DNA of 64,000 nucleotides, taken from the NCBI GenBank assembly GCA_964304625.1, contig OZ199840.1:3547631-3611630 (forward strand), read 5' to 3'. The stretch is from Kudoa neothunni. Taxonomy: Eukaryota; Animalia; Cnidaria. Shown here one piece after another: positions 1-64,000 of the stretch. A program made the position numbers and the translations under genes. The notes below the pieces were generated by a model, which did not search any database, had not been told where the DNA came from, and saw only the letters and a program-made list of their open reading frames with translations. Numbering within the stretch: position 1 is the first letter of the stretch; each line of letters begins with the position of its first letter.

Positions 1-35
1 TCGGTTTTTATTGAAGTCACTAACGGACTCCCTTA

Positions 36-67
36 GGGGCTCGTGAACCCCAGATTAAGAATCGCTG
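36..67. mobile_element. Terminal fragment of a hAT (Charlie-like) non-autonomous element running off the window start
   Basis: Reverse complement reads CAGCGATTCTTAATCTGGGGTTCACGAGCCCC, resembling hAT-Charlie CAG-G/TTCTCAA termini seen elsewhere in the window. Confidence 0.5.
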
Positions 68-204
68 ATTTAACTGGATAAAGAAGACAAAAACAGGTTT
101 GTTGAATCATATCCAAATCAAATAGCAATATATAAATGAGCATTTATATAAAAAACAATATATTCAGTTCAAATGTAAGAAAAAATTATTTTTGAATTTC
201 CTCT

Positions 205-691
205 TCATTTTCGGGTTTTTATAATCACCACAAGATTGTTGCAATTAAGACGGTGAAGAAAATACCACTTGTTTTTCTGCAAATCGTATTCATGCTTGTT
301 CTTCACAAATTCCATAAATGACAACACATCATGTATTTTAACGATGTTGGAGTCGCTGTAAAAAAAGAAATCTTGATTGTATTTCTCGAAAGCCGACAAA
401 AAAGTTATTTTATCGCTGGTATCATTAAAAACCATTTGGGTGGCATCTGTAAAGCTGGTACCAAAAGCAATGTTATAAATATCCATCACACTCGATTTTA
501 GTTCATCGTGCATGGATGAATGACACATCCGCAGCGAATTACATGTCATAGTGGGATTTTTAAAAATACATTGAGTTCTAACCAATCTAAATATATAATT
601 ACGTTTCCTATGAACATAAAATATTATTATATTCAGCTCACATATTGCCTCTCTTTGTTAAATATTTAGTAATTAAACTACGGAGAACCAT
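205..691 (-). CDS. MRPL50: Mitochondrial ribosomal protein mL50-like, 2 exons
   Basis: ATG at 691 (MVLRSLITKYLTKRGN, a basic presequence-like start). A GT-AG intron at 641-587 joins in frame to ORF 205..585. The pattern AFGTSF..FNDTSDKITFL..SNIVKIHDVLSF..NNLVVI resembles mL50 (FG..LED..KF.LL..NS.L..VRDVLDF..NLKI). Confidence 0.6.
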
Positions 692-771
692 CGTTATTGA
701 ATTTGCCTTGCCAAGCTCTGCCACGTGACCATATTAAATGACGGATCCCGGGCGTGATTTTTTATTTGAAA

Positions 772-1617
772 ATGGATGCTGATAATCGATATCCGAATTT
801 CGATGATGCAGTTGAGATCTTTGATAGCGTTAATAAAGAAAACGCGCCTAACCGATTTGTTAGAAAGTGGAAATCCCTCCACATCCGGTGCAACTAAATT
901 GCTTCCCAATATTCTCTCGAAAGCGAAAACCAAACCATTACGACTGGATTTAGATTTGTATTTAAATCTAATCGGAAACAGTTTAAAATATTTTTCTAAA
1001 TATGAAGCTGTTCAGTTTGATCTTTTTAAATAATTGATGCGTGTAGAATTGGATCCACCCAAGGATTGACTGCTTTGAAAGACCTGCTCTCAACTTACCG
1101 TGTTAATAAAAAAGCATCCGCAGTATGATTTCTATTGCGAAGGATACATAATCTGATCGACTGACTTAGTGTGAAAATTTACAAATTTTAATGGATCAGA
1201 TAAAATTGTGGGCTCATCAAATGCACCCCAAAATCAAATTTGATGATGTGGTCGATAAATTGTTATATCTGTCTAGTAATAAAAAATTTCAAGTAAAATA
1301 GTTGAGTGGCTGAACTTATTTTTGAAGTTTTCACGTTAATATTGATTTTAGATGATTTGTAGAGAAAATTATACCGCACCCGACAGTCGTCAGTCAGAGG
1401 CGATATTTGATGAACAACCAAACACTAATGATCTCTCTGAAAATTTGAACTATCAAAATTACTCACCCGTACCACCCCCCACCCGCTGATGATTGTAATT
1501 ATGGAAAATCTTTTGAATATGTTTGATGAGAGTGATCTTGAGGTAATCTACGTTCCAAAAATGTGCCAACTAATTTCCCCGCTATTTTAGGATCGAGATC
1601 TTGAAGACCAATTTTAA
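772..1617 (+). CDS. TIPIN: TIMELESS-interacting protein (TIPIN/Swi3/Csm3), about 6 short exons; 3' part needs frameshift correction
   Basis: Spliced exons give LRLDLDLIGSTQGLTALKDLL..CENLQILMDQIKLWAHQMHPKIKFDDVVDKLLYLSSNKKFQ, matching the Swi3 domain ([44 protein letters not shown]). As written the frame stops at 1489; an acidic tail (DESDLE|DRDLEDQF*) ends at 1617. The first intron boundary is uncertain. Confidence 0.85.
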
Positions 1618-2215
1618 CGCTAATTATTTATCAAATATTGGATATGTGCATACATTTTTTGATGTGTTTTTTTATTTTACCGTCAAACTTAATTAAAAAT
1701 TTCCGTTTATTACTTTGAATATCTACTCTTGAATGTCTTACGAAGATTGTCCTTATGATTAAGGGTGGTTAAATTATTTAATTTAATAATCGATTAAATA
1801 TAATTGCAATTATTACATAATTTTATAATTTAGCGTCATCGAAGTTCTTATATCTCTATATAAAGAAATTTAGAGTAGTTTTTTCGATCACGAATAAAAG
1901 TAAGACAAAAACTCATCATTTTTTTAAATATTATTAAAAATTTTAAATATAGAAAATTGAAGAAACAATTTTTTTAATTATTTTATTTAAACTATAATAG
2001 GGCGCATTCAACATTTTATTAACAAAACTTCTTCCGAAATATTTTTTAATGAAATTTCTATTTCATGTTGTTTTTTGAAAAAACATATAAACAAGTTAAA
2101 TTTTTAGATATACATTAATTAGAATAATTAGCTAATTCTGCATAATAAAATTACTCAATTTTTTTCTAAAAGTAAATATTCATGCATTAATTTAATTAAT
2201 TAATAACGTATTTAA

Positions 2216-3202
2216 TCCTCTAACGAACTTGGGGTCTTTTGAACCCCAAAGTAATTTTAAATTGATTGTAATATGCTACTTATCCTTTCGAAGCCACTTG
2301 AAATTCATGTTATTTCCATTAAATCACGATATTTACAGCTTATTGAAACTTTGAAAAATAAATTAATATAATTTCGCACTGAAATAAAAAATTACACTCA
2401 CTCCAACGAACTTGGGGTCGTTTGAACCTCAGGTTTTTATTTTACGACAGTTAATAAAAAATATTTCAAAATGCCACACAAATTTTAAGAAAAAAGATGA
2501 TTCATTGGGCAAGTTAATCTCCCCGAAATCAATTCGGCAAGCTAATATAACACTTCGTACAAGCTCGCTGAACGATAAAATCAAGCGTGATAGATGTTGC
2601 ATGTTTAGAATGAAAATTCTTAGACTTTTAATCAGTTTTGGGATGTTTAAATTAAACAGCATAATATCTATTATGTTTCTACAAACTATTACTTGTTAAC
2701 AATCAAAGGATCAGAATGTAACTAAAACACCCCCATTCATATTGTTCCTAAGAAATTGAAATAATGGAATCAAACTTTGATGAAATATTCTGAAAAAGTT
2801 TACTCGCCATAACGATAAATAATAAACACTCGATGCATTAGTTGTGAGGATATTTTGGTTGATTTAATTATTCGAGCAAGTATAATCAGTGTACAAAATA
2901 AAAATCTACTGGCTTCGACATTTAAAAATCTTGTATTTCTTTCTCTATAGTATGAAAGATTGTTTATTTATTTAAACGAAGATTTACGAAACCTTATAGA
3001 AGTCGACCGAATAGGATTTTGTAGGATTAACTTGTTCAATGAATCACATTTTTCTCAAAATTCAGTTGGTAGAAATTTCTTAAAGTTCATATGACATTTT
3101 AAAATATTTTTTTATTAACTATCGTAAAATAAAAACCTGGGGTCCAAAAGAACCCAAGTTCGCTGGAGTGGAGTCGTTTTTGTGTGCCTTGGACTTAGAG
3201 GG
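2216..3202. mobile_element. piggyBac-type MITE (CCCTCTAACG family)
   Basis: TTAA|TCCTCTAACGAACTTGGGGTC at the left and TTAGAGGG|TTGA at the right. An internal ~80-bp inverted repeat pair lies at about 2398-2480 and 3090-3170. Confidence 0.75.
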
Positions 3203-3434
3203 TTGAATGTAAGCAATTTAAATTAATTCCACATTTAAATAATAACAATTAGTTGTGTATCGGACGCTTGAGTCTCAGATAAAACATTATATCTAAATTA
3301 ATGCCAAGGTCATTGTATTGTTGAATAATTGTCTCCACAATACTTCTGACCTAATCGTATGTTTCGCACTATTTTTACGTTTTGAGAGACATTTTGTACA
3401 TAGAATAATCCAGTAATAAAGTTTGGAATATAAA

Positions 3435-4097
3435 TAGGCCTTGCAATTATCGATTAAACCTTATTTTCGTCGATTTTATTAGTCGGATTTTTAAGAATTT
3501 TTCGACGTTTAAGATTTTAGACACTAATGTACTATTGTTACAGATCCGTAAACTCCGCATATTCAGGTTGTCTTTTGGAGTGCGAGGAAATAACCCCAAA
3601 TCTACAGGTTAATTGAAGATTTTGCTTAATTTTTTGTTTTTCTTATTTTAACGACTTTTTTATATTTTCTGAGCGGCGCACGTGCGATAGCTGATTTCCG
3701 GCGAAACCTCCCCGTTCTAGTTAGTTGACTTTTCAAATCAAATCAAACCAAAACTTTATATATAAAATAAAGATATTAAAATTCAAGAAAATAATCTTAA
3801 TAATACTTTTGAGGGGATATGAGTGTTATCTCACTTTGAGATAATTATTGATAGTATTGGCTAAACAATTTATGAGATCATTGTTTAAACAAACGTTGAG
3901 AATGGATTCAATTTTGTAATTAATAATATAAAAAGATCTATTTGGGGGAAAATACTAAAATAATCGTCGCTGCGTGCGCAGATACGAGGCGAAAAAACTT
4001 TGATCTAATCCTTTTTTGTGGAAAAGCTATGAAAATTCAACGCTTATAATATATTCTTCGATTTAATCAATATAAGCGTCGATAACAGCAAGGCCTA
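3435..4097. mobile_element. Non-autonomous DNA transposon (TAGG-ended, hAT-like)
   Basis: Inverted termini TAGGCCTTGC...GCAAGGCCTA. The right ~130 bp has a diverged second copy at about 27400-27564. No clean TSD. Confidence 0.55.
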
Positions 4098-4170
4098 GTG
4101 TAAATTAGTAAATATTAATATAATCGAAAATATTCGTATTTTTTAATGCAAGAAAACAATGCTTCAAATA

Positions 4171-4320
4171 CAACGAACTGCCGATTATCCGGAAGATACT
4201 CTAAATTTTACTTGGATTTTATTGAAATCACGTGTTGATAAATGTTAGATTAACCGTAATTTCGCCGTCCGAAAAGGAAATCGCTAACCCCAAGTTTTCT
4301 GCATAATCAGGGTTTCACTG
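4171..4320. mobile_element. pogo/Tigger-like MITE, degenerate
   Basis: TA|CAACGAACTGCCGATTATCCGG ... ATAATCAGGGTTTCACTG|TA; related to the element at 52153-52238. Confidence 0.5.
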
Positions 4321-4896
4321 TACATAACTTTACGCAATAAACTGTCACACTTGCCCCAAGAAATTTTGACTGATTGAACCACCATATCGTTCTACTGAGA
4401 TATCTATTAAAACTTGTATTGACAAAAGGCGCCAAAATATTTGTATTTAAAAAATATAATGAGTACCGCGTGATGTATATTTTTTAAAATAATTTCGATA
4501 ACTAATATATTAAGAAAATAACTCAAATATTTAATATTCGATACATATTATAAGGCGCTAAAGCTTGTAATTTATGTTTTACAAGCCATTAAAACCTTTC
4601 AATTGAAGGATAAAAATATCAAATGTTAGTAACTAAATTTGTTCACAAATTTTAATCTCAGCAATCAATTTATGACAGAAATAAACAAACTAATGAAGTT
4701 AAAATAATTATAACATTTTTTATGATCGATCAAAAAGTCAGCTGCCGTAATTTGCACAAAAGCACACAATTCACCAACAGAATAGCATTGCATTAAGTAC
4801 ATCATAAATTCTATTACTGTCACTAAAAACTACAATAACAGACAAACTCGTCAACAGTACACGATTCTTGATCATCTCAAAGTAAAGCAGTTGGTT

Positions 4897-7800
4897 TTAG
4901 GAGAGGAGCTGGGTTTGAATTTGTTGAATAGTATCAGGTGTGATGTGGCGAGCAATCTGTGAGTTTACATTGGGGTCGGCAAGAATCTTTTGAATACTCG
5001 GTTTGAGGTCGTACTGTTGGAGAGTGGTGAGAGAGACGGTTTTCCTGTTAGCACAGCACACATCGCCACTAAAGGGCAATTTTGAGACGTATGCATATTT
5101 AAGTCGATTGAACGATTCATCTTCAGCAATGTGATCAATCGTATCGGTATCATTATCGATTTGGGTGTTTTCAAGTTTGTTGTCGATGGCAAAAAGTGTT
5201 TTGTTATGGATCACACTTTCTAGGGTGCATTTGAATAGAGACCACCTATTACACATGTTACGCATAATATTAAAGAAAACAATTGATAGATAAAGTCCAT
5301 CTATTTTATAGAGCATAGATGGTTGATCTTTATCAGTCGATAAAAATTTACCATAGGTCGGGGTCGGAAGAAGAATCAAAAACGTTTAGCGACTGCTCCA
5401 AAATTAGCAAACTCAATGTGATCAGAAGTTTTTTGAACAGAGGAAAATGCACAGGCTACACAAAAATAGTGAATAAAAGCAAGTTAAGAGCAAAAAATCA
5501 TTTATTTACTTTGGATAGCTCTAAAATAAGTATTCTTTGGATAAATCGGGAGAAAAGACTAAAATTAAATTATAAATATACACGAAAGAATATCCTACCT
5601 TGGATCTAAAGAATCGGAGAATGGTTTCAGTTCGACCCAACCCATAAAGAGCAACAAACTGGAATATAAAATTGAGAGATCTACCGTAAAAATATGATCA
5701 AAAAGTATATAAAAGGGTGAAAAATATCGCCAATAAATTCTAAAATGATCTTTTCATATACCTTGTGTGAAACGATAGGTTCGCCGTATAGCCAATCGTT
5801 TAAAAGAGAGCGACATTATTTCTGGCATATGAGGTTTCATTAGGTCGTAAGGTAGATTGACCACAATATTTTTGGCAAGTGAAACAGACATGCCATCCAT
5901 ATGACTTAGAGTGAGACAATATTTGAATAGATCAATAACAGTACGAATCTAAAATTTAGATTTATTGGAGATTTTCCATAAAAGACTACAGATGATTCGT
6001 TGGAGAATAGTGAGGAGAATTGCACCAAATAAGAATTCATGATTTGGCAGAGACCAGGTACGTTGCTTTTGCACATCCACAAATTTTGGGTGAGAAATAT
6101 CGAATAATGTTGCACATAAACTGATGACAATTTTTCATGGCTGAAAAGTTTCAAGAAAAGTGAATACACTTGAAAGGCATAGCCCATATAATCTAAACGA
6201 TTTCATTGTTCCTAGTTTGTTTAGAAAAATCCAACTTGAACTATTTTGGACGATCTGATTTATGATTGTATTTAGCAGTCGAACTTCAAGGTCCTCAAAC
6301 AGAGCATTATTTGTGCATCTGAATATCCTAAGGAAATTTTTCGTATATAATTTAATGAATAGACGATTTTTGGAAACAAAGTCAAATCAACTTTTCATAC
6401 CATAACACAAGACAAACAGCCTCAAAGCAATCATGTACAAACGCAGGACTCACATTAATCTGTATAAACAATTTAGAAGGTAACTCAATCCGATTAATTA
6501 ACCTTATCACAAGTATCAACAAGTGGAATCAATGTTTCAGCGATTAATTGAAGAAATTCGACAGATATATTAACATTGAAAAAGTTAAGCCATTTAATCA
6601 ACCCTTTGGAGATAGAAAATGCATGACTTATGCGAAGAAATCATCGAAAATTACATTTAAGTTGGTATATGTTGTCATTTTGACAGGGCATAACATATTT
6701 GTAAAAAGTCGAAAAATTTGTTATCAACACTTTACACCTAGCCATAAGAAATACAATGAGTGATGCTGAAACAAGCGAGTAGCAACCTGTGTTCTAATTC
6801 ATCATTTGGTAAAGGTTGTCCGGTCGGAGAAGTTTTGGTTAACAAATCACTCGAAACAATAAACACATACGAAGAAATAACTTTTGATTTGGCGACGGTA
6901 AGTAGTTTGAGTATGTTTGGAAGGATATTTTCGACGAGCGCAGGATTTATCTATATTTATACTAACTAGTACGAAGCTAACAACATGCAGATGCAGATAA
7001 TAGTGGCGTACAAAATTCTTGAAAATATGGATAAATTTTAAGAGTGTCCGCTTTAACAATAGGACATTCATTAGGGCCTAGAAACAGCAGAAAGCGGAGC
7101 AATAAATCGGTTGGAAAAATCGCATTGATATCGAAAGCTGAGCACAGCTCATAGGGTCCTCGAGCGGGACTCTCTTTAACAATAGCTGCAGAGATTATGA
7201 GATAAATGACCAAATCAACATTCAACCAATTTCCAATTTTTATCGTCTGATCAACTTCATCATACGCAAATGAAGAGCTCATAATTTGTTCGATGTGGCT
7301 TTTCAAAATCGTTACAGCAGAATCACCGCAATTCGCAATCAACTGACGAATAAGTTCAGTTACAGCTTTTCGTTTAGTCTCCAAATCTACTCAACATATT
7401 CATGTCAATATTATTGTTGGTTTTTATAGATTTAATTTAAATGTGTTAATTATGGCGTGAAATACGCAATAAGAACTAACCTCCAGATTCAATGTTCTTT
7501 CAAAATATAATCATTGGGTTCATCTCCAAAAGTTTCCACTTCGGTTTCTAATCCCACAACAACCAATCATTATTTAACAATTGGTAGGGTGATTTAACGA
7601 AAAACCTCTTAATGAAGCATTCGAAATAATGACATTAGTGCAAATGTTGCTAATGGTATTGATGTCTGAAATCATATTTTTTACAGAATGGTCTGGTAGA
7701 TATTGTGTAAAACAGTTTTATTGTTGCAGAATTAAGCTAAAATAAGTTTACATGAGTGAGAACGTGAAATGTGGGTGTTTGATGTAATGATACCAACCTT

Positions 7801-10800
7801 ATCATATTCTTCGACCTTGGGAGTTTGAACCGCCAATTTGTACGTAATTTCAATGAAGCCAGGCAAGTAACCCTAGAAATAAATTTAAATTATGTTTATT
7901 TTAATCGTTTAGTAATAATAAATACTTTTATATCGTTTTCATAACTCTTGACAAAAAGAATTATAATTGTAATAATCTTTTTGTAGCATTTAATGATTTC
8001 ATCCTTGAGTGTTTCGTTCTAGGCGAATTAAGCATTTATCGAAATTAAAATGGCGTCTACTTTAGCATTCAAAGCAGCATTTAGAGTTTTCCGACGAAAG
8101 GATGTTATAAAACAACTTCATACAAACATTCAGGTGATCAACCAAATAATCGGAATCTCCTATGTAAAAATGAAAAGTTATCTTTATAATTTAGGTTTCA
8201 GAAAAAATTTAATTTTCCATCGTACACAATAAAAGACTCTCTAAAGCGGTTGCGTTCCGATAAATCCTGGTTTGTTAAGTGACAAAATTTTTAAAGGGAG
8301 CATAAAATAATCACAACTATTCTAATAGTTTACTAAATAACGTGAAAAATTAAATTCAATACTATATATATATAAAACACAGAAATTTATGCATTATTAG
8401 TTTAAAAAATTGTAACAGGTACTTATTTCTAATTAAAATTATTAAAGTTTATTCTTGTGCAGAAAAAATGATGTTACTAAAAAGGTCTAATTGAACTCCT
8501 CTTAAACTTCGTACAGAAAGAAAAACACAACCAAATTGAGGTATTCACAATACAATTGAATATTGAAATTATGTGATAACTTAAAGAAATGGTTAAGAGG
8601 AAATTAAGCTGATAAATCAATAAAATCTTTTTTAAAAACAATTAATTTTATTTGTATTAGAATCATTATCTAAATAAAGTAATTTACAAGAGTCAAAAAT
8701 GCGTATTGCTACGAAACTGCTCTCCAATGAATTTTAGGACGAAAATTAACCCCAGATTTTTATTCCTCCATTCGATCCATAAAAAATATTTCAGGCAATA
8801 AAAATAGGCAAAATCCCACGACTAGATTCAGCTGTAAAATAAATAATATCCGAGTAGTAATTCTTATAATTCTACGAAAACTGTATTCGTAAAAATCCAC
8901 AATGACAAATTTTGATTAAAAACTTAATATTTAAGTTGATTTCATATTTATAGCATGCAATAAATATTTCGATTATTATTTGCGCAACAAAATAGAACAT
9001 TTAATGAGAATAAGATTCGCAAACACTCAGAATGAATTTTGCAAACAATGTTTCGTATATCTGAAAAAAACCGTAATGGTTTTCTTATCAATTCTACATA
9101 TACAAACATTCAAGCCCTTAGAATATTGTTCACATATTTGATGATCTGAGTTATTATGGCAGAATAGATAAGGTCGAGCTCGTAAGATTTTAGGCTTCAC
9201 GGATGTTTCTTTCCAAATAATGAAAAGATATAATAACTTTGCCTTATTTCAAAAAAACTTTCTCCTAACCATATTATCACCCAAATTTTTTTGCAAATGG
9301 TAAACGCATTCATATATAATAAATGCATTAAATAGAAAAACAACACCATAGACCGTCACTACTGATTGTGGGTTGACCCGAATTCTCAGTTTTCAATCTC
9401 GTAAGATTCTTCCGACATATCGGTTTTAAAATATTCGTAATAGTTTTTAAAAGAATTTAGCTAATCATTATAACTACTATCGGCTAAATCCACTCCAATT
9501 AACACAACGAAAAAATCTAATTGAAACTCGCGTGACCTTTCGTAGAAGTAATAGTGGTATAACTTTAAATTTATCCATGAGAAATACTTAAAATTTGTTA
9601 TATGTAATAATTACTATTTTATCTATCAATTGATGAGGAAAAATTTGTGATAATTTTTGACCCCAAAAATTCCTTGGAGTGTAATCTTGTCATAATTTCT
9701 GATTTTATATTTTTAGTTATAATATTTAAAATTATATATTATTCATCTTTTTGGAAAATTATAAAAAAACTCGTACCTCATAAAGAGCACACAAATCCCC
9801 TATACAACCAATAACTCCTTGTTGGGGTAAAAATCTACCCCAAATTCATTAGAGGGTTAATCTCACCAACTCATACTCCAAGCTGTTTACAAATTTAATT
9901 TTTTAGAATCTGTTCTATTTAATTATTCCTGGATCTTACGAGCGAAGCGGTTGTCAGAAATAATTAAATATAGTTCAAACTAATGACACCTGAATAATAT
10001 TTACTGCGCGAATGGCCTATTCCACAATTACATTTAATTACATTTGTCGAAAGCGCAACCTTGTTTATTTAATCACCACAACTTCTTATCGTATTTAAAA
10101 AACAGTTTATATAATAAAATAGATTACAGTTATTCTGTCTTAATGGATAGGTTGGAAATTTTCGATGTTTATTATTCGTGTTAATTTTGATTATCCTTCC
10201 ATTTTGGCAAACACATGAAAAAGCGAAAAATGCTTAAGGACACTAAAAACTTGATCATTAAAATCAGCGCAAACATCCAGCCTATTTATGAATAAAAAAT
10301 TTTAAAACAGTTCACGCGTACATCTTTAATTAATCTTAGCAACTTCTGATATTGTTTGTATATTAAAATTAGTTTAGATTGAGGTTATTCGGCCGTAAAA
10401 ATTTTATAAAAAACATGCAATTTTACAGCACTTGGGCTTCCAATTTATATTCTGCATACACACACACATTTTTTATACCTTTAATTTACACTTTTGATCT
10501 TAATCTGCTTGAAAAAAGCTTTAAATTTCTTTTTAGGCAAACGCATTAAATCGATCATTGTACCCGCCACTTTTAGATTACACATACAGTTTAAAAACTA
10601 AATTAGGTCATTGTAAATAGTTATATAAACGATTCATCTAAATATCTATTTGAACGTGCGTTAATGTTAGTTCATTTCATATTTTTTATCTTTAATTATC
10701 AAAAACAGTTCATTTTAAAAATATCCCGTACCTAACCTAATTATATGTGGACGTTAAGGTCACAAAAACCAGATACAAGCTACTTAATTACATGACAATA

Positions 10801-12401
10801 CTTCAATGGAGGAATTAGATTTGTATGGACAAATTTAAAAGGGCGATGATCGTCGGTAGGATAAATAATAACCAGAAATAATTAAATAGAGTAGATATTA
10901 TTATTTGTATATAGATTGTGAGAAAGAGTTATTAAGATTAACAATTTTTATGGACAGGCATTAATGCCTTTTAGAATTAATCTTTATCATGCCAATAGCT
11001 TCTGCACCGATAAAATAGCCATAAATTTGAAATATTAACATCAACATGAGTAGGATTAACACTACTCTCAAGTTAATTTTCTTTTGATTTTTCAGGTCAA
11101 AATATTTTATTTTCGAGTTTATTTTTCCCCATAATATGATATAATATAACAATAACTGACTATGACTATGACTGACTAGCTTAAAAAGTGGCACAAATAC
11201 AGAGCGTTCTTCAATTCTTCAATTATCGTCCACTTCGTTGTTAAATGAAAATAAAAAAAAATCTCTCAAGTTAATAATTAAACTATGACTCTCCCAGGAG
11301 CGATATCAATTAATTTTGGTCATACTTGAGATATCAAATCGTGATAACAGTCGACCAATGAATTGATAAATTGAATGTTCTGCAAACTGTCCCGGTTGGA
11401 AAGAAACTCAGCGGATGACACATTTAGTACAGGAAGATTGTTTTGAACGTGCTAATCACCGAATCAATCCTACTCACACAACCAGGCCAACAAATCAAAA
11501 ATCTCACATTCAACGACTTTATAAGAACTGGTCCAAAAAGCTCGATAACATATTTAATTTCGAGCCATAACTCATTGGATTTGAATTCAAAACGATATCT
11601 AATAATTTTGTGATTTATCAAGAAAATACATGCATAAAAATAACTTTTTTAGTGCTCCGTGAATAATCCGGAGAAAGCGAGTAAATTTATCCACATCAAC
11701 AGATGCCATAACTGTGACCATATCCTAGAAAATTGTTGTTCAAACAATACATTTAAATTGGACGGTAGAGATTAGATGGATCGATCACCTCTAAAAAACT
11801 CGGCCAATTCCTTGGAAAATCTTTTTTCGCTATAATTCCTATGGTGGTATCCAACTATATATGTGTACCATTAGAGTTGTGGTCACCAAGCTATCTCGGT
11901 TAAAAATTACGTGGCATGATAAATTTTTGGGCAACATTAAAGACACGTTGATAATGTTTCGTCTCACTAAATTGGAATCATACACCATACTAACTGGAGT
12001 ATTATTGATACCATTAGTGACATCATTTTCCGGTATCACCAACACATTCTCAGCATCATTCAACTATACGTTAATACAACCATACATCATATCAAAAGTT
12101 CGATTGAGATACTTTGTAGTTTTTCATAAAAAAGTTTTTAAACGTTAAAATCAACGGAAGCTTGATTTGATCGTTCACATAATCACCACCAACTTCGCCA
12201 GCAATCATTGATAACAACAAACATGCGTATCCATCGTTAATTTCCAGATTGGCTATATAGTCCTCACCTGTGATCAAACTGTATATCAAATTTTATGGAC
12301 AAATCTAAATAGTTGCCTAATTTTCTTTCTTTTGCGTCCAATGACATTCCCTTCTGGAGAGAAACACACAAATTTCTAACGATTTCCAATTGACCGTTCA
12401 T
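4897..12401 (-). CDS. CSE1L: Exportin-2 (CSE1L/CAS), multi-exon
   Basis: ATG at 12401. The importin-beta N-terminal region reads EDYIANLE..YACLLL..LTFKNFFMKNY. Further matches are RYRFEFKSNELWLEIKYVIELF (human RYRHEFKSNELWTEIKLVLDAF), ETKRKAVTELIRQL, NWLNVDLVIYL, NECPIVKADTLK and C-terminal ESFNRLKYA. One intron is ~3 kb (about 8019-11150). Confidence 0.93.
9650..9856. mobile_element. Right end of a CCCTCTAACG-family piggyBac MITE inside the CSE1L long intron
   Basis: GGGGTAAAAATCTACCCCAAATTCATTAGAGGG|TTAA; the left end was not identified. Confidence 0.6.
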
Positions 12402-13419
12402 TATCCGTCGTGCGCTGGCCGCCGACAGTCGGATTAAGTTTCTAGTTTAGAATTTGACTTATCAGCTGTATTTATCACCTAATCAACTAGGTAATGACAA
12501 CATTTGTCTTTCACTTTAATACGTTTGTCATAATTTCGTGAGTAAAACACTTTTGTTGCATTTTCGCGCCGTTTATGACAATAAGTATTTTCGGTTTCTA
12601 TCAAAAAGTGGAAGTGGGTTTTTTAAAATACAATCTAATTGGTCAATGTAAAAATTAACAGGTTTTGTTGCCTCACTCGTGCTCGTTTGCGGCACACCGA
12701 GAATTGTAGGTGCGCATGTTTTTCCTTCTCTCTCTCTCTCTAATCGTTAGTCATTTTATTCTCTCGAAATTTCTGTCTTCAAAGCATATTCTAGTTTATT
12801 TTTCTATAATAGAGAATTCGCCGATTTTTTTATTTAATCGTTATATTCGCGAGTGATAAATTCTTTCGTGCATAACAAAAATAAGACTTATCATTAGTGT
12901 CCATTAGTAATTTTCGGTTGTGCTGACTTTCGCGGTATTCTTTGGCGATTGAAAACGAAGTGTACACATGAGCGTTTGATTTTCTCCCTCGACATGCAGA
13001 ATAGCAAAAACCTAAAAATTCAGTTATATCCCATTCCTTTTGAACCTCTTGTCTTGTTAATTCTTATGTAATAACCACACGCCCCTTTATATTATTTTAT
13101 TGTCAAGTTGGTTACATTTTGAGTATTTTCGTCGGAATCTTATCCATTTTATTTTATTAGTCAATAAATAATACATTTTTTTAAATTAGATGAAATTCTG
13201 GCGAAAATACGTAGAACATTACAAGTTCGTTATTAAAATGTATTTTTAATAATAATAATAATAATAATAGAAAGATGGGCTCTTGGAACCCATAGTTATT
13301 ACATAAGCGTTAATGATTTACATTGTGACTCTAAAGAATTCATCATAATCGCGCATATATCTCACGTTAATTTTTTATCGTTATCTTTAACATTCAAATA
13401 GAATATGGGTAATGGGGGA

Positions 13420-15911
13420 GTATCCCCCTCCAAAAATTCGTCCTTTTGCGCGTGTGAAAACATTCCGATTTTATAACAATCATCTGTTTACATTTTTTAA
13501 ATATGGAGTGATCGTTAATGTCTTTAAAAATGTCTGTTTAAAAAAATCAACAAAAATGCAGCTTCAACCATTATCGTAACCTGCGCGTTCTTTCTTTATC
13601 CTGTATTTCCCTAAGTTCCCACATATATGCAACTTTGCGACTATCATTATCTTGAACATAGCCATATTATTGCATTCGAGGTTATAAACCATATTTGACT
13701 CGGTAGCGGTAGTATCAGTTTTAGGTAATTTGTTTGAATTTAAAATTAATTTTTACCCATAAAGAATTCTAAATATTAAAAGTTTCTTTGATTAGAAATG
13801 TCAAATCCAACTAATTTTAGTTTACATAATTTTCTTAGTGGTTTATTTCTTTAATGGTACGAGAAATTGTGACACTACTACATCTATCATAATATTTCCT
13901 ATATTTGTAATACATTAGAAACTTATAAATTATTTAAAAAATTATTGTATATGGAAAATGTAACATTTGAAAGGATACGTTTATAATTATAGGAAATTCT
14001 TTTGCATTAGAATGTTACATAATGATCTATAGTTCTAGACGAATGTAAACATATTAAAAACGAAGCATTCTGTTTATTTTTACTATTTCGTCGTCCGAAA
14101 CATCCAACAAATAAAGCACGGTTGTTATAAAGATTTTTAACAAGTTTATTACATGGAAATAAAAAAATTATCGGCTCACAAAAATGTAAATTGCTTTGTA
14201 ACGTATTAATGTATTCATTTGGCATAGCTTCTGTTCTATCAATTAAAAGATTAACTCTTATAATATTGGTAATATACGTTTGTAGTGAAAACTATGTTCT
14301 CAATAACTTTTAAATGTACATAACATAATGATACAATACAGAAAAATTTAAGTTATATTTATATATAAAGATACCAAATGTTTCAGCAAATCGAAGAAGA
14401 ACCATACAATAAAATTGAATACACTAATTTTCATTATTTCCATTTCTATTATTAGTAATAGAAAATATTCTTGCTATTTATTTCAAAATAAAATCGAAAA
14501 AATCCAATGAATTTTCATGTTTCGATCGGAACCACTCCTCAGCCAGGTACAAATGAAGCATATCTTTCGGCACACCACTCACCACTCACCACTCACCCTT
14601 CGCAAAAGCTTTGTTTTTAAATGGAGCTATACAACCTCCACAATGTTTGTATGATCCCCGTTAGCTGTAACGTATTCTGTTGGGTGGTTTATAATTATAT
14701 GGTTATATCCATAAATTCTTAATCGTTTGAACCCTTCCATTCGCTTGTGTATATTGTGGAGCGATGTGATACCTCTTGAAGAATTAGGGGTATAAGGGTA
14801 CATATATCCCTTCGACCCACTATGAAAAATCTTGACTCCAGCAATTTACGTTTACCTTAATCGTCAACGGAATATTCACAAATCCCAACTACCCACGGAC
14901 CTTCTATTCTGTTCTCATATTTTTCGACATTAGTTCCACCAGAATCGTCCTCCGTGCCATCGTCAGATGATGATGGAGAATAAATTTCATTAGGAGCGCT
15001 TCCCCAGATATCTACTCTCAAGTACCTACCATGATTATTTTTCCGGTTTCCTCTCAAAAGGCATTCGTCTATTTCAATAATTCTTTTTCCTTCGAACTTT
15101 TCATGCCGCTGAAAACTTCCCCTACAAATTTTTCTTAAAGATGATTAACATTATGTAATAGTTTTGAGTGTTATTCCAGTTAAAATAAAAGCCTGGCATC
15201 TAAGCTCTTCCATAGCCCACAAATTAACCAGCTAAAAAATATCGGAGACCGAGAACTTGAAAGAATTATCTTGAAATTTATTCATAATAATTTCAAAAAC
15301 ATTAATCACTTTGAACAAATAAAAGTGAATTTTTCTAACCTTCATTCAGTCTTTAATTTATAGGTGTTATACCTACAACAATTCTTGCACTTGTTCAGCA
15401 TTTCCTGTAATAGACCTTTCTCGGTTAAGAAGTTTAGCAAGGTTTTTTGACCTAGAAGCAGCTTATAAACTGGCGCTGTGACTTGAATTCTACCATTACT
15501 AAGCTTGAGAAACTTTTTAAATATAACTCGCTAATTCATCTCTGATCAAGATTTTTCAAATTAATAATTAAAATCACAAAAACTATATCAAATAACCAAA
15601 AATGTAGAACAAAAGTAGCGATCTATTGACAATTCTAATAATATTACAAAATATAATTAAATCGAACATAATAATAGTCTCAAATTTGTATATATACGGA
15701 AACTTAGGGAAATACAGTTCAAAAAACTAACGCGCAGAGCTGTGCGCACACTACGATAATGGCCGAACCTGCGTTTAAGTTGATTTTTTTAAACTGATAT
15801 TTTTAAAGATATTTGTGGTCATCTAATATTTAAAAATGTAAACAGATAATTTATTGTAAAATCGGAAGGTTTTCACACGCGCAAAAGGACGAGTTTTTTC
15901 GTAGGTGGTAC
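13420..15911 (-). mobile_element. Merlin/ISXO2-like DNA transposon with ~230-bp TIRs and a decayed transposase
   Basis: About 13420-13650 is an inverted copy of about 15670-15911. The minus strand at 14500-15100 encodes IIEIDECLLRGNRKNNHGR..GPWVVGI..RDICTLIPLI..TIYTSEW..HTNIVE..LHLYLAEEWFR, which are ISXO2-like DDE motifs, with stops and frameshifts. Confidence 0.85.
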
Positions 15912-16948
15912 AAAAATAAATATTTTATCTAAAAATGTAAAAATTGCCTATTTTTGTTTTTTTAATAAAACCAAACAAATACGAAAAAAAGATGCGAAAA
16001 AATATAGCGTTAGATTTTTGGACAGAGAAAACCTTTCTAATATTATTCATCGAGCTCCTAAACACAGATTAGGAACAATGTCGCTAGCAACTAAAAATAT
16101 GGAGCTTTCTCATATTTGACAGCTTCTTCTATGGTTTCTATCTTATATGCATTCTCACGGCTATGAATTTTCTTTAAATCTTCTAGCAGTGCTTTGTCGT
16201 CAGCTATCTCTAATGCATTTAAATCGATAATATTATTTTCATTATCTAATAATAATTTTAATCAATAATATAAAACATAATTTTTATAGCTCAAATTTTA
16301 TCACGATATAATGTGTAATATATTAAAAATCGAAAACACCGTAGAATAGTTTTGAGATATTATGGAAAATAATAAAAACCTGTTGTAGATTATAAATATT
16401 AATTAAATTAACGGGGGGTTTTTCCGCCTTTCTAAACGACCATTATATTATTTTACGGCAGCGTGAGTCTATGCAGTGTCTTTGTAAGCGTTATTTTAGG
16501 CAATAATATCTAAAACGAAAAACTGATTATATTTTTTAAACATTTTTTCAATTAAATTAACAGATGTTTGTGCATAAAATACTTTATTCTAATTTATCTT
16601 AAATAGTGCATATTGTATTTCCTAATTTCATACTTATTGAAGGAGAATTTTATGATTTTATATATAAAAAAAGAGAAGAAAATATTTTTCTCTATAAAGA
16701 AATTGTTGCGTTAATAAACACAGTGCAACCTCGGACTTCGACCATAATCTGTTCTTGAAGTGTGTTTCGAATTCCGAATCAATTTTCCTAAGTAAAATAA
16801 TGAAAATTAGTTTAATCCGTACCGCTCATCAAATAAATGACTATTTTTATTCTTATTTATTAAAAAGCAAGCATGTCTTGTGTTAATAACATAACATTAA
16901 CATATAACGAATAAATATTAAAAATAATAGTAAAAATGAGATATACGA

Positions 16949-17079
16949 TGTAAACACAAATTCCGATTTGGGATTCGAACCTGCATTATTAGCATTACAA
17001 GGCCGGTGGTGCCATACCCCTCTGCTCTCGTTCGCACGTATGATTGGTGGATTACCACCTTTATAATCCACATGTTACA
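16949..17079 (-). mobile_element. Solo LTR-like insert (TG...CA) containing a tRNA-derived sequence; TRIM-like
   Basis: The minus strand starts TGTAACA and ends TGTTTACA. It is flanked by TACGA (16944-16948) and TAGGA (17080-17084); the paralogous MITE has a single TAGGA at 63033-63037. Confidence 0.7.
16962..17037 (-). pseudogene. tRNA-like (Thr-TGT-derived) sequence within the solo LTR
   Basis: A-box-like AGCAGAGGGG, anticodon loop CTTGTAA and a perfect B-box GGTTCGAATCC. The acceptor and anticodon stems are degenerate, so it is not a functional tRNA. Confidence 0.65.
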
Positions 17080-17747
17080 TAGGATAAATATTTGTTGGTC
17101 GTCATACGATAGACTATAAAGGGTTTTCTTTCCGATGACGTTCGCACAACTTGATTGAGCGAGTCTCCTTCTACAGTTTCTTTTCATCTCTATTTTTTTG
17201 CTCCAAATGGATTTGTTTTGAACACCCTTTCTATGTGTTCTAACTCAAAAATGCTTCTGACTCAAAATTTTTGGTCGAATTCTGAGGTTGCACACTGTAT
17301 TTTTATTTACAAAATTTGAGTCATATACCGCGCGTTTTCGCTAGTTTACATTATGACTGACCAGGGCTATAAAATCTGGTATTTTAACTCGAAATAAGAT
17401 TATTTATATAATATATATTTTTAGGAATAAGAAAAATAATGCTGATTAAATTTTAAAAGACGATTTACTTTAAATATGGGGTTTAGTGTAAGGCGGTTTT
17501 ATTTAATATACTATACGTATTGAAAAGTCTGACTGAGGTTGTTTTTAAAAATAGAGTTTCATAGAACGTTCCGCGCATTAACACGGCATAATTTATTAGT
17601 TCATTTTCAATTATTTCAAGACGATCTAATACGGGTTAAATACTATTAAAAAATCCACTTAATCCAGAAATAAAAGTTTAACAAGAAAATGCCATCTATC
17701 AAGGTATCAAGATGGCAACATTATATTCAATAAAATGACAAATAATG

Positions 17748-18700
17748 CTATATCGAATGCTGTTGTTTTAGATATGTTTGATATTGCTGTTGATAGCACT
17801 CGTTGAGAATAGAATCAGCAAGGAAATAAGGAGTCGGGTCAAAACTATTATTGCACAACGGTACTTCTAGAAGACTTGCCACAGATTTTAAAGTAGTGGA
17901 TTGGTAGGAAAGCGATTCATTCATGATCTCATCAAGAGTAAAGGATGGACTACTAATAACAACACAATGATTCCCACTACTCCAGTCTACACTCTTGAAA
18001 TAATTGTTGTTTGGCTGTGGGAAGTGTTGTATTATCGGAGAGGGTCGCTAAAAAAATTGAGAAAATGATATAAAGTCCATAATTACCAATGGTGGAGACA
18101 TACGGAACATGAATTTGGGAATCTCTAGGAAAATAAGAACCATTTACAGCCTCATCAAGTTTGTTGATTTTGAATATCGGAACATTGAATATAGCTGGGA
18201 CAGAGTTATTTATTACTTTACTGTTGTATAAATCGACACATTGATACAATAGAATTTGACGACAATTTGTTAAAGCAGCAGCTCTAATGAGGGCAGCTAT
18301 ATGTGTTGTTAATAAAAGTGCGGTAAAAACATCCAACCATACATAAACTATTAGGTTTCCTTATGTTGTTCAACAATAAAGTAATATTAGATTCAATAGG
18401 TGATTTTTTAATGGTAGAGGATATCGACGAATAGTTTGGACGATGAAATACAGCCACCATGGTGGATTGGTGGGGTAGAATTTTTCTTATTTTATCTTCG
18501 GTTGTCAACAAAATTTTTTCACCTATTGATTTTGTGGTGCTCTCTACAATTTTCTTTTTATCCTTTGTATCCAACACAAATATTTTCAATGGCATGTTTC
18601 CATTTCTGATGGCTTGCACAATAGATGTGGTTTTCGTGCACAACAAAACGTCGAATTTTTCAGCAAAATCGTCCATTGTAAACTTTTTGAAAATTTCAAC
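17748..18700 (-). CDS. MRM3: Mitochondrial rRNA methyltransferase 3-like (SpoU/TrmH family); 5' exon(s) upstream of 18700 unresolved
   Basis: LLLNNIRKPNSLSALIRAAALTNCRQILLYQCVDLYNSKVI..AIFNVPI aligns to LICDNLRDPGNLGTILRSAAGAGCSKVLLTKGCVDAWEPKVL..AHFRMPI. The C-terminal VDWSSGNHCVVI..LEVPL..ADSILNECYQQ ends with a stop at 17748. Confidence 0.75.
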
Positions 18701-21700
18701 CTACGAGAAACCATTCAGTAGTTAGTGTCGACTTATATATTTTAAATGGTTTGTTACGGGCTTGTAAAATAACGAGTAATCGAATAATCGTAATTAAATC
18801 GTCTATAAATGTGATTTTTCATGCACCATGCGATCCTATTAAAATAGTGTGGGTGATTTACACATCTTACAATACTCATGGTTCGTGGATACAAGGTAGA
18901 TGTAGATACTTGCCTCACTCTGGTCACGTGTCGATTTCAAATACGACACAACCTTAGAAAATCGAAGTTCCAATCTTATCCTTAAAAAGCGACTATTTTC
19001 CAGCATAAACCTAGATGTAATTAGGTCGATTTTGGTTTGAATTTATTTCTGTATTCATTATGATTTATTTAATGGTGTTTTCGGCCAAATTGAAATTTTT
19101 TTTTATCCCAGGGTTTGGAATAATATATTATCAACCCCTCTTCATAATTTTGAAGATGAGATAAATAAAATCTTCAAGTTATACGTTTAATCGCCGATAA
19201 AATTTAATCCTAAACGGCATGTAAGTTTGCGCATTGGGAATTTTTAATGTCAACAACGCCTACTTACAAGCTATGTATAGATTTAATTTTTTATAATTAA
19301 ACATAGTTCCAACTAGTGTCTTATCAATATTATTTACAGGTGTCAATTGTCATTTCCTTTTTGGAACTCCACGTGACTCTATAATTACAAAATTAATAAT
19401 TTTTCAGAATAAAAATAAGTTAGAGATATTTTTTCCCATGCGAAATTCATTTAACGCTTTAGGGTTGGCCTGTAGTGGAGTATTTTATTTTTTATTATAG
19501 TTAGTTCCCCCTTATCTAACTAAGATTTAGTTGATTCATATTCAAAAATTCATAAATACGTATATGTGCGTTTTAAATTGTGAAATTATTAAATTTAAAT
19601 ACGACATGCCATTACACGTGGGTGATTCGAGCGTGTGAATTTCATAGGATTAGTTCGATTTTTTTTATTTTTTCGCCCTCTAGCGCACGATCATCACCAG
19701 ATAGAGTAATTAAAATTTTTGACTCTTTCTTATTCATTTCCATTCGTTCTGTTTGGTTTAAAAGTGTTTAAATTATTTTCACTCATTTTTAAAATTTAAT
19801 AAGATTTTATTCGTGCCACCCAGTACAAAGTACACGAACGAATTTATCACTAAATATGCAACTATGCAGATCCATCAAATGAAGGTGATAATATTTTATA
19901 CTGGGAATGGAAATATATTTTATTTAGTGTTCGTTCATTTTAGCTCGTTTGAAATTTTAATTTGTGTTAATGGTTAAATTGCAGACTAGGGGACGTAATC
20001 CAACTCAGCCACAGCGGACAAAAACGAACCGGTTGAATATTTTTTTAGAGTAATTTATCAATGTCGCATCTCCAGTAGGGTAACGTTGGCAACAGCTATT
20101 TGTCATCACAATAATAGTTTGTGTAATCTATTATATGTTGAACTTCTAGCTCCTCGTGATTAGATCAACCGGCTGTATCGCCAATAAAGCTGGTTCATGT
20201 AAAGCATGCTTTATGTATTCTAAAATAGAAGTTGAAAAAATCTGATTTTTGATGGATTATCACAATATAAACTTAGAGATTGTCTACAGTTTCAATTCCT
20301 TTTCTATGAGAATAAGAATTTCATATTTTATATAAGCATTCGGTAATTAATTGTAGAAAAAGCATAACGTTAATATAAAAAATAATTTAATGGATAAAAT
20401 TCCGACATTACTACCATTAAATGTTTAAACAATATCACATTAACTTAATTTGAAATATGTAGGATTAATGTACGAACTAATTATTATTTTTATTCGGTAA
20501 ATGTGGCCACGATTCTGATTTTAACCAAATAGTTGTATTAATTTTATTAAATTGAAATATTTAATCAAAAAATTGTAATGGAGGAAGTTTATTTTCATTT
20601 CTAGGTATGAAGTAATTATTTATTACATTGTTGATCAAGAAATTATTTCTACAAATATTAAATTAGAGATTATGCGATGACACTTAAATATCTTAGTTTA
20701 ATTGAAAAAATTGTTATATTTATGACGAAATTAAAGCTTGATCTATATGATCTAATACCGAGTTTTTGAAAAGAGCCGAATAAATATCGTCTATATATGT
20801 GTAATATCCTTTGTCTGCCAGTGTGTCCACAAGTGCGCATATGAGACTAAAATTTTTCCTTATAGAGAGACATATATAAAATTTTTATGCGAATTTATTT
20901 CAAATTTAATTTCTTATTAAAATATGGGCATGAAAGGATTAGGTATGACATGGCTACCTTGGTTTTTTCTGAAAGAGCAAGTTTGATTTTCGTCGAGACT
21001 CATGTACGAAGTATCAGTGGGATACAATGAGGCACAAAATTTTGATTGATAAAAGTAATAACAGTGCGCGTGTATTGTGTAAATAATTTTATTTTAACTC
21101 ATTTTTTCAGGAGTTAAATATGATAAACGGTGTTTGATTAAAATAACGTATTTTATAATTGTGTTTCGAGACATTTTAGCTCTACTTTGTAATTATGTGG
21201 AAATGTATTGAATTATAGAGTGATACGGTTCACCTCGTAATCTCTTAACTTCCATTAATATCAATGATATAGAAATTCATCAAAAATAAAAATGTTTCCT
21301 ACAAATTTTTGTATCCTCTTAGTACTTTTGGAGGTATACAATGATGTATTATTTTAGATTTTGCAATGTAGCGGCGAAATATAAAGGATAAAGGGAGAAT
21401 ATTTCGTTAACATGAATTAGGATTTTTCATTATTACATTAAAAGTAATAATTCGTTGTTGTAAAGAGATGTAGAAATCAACCAAAATATTGATTCAATGC
21501 AAATATTTTACAATAATTTTTCTTCGAATTTTTAACCGAAAAATTATCTTGCGATTTCTTTTAGTCGCATACATTGAAAATAACGAATAATGAAATGACA
21601 TGTGAGATAAATTTAATACACGCGCGTTCACATTTATTGCTTGAATCAATTCTTTCTTAAATAATTATAGAATAAAATCAATTATGACACATCAAGTTTC

Positions 21701-22822
21701 GAAAAGTAATAAATATAATACATTAAAACTCAATTCAAAAAGATTATAATTTCAATAAAAAAAGGAAATTCGCGCGCAAACATTGGAAATGCTATAAAAT
21801 CTCTCATCATACAAAACTATAGAATTAGGCAATAAAATTAACGTAAATTTAATATAAAAAAGGTTAGTCTACGAGGATTCTGACTTCGTCGACTGGATTG
21901 GCACCGATGTTCACGCTATTTTTTATAATTCGGTGAATGATACAAAACAAACATTAATCAAGTATTAATAAAGTTCAATTCGATTAAAGCTAAAACGATT
22001 AATCTCCCACGAGAAGAGGTTGATTTAGGATAAACATGAAATTATCACGATATTACACAAAGGAGGTTAACATTTACGCACTATATAGAACAATCACACA
22101 CAATTTCAATTTCTTAAAACTGTATTCAAATAGATGTATCTAAATAGTTATTTCTAAAGAGTATTATTTTATGGCTGACACTATTTGCATGGTGAATTTT
22201 AATCTTAACAACTCTTCCCTACGGGTTATATACAGATTTAATTTTTAAAATTTACTAAATTTTATTACTGTTAGCCCATCATTTTGCTCTACCAAACCAA
22301 AATAACTAAATATAATCAAAATTAATAAAACCGGAATATTATTTACTAGTCAAACAACCATTTTCTTTTATTACATTCAAACAAGAAAATATAATGTTTA
22401 ATAAACTTAATATAATCGTATACAGATCTACTGATAGTACTAGATATAATTTATCCTTCACCACTGAAAATTGTCACCCGACTTCCAAACCGGAACTCGT
22501 GTGAGCCCATGGACTAACACAAAAGGATTTAAAATGTGTGCCCTTCAATATATCGAACTGATTTAATGGCACATATCCAGTATTTGTTGTCGATTTTACC
22601 AGAATTATTTAAAAATTTGATTCTATTCAAATTGTCGCATGATTCTGAATTATAATGTGAAGTTTTTTGATCCAATATTACCGTTATCCCGCCTCTATCC
22701 TGCATCGCCAGCTTAACATGGGGTGCGCGCCTGCAGACGAAATCGCATGAATGTTGCGATTATCACGTGAATAAACGGACTAGAATCCGATTTCTGGGCG
22801 GACAATTAGCTGCGAATTTACA

Positions 22823-23776
22823 ATGAATGGGCACCGTACTCCTAGCAAGGGTTATTTAATTGTTTTCGAGGGTTTGGATAAATCCGGTAAATCGACACAG
22901 TCGAAAATGTTACTCGATTATTTCAATCAAAAAAATAAATCCGCCATGTTGCAACGTTTCCCAGGTAGAAATGCGTTGAGCTCTATCGATTGATCTGTTT
23001 CTCAACCGCAGATAGAACCACTTCAACAGGAAAAATTTTGAACGATTACTTGGCCAAGAAAATCATACCGGGGGCAGTAAACACTGCTTGGGATATGTCC
23101 AGTGGTGATCGTACGATACATTTGTTATTTTCTGCTAACAGATGGGAGAAAATGTATTTATATTTGCCAGAAATTTAATCAAATAATGAAAAAATTGATC
23201 AGCATTGTTACCACAGTCATATTATCATTAAACATCAAACTTTAATCGATAAGAAATAAAAGATAATTTTGCATTGGAGAATTTAGTGAATGAATTTAGG
23301 CCACTTTTGTTGGACAAACTGGACAAAGGAACTCACGTTATCCTCGATAGATATGCATTTTCTGGTGTAGCGTTTACACATGCCAAAGTATTGCATATTG
23401 TTGGTAAACTCATTAATTGAGGTAATCAAGGGTTATGACCTTGAGTGGTGCAAGATGCCTGATCAAGGTCTCCCGAAACCTGACATCATTTTCTATCTGA
23501 ATGGCTGTGTGGAAAAATTGAATGAGAGAGAGAACTTTGGCACCGAAATCTACGAAAATGTACCATTTCAAAACAAAGTTAGCTTAATTTACAAATGTTT
23601 TGAAAATTCCGATCTCAACTGGAAAGTATTAACTTGGCGGTAAACTATGTGAGTTCATTGACATTTTTCAGATAATTGACGCTGTGAGAGATCCAGACAC
23701 AGTTCATCACGAGATTGTTTCACACATCAAAAATCTTCCCCCGATTTCTTCTAGCACAATTGACACACTTTGGTGA
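22823..23776 (+). CDS. DTYMK: Thymidylate kinase, 5 exons
   Basis: LIVFEGLDKSGKSTQ P-loop, RFP|DRTT, HLLFSANRWE, DRYAFSGVAFT, WCKMPDQGLPKPD, with canonical GT-AG introns. Confidence 0.96.
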
Positions 23777-24118
23777 AATGTTACTTTTTCACCTAAATTC
23801 CAACGTTTCTCCGTTCTCCTTTCTCCATTTGATGTTAGATCTTTAGTGAATACAACTGAATACTTGATAAAATTATAGTTTTTTTTGATTGTTTTCATAT
23901 TTTTAATTTTTTAAAGGCAAATTTACACTTTAAATTTACATTAAAACACATATTTTCTTGAAATAAAGATTCTCACTATTATTAATTATTACTTCGTATC
24001 GCAATATCGCATGATAAATTAAATTCTAATGGAAAGTGGCTAAACTATTCGTAATTTATTTTTATTTTTGTAAGTTACAAGGGGGCTATGAATTAGTAAA
24101 ACTCCCTTTGTTCTGTCG

Positions 24119-25310
24119 ATGCGCTTGCGTGGAATGACCTCGCTTTATCAACCTCTACCAAGGTAGTGTCTTGGTTGCCACATTCATTCAAATTTATTGA
24201 ATTATAGTGATTCTGTTTTTCGTCGAGTTTTCAAGAAGTATTCAGTCAATTGTCAGAGCGAAAATATCGATTTTAGTGAAATAATTGACTTTTCAAAACA
24301 AAATGACATCAAAAACAATTCCAATATATTCAGTGTAGTAGGAGAAAATAACGGCTTTGAATTTGAAGACATTGCGTATCAGGAAATTTTTCAAAATGTA
24401 AAAGATTGGAATATTTACGGGTTTAAAAATCGCCCCGGCTTGTTTGTCATTAGAGATAGTTTGAAACCCATCTCACAATATTATTTTACAATGAGAGCGT
24501 TGACCCATTATTGTCAATCTCCGTATTGGAACAATTACAACAATCATGACTACACGGTTGATGTGGACCACGTTAATACCCCCTTAAAGGGTAATATTTG
24601 GGATGTTGGAAGAATTAGGCATGAAAGCAATAACTACAATGCTGGCTTATTTGATCTTCAGTCAAAATATTTGAAGTGGTCACAGGGGGGCTATTTGTTT
24701 CATCATGATACGCATTCGTACGATATGGAGCCACATGTCCCACTTTGTACCGAGTTGAAGCTCCTCGCATGCTACATATCTTCGGTTTTGAATATCCCCA
24801 ACTGTAACAAGTTTAAACCTGATTCAGTTCTTATCAACTACTATAATGGAAGTGGAGGGATGCTGCCAAAAAGAAAACCTACCATTTTACGACCACATAC
24901 CGATACCTACGAACAAACTATGGATTACCCCATTGTGACATTGTCTACTGGATTGCCGGCTATATTTCTAGTTGGAGGTGACGACCCCAACGATTCATTA
25001 CCACCTACAGGTAATAGTAGTAGTTTGGTTAGACAGATCGCTTATTGATGTAACTTTTGTAGGTGTTTGGTTGAATTCTGGAGATATTTGCATATTGTCT
25101 GGCCCTTCTCGAACAGCCTACCATGCCGTTCCTAGAATTACCTCAGATTCCTCTTCGGTTCCAAATATTGATCAATCAGATACATGCTGCATTCCTTCAT
25201 ACTTTAGTGATGATGATAAGGATACATTTTTAAAATATTTTCAAGATATTAGATTATACATGCAACAATTTAGAATTAACTTTAGTGTAAGACAATTTCT
25301 CTCGCATTAA
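24119..25310 (+). CDS. ALKBH1: AlkB homolog 1, Fe(II)/2OG dioxygenase, 3 exons
   Basis: DSVFRRVFKKY, RPGLFVI, INYY..HTD (HxD), PAIFLVGG, LNSGDICILSGPSRTAYHAVPRI and RINFSVRQ. The start could also be 24134. Confidence 0.92.
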
Positions 25311-27399
25311 AAGTTATTTATTGAAATTTTTCCTACTTTTTTTAATCAAACTGAGATCCATCCAATATAATAACATTAGTCGGCTATTAAAATTAACTAA
25401 TTTTTATACATCTTTACGCTACAATTAACCTGGCGTTTTATTGTAAATATATATAATGATGAAATATTTAGTCTTAGTAAAGCATTTTTATTCAAAAAAA
25501 AATAATTTGTGCTTAAAATTAAAGTACACCAGGTCTTTATCGTGGAAACACGGTAAGTAAATTGGAATTTATTGTTCTTGCGTCGCGAAATATGAAGGTA
25601 GGTCTACCATTAAATTTAAGATCTCATAGAATCGACCTAAAGTTTTCCTTTTTTGAATTAAAATTTTTTATTGGTTTTATAGGTGTACTTATTTTTAAAG
25701 AATAATTTTATTTTTCGGATGTTAAAATTACGTTTTTATCACTTTAAACATAAGGGAAAACGTAAAAATATGTCCTACGATCTCAGTAAAACATGAGAGT
25801 TTATTCCTGATTTTGATACATTAGAACTCATACGACATGTTTAATTATCAGCAATTTTATAGATATAGTTTGTATCTTATCCACAGGTAGGTAGGTAAGG
25901 TAGCAGAAGCGAAAAAATCAAGTTTTATGACGCATAGTGTTAATATTGATTAATTTCAATACCAAGAGCATTATATGTTTATTCCACAAAATTTAGTTTA
26001 ACTTATACAGCAATTATAAAAAGAATCAATGAAGATTTTTAATTTAAACAGTTGATTTAACATATGTGAATATTTGTTCTCATTTTATCTCACATCCTAG
26101 GAGGGCGGTTCATAAATTTGTCATTAAATCTTAAAAATCTAAAAAAAATCGTCGAATTAAATTGATTTTAAATATTTTTTTCTACTTTTAGGCACTGACT
26201 ATTGTTATGGATGAATGTAATCCTAATAGATCCATCCCATTTAAAAATAATATACAAAGTTAATTTGTGTAATACTCTATAATTAATTATTTCTGACCAG
26301 CGGCTTCACTTCTAAAAACCGAACCAATTAAATATAGCTAGGAGGCGCCGTTTTCGACGTTTATTTTGATTGGCTTAAAATAAACGTATTAGAAGCATCC
26401 ATAAACTAAAAATTTAAAAAAAAATTCATCTTGTCAAATGACGATAGCGGCGGAAGTATGTCTAGAACAATAACAGAAACCAATTTTTTCCCGCATTTTT
26501 CCACTTTTCCTACCTCTACAAAAATAATTGGTAAGGAAATGCATTTTTCTAACGAAGTATGTTAGTTTGACTTTATTTGCGAGTCAATTCTATTATATGG
26601 TAGAGATAATTTTATAATATTTACTACAGGCAAATTCATTTTTCACCTTCTCTAGGTCGATCCATTCAACAAGAAAACTATCAATTTCTCTCTTGTTGGT
26701 TATTATTCATTTCAACTTTCTCGGAGGATTTTGAACATTTCCCGTGAATAGACTTTGAAACTTTTTTAAAAAGTCGACAACTAAAATCGATTTTAATCGA
26801 AATTAGTGACTCCCAATTATAACAGATTCTAAAAATTAATCATTTATATCGCCTACAAAGAGGAGATGCTAAGTTTTAAATTATTAGTGGTCTTGCACTT
26901 TTCGATTCGAATCTTTCGACGTTTATTTTAAGCACAGTTATCGCTACGGACCCATATAATACACAACTGCAGGGTGTCTATCGCTACATGGAGGAATCAC
27001 TCCAAAACTAAAAATTAATTAAAAGCGAATCCTAATGTCTTTCTTATCCTAACAGTTTTTTAAATGGAGCACACTTCCTAGTTAAATTCCGCGCGAAATT
27101 TCCTCATTCGTACTTGACAGAATTTCAAAGCAAAGCATAACTTTGTATGCAAAGGTAAGCGATTTTGAAGTTCAAGAAAATAATAGAAATATTACTTTTG
27201 CAAGGATGTGAGTGATATTTTTAATGGTAAAGAATTTTACTTTCGAATAATTACTGATTATTGATAGTATAGGTCGACCAATCTATAATATCTTAATTTG
27301 AACAAACGTTGCGGTTAAATAGAATTTCGTAATAATTCATATAAAATGGTTTTTTTATGAAAAAAACACTATAATAATGATTTTAAAAAGCATAAACAA

Positions 27400-27564
27400 T
27401 CGTTAGTAAGCGCGAAGATATGCGACGAAAAACCTTTGATCTCATTCTATTTTTTGACCTTATTCTATTTTTCTGGAAAAATGTCGAAAATTCAACGTTA
27501 TAAATGTTCGACGATTTAAGCCGACGAATCTAACAAATATAAACGTCGATTTTTGCAAGGTCTA
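27400..27564. repeat. Second copy of the right end of the TAGG-ended element at 3435-4097
   Basis: Shared CGAAAAA..TTTGATCT..GGAAAA..GAAAATTCAACG..ATAA.CGTCGAT..GCAAGG.CTA. Confidence 0.55.
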
Positions 27565-27700
27565 ATTATAAGGTTCGCAGGCGTATCCAACAATTTTTTA
27601 ACAAATTTAGGGCAAACACACTGGGTTGTAAAAAATGAACCGAAAGTACAGCAGACAATATGACAAAACAATTAAATTCGATTTAAATCTATGGCAATGT

Positions 27701-29996
27701 TTATCTTTTGTAGGTTGATGCGGACACATTACCGCCATGGCCAGTCCAATTAGTGTGTATATGCACTCCAGGATTGTCAAGAGTTTCATAGGTGTGGGCG
27801 CCAAAATAATCACGTTGGGCCTGAATTAGATTAGCCGGTAGATAGCTTGTTCTACAGAATTTGAATATGCAGTTAAAATTCCAAACAAACATATAAACTA
27901 CCTGTATCCGTCGTAGAAACTTAAAGCCGAACTAAAAGCTGGAACACTTATTCCATTAACCACAGCTGTAGCTACAACTCTTCGCCATGCAATCTAACAT
28001 TAATAGATTTATCCAACCTAGTCAAATTACAGATTTAATAATCTACACCTACTTGACACTTGTCTAACGCATCTCTGAAGAAATTATCAAACATAAGATT
28101 CATCAATTTTGGATTTTTATTGTACGCATCATGGATATCGTTTAAAAATCGGCTTCTAATGATACATCCACCCCTCCACGTCAAAGCTATTTCTCCGAAA
28201 TTAAGGTTCCAGTTGAATTTCTCGGATGCCTCTTTCATGAGCATAAAACCTTGGGCGTAAGACACAATTTTTGACGCGTAAAGAGCCTAAAATAATGACC
28301 ATCAAAGTTAATACCACAATTGTCATGATTTAAATTGGTGAAGAGGGAATTATTACGACAAACAAAATCAATTGACGTATATTATTTATTGTTGTCAATA
28401 AATTAAACTATAAAAGCGGTCGACATGGAAAATAATTTCCCTCCCCCAAATCCAATTTAATTCTAATAAGCATTGTGAGACTACAATAATGAAAATTGTT
28501 ATTTTATTTTTCGCACAGGCCCAAATGATAATAATAATAATAATAATTATTATTATTATTATATTAATAATTATAATATGATTAAGTATATCGTAACAAT
28601 AACAGCTGTCTGCGGTGCTTACTTTTCGAATGTCATCGATAAATGTGCTCGAATCTTTGGACGGCTGCTTAGTGAGGCAGTTTTCAGAATCGATTTTCAG
28701 GGGTAATGTTTGATTAGCGATTAATCTTTCGTTTTTCAATGAAGACAAACAACGGGAAAATACCGCATCGGCAATCAACGTAACGGGTGAGCCGAACTCT
28801 AGACTACTCATTACAGTCCATTTACCGGTTCCTTTCTTTAATAAATTAATAATAATAGTAGTAGTAGTAGTAGAATTTTTGCACATCCACTCAACAACAA
28901 TCATACCTGCCCAGCACTATCCATTATTTTTTCAACCAAACAACCTCCATCAGTGTCCTTATATTTGAGGATGTTTGCTGTTATCTCAATAAGATAGGAA
29001 TTTAGTTCGGATTTGTCCCATTGTTCAAATATAGCACTCATCTCATCGCAACTCGTTTTCAAATAGCTTTTCATGATAAAATACGCCTCAGATATAAGCT
29101 AGAAGAATATTTGGTTATACCTGACGAGATGATCAACTAAAAATAACGTACCTGCATATCACCGTATTCTATACCATTATGGATCATTTTAACGTAATGC
29201 CCAGCTCCATCAGGACCAATCCAATTACAACAAGGTGTGCCGTTTGCTCGTGCGGCGATACTTTGAAATATGTCTTTGATGTAAGGCCTGTGATTACACA
29301 TCGAAACATATGATAAATTGGAGTGATTTAACTGAAATTTACCATGCCTCAAATGCACCACCCGGCATAAGTGAAGGTCCATACCGTGCACCCTCTTCTC
29401 CTCCACTCACACCACAACCGACAAAATAAATTCCTTTTTCTTTCAACTGATAGAAACGTCTCTACATATAGTAATAATAATAAGGTTGAATCTTAAAAAT
29501 ATTATCTATACTCGTGTATCGTGAAAATCACTATTTCCACCGTCGATAATAATATCACCCGCAGTCAACAATGGACACTATAGAATTGGTTGTTAGCAAA
29601 GGTAAGAAAATTCTTATCCACTAGCTTGCCAATAAAATCGTCCACCGGTTGGCCCGCCATCACAAGCAAAATTATTTTCGCGGGCTTCTTCAATTTGGAA
29701 ACCATATCCTCAAAACTCACGGATCCAATAACGTTGGTACCTTTGGCTTCGTTTTGAAGAAATGTTTCCACTTTACTCACCGTTCTATTGAAAACACAGA
29801 CCTATAATTAATGTGTCGATGAGCGATTCGAGTCAACGAACACAACACCAAAATCCATTGATCTTACCTTGTATCCATGATCATTTATATTGAGCACAAT
29901 ATTTTGGCCCATTACTGCTAAACCCACGAGAGCTACATCCGCTTTACTACAAGAAATTTAATTTCCACGGATATACTATGTTTACCTATCCCCCAT
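27701..29996 (-). CDS. PGD: 6-phosphogluconate dehydrogenase, decarboxylating, multi-exon
   Basis: [55 protein letters not shown] and [28 protein letters not shown]. Confidence 0.98.
28529..28561. repeat. (ATA)n followed by (TAT)n microsatellite forming a palindrome in a PGD intron
   Basis: ataataataataataataattattattattatta. Confidence 0.85.
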
Positions 29997-30899
29997 TTCT
30001 AATAATTATCGCCTTATTTCGTATTTAATCGGACGCATTTATTTTTTAGTTGTGCTTCTGGGGATTTTCTCTTGGCATATTGTTAAAATAGATTAATACA
30101 TTCCAAATTCTCATCATATTAGATCTAGAAATACTTTCGGAGATTTGTAGATAGTTTTCACTGAGTGAATCGAAGGTAGAAAGGCAGTCAACTTGTCATA
30201 ACTGGCTAACAATCTAGTTTGGCGTTAATGAAAAAATGCAAAAATATATTTATTATTTGAAAATGCTTAAAGTGTATAACAAATAAAAAAATATTTTTTA
30301 ATTTATCTTCTTGAGAAAATTGGTATTATTTAAAGTGGCTTAATTTTTGTCGAAATAAATGATGATCATGGTAATATTAATATACAGGTTTTGTTGAATA
30401 TTGAAATGTGAATTGGAAAAGAATGTCTAATACATTGGCATAGTGAAAACTTATCTGGTTTAACGTGTTTTTATGTGTACAACAATGTGGATGGGTGATA
30501 ATTTTCGCCTCACGCTCGATTTGTTAACCCTCGACGGATCGCCTGAAAATCACACATGGGACCATACAATTTTTTTGTATTATTTTATTGATTTCTCTAA
30601 AAATAATGTATCAGTAACTAATATACATTTATATATTCTATTAATTGGTGAAATATTTAAATTAATGAACAAATCTAATATATCCATTGGATCATCATTA
30701 CGCATATTTCACGTGTAATCGACATTTTAGATGTATAAATAGTAAAATTTCTAATACATTTTGATGTAAAGATATTATAAAACGTGATTATATAACATCT
30801 GGATGTGTTTTTGGGATGAAAATAATGACAATTTTAGAACGGATACTAAGGCACAGTATCAGGAAAATCTCATAATCTCCCTCTTGTAAATTAGATTAA

Positions 30900-31111
30900 C
30901 CCTCTAACGCTGTGTTTCCCAATCTTTTTTGTATCGCGCACCACTTTTTCTAGAAAAAAGTTCCTTTCCTCACCTTTCTCAAAATTTTTCACGACCCACC
31001 GGCGGAGCGTAAGCCCCGGGTCCGGGTTGGGAAACATTTCCCTAACGATCTCAAAAACGGTAACCCTGTAACACTTTGGGGGTAAAATTTATTCCCCAAA
31101 TCGTTAGAGGG
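30900..31111. mobile_element. Miniature piggyBac MITE (CCCTCTAACG family) carrying a nested hAT MITE
   Basis: TTAA|CCCTCTAACG ... CGTTAGAGGG|TTAA. Confidence 0.85.
30910..31039. mobile_element. 130-bp hAT MITE
   Basis: TIRs CTGTGTTTCCCAA and TTGGGAAACATTT, with an 8-bp TSD CTCTAACG / CCCTAACG. Confidence 0.7.
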
Positions 31112-31714
31112 TTAACTCCGCGTCAAAATTAATCATATCATTACGTTCTTTAATGCACTAAAATATAAAATTATGAAGAAAATTAAAGTATTGTGACATT
31201 TATTCTTAGACTTTAAATAACTCGCACGGTGAACGATATTACAAATTGACAACGGATTGTCGTGCGATATCTACAAATATACTGTACAACAGGAGTCGGT
31301 CATCTTTTGGAGTGGCGGGCCGTATTCACATTAATTTACCAAAAGTTAAATTATTCTTAATTCAAATGTTGAACTTAAATATACACATAAGAATTTATAA
31401 AAGTACGCCAAATCAAAAGTATTATATTCTAATAATTCGCAAATGAAGTGTAATCAACTCGTGCCTAACTTGTAATTGGACGATGTCAAACTACATTAGA
31501 TGTACATATATGCCTTTTTAAAAATATTATACACATTTGTAGAAATAATTTTAACGTTATTTTAGAAGTCATATTTATCCCAGTTTTCTGATTTAATGAA
31601 GATGAATTTTAGCTGGCTAAAATGTTTATATCAATGACATATTAACAATCAAAAAAATGTTCTAGATAAAAACATAAAAATTATTAAGGAAAATTTGTAT
31701 GCCAGTCAATGCAT

Positions 31715-31762
31715 GGCGAGCCGGATAGAAATAACTGACGGGCCATAGGTTTCCGACCCCTG
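31715..31762. mobile_element. hAT right-end remnant
   Basis: GCGAGCCGGAT...GGGCCATAGGTTTCCGACCCCTG resembles a hAT-Charlie terminus; the partner end was not found. Confidence 0.4.
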
Positions 31763-32811
31763 CTGTACAGTGTGAACGATACTATATATAATATGAATTG
31801 TCTATTAATATTATAACTAATAAATAATTAATACTTCAGTATCTTTAAAACGATCCCTTTACAATATGGACGACCATCGATAATTTAACCTGATATTATC
31901 CGTTTTCTCTTAATCTATTAACTTTAGAATAGTTAATTTATTTTAACACACTTTATATGATTAACTGAAGTATTAAATTATAACAATTAATAGTTCAGAT
32001 GAATCAAAAAATGTTGGTATAAAACAATAAATATCTTAAATAATATTAATAAAAATATCGTTTTAATTTTAAATATAGTTGATGTTGAATTAATATAAAT
32101 GTAAAAAAATTAAAGTATATAGAATGATAATCGCAAAAATGGGCGTCGTGAGTTTCGCATGGACCTCATCCCGTCATAGGAGGGTCAAATGATTTCCAGA
32201 CAATTCATTTTTCATTGGAAACTATAAATATCGCGATGCAACAATATCGATAATTCTTGCATTCTATATTGCTGTAGAGAAATGTTAGTTAAATTTTGGA
32301 TGCAATCTAATATTGTATTTATGTTACTCCCTCGTAGAGAAAAAATAATTTTTTGCGATAAAACTAGCCTTTCTTATCATTATTCCGAATTGTCAAACTC
32401 TCTTTATTATCATTCAGAATTGTATGTGCTAAATATTGACCATTCCTTTTCATCTTCAACTCAAAAATGCATCCTTCGTTGTCTGAATTTTTCCAGTAAA
32501 CAAATATAGTGGTGTTTTTAAAATATAACCCACATAATATTTTCCTCTGGTAACTGCACTCTCCTGCATCTTTTCAAATCTGTTAGTGATTTATGTTTAA
32601 TTCTCTTGTTATTTTGAGATGACAATACTTATTAATTTTTTAAGTTTAAATTTGTGGCTTGAAAACTATCTGTAAGTGTTTGTGTATTTTTCCGCAGATA
32701 AAATTTCTTATCTGTATATTTATTCCCTAACACAAGATAATTTTTCAAGAAGAAAGTCTAGAAATTTCAAGATTCGCTCTATTTTTATGGGAACTTGATT
32801 TTGCTTGTTAA

Positions 32812-35186
32812 CCCTTTCGACCCGAATGATGCCATATGGCATCATCAGATTGATGTCGGAATATCTATTCCATTTTTGTATGTATAGTTTAAATCTATCG
32901 CTGCATAAAAATATAACACATGCTTTATTAAATAAATTTTAGAATTTAGAATTTTATGTCGTTTATTCATTACAAAATAGGAAACAAATAGCGTGAACGG
33001 CGTTAACAAATAATAGATTATTGTATCGATATTTACGAAAATAGCGAATTTATATTTTTTATTAAGCAAATAAATTTTAAAAATTAGATCGAATTTTAAA
33101 AATAATGATGTATAGCGGGTCCGGGAGATGAAACAACGAATGATGCCATATGGCATCATTCGGAGCGCATACGATATTGGGTGAAGATTCGGGATGGATG
33201 CCAATTTTGTCGTGAAAAAAACAAAATCAGGTAGAGTAGTAAAACAATTGGTGCTGCTTCCAGACCCTGACAAGTCTGATGCCGAAAATCAATCTGATAA
33301 TGATGAAAACAATATTTCTTCAAGTGACTGCTCCTTGTCTGAAAACGAAAGTGACTCAGAAGAGATCGTCTCAGAGACAGGATGGATTTTTAATGAGTTC
33401 ATCGAAATGCCACAATTAAATGAATCTGAATTATCGTTTAAAGATATTGACAATACCATTATGGATTCATATTCTTATTTTAATCGGTTCTTTACTGATG
33501 AGCTATTTGAGTTGACAACTAATGAAACAAATAAATATTCTTCTGTTTTAAATTCAACATTTAAAACAACGGTTTAAGAAATTCGTTTGCTCATCGGGAT
33601 TTTCATACGTATGCCAATTGTAAAAATGCCAAGGTACAAAAATTATTGGTCGAAAAAGCTGAGCTACAATACTATAGCTGAGCGAATGACCAGAGATAGG
33701 TTCGGGCTACTACTACGGTATCTTCATTTTTGCGATAACAACATCACCGGACCATTCTGGATACGACCGATTTTATAAAATAAAGCCTGTCCTTAATATA
33801 ATAAGACGAGCATGTTTGGAAGTCGGACCTGAGTACAACCAGTCGATTGACGAACAGATGATCCCATTCAAAGGTAAATCAAATTTAAAACGTTACCTTC
33901 CATCAAAACCTACAAAATGGGGTTTCAAAGTTTACACAAGAAACGGCGCAATTGGAATAATCCATGATTTCTTTTTTGATGGTGAGCCTGCAATTATTCC
34001 CCAAACAAGTACTGGGAGAAAATCATCCGATATTGTTTATGAAGCTCTGCGAGACTCTACCCGACAAAACATATCATATATATTACGATGATTATTTCTC
34101 AAGTTTTAGTCTACATGACAAATTGTTAACACGCGGTTATTTCTCAACCTCCACCATCAGAAAAAATCGCATGGATAAATGCCCCTTCAAGGATGACAAA
34201 CATATGAAAAAGTTAGAGCGAGGAAGTTTCGAGTTTGGAATCTACCATTTGAATGGGACCAAAATTAACGTTTTAAGGTGGCTTGATGGGTCTATTGTTA
34301 ACATATCGTCAAGCTATTACTCTGCGTTTCCTCTCTCATCTATACCTAGATTCGACAAGAAAGCAAAGAATATGATAACGATAACCTACCCCAACATGGT
34401 CAAAATGTACAACAAACACATGGGTGGTGTTGATTTATTTGACATGCTAATGGCCTTGTATCGTTCGGACTACAAATCATGCAAATGGTATAACCGAATA
34501 TTTTTTTTGGTGTTTAAATCTGTGCCTTCTAAATGGATGGCTTCTCTACCGAAGGCAATGTAATTTGCTTAGTGTAAAAACCAAACAAATGATGGATATG
34601 CAAGAGTTTTGCATCGAAGTAAGCGAAGACTTGATTTTTTTGGTCAAAATGTCAGCTTAATCCCAAGGAGAGGTCGACCGTCTGCTTCAACTAAGATTTT
34701 AAGTACTCCAATCGTAGTCGCTAGAAGGTATAAAACTAGTGAGAGTGGAATAACCTCTAACGCTCGTTTTGTTGGATATTTTCATTTTCCAAACATGGAT
34801 CAAACCAAAAAAAGGTGCAAATTATGTGGCATGTATTGCAGAACCTTTTGCATTAAATGTAACTTGCATCTATGTCTCAATAGTGGCAGAAATTGTTTTT
34901 TTTTCATATCATACTAAATAAATATTCATTCTTTAATATATAAATTTTAAGTTATTTTGATAAAATCAGTGTTTTTTATATTCGCTTAATATAAACGCAT
35001 GCGTAATGGCAACTATCTTACAATTTGAGTCGCCGAATGATGCCATATGGCATCATGCAGTTATTTGATTATTTATAATACCTTTTAAATCAAAGATCGT
35101 GCATTCCATTTTAATGTTGTATCTAGAAATGATATATAATGGTAAATATTTTTTCTCAATTTTTATTTTTTTTCGGGTCGAAAGGG
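32812..35186 (+). mobile_element. Full-length piggyBac transposon
   Basis: TTAA TSD on both sides, perfect 15-bp TIR CCCTTTCGACCCGAA, and an internal transposase. Confidence 0.96.
33194..34917 (+). pseudogene. piggyBac transposase (PGBD2/3-like), one in-frame stop plus frameshifts
   Basis: SIDEQMIPFKG..PSKPTKWGFK, YYDDYFSS, YNKHMGGVDLFD and a C-terminal Cys-rich domain RCKLC..CIKCNLHLC, spread over five ORF pieces. Confidence 0.93.
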
Positions 35187-35654
35187 TTAAGCATGTGAAG
35201 ATTTAGTTGTTGTCAACAGATTAATATGAGATCAGGCTCATTGTTATTCCGTGTGGCATTTTTTGTGCATAATTTTCTCACATTTTTCAGTATTTTGAAA
35301 TAGAATTAATATCATCTCAAAATTAGACAAAATCATATATTTTTGTAGACTTTTTCATTTCTGAATCAGTGATAACTTTTATTGTTCAAATCTTTACTAA
35401 TTAGCAAGCCAGTGGTACATATTGGTCTTAATGCGTGTTTTTTAGACCATTATGAATTTTATTGCATTTAGTTTATCCTAATCTTTATTTTTTACTCTAT
35501 TTACGTGATTTTATACAAGATTTTTTCGATAAGCACCGAAATCACACACAATGACACCATTTAAGGTGTCACAAGGAATTTGTGGATTTGTTTAAATCTT
35601 CATTCTCAACTAAAAAGTTTATTTTATATATTCTCCCTATTTAATTAGTACATA

Positions 35655-38600
35655 TTAAACTTGGATAAATATCATTCGCAGAGGTCTTAAATCCACGTTA
35701 TATACATATACGTGGAAGAATAATAAGGGGGGTTTGTTGATGTCGTCTGGAATTTTGAATATGCGAAAAAAGGAAGTAAAACATACTGTTTCGTTTATAG
35801 GTTCCATCAAGTGGGATTTGAAAAACGACAAGAAATTTCTCGAATTAATCCCGTCATATTTCACTGTTGCAATATTCAAACAATTCTGATTGTGAATTTG
35901 TTTTTCTAATTTTGTGGCCGGTACAATATGATTAGATTTAACCACCTTAAATCATTTGAAATTGTTTTTTATGTTTATAGATTTTAAAGTATATGTTGAA
36001 ATAAAGACCAAAATTAGTTATCGTCATTAAATAATTTAGCCGATTATTTATTTATTTGATTTGTTTTGTTTTGTTTTGTTTTGGCATAAAGAATATGAAG
36101 TAAAAAAATTAATTCGATTATATGAGAAAAATTGATTAATTTAATAATTTGAATTTTAGTCGCGGATGATCGCCGATCTTTACCGAAGGCAATAAATTAT
36201 AGTTTTTTAGCCAAAGTTTTTTTGTTCAGATGATCTTGTATAATATATTGTAAATAATTCGATTGCTGGACGATCTTCGTCGTCGTTTCGAGTGTACCCT
36301 AATTTGTAAATGGCTTTTTCGGGTTAAAATTAAGTCTCTACGAAGTATTTTTAGCATGTTGGGTTTAAAGTAACAACAGAACACCCTTAATCTATAATTA
36401 TAAATGAACAAATCCATATTTGGTTTTTTAAGACTATTTTCGTGTTTACAAGTACATGAATATATTTAAAATTATTTGACGAAGAATAGGAATTAATTTG
36501 TGTAATTAATCGTATCGATTAACTGGATATTAAATTTGATAGATTTAATCTTAATCCATTCGGAAAAAAATACTTGATAATAATTCATTAAATGATTGAA
36601 ATTTAATAATATATTATTGTATTAATAGTAGTAAAATTTCGGCTAAAAAGACGAAATTGGTAATGAATCAAGCTGATATTAGGCATAAAAGCTAGAATTA
36701 TCGAACTCAGACTATTTTAAACGACTTAATCGATTAGAATTCGATGAATCCTTAGTACCTAAGAGGATTGATTGGTTAAATGTTGGTTGCTAAATCGATT
36801 GATGTTTGATTAATAGAAAAATTTTTACTGTTCCTATCAAAAGAGACAAATGTGTATAATAATAAACGCAAAATTGAGATCCTTTTAAACTTTATTTTTA
36901 TCAGCGAGAAAAGAGTGATGAAAAAATATTTAGACACATTAAACAAAAACAAAATAAGAAATTATAAACTTTTCTAAATTAGAATTAAAAATAGATAATA
37001 CCTGTTTCTTATTTTCAGCCAAAAATTGATAGCCCTAATATTATTTGAACATAATCTCATCTATATCCATTCGAAATTGGGGAAAACGAAAGTTTTTGTG
37101 CAATAAAATGCAATAGATAACAATTTAAATTATAAATCATCCCAATGTTAAAAATTCGGAAAATTATATTATACGCTTGTTTACCTAAAATGGATTTTCG
37201 AATCTCCAATAGGTAGCTTCTTGGCTTAACACATACCTATTTAGTTAATCCTAGAACTAAAAAACATGTATCGTTTAAAATAATAAGAATTTTTTGAATG
37301 CTATTGTAAAGATTTAGACCAATAAAATTTTTTTACCACTTCATGAATACGTGCAGAATGGTTTGGGCATTTGCTACACGTTGAAGCGGTGAGCTTCATC
37401 GGTTAAAATGAAGATTCAGTTGAATCTGATGCGACTCTGATAAAATCCACCTGCTGTATTAACACCCAACATTTAAAGCTTTCCCTACGAATTGATGATC
37501 ATTTCTTAGCCTAAACAAACAAAATCAAATTTTATCTTATTTGGTCAGTATTGATAAAAAGTGACAATAAATTGGATAATATTACCCGCTCGCAATGAAA
37601 GAAAATTTGCACCCCCCTCGAATGACAATGAATGTACCCGTGATTGTAGCGTAGCACGATAAGTTTAAATTCAGTGTCTAGAAAAGCTAATTGGAAATCT
37701 ATTAAACCAACATTCCATGAAAATGCTATCTTTTTAATTCGTTAATCGGATGTTGAAATAAATCACATCTAGTTATTCTACTGAATAAAATGTTGGTGTA
37801 TACTACTATATTTTTGGTGTTTGTGATATTGTTGTTGTTGGCGTACATTTTGGGTAGATTCGTAATACATTGTCCACTTTTACCATCCCATTCACCATGT
37901 ATTAAACCAATTGACTGCGTATAATTATTTTTGTTAGTTATAGACCATAATACCAACGACCCTGTGATTGTAGTCATAGAAAACACACCGAACCCTCCAA
38001 AATATGTGGAAACTGTGGCTGATCTCACGTCTGCTACTTATCCACCAGGCTATAAGTATACCATTGGTTGTTTCGACGACACCAAATTGTATCTAATTGA
38101 ACCCATTATTAGTGAGATCCAGGAAAGTGTTTAAATTGTAGAAAAGCTTCATTGAATTTGAGTCCGGAATCGTTTATACATTCCTCATTACATTTTATAC
38201 AGATAAACTTGCTCAGATATTTTTATATTTTATAATAGTAGATTTCTTGTCTATAGTTGTTAATAATATTGTGTTTTCTTTGTAATTAAAATAATTTTGA
38301 AAAAATCGTAGAAGTTTCAGCTTTTTAAATACCTCATATGAGACATCTAAATTAGCCACAATAATAATAAAAAATTTCTATAATTAAATCAAATTATCAA
38401 GTTGAAAATAATTTGATCTAAATTCTAAAAATTACAATCAATTATTATCATTTTTTTGTCTTGTATTACGAAAATTTAAGTTAAACCGATATTGAAACTT
38501 CAACATTGAAACAGATAACTAATTCTATGCTATGTAGACTCATTTTCCAAACGATGACTTAATAATTACCTAATATTTTTGATAGCAAGGTATAAATTAT

Positions 38601-40825
38601 TGCTACCTAAAGCAAAGTAAAGTAAAAAGGAATAAAATAACAATCAATCATATTTTTTATACACAGTTAACGGAATATTTGTACTAAGATATAACATGAT
38701 ATTTGGTCTATCAGTATTATCACACAAAATTAATCTTTAATAAACTTTTAGTGCGTTGTAATGATATTTTTGTATAAATAACAGAAAATAGAATTTTTTC
38801 ATTAATAATCCAGAATATTGTGGAGATTGGATTTTACGCGGGTTTTGGGATCAGCCAAAAACCACGCAATAAAAAGTTTTCACGTAGTAACAAGACCTTA
38901 TCCATAGATAAATAATTTCTTATTTGTTACAGATTGAATATATTTACACAATGATAAAATAATAAAAATATTACAGTACTGGATTTCTCTCTCACAAGAA
39001 TGAGGCTGAAATTTTGTAATTACGCAATATTTGATCTCAACTCTATAGAACTTTTAACAGAATTTATCAAATTCTTTATGGATAGATTAATTAAAAATAT
39101 AAAAATATTTTCTAGCGATTTTAGTTATAAGTTGAATAACTTCACTCTAAAATTTAGCTAAGACTTTTACACTGATATTATATTACTTATCAATTCACGT
39201 AGATCTTCTCAAATGCTTATTCTAGTCAAACTCGTGTTAATTTTGCATAAACATTAATATCTGAAATAAAATGATATAGAAAAACCTAAATGATTTGTTG
39301 TGTATTTTCAGAAAATATCGAGGGAAACAAAACAATGAATCTCAGATTACATCAAAATTAATTTACGCCTAATTTTATAAGTAGCTGTAAATCTTCCAAA
39401 AAATATTTTTTCTATCAACTTTTGCTATATTCAAAAAATTATGTTGTTGAGTGAGTTATTAAAAATTTATAACGCCGGCTAATTTCGACCGTTATGCTTT
39501 TTTTTACTTTAAATAACAAAATATTGTCTGAAAAAATATTTTTTTACTTACATTACAATCTGGTAAAAAGTGATATTAGATTATTAAAGCCATATCAAAT
39601 ACGATCATGTATATTCTTTTTAGTTTAATTAATTGAATTACTTTGCATCTGTAATAGAAATGAGATTGTGCAATCCTCTCCTTAATCCTCTAATGAATTT
39701 GGGGTAAATTTTTACCCAAAATTTGTCGGAATGCAGTCGATTTTTAGTATATTAGAGAGTTAAACCGACAAAATACTGGGTTTTGTAAGGTTAATTTATG
39801 AAAAAAGATAACTATAGAGTAAAGCCGTAACCTTTATCCATTTAAAATTAAGGATTGTACATCTAAGCATGCTCTGCTTTTTAAAAACTTATACTGGATA
39901 AACTAAAAACGAATTGAGTATCGATTATTTCCTGAAAATCCATTGCTGAACCATTTAATTATTCATCTATATTTTATAATTTTTTTATTTATCAAATATA
40001 CCAAATACATTTAGTTTCTTCTAAAATACTTTGAGACAGCATACTGTTTAATAATCTCAGGTGAGGGAATAAAAAATATAATTTGTGTTCTAAATAAAAC
40101 CTAAAGTTGTAAAAAAAGGCTAGATTAATCGAGGTGCCTTGTTGACGAAACATCAAGATTTAATACCCATAAACATTTTTCTTCGAGCTCAAACCGATAT
40201 TTTCCCCGTAAATATACATAACCTTCATTTATTTCTAATTCTTTTTTATTTGTGGGAACTAGAAAAATTTAACATTTAGTCAAATAGAATAAAAGTTGAA
40301 TAATATGACTCCTATTGAGTCTGTGCATTCACCAAACAGTCAAGAACAATATTCGGTAAAATTCCTAGAATACATCAAAATGTTGATAAGTTCATAATCT
40401 ATTGACATACAACAATCATTCTGCTCTTAGAATATCATCTAAGGAATAAAAACCAGCTTCGTAATCAGATCAGATCAAGTTTTAGGATTTTTATTTTTAA
40501 TATTCCTGTACATTAGTTTTAAGATTCCTCAATTCTAATAGAATTTACGCTTTGGAGCGAAATATTTCTGTTTTATGAATACCATTGGGTTAAATCAATC
40601 TCAAGTCAACAAATGGATTATTGCCACTCAAATTGTTGTTCCAAATAGTTTCGCCTTCTTAAATTTTATCAACGATGATTGTATCCGGCTCTTTTCTCTC
40701 TTACCATTCAGATTCTTAAATAATAATTTGTGTCTTCGCCGATTTTTTGAAACCTTCAGTACTGCTAGTTTTTGTAATCGAGAAAACATCATATTTCCAT
40801 TCGTAGATATAGCGGATTCGTCTAT
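35655..40825 (-). pseudogene. Unidentified multi-exon gene or pseudogene
   Basis: There are several GC-richer blocks with minus-strand AG/GT boundaries (about 35655-35980, 36183-36390, 37340-37510, 37586-37677, 37726-38210, 40450-40822). Frames are interrupted and no family was recognised. Confidence 0.35.
39686..39759. mobile_element. 74-bp piggyBac MITE (CCCTCTAACG family)
   Basis: TTAA|TCCTCTAATGAATTTGGGGTAAA ... ATTAGAGAG|TTAA. Confidence 0.7.
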
Positions 40826-41484
40826 TTAAACCATATTGTAAAAAAAAAATCTTAAAAGTCCTCATCCAATTTTGATGCAATGAGATCTCTTATAATGGGA
40901 TTCGGTTCATTTATTATTGTTCAGGAATTAATTCAAACGTAAAATTCTAAATCATTATGTGTTAGATGGATGGGATGCTGACTTTAATTCCTCATTAGTA
41001 AAAATACTTTGTATAATTACTAGTTGAAAATTAGAGCAACAAATTCTTTATAACACCCCTTTTATTAAGCTCAAAAAAATTCAATTAAACGATATCACTG
41101 CTATTTATCTGGATATATAAACATTTTCGTTTACAAGAACATTTTAAATTCTCTGTAGAAGATTAATTTACTGTAATATCTCGATGATACACTGGATATC
41201 CTCTTTAAAACATAAAAAATCCATACATGTTATGCTGTTTTATGTTGGAATTAAGCTTTTCCTGAATGTACACATTGAAATATTTTATCCAAAAACTTTA
41301 CGATATCGCCATCCGATCATAACACAAGTAGTGTGGGATAATAGCTGTATATTTTAGATGAAATGACAGCCGAATAATTCGCATAGACAAATTATGTTAC
41401 ATAGAGTATAATAGAATTGATTATTAAGTATTCAAGTTGTATTGTCTCATGCAAAGGTATCGCTGGAAATGGAAAAAAGATAAA

Positions 41485-44400
41485 TTAAATTGGAGAATCC
41501 ATTCCCAAGCGAGTCTCAAACTTGAGGTGATTTCTACGAAAATACAACATATAATTCCTAAAAAACATTATTATGTATAATGCCCATAAAAGGAAATACT
41601 TGATGTATTTGAATTTTACAGTTTCAATAATTACAGAAGAAACAATCGAACTCATAATGACTACACCGACCACAAAGTAAGGTGTATTGGAGATAATTTT
41701 TCCGGTGTATTCCGTGTTGTAGAAGTTTAAGTAGATGGAACACAAAAATCGTATTACTTCAATTACCACTCTAGAAATGAAAATAAAACACATCAGTCTT
41801 CAGGCTCATGATACAGTGGACAAATCATTAGCAACCATCGGAGGATATTTTTCCGACCATATTGGTGGATATTGCTGTGTAATGACACAAAATTTAGACT
41901 AATGATGGCTAAAAATGGAATTAAAAACTTTGTAGCCATATGAAATATACAGTAAAATATAATAACTGATATGGTAACAAGATTATTTACAAACCAAAAA
42001 ACTTGATCACGAAGATGTGGAATTTCGGATAGAAGGTCGATTTGTTGACGTGGGTTAAAAAAGTTAATGTACCCACACTTCAAATGAGATAATGTCGGAT
42101 CTTGTTTATCGATAAATGGTTTTAATTTTTTGCATAGGTGATAAACTGAGTAGCTATGTGTAACGAAGGAAAAAAATAAGCCGTTGAGAAAAGACAACAT
42201 GAGTCCGTAGTAAAATAACGGCATAACAATATCCTTAAAAACATAATAAATAAATTACAGTATTTCACCAATTATTACCTTATACACAGCAGCATTAGGG
42301 GAAATGTTATCGCGAACATAAACAGGATTGGAATTTAAAAGCAACAGTCTCATTGAATAATATGGGATTACCAATGCTACCAACCAAAAACAATAAGGAA
42401 TAGTGAATATATCCAATGAGAGAGATAACAACGACGTCACCAAAGTAAATATCAATACAAAATGAGCTAGCATGAAGAATGCAATCGATGAGTTCAAGTT
42501 ATGCACGAAATTTCGGCTCTAAAAATGTTTGCTCAATAATTTTAAGTAACACAGCACTTTGAAAATACTTGCAAGATCATCTCGGAAATGGATTTAAATT
42601 GTTTAAAATGGAGTACACCTAGCGATGTTAAACAATTGATAAAGCAGGCAATTTGAATTAATGGAGAGTCTAATTTTGTTGATCAAAATTATTAATAGAT
42701 GAATTTAAATATACTCAAATCCACACATTCGTGATCTTCAAAGATAGGCACATAATTTTTAGCCACATCAAAATGATGCGGATGTTTCTTTTGATCATCA
42801 AAAAAATCACATGGCATTTGAAACATCATTTTTGGAGGTGAAACAAGAATGCTTCAGATAGTTACATTACATTTGTGATTGCGATCAATAAATACCTGAT
42901 CTGACATGAAACGTGAATGTATTGAGTGATAAAATTAAAAACATTCCCAATAGCCAAGATATAATCATGATGTTCATTGAGTAACATAAACATCTCTTTG
43001 ACCCCTTTAGCGAGCATTTATATACACATGTCACACTGATATTTGTGATTCGCTTACCAGAAAAAGTGCAATCTGTGTATAAATTGACGTTTAATGGAAT
43101 ATCGTCAACAAATTGGACATGATTTTTAATATTTTTAATTCCAGAAGGTAGTCTGTGCATCTTAGTAATAAAACAAATTTATTACAAAAATTTTTGATCA
43201 TAAAGGATTAGTCTGATAAACAAAATAAATGCTAGGAATATATTTAAAAATTACAATTAAAAAAAGTTATGTCTAGTTATTTTAAAATGTAAATAATTAT
43301 TTAGATTCAATTAGTAATGAACAAATTGAACCAAAATAGTGCATTTATTTTCAGTGATATAACTTCTTAGCGTCTTTAAATCAATTTTTAATATCATTTA
43401 TATGTAAACAACCATCGAAAAAAAATTATATGGGGGATAAAATATTTCCTGTATCAAAAAATTCACCATTTTTAATGCAAACAATATAAATAGAATAACT
43501 CAATTAGTTTTTAAGCCTAATGACATCTTTATTTTAAAAACTTAAAGAAAACCCTACTTTAAAAATAGATGATATGAATTAAATTTATCTTAATTTCCAT
43601 ATTCTAATTTAACTTCCGATTATAATTAAAATAACTACTTTCTCTGTTGGTCGATGGCATTTATATTTAAAAAATAAATTGTTAAAAATATTTGGGTCAA
43701 TATTAAATATTCATATCTTTAAAAATTTTAATTTAAATGTGTTTCATATATCACTGCTTACTTATTCAAATCAATCCAGCGACTTCTGAATAATTAAAAC
43801 AAACTTTTATTCCTATAAATGAGCAAAATAAGTTTACACTCAATTTCATGTGTTATTTAAACGCTTTTACTATGTGAGATTCAACTCGGTCACAATAATT
43901 CAATCTCTACTGCGTAGATTTGACTGTAGTTAAATGTTTATTGCTCAGGGAATGTAAAATAGACGAAGAATATTTAATTTCTCAGATTCTAAAAAATAAT
44001 CTGTACCTGTTATATTATTAGAAGAGATTAAACTTTATCTACTTAAACAAAAAACTGACTAATATTTTCCCTACCACTTTTGAGATTCCTTTGACTTGCG
44101 AGTGTAGCAGAATAAATATGCGAACAAGAATATAATGGTTTAATGTGAAATTATTTTCAGATCAATTATATTTTTTTAATGCGAATAAATAAATAAATTA
44201 TAGTCTCAAAAATTGATCCTAACATTTTCGTAGACAAAAATAGACGAAGATAATGACAAAACTTTATTCATATTTTACAACCTTTAGCTACAAAAAGAAA
44301 AATATTTATCCAATAATTTTTTTAAATGAGCTTATTTATAAATACTTAATTAAATTAAAATTATTTTTTGTATTCTACCTGATTTATATGAAAAAACTGT

Positions 44401-47400
44401 ATTTCATCGTTAGTTCAAATGTAAGAATCGTACAACCAGAAAAATCTGACAAAATATTGATATTTTCGAAGGGCTAACATGACAGTCAAAATCGCACAGG
44501 ACATAATATGACGTTTCATTATAAATCAGACGTATGGATAAAATTTGGAAAGTATTAAACATTAGAATTAACCTACAAAATCCCCAACATTTTAACATTG
44601 CATGAGTCTCACATCCAAAAATAATAAGAATCATGACACGGCGAATCTTATTCATTGCAACAGCATTAAGTAGAAATAATTAATATTGTAAATGATTCCT
44701 TGAATAAAGAAATATATGGTAGACAAGTATCAAAAAAATAAGACAGTTAGTTAATGGTTTTTCGCATTTTTAATAGCGATATAATTTTAATAATTGAGCA
44801 ATAAGTAGATATATAATATTTTTTCAATATACTAGTCGAGATATTTATATCCAACTGATAAATTAAGATAAGCAATTTTCCACTATATTGCCCACAAAAA
44901 TACATGTACTTCTTCTTAACACATTTTGTTTAGAAACTTAAATCCCATAACAGAATAAATAATAAAAAAAACTAATATTTCGGTAGAATAAACTCCCAAC
45001 AAGCGCAAAATCTGTTACTAAAAAACACTTAACATACATTTATATTCACTGTTGAGTGTTTAAATAAATATATACATGTTAAAATGTTTGATAATGCAAC
45101 AATCACATCCTATACGTCCTTAATTTATTGTTTAAAAATAAAAAAAATCTGAATAATTTTCACAAAAACAATCGATCGATCTTGCTCACATAGCTACGAT
45201 AAACAAAATTTGAAATTACATCAAAAAGGTTACTCAGAGTAACGTACTCATTATTTTACTTTAAAATGAAATTTTTCATTATCAATTTATGCATTTCAAT
45301 TAATTAACAGCTACATAAAATATTATATGCGCCTAAATCTGGAGTGACTTATTTACATAATTTTCTCGTCATCTCAAGAACAGTAGATTACATAAAACGG
45401 ATTACCTACTGTATTAAACTTTAAACTTTAAACATCTACAAAATGCTATAAATATTGATTTATGTCATTATTACCTGATTACAACAAATAATGAATTTGA
45501 AAAATATATAAATTAAAGTTATAAAAAACAAATAAAATGTTTATTTGTATATAATTGATTTAATCGACTACAACGCAACATTAATAAAGCTCGAAAATAA
45601 TAACGTAAACTTAGGAAAAGTTTTAATATTTCTGGGAATGAAAGCTAAATGATCTAAACCTAATATTAATTAACTAAGCAATCTGTCATATTCACGCATT
45701 ATTACTTTACTAAATATTACAGACACCAAGTTTAAAACTCAAATCATCCTTAATTTTAATTTAAACCGTAATAGATATCAAGAGAATCTTTAAGATTGCT
45801 AATGGCTTCACTATTAAAAATACCCCTTTCATACAATCCTAATGTTGAGGCTTTTTACATAACAATTACAACCCATAGAAACCTTTCTGTCTAAATTATA
45901 TTTTTGAAACAATTAATATTACATAATTATCATAATACAAGAATCTTTATCTACTACATATGAAATAAATGTTATTTAAAGCTATATTACTAACACCATT
46001 AATTTTTAAATACATTTAATATTAAAATCAGTTAGCCTTAAGTTTGAAGTTTGAGACCATTAATCATAATATTTGACGAAAATTTACACTCGGGATTTTT
46101 TTAAATTTTTTCACTGGGTAGGAAATTTTTAAGAGGTTCAAATAATTTTACATTGTATGATTAAATGATTATTTATAGCTAATTGTTAGATTTTCACAAT
46201 ATTTAAAAAATTCTCATAATCAAAAAAACTAATGATTTTAATTTTATGCGAATCTGCGTTGAATTCTTAAAAAAATTAATCAGGGATTTAGTAAAATTCG
46301 GCCGATTCAACCAAACATAAATCGAGCCTACTTTGTTGGTATCCATAAGAGATCCAGCGTCTTCTTCGGCGAGGGACACGTAACGATTCCAGTTAGATTC
46401 CAGACCGATCGAAGTAGCAAATGCCTAAACGAATTTGGTAGATTAGATCAACGTGTGAATTAATACACGGCTGTTAGTTTGGTTTTCAAATGAGAAATAG
46501 GCGAATCGAATGTGATTGCACGCTAGAATCTCCATGAAATTGTCAACCCCCTAGGGATTGGACAATTATAAGGAGTTTAATCACAGGAAAAAATCACGTT
46601 GGCGGCAATCACTCCGTAAGAAATCATACCAAGGAACGTTTGGTCTTTCAAATAGCTATTAATAATAAATCATCAATTTGACATGATTGAAATAATTTTG
46701 AATTTGCTTCATGCAAAATTACTCATGAGGTTTTTCTCGATATTCGATTGGTAATCGATCACCAGTGAGTGACTCAAAATCAGCATCCGTAAATGGAGTT
46801 TTTGTATTGGAATGCTATAATACGGCAGCATAAATAAATAGCTGTGGCAAAGAGCACATACAAAACTCATATTCTTAAGGTGAGTGTATGGTGCGAAAAG
46901 TTGAGGAAAATGTTCTGAATCACACAGATTTATGTCTGTCTTTATTAGATTGTCAAGATCCTTTAAAACGTTTTATGAATTATTGAATAAAATGCGGATA
47001 AATTAGATTTTGAGAAAAATAATTTTTCACCTGTGTGACAAAATTAAAGCTGAAAAGTTTTTGTTTGTTTATAAGATTGCATTCTGAATTCTAAAGCCGA
47101 ATCGTTTTTACACATGAGAACGATTCAGCTTGATCTCCACTTATACCTCGACCACATTTTTGTACGAGAAAACTACACAAGGGCTATGCGCTAGAAATTG
47201 TTTGTAGATATGGCCTAGTTTGTCTCTAGTTTTAAAAAAATCAGCTAAAGTTATAAAGGCCGCTCATCAAACATTCGAAAACAATACCGATCATTGGCCG
47301 AAAAATTCAGTATCCTCGACCCAGTAAATACATGGCTACAGAGTGAAGACACGAATTCGAACGAACCGTATGAATAAAGATGGATTCCGTGCTGTTGGAA

Positions 47401-49992
47401 TAGGTTTCTTCTGGTGGTGACTGTGAAGCAATTTAACGGTTTGTTTGACTAAATTCAGTTAGCTTATGATTTAATGAGAGTCATTAACCTTAGTAGCCCA
47501 GGAAAAATTAAAATTATTCGCCAAAGTAATTTGTTGTAATTTCTCCGAGTTAAGACACTGCGAAATTAGTGGAATAATGCACTGACAGATATTTATGTTG
47601 AATCCAGTGAGTAGATTCATTTTTTGTTCCAGCTCATCATACGTTATATCGATTAGCTGGCTAATAATTGGAAGATGGCACAGACAATTAAAATGGATAT
47701 TGTTCACCTACAATAAGAGAGATTATATTTGAAAAGGTGCTGTTTAAATTTTATTGATTAGGAAATAACAAATTAATTAGTTAATTAACTAACTAATAAT
47801 TATAAGATTACTATAGCTCTTAAATGATGGCTAAAAATATAATTCTTTTGATTTGATATATCTCTGTTGAGATTGGATTGAAAGTCCTTTTTCAGCGCCT
47901 AAACAACATAATGGCATAAATCCCGCTTATACTGACTGTATACTGATTAGTTGTTCACAATCATGATTACCTTGTATATGGAGTCGAATGTCACCGATAT
48001 CAAATGATACTTTTCGTAGGTGTGCAATTTGGTCATTATTTCTTTTTTTTTAAATTAACGGAATTGAAAAAGTAACAATAAAATTGTTAATTGGTTTATA
48101 TACAAACCTTTTGAAATATTCTCAGGAAAATAATCCGTCTTAACAATCACGCTATTTCCATCTGATCCATTAAATTGTTTCCTTTGTTCGAACTGGATAT
48201 CGTCATCGTCGTCGTAAAAATAGAGATTCTTCGGAGCCAATTCTGCGTGTGTTAATACTCCATCTTTATCCATGGTAACACACGACTAAAACAATTAAAC
48301 AACCACAATTCAATACCAACCATATATAATATGTGTACAGTGATAATAGATAATTGAATGGGAAACAATATATTATAATGTAAATTGAAACTCATAGGGC
48401 TGCCAAAAAATAGAGCCGCCCAATAGTAAACATTGAAACTGAATCCAGTGGGATTGTTGGTAGAGGAACAAGCCTAAAAATAAGCGACATTAACAAATGA
48501 GATAAATGAATAATATATTTGTTAATAATATAGTTTATAAGAGGCAATACATAGGGAGTAGTTTTAAGATTGAGCACGATGGAATTCACACAAGAGATAC
48601 TCGACCAAAAAAGTAAAGGCAGTGTAAAGGGGAAGCTTGCAATGATTAGGCAACTCTTAATAAATAATAGAATAGGAGGTTGGGGGATTGTCTGTCATAA
48701 GAGAAAATACGATAAATCCCAAAACATTCTTTTCGTGAAGAATATAAGGGAAACGCTTGTCCAGTAAGAACTTTATTGTTACCAACGCGACCATTGCCAA
48801 AATCTGCACAACATAATTTTAAATTATTTCAAATAATTTAGTTTGATATACCAAGAAAGCAAGCATAAAATATTCAAAAACTTTTAGCACGAAATTCAGA
48901 TTCAAACTAATGTAGTTGTCTAAGCGAGAGGAAGACAGGATTTTTTCGTTGCATTTTCTACTCAAATCCCATCATAATTACAAAATGCAAAGCAAGCTCT
49001 ACTTTATGTGGCCGATCATAGGAGTATTATTTAAACGATAAAAATTCCATGTAAAATCACTAGTGCTAGAATTTGACGCTGTCGATGTATCAACTGTTTT
49101 CAACTATAGTTGTTACCAATTTCGCAATGTTAAAAATAAAATTATTAAGCTTGAGATGCCTTTTCCAGTTGAATTATATCGGCTGGAATTTGTTCGAGTT
49201 GCTTTTGATTCAATAGAATCACATCGCCTTCCACCATCAAATTCAAAGGCACGCACATCAATTTTTTATCCCTCATAGCTATCATCGAATCGGAACCTTT
49301 AAATTTGTTGAACATTGAAAAGCATGGGTATTTCATTTCGGAGCTATGGGTTGGATTGACGTTAGACTTTTGAAGTTGAATAGAGAAAATCAATTGGATA
49401 ATACCCTCTCCATTTTAATATGTATCTTTCTATGTGTTCCAATCGATTCAACATGTAAGCGCGTCCGTAATTGCTCACATGCCAAAACAACCCCAATGAT
49501 AACATAAATACCACAATCAGGAATATAATAAAAAATGAATTGATCACTATTATTCTAGAAATGCTTAGTTGATTTAAAATAAAATAATAACGCCTTGGTT
49601 ACATCATGTTTGAATTGGGGAAACGAAAATACAATGTAAGAATTGAGGTCACAATCAAACCCAATTGACATACAATATATAACGGTTTAAAAAATAGGGG
49701 AAATAATAGAAATCTTGAAAATAACAACTCATACAAATTTTTCCAAATCCCATAACGTTGATAGGACTTTACAAAATTGGTAATCACCACCTCCAACTTA
49801 CTTAGAGCCTCCGCTGTTGACAGGCCTTCTATATCCACCTAAATTAAATTTATAAGATTTAAGATAATTTCGCGCGAATTTCAACCTTTCTATTCGAAGG
49901 CATAGCAAGTTTTTGTTTCGCGAGATTGACCGATGGCTTGCGAACTTAATTATTACCACACACGAATGTTGATTAATTTTTACTGGGAACAT
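41485..49992 (-). CDS. TMEM94: Transmembrane protein 94 (KIAA0195/ERMA, P-type ATPase-like), multi-exon
   Basis: GLSTAEALSKL, VPLNLMVEGDVILL, CVTMDKDGVLT, IRFAYFSFEN..FATSIGLESNWNRYVSL, RLPSGIKNIKNHVQFVDDIPLNVNLYTDCT and C-terminal KFETRLGMDSPI match TMEM94 motifs in order. Confidence 0.92.
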
Positions 49993-50462
49993 TTAAAATT
50001 ATTTAAAAACATAATTATTTATAGTTTGATTTTTATTTCTTTAAATTTGTTATTTTTATCTTATAAGTGATAATATTTTGATCTTTTTAAGTAGTATAAA
50101 TTCTAATTTAGATGTTATGCTTAAATTTTTGCCAAAATATAATGATATATAATAAACATTTCGTGTTTTTTGCAAATATTTTTGAGAGGATATTTTGAAT
50201 TTGACTTTTTTCCCTTCTATTTAGCTATTTGATTATTACTGTATCAAACTTGATAGTAGCAACGCGATAGTAGGCAAAAAAAGTTACTGTTTTATGCTTA
50301 AACAAAAGGAATTGTCCATTAGAAAGTATATATTTAATATATCTAATATTTTGAGTAATTTTGATTATGGTCAATTATTTCTGGGCAACATAAGCGTAGA
50401 TAAAAAAAAGTAATTATCTTTTCCAATTTATTTTTTTTATAAATCAGATAGAAATAAGCTAA

Positions 50463-51002
50463 TTCTCTGGTGTTTTTGGAGCATAATTTACCCTCAAATT
50501 TATTTTTACAAGTTCAACGTTTATGCAATCATTAAAACAGGGTTTCTCAAAGGTTTTTTCAAATTTTCCCACTCGTTCTGATAAAAATCCAACTTGAACC
50601 TCTAACTTTTGAGCCAAATTCATATGTACTTTAAGGTTTTATACTTATCTAAGTATTATTCGGCTATGCCTCTAAAAGATAAACGAGACAAAGAAGGAAA
50701 CGAGTGATAATATTTTTATAAATAGTTGTTAAATAATCATACCTAAAAACATTCTAGGCATTTCTACGAACATCCTAATTGAGGTTAATAACTCCTGGTA
50801 ATATGACTCCTGAGAAACCCTTAATAACGTAACAAACCGCACCATGCAAAAATTATTCGTATCTAATGTTGATGTCACTTAATTTATCCTATGCCATTTA
50901 AAATTTACCCCTAATTGAAAACCCTTGCTCTGGCAGGTTTTCGGGGTGTAATTTCCGACCAAATTTATTTACATGTAACACATTTATGCAATCACTAGAG
51001 GA
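50463..51002. mobile_element. Composite: hAT MITE (50538-50927) flanked by two ~75-bp piggyBac-type mini-MITE units in direct orientation
   Basis: hAT TIRs CAGGGTTTCTCAA and TTGAAAACCCTTG. The flanks share CTCTGG..TAATTT..CAAATTTATTT..TTTATGCAATCA, and the unit ends CTAGAGGA|TTAA. Confidence 0.6.
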
Positions 51003-52152
51003 TTAAGAATTTTTGATATAGTAAAAGGATTTATTCTTCATCAAATTTGAGTTGATTAATTAAATTTAAAATCTTATGATGGGATAACGCAAAATATATT
51101 AAAAATTTCAAACACTCGTCAAACGGTTGTTTGATTATAATATGTAAAATAAGAACTGTATAAACCGATAATTAAATACAATTATTTTTACATTCTTTAA
51201 GTTATCGGTTTTTAGTGAGATTAATAATAAAAGTTTATGAAATGAATAAATATTTTTATGAAATCAGTCTTCAATGTGCATTATAAAAATGCATATTAAT
51301 TTTACTAATTTCCTGCTTTTCCTTAAAAGAATTTTATGATTTTACAGATATAATTAATCACTCATACAACAAATATTTATTGATATTTAAAGCAATTATT
51401 GCTTGAACCATTGGTTTCGACATTTGTTCCGATTCCATATAACATAGTGTGCGTTTTGCGTTAAACGCCATTGATCTATCCACAGTTGGTCGGGATTTCA
51501 AAATTGTGTTAGTTTGAAATTTTTTCACATTTTTAAATAATATAACAAATAATTTGGAACATTAGGAGTCGATTTTTAAGTATCCTCACATTTCATTTTT
51601 CTGTATCAACTGCAAGTCGTGAAATGGATTACTCATCGATAATTGAGGTTTACTGAACAGAAATATTTTTAAATATCCCAAAATTTAGGCTGAGAGTTAA
51701 CAAAATCTATAGCTGAAAGGTAACGAATAATCTAAATCTCTCGCATTAAAAAATCATAAATTAAAAATAATATGAAAATCATCACAATAGCTTAACTTAT
51801 TTCTTATCATTCTCTAAATAACAAGTAACCGGGGTATGCCTTCATATCAAGAAAAATTATTTATAAGTATGAAAAATAAAAAAAACTATTAATCCAAGTA
51901 TTATGAAATAATATGCAACGTCAAGAAAAAATTAATGTGCACATGAGGATGGATGATCCTTCGGTGTGATAAATTTAACATTTTCACGCTAACTCCTAAC
52001 TCATACGAAAAATGTGAAATGCTTAGAAACTTACAAAATAGTACAGAGATTATTGCATTATATTATATTATATTGTAGGACCAAATATATATATATATAT
52101 ATCAGTTACGAAATCTCATCCGCTGCTTAATTCATTCATCGCTATAGGGATA

Positions 52153-52238
52153 CAGTTGGAATTCGATTATCCGGAAAAAAAATCGTTGGTCCCAAACTTT
52201 CCGGATAGCGCGATTTCCGGATAATCGAGATCCGACTG
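52153..52238. mobile_element. 86-bp pogo/Tigger-like MITE
   Basis: TA|CAGTTGGAATTCGATTATCCGGAAA ... TTTCCGGATAATCGAGATCCGACTG|TA. Confidence 0.8.
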
Positions 52239-53486
52239 TATGAGATTAAATGGATTCCTAAATTACGTTTATAATAGCGTTCCACAATTTAAATTAAAAA
52301 AGTTTAAATTATTCAATTTTATAGTGTTAATATTAAATTAGAGTGGGCGCCAAAACTACAAATTAATTGATAGTAACTTTTCGTCTTGTCTATACGCAAC
52401 CGCAATTTCTGAGCATTAATAAAATTATTTTTATATTTTTTAATACACCAACTTAATTAAATTGGTTGTTTTGATAATAATTAGAACCAATATTGAGTGG
52501 TTTTAATTCTATCAGCAAGCTAAGACTCATCAATGTCTAATAGTTTTGTAACGCATGCGCACATATATTTGTCTGCAACTCATTGATTGACCGCTCGAAT
52601 TGGCAATTTTATTTTATAAACAATATGTCGGAGAATGGTAAATCTACAAATTATCATTTGTCTTTCCGATTAATCATCTGTGTAAATTTACATTCAGATG
52701 AAATAACTAAAAAAGAAGAGGATAATGCGACGGTACAACAATCCAGTATTGATGGATTACAGTTTCATTGCCGTAAAGGAGTTTATTTAATGGATTTAAG
52801 TATATTTCGCAAAATTTTCTCAAACAATAATAGTAGGTTTAAATTTATTTGTTACCATTTCTAGTTCAAGAACCTGAAGATCTATATGGAAATATGACCC
52901 TAAAAAAACTACGTAAACTCAGATCTCATATTAATGATATTGTAAGCAGTCCTTGTGTCGGCTGTTAAAATGTTATTTTTCGGTGTAGAATTGTCAACAC
53001 ACTGAACAAGTTCAAAGTATAAGGTCGCTTTTCGACCCAACCAATATTTTGTTAATGTATCTACAACCAGATCAAATCTCGTTGATTAGAGAACGATTGG
53101 AAGTGATTTTATTTATTGTCTAGCCGATTGATTTTTTTTAGGGACTTTCAAACTTGTCCGCGCAATTAGACGTTTTTAACAACGAAATTCACACTGATTT
53201 TAAGAAGGTAACTCTCTGATAAATAAGGACAACATCAGAATTAATCTCGCATCTTACTATTTTAGATTATATCAAAAATTGATGCAATAGTTTGGCACGA
53301 ACGATGCTAAATATAAAACAAAACCTCTAAATTATTTGGATGAGTAGCCACTTTTTTTAATTCAACACATACAGCTTTTTTTGAATTTCATATAAAATAT
53401 TACTGTTTTCAAATAAGACCAGAAGGTGAAATTGTTATTCTTAGCAATTTGGAACGCAAATCGAGCGGTAGTAGGCAGTTAATTAA

Positions 53487-55856
53487 CTCTCTAACGACAT
53501 TGGGGTGTGCTACACTCCAAATCGATTTTAATCTGGCTATTCTCATAATTTTATAAGTTACATAAGTTGAGAAAAGTTTAGAAAAAAATGTGAAATTAAG
53601 TTTACATCAAAAAATCTAACTCTAAAGCTCTAACGACATTAGGATGTATTTCACCCCAGATTTTTGTTTGATAAGTTTAGTTAAAATATTATTATAAAAT
53701 GTTTGGTAAAATTATTTTATATTCTAACGAGAGCTTTTGGAGGAATATCCTCACAATATCACAGATTAATCCTTAATAATCTTATTCGGACGGCATTATC
53801 ATTGTATCGTATATTTTCGTTTTTCGCTTGGTGTGTTATTCCATTTGTTCCTTACTTAAATTAGTCCGTATTTAATAAATGTTATTTAATATATATTTTA
53901 AATTTAAATATTAACTCTTCTTTAAAATTTTACGAAATTATCTAATACACAAGGGACGATGTATTCTCAGGTCTCAGGTTATAGAGACGAAAATTTACAG
54001 TATGGTAACATTTAACTTTTATAACGTCATATTTTATTAGAATTAAAAAATAATTGTTGAAATTCGTAATTATTTTAATTAGTAAGTTAAGATGTGACAG
54101 AAAACCAAACAAATAGCGTTATGAAACTCGCGTGGTTCGCTTGTTTTTAAAAGTAAATATGAGCAGTGATTTTTCGGAATTTATTGAGGAGCAGGAATCC
54201 TATGGTAGTGAAGTCGAAGACTGATTATCTGAGTTTCTAGAATCATCTGACGAATACTATGAAATCGAATGTAACCAAGATTCCTGTGAAGGAAACGTGG
54301 GATTGTTTGGAGCCTTATTAAGCCACCTGTTTCAAAAATATCGATTGAAAACATAATTAATTGTAATTCAGGACCAACAGTTTACTGCATTCAACTCATA
54401 AAGAAGTTTTGGATTGTTTCTTGGTATCCCTTAATGGAGATATTTGTGGAGAAATTATTAAAAACGTCAATATGTTTGGACATGATTATTCTAAGGATTC
54501 ATTGCAAGAAGTTGATGATGTTGAATTTAAAGGGTGTCTAGGATTGCTTACCTTAATGAGAATTCATCAAGAGAGAGAGCAGAACTTTTTTGCTTATCTG
54601 AAGGGAGGCAAATTTATCGTCAGCTTTTTTCTCGAACTCGTTTTTGACAAATATCACGAGCACTACGCTCTGACAATAAAGGCACAAGCATGCAAAGGAG
54701 TGCTGATAAATTCGCTGCAATTCGTGATGTTTAGAATATGTGGGTGAACGAATTACAATTACCCAAGACGCCACAATTGACGTACAACTTTTCCCCTTTA
54801 ACCCTCGAAGGACCGTGCTCAAAAAACTTACTTGTGTAACCATGGGCGTACCTCAGAAGTTTTCTATGATGGCAATTGTATTTTCTCTTAATTTTTTAAA
54901 TTTATAAATAGTTTATTTATGACTATTAAAAATGATATCCGAATAATCAAATTAATAAGTGAATCAATAGGAAATTTCAATAAGCATTACCAATATAATC
55001 TGTTACAATCTATCTTATTGGTGAGTTATAAGATAGACACAAATATTTCAAATCCTTTTCGAAAATATAAAAACAAACGGCAATGCATCCCATTAACATT
55101 GCACACGGTTGACCTCAGTAGTCTCTATGTTGATTGGTGGATTATATTTGATCTAATTCACTGAACGGAATAAAAATGTATGTTATAGTCAAAGTTTTAA
55201 TTAATATTTATTTTGGGAATTTTCTTATTAAATTATATTTGCTCAAAATTAGTTTATTCTTCTCTTTATTCAATTATTTTGCACCAAACTAATTAAATAT
55301 TTAAAGTTGAATCGAAATTGCATAATTTAATCCATTATAATAATACTACATATAGAAAGAAAATATGTAAGGGCGTTCTATGACTATTTGAAGTGTCGTA
55401 TTTTAATGAATTTTACAAAAAAAACATCAAAAATATGATACCGCCCTTAATTATTGAGAATTCACACGTTTTGGTGAGTATTAACGTGAATCCCTAAAAC
55501 TATCTTTTGGCATCATCAGAATCTTTTTATGCAACATGAGGGAAATCCAAACTGTAAAGTTCTCCTTGTATTTCTTATTTATTCGTGTCATTATAATTAC
55601 TTTATTTCTATATAATAAGTAAACATTTGATACGTCGCTTAAAAAATGATTTTTAAGGCATGTAAATAAACCGACGACACATTGAACACATTTTTACCAG
55701 AATATATGTCGTCTCTTTTTTACAAAAGTTAATATAAACAAAACTGACATAATTATAGATTACACGAACTTATAAGCTAGAATTTAGAGTTTTGATAGAT
55801 AAAAACTGATCTAAGAAGAATGGGGGCTCGAAAGACCCCACATGGTCCCGGGAGGG
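53487..55856 (+). mobile_element. Decayed, internally deleted piggyBac with a transposase remnant (about 54159-54810)
   Basis: TTAA|CTCTCTAACGACATTGGGG left end with an internal repeat at about 53628. The remnant shows an acidic N-terminus, EFKGCLGLLTLM, DKFAAIRDV and TIDVQLFPF. A GAGGG|TTAA right end lies at 55856, but the TIR match is imperfect. Confidence 0.7.
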
Positions 55857-55920
55857 TTAATAAATAACCCAGAAATATTTTTGTTTTAAATATTGCATAT
55901 ATATCCTACATTGTATATGT

Positions 55921-57009
55921 CAGGGGTGGTCAAACCATGGCTTGCGAGCCACATGTGGCTATTTGAAAGTTATGGTGTAGATCTTGAAAAAATGTTTTCC
56001 CGTTTAATTTTTTTTTAACTCAACCAGCGCGTTAATTCAGAAAAGTATAAAATTTAAACTATTTAATTAATTTAAAAGATGAACTCTTTAATCGTAAATA
56101 AGATAATATTTTTGATTAGAAATCATAGTTATAAATTACCATATAGTTTTAGCATTTGCCACAAATTAGAATTACCACTAGTTTTGTTAGGAAATGCAAT
56201 TAATGCTAATGTTTATCCATTACCAAAGTGATAGATATCGAAAGAATAAAACACGTATTAAAGCTTAAAAATGGTTCATAACTCCAACTAACTAGGCGAA
56301 TTTTGGAAATTTGTTCCAAAAACTAAATATCAAAAATTAAAAGAAATTTCCCTCGAACTTATTTCTATCTTTGGAACAACTTATTGATGTGAGTTTATTT
56401 ATTCAACGATGAAATTTGTAAAATCGAAGCATCGGGGGCCTCCTCCCCTTCCGAACAAACACCTGATCGATCTAATTCGGACAGCGTTAACAACGTACGG
56501 ACCAGATTACAGTCAGCTCATTGATAATATGGAAACATAAAAAACCTTCAACATTAGAAAAACAATCTCTAAACAAATATTTAGAAAGCATTAAATTCTT
56601 ATGTTACTACTTCATTATTTCATTCGTTAATTTTTAATTTAATTTTTTGTCAGACTACGATACATGATTGAAAAAATATGAAAAATTTTTTATTATTTTT
56701 GCGACCTTTTTCATAGAGAAAAAGTTTCTTGGAGCATTAACTACTAATTTACATTTTTGGAAAAACCATCATAAATATATCTAAAAAAGTTATATGTAAG
56801 TTTATTAGCGATTCACTGAATAAGAAAGAATTAAAAAACCTTTATTTATAATTCTACAGTATTTTATTTTAATATTTACCAAAAATACTCCAATAATGTA
56901 CGTTTTAAATAAAGAAGAGGTACATAATTGATTTTAATGCCTTGTGGCTTTTGAAAATCAGGTCAACCCTAATGTTGGCTCCCGATCTGGAATAGTCAGG
57001 CCATCCCTG
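55921..57009. mobile_element. Non-autonomous hAT element, 1089 bp
   Basis: Perfect 8-bp TSD GTATATGT (55913-55920 and 57010-57017), TIRs CAGGGGTGGTC and GGCCATCCCTG, and subterminal TGTGGCT motifs. Confidence 0.9.
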
Positions 57010-57768
57010 GTATATGTCGTATGGTGATGGGTGGTACTTTTATCCGGAAATATGATTAAATAGTTCTTCCGGATAATCGAACATTTATCGACACGTAATG
57101 TCAATAAAATCTAAATTAAATTTAAAATTTCTTCATGATAGCGTGATTACCAGATAATCAATCGAGGTTCGACTGTAAATAATTTTTAAAATCATTCAAA
57201 ATATGAGAGAACCTTTAATCTGTAAATAACCAATGTAAATACGAGCGGTGCCACGTCTACGTACAACCAGTCCATTACTGTATTAAATACAGTATATATA
57301 ATTATTCCTGACCCCTAAGAGCGAGGTGGTGGATCACAAATAATTATATATAGTGGATTCTAAAAAATTAAACCTGTAACCAGCTTGTGAGTTGGAGTTG
57401 CTGAGATTAAAAATTCTCACTGTGCGATCGTACATGTCATTTAGAATGAAATTTTACCGCGCCAATAGCATCTGCCTTATAGTTATCCCCATTTGGGAAG
57501 TGCTTGGTAGAAACTTAAAATAATGTCCATAATCGGATAAATTAACAAATATTACGATTTTTTCGCGCAGTAAGATTAATTCTAATTGGAAAAAAGTTAT
57601 CTATATATTTATAACAGCTAGAATTTCCAACAACACTGACTCATACAACGCACACAAATAAACAACACAAATGATGGTGGTAGTCAGACAAAATATCATC
57701 TAAATAGTAAAAATGGTTCCAAATAATATCTATTTGATATGCTGGTGTAGAATAACAACAGGGTGGAT

Positions 57769-59036
57769 TTAGGTCGAGTCAAAAGCTTGATTAAGAGCTT
57801 CCTAAATTAGCGAATAACAAATTATAACCTCTCGAATGAATTACCAATGGTTTCAATTCCTTGGGATCAATAATATGGAACTCGGAGCAGAAAAAATAAT
57901 AATGCTTATAGCATTGATTAACGTGGGCTTCCTAAATCACCCTATTAACACAATTCCAACATCCACAACACACATACTGCTTGCAACTCTTTGATCGCAT
58001 CAAAATGATGTATGTAGACATGAACAAATACACGATATAGTCTGCTAAAAATCTTTTTACAAATAGGGACGAAAGTTTTTGGGAATGGTGACCCTGCAAT
58101 AGTGATTATATTAGTATTCGAGTTGACCGATCAAACAGCAACAATAAACACTACCTGCATCTTGCGGGAAAATGGTTTCGTCGTTGATAATCTCTTCAAT
58201 CCAATCCATCAACAGATTGATATATTTTGGGGCCGAGAGAAGAGTGGGCTTCTTGTATTCTTTGTTATCTTGCCAATGGTATTGATATCGTGGCCCTCCA
58301 GACATAACAGGACAACTATTTTCAGTACAATAGCTGCTTATGGTATCGTACAAAAGACTGATACGATTGTAAAAGTCGACCACTAGATAACAACCCAATA
58401 AGAGACATAATACAGTGTGGCAATGTTAACGTCAAACTTTGAATTTATCAATACACACATTAACGAATAAATTATTCATTCGTACCAATTACACCAGTTA
58501 AATGTATTTATTGTGTTGAAAAAGATGGGTTGAAATGTTTTTATTCAATTTTAGTGATAGTAAAGAATTAATAGTTACAATAAAAACTATCGTAACCGAA
58601 TACATTTTAAATCTGTTGTTCATAGGAATTTGAAATAATTACCGTGAACTGCGTACCATTCATTTTTATCCTCTCCTTCTGGCAGTTTCACTGACAACCT
58701 AAGGTCGATACCTCTTTTAAGAGTGTTCTATAATTTGAAAATCAAACCCGAACAATCATTATCAACCAGAGTTGTGAATACCTTGGCTTGGATGTGCAGA
58801 CGCTGTCTCACAGTGCCTTCATCGAATTTCTTTTTAGCTCTGAATGTCTAAAATAGCAAAATTCAGTGGTAATGAGGCAACCAACGAATTGAATAGCATA
58901 TCAACTCTAGTTACGGACTGCGTAAACTTGTTATGATTTAGGTGTGTTAAATTAGGATAGAATTGATATATATTCAAAGTTTTAACGTTGGGTGAAAAAT
59001 GAATAAAATTACACCATCATTTTTTCGCTTGAACAT
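57769..59036 (-). CDS. MOB3: MOB kinase activator 3, 7 exons
   Basis: MFKRKNDG|[33 protein letters not shown]|[56 protein letters not shown], the MOB3-type signature. Confidence 0.93.
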
Positions 59037-60428
59037 CTCTCACACAAAGATAATAATATGCCTCGGCAGCACTCGAGCGTTAATTTTTCGGTATAGCCCT
59101 AATTAGTCAAATACGATAATTTTGAGGTAGATCACTTTGTGATCACGCTTCCGATGAGTTTGATGTAATATTGAATGTGATTAAATTTAGTAATATTGTT
59201 GGAAACAAAATGTTCCATTAGTTTAGCTACTATAGCCCTAATGTAACAAAAACAGTATTCAATCCGATGATTCAACTACTAAATCTCTTTGTGATATTTA
59301 TAGCAGTCACTGTTATATTATATGGTTGAGTGAACGATTTTTATCTTATATATGTAAAATTTCAATTTATACACACGATTATTCGTTTTCTATGAGTTGA
59401 ATATCAGCTGACATCATAAATTAATCCTGCTGGGTTTAATCATTAGTTTAATTGTCCTAAGACAACTCTAGATTAGGAATTAGGCTAGTTGAATTTGAGT
59501 TCATTCGATATTTTAACTCGAACATAGTTATAAAGTAAACTGGATGTTTCTAAAATGATTATATTGAGTATGGCCGCTCTAATACACCCACTATATCAGA
59601 GCAATTATCTGATTTTTAAGCGTTAATCTTGGTGTATGTATGGCCGACTAAGTTCACTTTGAAATTGTCATGGGATTCTAAATATAAAAGCAACAATATC
59701 GAATAGATATATTAATCATAGGTATTCGTTAATTTTCCATTTGAAAATTTTGTATTAAAAGGCCTATTTTATAAAAATTAAATAATCGCACGTACAATAT
59801 TATTTGAGTTGATACACTTGTATAATATTGAAAATAATAGAGCAATATCCTAAAATCATTCCTATTTAATCTTCTTTATGTAAACATACTTTATTTTTGG
59901 TTTTTTTAACGTTGATATTTTGATTGATTAGAAACGGTTATTGCGTGTTTGAAAGAGAATTTGGAAACAATCTCAAATTAATTTTCGCACGCTGAAATGG
60001 AGGCCGGAAAATTTAGTAATGCATAATATTAAAATTTCTGAAACAAATATGTTTATTTTTGTACTAAGCGACTGTTAAATAAACATTTTATAATCATTTG
60101 AACAAATTTTAGGAATTTACGAAAAATGCCGATTCCGCGCTAATTTTTCTCATTATCGTTGTGTATTTATAATTCGGTTTTTTAATAAATTTCACTTTTC
60201 TACAATAATTTGATAAGGTATATTAACTTGCGTGATTATTTTAATCTCACGCATTATGTATTTAATCCGAGAGTTGAACTCATATTTTGTTTTAATTAAT
60301 CCTTTATTTATTTATTTTTTCCAAAGAAAAGCATTTAGAGAAATTTTACATTTTTAACCCACGATGTAATAAATTAATTAATCTTTCATAATATTTTTTC
60401 ATTTATAAAACATCTGTGTGCGTTTTAA

Positions 60429-62507
60429 CCCTTTAATGTTAATGCAGTGGTTTTCAACTGGGACTAAAATTTTAATGATATCAAAACTGAATAGGGGAAA
60501 TTTTTGTATAATGTAAATGATGACGTACTTTTGGGTTTCAGAGGAATTTTATTACTGGGGCTATTGGACTCAAAAATAAGTAGGTAGAATTGCTTCAAAT
60601 ATTTAAGGAATACGTATTTTACAATTGTTTATTAAAAGTCTCTTTATCTTATGCCTCGTTTATCTTTTAGTGACGTAATTTAATAATAAACTTAACGTGG
60701 TTATTCACATGGTAAATAATATTTTGGTGTCACTAATTTTTATTATTTTTGATTATTTCTGAGTTTGTGCTTGTGAGCGAAGGATTACGATAGAAATAAA
60801 TTATTTTAGCAAAATATAAAAATTAAACCTGTAGATAGGTTGTGAATACGAATTAATGGGATTACAAATTGTGTTTACATAGGTGCACACGCCTTTTAAG
60901 ATTATAATTTACCCTGCCATAACTAAACCATTATAAAACTTTAAATTAAATATGAATTTGACTTCCAAGTTAAGGAGTTAAATTTAGATTTTCCTCCTAG
61001 ATGCCTAGATGAGGGAGAAATTTTGAAAAAACGGTTGAGAATCAGGCTGGATTATCAGACGATTTTTGTAAATCGTACCAAAAAATTAAAATCGTACTAA
61101 AATTTTAAAAATAATACAAATAATATAATTCTAACAACATTAAACTAATTGAAACTGAAAAAATAATTCATAGGATCCATTTATACATCAAAATATTAAT
61201 TCATTTAATTTCCTCATCATATAGGTTTATTTTTTCCATCATTTTAGTCAATTGGTCAGATGGATTCCATTCCATGCTGCTAGCGTCTTTTAGTAAATAT
61301 TCAATATATAATGGCGCATTTATTGTTTCGTCTTCCAATATATATTTGTTTTTAACTTTTTTTTAATTCGCTAATGAAAATAATCTGTCAGCAGATCCGG
61401 ACGAATGAGCCAAAGCAAGTAAAGACAGCATTAATTTTGAAAGTAATCGATACTTATGTTTCTCCTCCTCTTTCGTTTGTAACCGCATACCAATATTTCT
61501 TTGGTCTTTTTCAATGAAATGACCATTATTTTGCAAGCTAAGTTCTATCTATCAACTGCCAAAATTTAAATACTCATCTTCAACAATAATGTTTGGAAAT
61601 CTCTTTGAAAGGGAGGGGTAAAATGGAATGGGGGTTTCCTTCACTGACATTTACAGAATGCATTGCTTCAAATAATTGTATTGGCATAAATTTTGTGATT
61701 TTGAAAAACCTTTGAAATACCTGTTTCAGCAGTAATAAATGGGGATGCAGAGTTTTGGTAAGAATGGAAACAAGATTTTGAGTACTTACTCCAGTAGTAT
61801 TTTCATTCTGTACTGATTCTACTTTTGACTCATAATAAAACTTATCCTGATTAATATATTTTAATCTCCAGAAGGTGTTATTTTTCGATCAGATTTCTCA
61901 AAAAATAAGTACTTATCATTTTTATAATATTTATATAATATCTTAAAAGGAATTCCTTAGTTTATGAACTCTAAACTCTCATCTTGTAATTTAATTTTGA
62001 ATTTATTGACTATGAGTAAGAAAAATTTGAAATGTATGGTACATTCTATTTACGAGTTTAAATAGAGGTGTAAATATTTTAGGTGCAGATTTAGCCTCGT
62101 TTTCTTATGGTCCAACCTTGAGAAACCTTGTGAGAATTGCCCATTCTCCCAATATTCTATGAATATGAATAACTTGCTCAAGAGACAGCCATCTTATGCG
62201 ACAAAGATACAATATGGCCTGATGCTCGATGCCGAATAATTATTGTAATCCGTTATATTTATTTTGATTTTTTGAGCTATTTGAGGAATATAAGTGGATA
62301 CTTTGCGCCATATCTTCTAACACTTAATCTCATGTGGCATACACTTCTAATAATTCCATCTCGAAACTCATTGACTTTAAAACGTACCACATTAAGTCGA
62401 AGTTGTACCAAAATAACCAATCCCTTTATGTAGGGAGAAAACGTACCAATTCTGACAACCCTGTTGAGAACTCCTGATCTCATGACTAGACTCTAATCAT
62501 TATAGGG
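60429..62507. mobile_element. piggyBac-type termini enclosing nested hAT elements
   Basis: TTAA|CCCTTTAATG ... CATTATAGGG|TTAA, with hAT-like ends at 60445 (CAGTGGTTTTCAAC), about 61049 and about 62476. Confidence 0.55.
61260..62400 (-). pseudogene. hAT transposase remnant
   Basis: RIRWLSLEQVI..RILGEW and the dimerisation domain KYRLLSKLMLSLLALAHSSGSADRLFS..LEDETINA, with stops and frameshifts. Confidence 0.8.
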
Positions 62508-62846
62508 TTAAAGAGATATTGGGGTGGAGTTGTGAAAGGCGAGCCGAATATTTTTTCTACATTTATTACTTATTTTTTATTTTATGAAATAATCCACAAC
62601 AATTTCATTGTAATATAATAGTACGATAACGAAGATCTATAAACATAAACAACCCTCGAGTAAAATAGTTCTGTATTAAGAAAAATTTGGATTATAAAAT
62701 AGTTAAAGCTAATAAATTAATGTTTCCTGGTCTGATTGAAATTTGATGTACTCTAAAATATCCAATTTGCTCCGAAGTCAACTCACAATTTTTTATTCGA
62801 AATGTTATATATTATTTCAGTAAACTACACTCCTGTGGACATAATA

Positions 62847-63244
62847 CAGTGAAACCTGGGATTTCGACCATAACCCATTCTAAAAGTGTGTTCGAACCCC
62901 GAATAATTTTTCCCATGCAAACTAATGAAAATTAGTTATATCCGTGATCGCACATCAAATAAATGATTATATTTATTCTTATTTATGAAAAGACATGCAT
63001 ACTTTGTGTTTATAAAATATAAAAATGAAATATAGGATAAATATTTTGTTGTTGTCATACGATGGATTATAAACGATTCTCTTTCAATGGCGTTCGCACA
63101 ATTTGATTCAGCGACTCTTCCATAATTTCTTTTCTCCTCTGTTTTTGCCCCAACTGGATTTGATCTGAATACCCTTTCTATATGTGCTTGAATTCAAAAG
63201 TGTTTCTGACTCTAAATTTTTGATCGAACTCCAATGTTGCATTG
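62847..63244. mobile_element. pogo/Tigger-like MITE, copy 2 (empty site)
   Basis: TA|CAGTGAAACCTGGGATTTCGACCA ... GATCGAACTCCAATGTTGCATTG|TA; colinear with 16721-17297. Confidence 0.85.
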
Positions 63245-64000
63245 TATTACAGAAATTTAATTGTAAAATTTAAATAAAATTTTACATTTCTTCGATTATT
63301 TGTCATTTTTATTTTCTGATGAAATCTTGTTTCTTTATATTTCCATGCAATATACTTAATATATAAAAATTGGTTAATTCAAATACTATAAACGCAAGAT
63401 TTTATTTAAGGTACACTGTTTTGACATTGATATTGATATTCACGTGAGTTAATCCGATGTCATTATATTAATCCGTCAAATTAGTGTAGTTATTGATATG
63501 TTGGAGTATATCGTGTATTTTTAGTATCAAAAATTCTCAACAATTTGTTTAATTTTTAAGTGAGAATTTTTCAAAATACTAAAAAACATTAAAAATCATG
63601 AAAAATCTTTTACAGATTGATAAGATATTACTGAGAAATAGTTTTTATATATGGCTACTACGAAGTTAGACCATAACACAGAAATAAAAACTAGTGAAAA
63701 GAACTTTGATGAATTTTTGATATTTTTAACACTATTAAACAATGTTTGAACGATTGAGAAATACTGTTTAATTATCAGTTCAAAAAATTTTCAGGTTTCT
63801 TACAACAAAACTTGAGTCGATTCTTCATCTGAGGTTGGTAACTGACCAATAATTTTTCTTGATTCGACGTATTACAAATATTTGTGCTCTAATTTAGCCA
63901 TGATATGGAAACCGTTTACTCGTGCAGTCGTATAAATATGATGTTTGAATTTTCGTATCGAAAAACCTATAATGTAACAACAATGTCATATTATGTCGAT

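What the first reader, a model, noticed from the sequence alone, without database searches (positions are those of the whole stretch)
16944..17084. 131-bp solo LTR with a built-in tRNA-derived Pol III promoter: candidate new small-RNA-carrying TRIM retroelement
Seen: comparing the two MITE paralogues (16721-17297 and 62847-63244) delimits an insertion at 16949-17079. It has TGTAACA...TGTTTACA inverted ends and a 5-bp duplication (TACGA/TAGGA; a single TAGGA at the empty site 63033-63037). Inside lie an A-box, a Thr-TGT-like anticodon loop and a perfect B-box, and there is no poly-A or simple-repeat tail. Established: TG...CA ends with a 4-5 bp TSD indicate LTR integrase activity, and TRIMs with small-RNA genes in their LTRs exist (Cassandra with 5S; Helenus with tRNA, whose animal members I recall making 4-bp TSDs). 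Inference: this is the solo LTR of a Pol III-driven miniature retrotransposon family, possibly undescribed in this lineage.
Basis: partly seen in the sequence, partly recalled or inferred. Interest (0 to 1): 0.8.

Follow-up and report, generated by a model that had tools for sequence, protein, structure and literature searches.

The report
tRNA-like mini solo LTR inside MITE
The 131-bp insert is a real solo LTR of a miniature, tRNA-like ("Helenus-type") retrotransposon family in what is most likely the fish parasite Kudoa neothunni, but this copy arrived as a passenger inside a DNA-transposon MITE, and its proposed Pol III promoter is untested.

Summary
Window 16949-17079 interrupts a Tc1/mariner-type MITE. 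It has TGTAA(A)CA...TGTTACA ends and TACGA/TAGGA flanks, against one TAGGA at the empty paralogue. It carries a perfect B box on the minus strand.

It belongs to a family with 90-108 candidate sites in this 40-Mb genome. Among 28 free copies with clean ends, 12 have perfect 5-bp duplications and 5 have 4/5. None has an A-rich tail.

One two-LTR copy exists (L048). It has a 13-nt primer-binding site for the host tRNA-Leu(AAG), a short purine tract and a 5-bp duplication. Compact Ty3/gypsy-type elements share the LTR end, spacer, primer site and 5-bp duplication, so they are the likely mobilisers. The solo-LTR/TRIM reading is therefore supported.

Three corrections apply:
- About 23 of 54 copies, this one included, sit at the same site in a TA-flanked MITE and were spread by DNA transposition.
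- The tRNA likeness is degenerate: Rfam and default ARAGORN find nothing, and the "Thr" loop is a private mutation of the family's CTTTTAA.
- The kind is already described (Helenus/TRIMp3, Kojima 2024), though not from Cnidaria and not with 5-bp duplications in animals.

Pol III activity is unproven, because the reads gave no test. The scan noted the same family elsewhere in this genome (s1-708395).

The parts
16949..17079 (-). Solo LTR (131 bp) of a Helenus-type TRIM family; the tRNA-like orientation is the minus strand
   Evidence: Insertion delimited against the empty paralogue. There are 90-108 candidate family copies at 78-88% identity. Family ends are TGTAACA...TGTTACA.
16944..16948 (.). 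One copy of the 5-bp target-site duplication (TACGA on +; the other copy differs by one base)
   Evidence: The same TCCTA/TCGTA pair (minus-strand reading) is shared by most of the MITE-embedded copies (the downstream 5-mer varies by one base in a few), so it was inherited from one ancestral insertion.
17080..17084 (.). Second copy of the 5-bp target-site duplication (TAGGA), single at the empty site 63033-63037
16971..16981 (-). Perfect B-box motif GGTTCGAATCC
   Evidence: Read directly. The exact 11-mer is kept in 20 of 44 aligned copies, against a median of 12 for other 11-mers.
16995..17001 (-). Anticodon-loop-like heptamer CTTGTAA; the family majority is CTTTTAA (UUU, Lys-like, and a T4 run)
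17012..17022 (-). Partial A-box-like stretch, about 43 nt upstream of the B box
   Evidence: Read directly. It matches about 5 of the 7 specified positions of TRGCNNANNGG (my reading). The exact motif is poorly kept among free copies.
17047..17071 (-). Conserved 8-bp hairpin near the LTR 5' end
   Evidence: 86-98% of copies keep each pair. This is among the best-conserved parts of the LTR, together with the two termini. Only one compensatory change was seen, so its function is unknown.
16721..17297 (.). Host element: Tc1/mariner-type MITE (CAGTG... terminal inverted repeats, TA flank) that carries the LTR as a passenger
   Evidence: In 22 loci this composite MITE carries the LTR at the same site; most are near full length (about 480-577 bp) and a few are truncated. 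Each has its own flanks and most have TA at both ends.
62847..63244 (.). Empty paralogue of the MITE (no LTR); the empty site is at 63033-63037
   Evidence: The MITE family has at least 208 candidate sites, and most of the 40 scored are the empty form.

Best explanation
Window 16949-17079 is a solo LTR of a terminal-repeat retrotransposon in miniature (TRIM). Its roughly 121-137-bp LTRs carry a degenerate tRNA-like segment with a perfect B box, which makes it a Helenus-type (TRIMp3-like) family. [quoted passage not shown] Integration makes exactly 5-bp duplications. Almost all copies are now solo LTRs. Inferred: the family is copied by the reverse transcriptase and integrase of compact Ty3/gypsy-type elements of the same genome. 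Those elements end their LTRs in ...GTTACA, have the same 2-nt spacer and tRNA-Leu(AAG) PBS, and (shown for one related copy) also make 5-bp duplications. Shown: one such LTR landed once in a Tc1/mariner-type MITE. That composite MITE then multiplied by cut-and-paste DNA transposition, and the window copy is one of its descendants, so its TSD was inherited and not made here. Inferred and untested: the A/B-box segment recruits TFIIIC and Pol III and drives the TRIM transcript. It may equally be a relic of a SINE or tRNA insertion into an ancestral LTR.
For: Family and ends: 90-108 candidate sites; ends are TGTAACA...TGTTACA in nearly all copies, and the termini are the best-conserved columns (0.96-0.97 against a mean of 0.87). 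TSD: of 28 free copies with clean ends, 12 are perfect 5/5 and 5 are 4/5, against 1.9% and 3.3% with shuffled pairing; the sixth base matches only at chance level. Two-LTR copy at L048:1504-2013(-): LTRs about 83% identical, inner flanks unrelated, outer flanks TCAAA/TTAAA, and the interior ends in GGGGAA. PBS: TGGTGACAGGGGT is the exact complement of the last 10 nt plus CCA of the tRNA-Leu(AAG) gene at L083:1501-1582. Partner: the pattern LTR-end+NN+PBS gives 35 hits against 0 in the control. Fourteen (among them the L048 TRIM itself) have one mismatch; twelve of them read CGTTACA+TC/TT+TGGTGACAGGGG, and at least eleven of those lie 1.8-3.0 kb (six of them about 2.85 kb) upstream of same-strand integrase hits in frames up to 1259 aa. 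None of the 7 copia-type RVT_2 hits lies at these sites. A related 4165-bp element nested in a TRIM LTR has CGGAC on both sides and an H2C2+rve integrase. Hitch-hiking: 22 copies sit at the same site in MITEs with unique flanks and TA ends. Together with L021 they form one group in the LTR tree, nested among free copies (88/90 support). tRNA likeness: a perfect B box, plus relaxed ARAGORN giving 23 cloverleaf calls in 54 copies, mostly on one strand at LTR positions about 50-122, against 0-4 in shuffles. Definition and range of Helenus: PMC10886601.
Against: Only one two-LTR copy was found, and its 250-bp interior is single-copy, so the full-length structure rests on one old element. The tRNA likeness is weak. 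ARAGORN at default settings and Rfam RF00005 detect nothing in 21 copies, and the A box misses the strict TRGCY motif quoted for Helenus. The family's loop holds a T4 run (T5 in the L048 5' LTR), which could stop Pol III about 35 nt after its start. No RNA evidence exists: three RNA runs gave 0 reads and the DNA run gave 1, so this was no test. I could not fetch the tRNA-Leu-primed Gypsy copies, so their LTR 5' ends and TSDs were not read. The 5-bp TSD was shown only for a sister family that has a different PBS. MITE-embedded copies as one clade is not rejected but also not proven (p-AU 0.155 for the 16 rows without L021).
Confidence: 0.8

Rival explanations
1. It is a TRIM solo LTR, but the tRNA-like segment is only a fossil of an old SINE or tRNA insertion. 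The element is transcribed by Pol II or by read-through, so it is Helenus-like in sequence and an ordinary TRIM in function.
For: No tRNA is detected by Rfam or by default ARAGORN. The A box is partial. A T4/T5 run lies between the A and B boxes. The B box is conserved only moderately above the LTR average (0.92 against 0.87), less than the termini and the 5' hairpin.
Against: A perfect 11-nt B box survives in 20 of 44 diverged copies and in all subfamilies. The A-B spacing of about 43 nt is in the working range of type-2 promoters (established knowledge). The 246-bp interior of L048 has no T4 run although the genome is 70% A+T. Real tRNA-Lys(UUU) genes carry the same T4 loop and are still transcribed (established knowledge).
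Confidence: 0.4
2. It is a non-autonomous DNA transposon (MITE) with 7-bp terminal inverted repeats TGTAACA and 5-bp TSDs, for example Transib-like, and not an LTR.
For: The two ends are a perfect 7-bp inverted repeat. The TSD length is fixed. All copies but one pair are single units.
Against: L048 has two direct copies that share one outer TSD, with a 13-nt tRNA-Leu PBS 2 nt after the first copy and a purine tract before the second. The same LTR end, spacer and PBS are found in integrase-coding elements. A nested Gypsy makes the same 5-bp TSD. The ends do not match the Transib CACWATG termini (recalled from memory, not tested).
Confidence: 0.05
3. It is a tRNA-derived SINE mobilised by a non-LTR (LINE) retrotransposon.
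For: It is short and has a tRNA-like internal promoter motif. RLE-type non-LTR elements exist in this genome according to earlier scan notes (unchecked).
Against: There is no A-rich or simple-repeat tail. Both ends are precise in nearly all copies, with no 5' truncation series. The TSD is exactly 5 bp. The tRNA-like part lies in the 3' two thirds, not at the 5' end. A two-LTR copy with a PBS exists.
Confidence: 0.03

Closest known systems
Helenus (TRIM with tRNA-like LTRs; TRIMp3), Kojima 2024, PMC10886601
   Same: It is short and non-coding, with two small LTRs holding A/B-box-like tRNA remnants. The PBS uses a tRNA 3' end (Leu is among the primers reported for animal Helenus). It has a PPT, many solo LTRs with TSDs, no predicted functional tRNA, and a likely Gypsy mobiliser, as proposed for animal Helenus.
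   Different: It makes 5-bp TSDs, where animal Helenus make 4 bp and 5 bp is reported for fungal and plant Helenus linked to Copia. The host lineage (Myxozoa, Cnidaria) is not among the six animal phyla listed. The tRNA likeness is weaker (the strict TRGCY of box A is not met). Only one full-length copy survives. About 40% of the copies examined were spread by a DNA-transposon MITE.
Cassandra / Ajax (TRIMs with 5S rRNA-derived LTR promoters)
   Same: The idea is the same: a small-RNA gene promoter inside TRIM LTRs. Ajax makes 5-bp TSDs (PMC10886601).
   Different: Those carry 5S-type promoters (box A, IE, box C). This element carries a tRNA-type B box. Cassandra is plant-specific and its Pol III transcripts have been shown, which is not the case here.
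Ordinary TRIMs / SMARTs (Pol II-type miniature LTR elements)
   Same: Size, LTR-PBS-PPT-LTR layout, dependence on an autonomous element, and an excess of solo LTRs.
   Different: They lack a small-RNA-derived motif in the LTR.
tRNA-derived SINEs (SINE2)
   Same: A tRNA-like A/B-box segment in a dispersed repeat of about 130 bp.
   Different: SINEs have the tRNA head at the 5' end, a LINE-derived or A-rich tail and variable TSDs. None of these is seen here.

Membership tests
LTR retrotransposon, solo LTR | TG...CA termini with a short inverted repeat | tested here: met
   TGTAACA...TGTTACA in the window copy and in nearly all family copies.
LTR retrotransposon, solo LTR | Fixed-length (4-6 bp) target-site duplication in independent insertions | tested here: met
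   12 perfect and 5 near-perfect 5-bp TSDs among 28 free copies; the sixth base matches only at chance level.
TRIM | Two direct LTRs flanking a short non-coding interior, with a PBS next to the 5' LTR and a PPT next to the 3' LTR | tested here: met
   L048:1504-2013(-) has a 137-bp LTR, a 246-bp interior and a 127-bp LTR. The 13-nt PBS for tRNA-Leu(AAG) starts 2 nt after the LTR, and GGGGAA precedes the 3' LTR. Only one such copy was found.
TRIM | Autonomous partner in the same genome | tested here: inconclusive
   Integrase-coding elements share the LTR end GTTACA, the 2-nt spacer and the tRNA-Leu PBS. A sister Gypsy makes a 5-bp TSD. Their sequences could not be fetched, and mobilisation is untested.
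Helenus / TRIMp3 | tRNA-derived sequence in the LTR, with box B GGTTC conserved | tested here: met
   Perfect GGTTCGAATCC in the window copy. The 7-mer GGTTCGA is kept in 28 of 44 aligned copies and the full 11-mer in 20 of 44. Relaxed ARAGORN cloverleaf calls are enriched, 23 of 54 against 0-4 in shuffles.
Helenus / TRIMp3 | Box A with TRGCY ... YGG (as stated for most Helenus) | tested here: inconclusive
   Only a partial match (xRGC...TGG) about 43 nt upstream of box B. The strict TRGCY is not present. The paper says 'most', not all.
Helenus / TRIMp3 | Similarity to a tRNA or SINE2 by Censor or tRNAscan-SE, the criterion used in the paper | not testable with these tools
   Repbase/Censor and tRNAscan-SE are not available. 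Rfam RF00005 and default ARAGORN find nothing.
Helenus / TRIMp3 | Functional Pol III promoter | not testable with these tools
   The RNA runs under the same species label gave 0 reads and the DNA run gave 1, so there was no test. Pol III function is also unproven for published Helenus (PMC10886601, section 4.1).
Animal Helenus as described | 4-bp TSD | tested here: not met
   The TSD is 5 bp. This differs from the described animal families but is not part of the definition of Helenus.
tRNA-derived SINE | A-rich or simple-repeat 3' tail, variable TSD, 5' tRNA head | tested here: not met

The most novel reading that the evidence does not exclude
This is the first Helenus-type (Pol III-promoter-bearing) TRIM family in Cnidaria/Myxozoa. 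It is primed by tRNA-Leu(AAG) and mobilised by the ultra-compact Gypsy elements of Kudoa with 5-bp duplications. Its B-box-bearing LTR was then spread a second time by a Tc1/mariner MITE. If so, potential TFIIIC/Pol III sites were scattered through a reduced parasite genome by two unrelated transposition mechanisms.
Probability: 0.45. Interest if true: 0.5.

Novelty: new member of a known kind. Interest (0 to 1): 0.4.

Why it matters
It adds a seventh animal phylum to the patchy range of tRNA-bearing TRIMs, provided the genome is Kudoa neothunni, as its size and N50 indicate. It also breaks the reported rule that animal Helenus make 4-bp TSDs and fungal Helenus 5-bp TSDs: TSD length follows the partner's integrase, not the host kingdom. 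It gives an unusually explicit candidate partner that shares the LTR terminus, spacer, PBS and TSD length. It also shows an LTR multiplied by a DNA transposon, a reminder that repeat copy number and 'TSDs' can be inherited second-hand. In practice such LTRs could be mistaken for tRNA pseudogenes or SINEs when myxozoan genomes are annotated. About 45% of this genome is repeats that the genome paper does not classify.

Tried and rejected
(1) tRNA detection: ARAGORN at default settings on the window and on 55 loci, and Rfam at E<=10 on the window copy and on 20 loci, found no tRNA.

(2) Ribozyme: a weak Twister-P5 match on the window copy (13.6 bits against a 37.6 cut-off, E=2.2) did not recur in 20 other copies. 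I rejected it as chance, so this is not a retrozyme-like element.

(3) More full-length copies: the L048 interior is single-copy, and no other locus holds two LTRs within 1.5 kb. The same-strand pair 4.3 kb apart (L066/L074) has identical flanks and the same TSD, so it is a segmental duplication and not two LTRs of one element. The young short subfamily is also all solo.

(4) Copia partner, which a 5-bp TSD would suggest: there are only 7 RVT_2 hits. None lies at the LTR-end+PBS junctions that match the TRIM. One PBS-only site (C1:10765881) has RVT_2 hits about 5 kb away, but on the opposite strand.

(5) TRIM derived from the nested Gypsy by deletion: there is no significant similarity between L048 and the 1.5-kb 3' part of the L077 Gypsy.

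(6) Expression: read laying on window 16600-17400 gave 0 reads in three RNA runs and 1 partial read in a DNA run. This is no test, because the species label is probably the host fish.

I did not try to work around it.

(8) Hairpin covariation: only one compensatory change was seen, so there is no support for a conserved RNA structure.

(9) L039 has a PPT-like GGGGAAT before its LTR, but there is no 5' LTR within 1.5 kb.

Full report
**1. Observation.**
- A 577-bp element at 16721-17297 and its 398-bp paralogue at 62847-63244 are two copies of one repeat with CAGTG... inverted ends.
- The first copy holds an extra 131 bp at 16949-17079.
- The insert begins TGTAAACA and ends TGTTACA.
- It is flanked by TACGA (16944-16948) and TAGGA (17080-17084). 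The uninterrupted paralogue has a single TAGGA at 63033-63037.
- Read on the minus strand, the insert holds a perfect B box (16971-16981), a heptamer CTTGTAA (16995-17001) and a partial A-box-like stretch about 43 nt upstream of the B box.
- It has no A-rich tail.

**2. It is a family.**
Searching the window's own assembly (40,260,978 bases, 4 contigs) with this copy and with three other members gave 90-108 first-look candidates each time. All 40 scored hits were significant, at 78-88% identity. I examined 54 distinct copies with their flanks.

**3. Ends and duplications.**
- Nearly all copies begin TGTAACA and end TGTTACA. These termini are the best-conserved columns (0.96-0.97 majority frequency against a mean of 0.87).
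- Of 28 copies that lie outside the MITE and have clean ends, 12 have a perfect 5-bp duplication and 5 have 4 of 5. With shuffled pairing these classes make up 1.9% and 3.3%.
- The sixth base matches only at chance level, so the duplication is exactly 5 bp.
- No copy has an A-rich or simple-repeat tail, and there is no series of 5' truncations.

**4. A two-LTR element.**
One locus, L048, holds two copies in direct orientation 250 bp apart. On its minus strand the order is as follows:
- flank ...TCAAA;
- LTR;
- TT;
- TGGTGACAGGGGT...;
- about 230 bp of non-coding sequence at 48% G+C, with no T4 or A4 run;
- ...GGGGAA;
- LTR;
- flank TTAAA.

The inner flanks of the two copies do not match each other. 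The outer flanks match at 4 of 5 positions, as expected for one integration of a two-LTR element. The LTRs are about 83% identical, so the insertion is old.

A pattern built from the putative primer-binding site found one perfect tRNA 3' end in the genome. ARAGORN calls it tRNA-Leu(AAG). Its last 10 nt plus CCA are the exact complement of the 13-nt site.

The interior is single-copy, so this is the only full-length element I could find. The rest of the family are solo LTRs, including a younger, shorter subfamily of about 121 bp at 94-96% identity with perfect duplications.

**5. Likely mobiliser.**
- The pattern 'LTR end + NN + PBS' (TGTTACANNTGGTGACAGGGG, up to 3 mismatches) gave 35 hits, against 0 for the reversed control.
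- Fourteen (among them the L048 TRIM itself) have a single mismatch. Twelve of them read CGTTACA, then TC or TT, then the same tRNA-Leu site.
- At least eleven of those twelve lie 1.8-3.0 kb (six of them about 2.85 kb) upstream of same-strand integrase-core (PF00665) matches, inside open frames of up to 1259 aa.
- Copia-type RVT_2 has only 7 hits in the genome, and none lies at these junction sites.
- One related element could be read in part. In L077 a young TRIM LTR is cut by an element beginning TGTAACG on the + strand.
- The predicted far junction was found once in the genome, at the expected distance. It reads Gypsy end, CGGAC, then the rest of the TRIM LTR. That element is therefore 4165 bp long and made a 5-bp duplication.
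- Its last 450 aa hold Integrase_H2C2 plus rve, the Ty3/gypsy type.
- Earlier scan notes describe 3.9-kb 'minimal Gypsy' elements with 86-100-bp LTRs in this genome. I used them as a lead only.
- The genome thus holds compact Gypsy elements that share the TRIM's LTR terminus, spacer and primer. A sister family shares its duplication length.
- Mobilisation in trans is an inference.

**6. How the window copy got here.**
- In 22 of the 54 copies the flanks on both sides are the same sequence, which is the MITE of the window.
- In these loci the MITE is mostly near full length (about 480-577 bp; a few are truncated). Each has its own outer flanks and most have TA next to both CAGTG... ends. This is the signature of Tc1/mariner-type transposition.
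- In all of them the LTR lies at the same MITE position, and most share the same imperfect duplication pair (the downstream 5-mer differs by one base in a few).
- In a maximum-likelihood tree of 44 LTRs these copies, plus L021 (a MITE truncated on one side), form one group. That group is nested among free copies, with support 88/90. Holding the 16 labelled rows together is not rejected (p-AU 0.155).
- The MITE family has at least 208 candidate sites, and most of the 40 scored are the empty form.
- The simplest history is this: a TRIM integrated once into a MITE, was reduced to a solo LTR, and the composite MITE was then multiplied by a DNA transposase.
- The duplication at 16944-16948 and 17080-17084 is therefore inherited. 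It was not made at this locus.

**7. How tRNA-like is it?**
- The B box is perfect.
- The family's loop is CTTTTAA (anticodon UUU if read as a tRNA). The window's 'Thr-TGT' loop is a private T-to-G change.
- ARAGORN at default settings and Rfam's tRNA model find nothing in the window copy or in 20 other copies.
- With ARAGORN's threshold lowered to 80%, 23 cloverleaf calls appear in 54 copies, against 0-4 in five shuffles. Most lie on one strand at LTR positions about 50-122, with inconsistent anticodons.
- The segment is therefore a degenerate tRNA-like remnant. Kojima (PMC10886601) reports the same for most Helenus LTRs, where predictions disagree and no functional tRNA is expected.
- Resemblance of the 3' part to tRNA-Lys(UUU) is only my recollection and was not tested.
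- The T4 run in the loop (T5 in the 5' LTR of L048) could act as a Pol III terminator. This is a caveat for the promoter model, although real tRNA-Lys(UUU) genes carry the same run.

**8. Expression.**
The runs that hold the window are four runs of one sample. Runs under the same species label gave 0 reads (three metatranscriptomic runs) and 1 partial read (a DNA run) on window 16600-17400. This is no test.

**9. Organism.**
- Earlier follow-up notes call this genome a Kudoa.
- The G3 paper on Kudoa genomes recovered from contaminated fish data lists K. neothunni at 40.2 Mb with scaffold N50 12.0 Mb, a near-chromosomal nuclear assembly (Hi-C chromosome map) plus a circular mitochondrial genome, 45.6% repeats and low G+C (PMC12239612).
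- This fits 40,260,978 bases in 4 contigs and about 30% G+C. It also explains why reads labelled with the host species miss it.
- I regard the identification as very likely but did not test it by sequence.
- That paper contains neither 'transposable' nor 'LTR'.

**10. Comparison with what is known.**
- It is reported from fungi, one plant and six animal phyla, not including Cnidaria.
- Animal families make 4-bp duplications and share PBS regions with Gypsy. Fungal families make 5-bp duplications and are linked to Copia.
- Primers include tRNA-Leu. Pol III use is proposed but unproven.
- The present family meets the structural definition, with a weak A box, in a new host lineage. It combines a Gypsy-type partner with 5-bp duplications.
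- 'TRIMp3' occurs in no other relevant paper in the library.
- I file it as a new member of a known kind.
- Its amplification inside a MITE is an unusual detail but not a new principle.

**11. Limits.**
- Copy counts are lower bounds.
- I printed and saved no consensus of the LTR or of the Gypsy elements. A majority string was used only inside one script, to locate motif columns.

Noticed in passing
window 16721-17297 and 62847-63244: Tc1/mariner-type MITE family (TA | CAGTG... ends, about 400-580 bp) with at least 208 candidate sites in the genome. One subfamily carries the LTR plus a 37-bp extra A+T-rich stretch.
   Followed up: partly
L077:1611-3106 (G000:C1:4969953-4974117): A 4165-bp Ty3/gypsy-type element with roughly 116-bp LTRs and an open frame that ends a few bases from the purine tract. 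It is nested in a young TRIM LTR and has a perfect 5-bp TSD, CGGAC.
   Followed up: partly
G000 C1:3345018, C1:5671964, C2:5296028, C2:2171505 and about 10 more: A compact LTR element family whose PBS for tRNA-Leu(AAG) lies about 2.86 kb upstream of the integrase core, in single frames of up to 1259 aa. This is probably the 'minimal Gypsy' of earlier scan notes.
   Followed up: partly
window 33194-34563 (+): ORFs that look like a piggyBac-type transposase (DDE_Tnp_1_7-like motif). This was judged by eye only.
   Followed up: no
window 24197-25310 (+): A 2OG-Fe(II) oxygenase (AlkB-like) gene in two overlapping frames. The protein atlas places it with PF13532 clusters.
   Followed up: partly
L066/L074 (C1:14020380 and 14024679), L014/L015 (C3:8381363 and 8409449), L019/L020 (C1:8996936 and 9046432), L034/L035 (C3:9792960 and 9837791): Pairs of LTR copies with identical flanks lying 4-50 kb apart. 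These are local segmental duplications, or uncollapsed haplotypes in the assembly.
   Followed up: no
window 16968-17026 (-): A weak Rfam Twister-P5 match (13.6 bits, E 2.2) over the tRNA-like segment. It is absent from 20 other copies, so I take it as chance.
   Followed up: yes
L039:1490-1500: A free LTR preceded by a PPT-like GGGGAAT, without a matching TSD and without a 5' LTR within 1.5 kb. It may be a truncated full-length element.
   Followed up: partly
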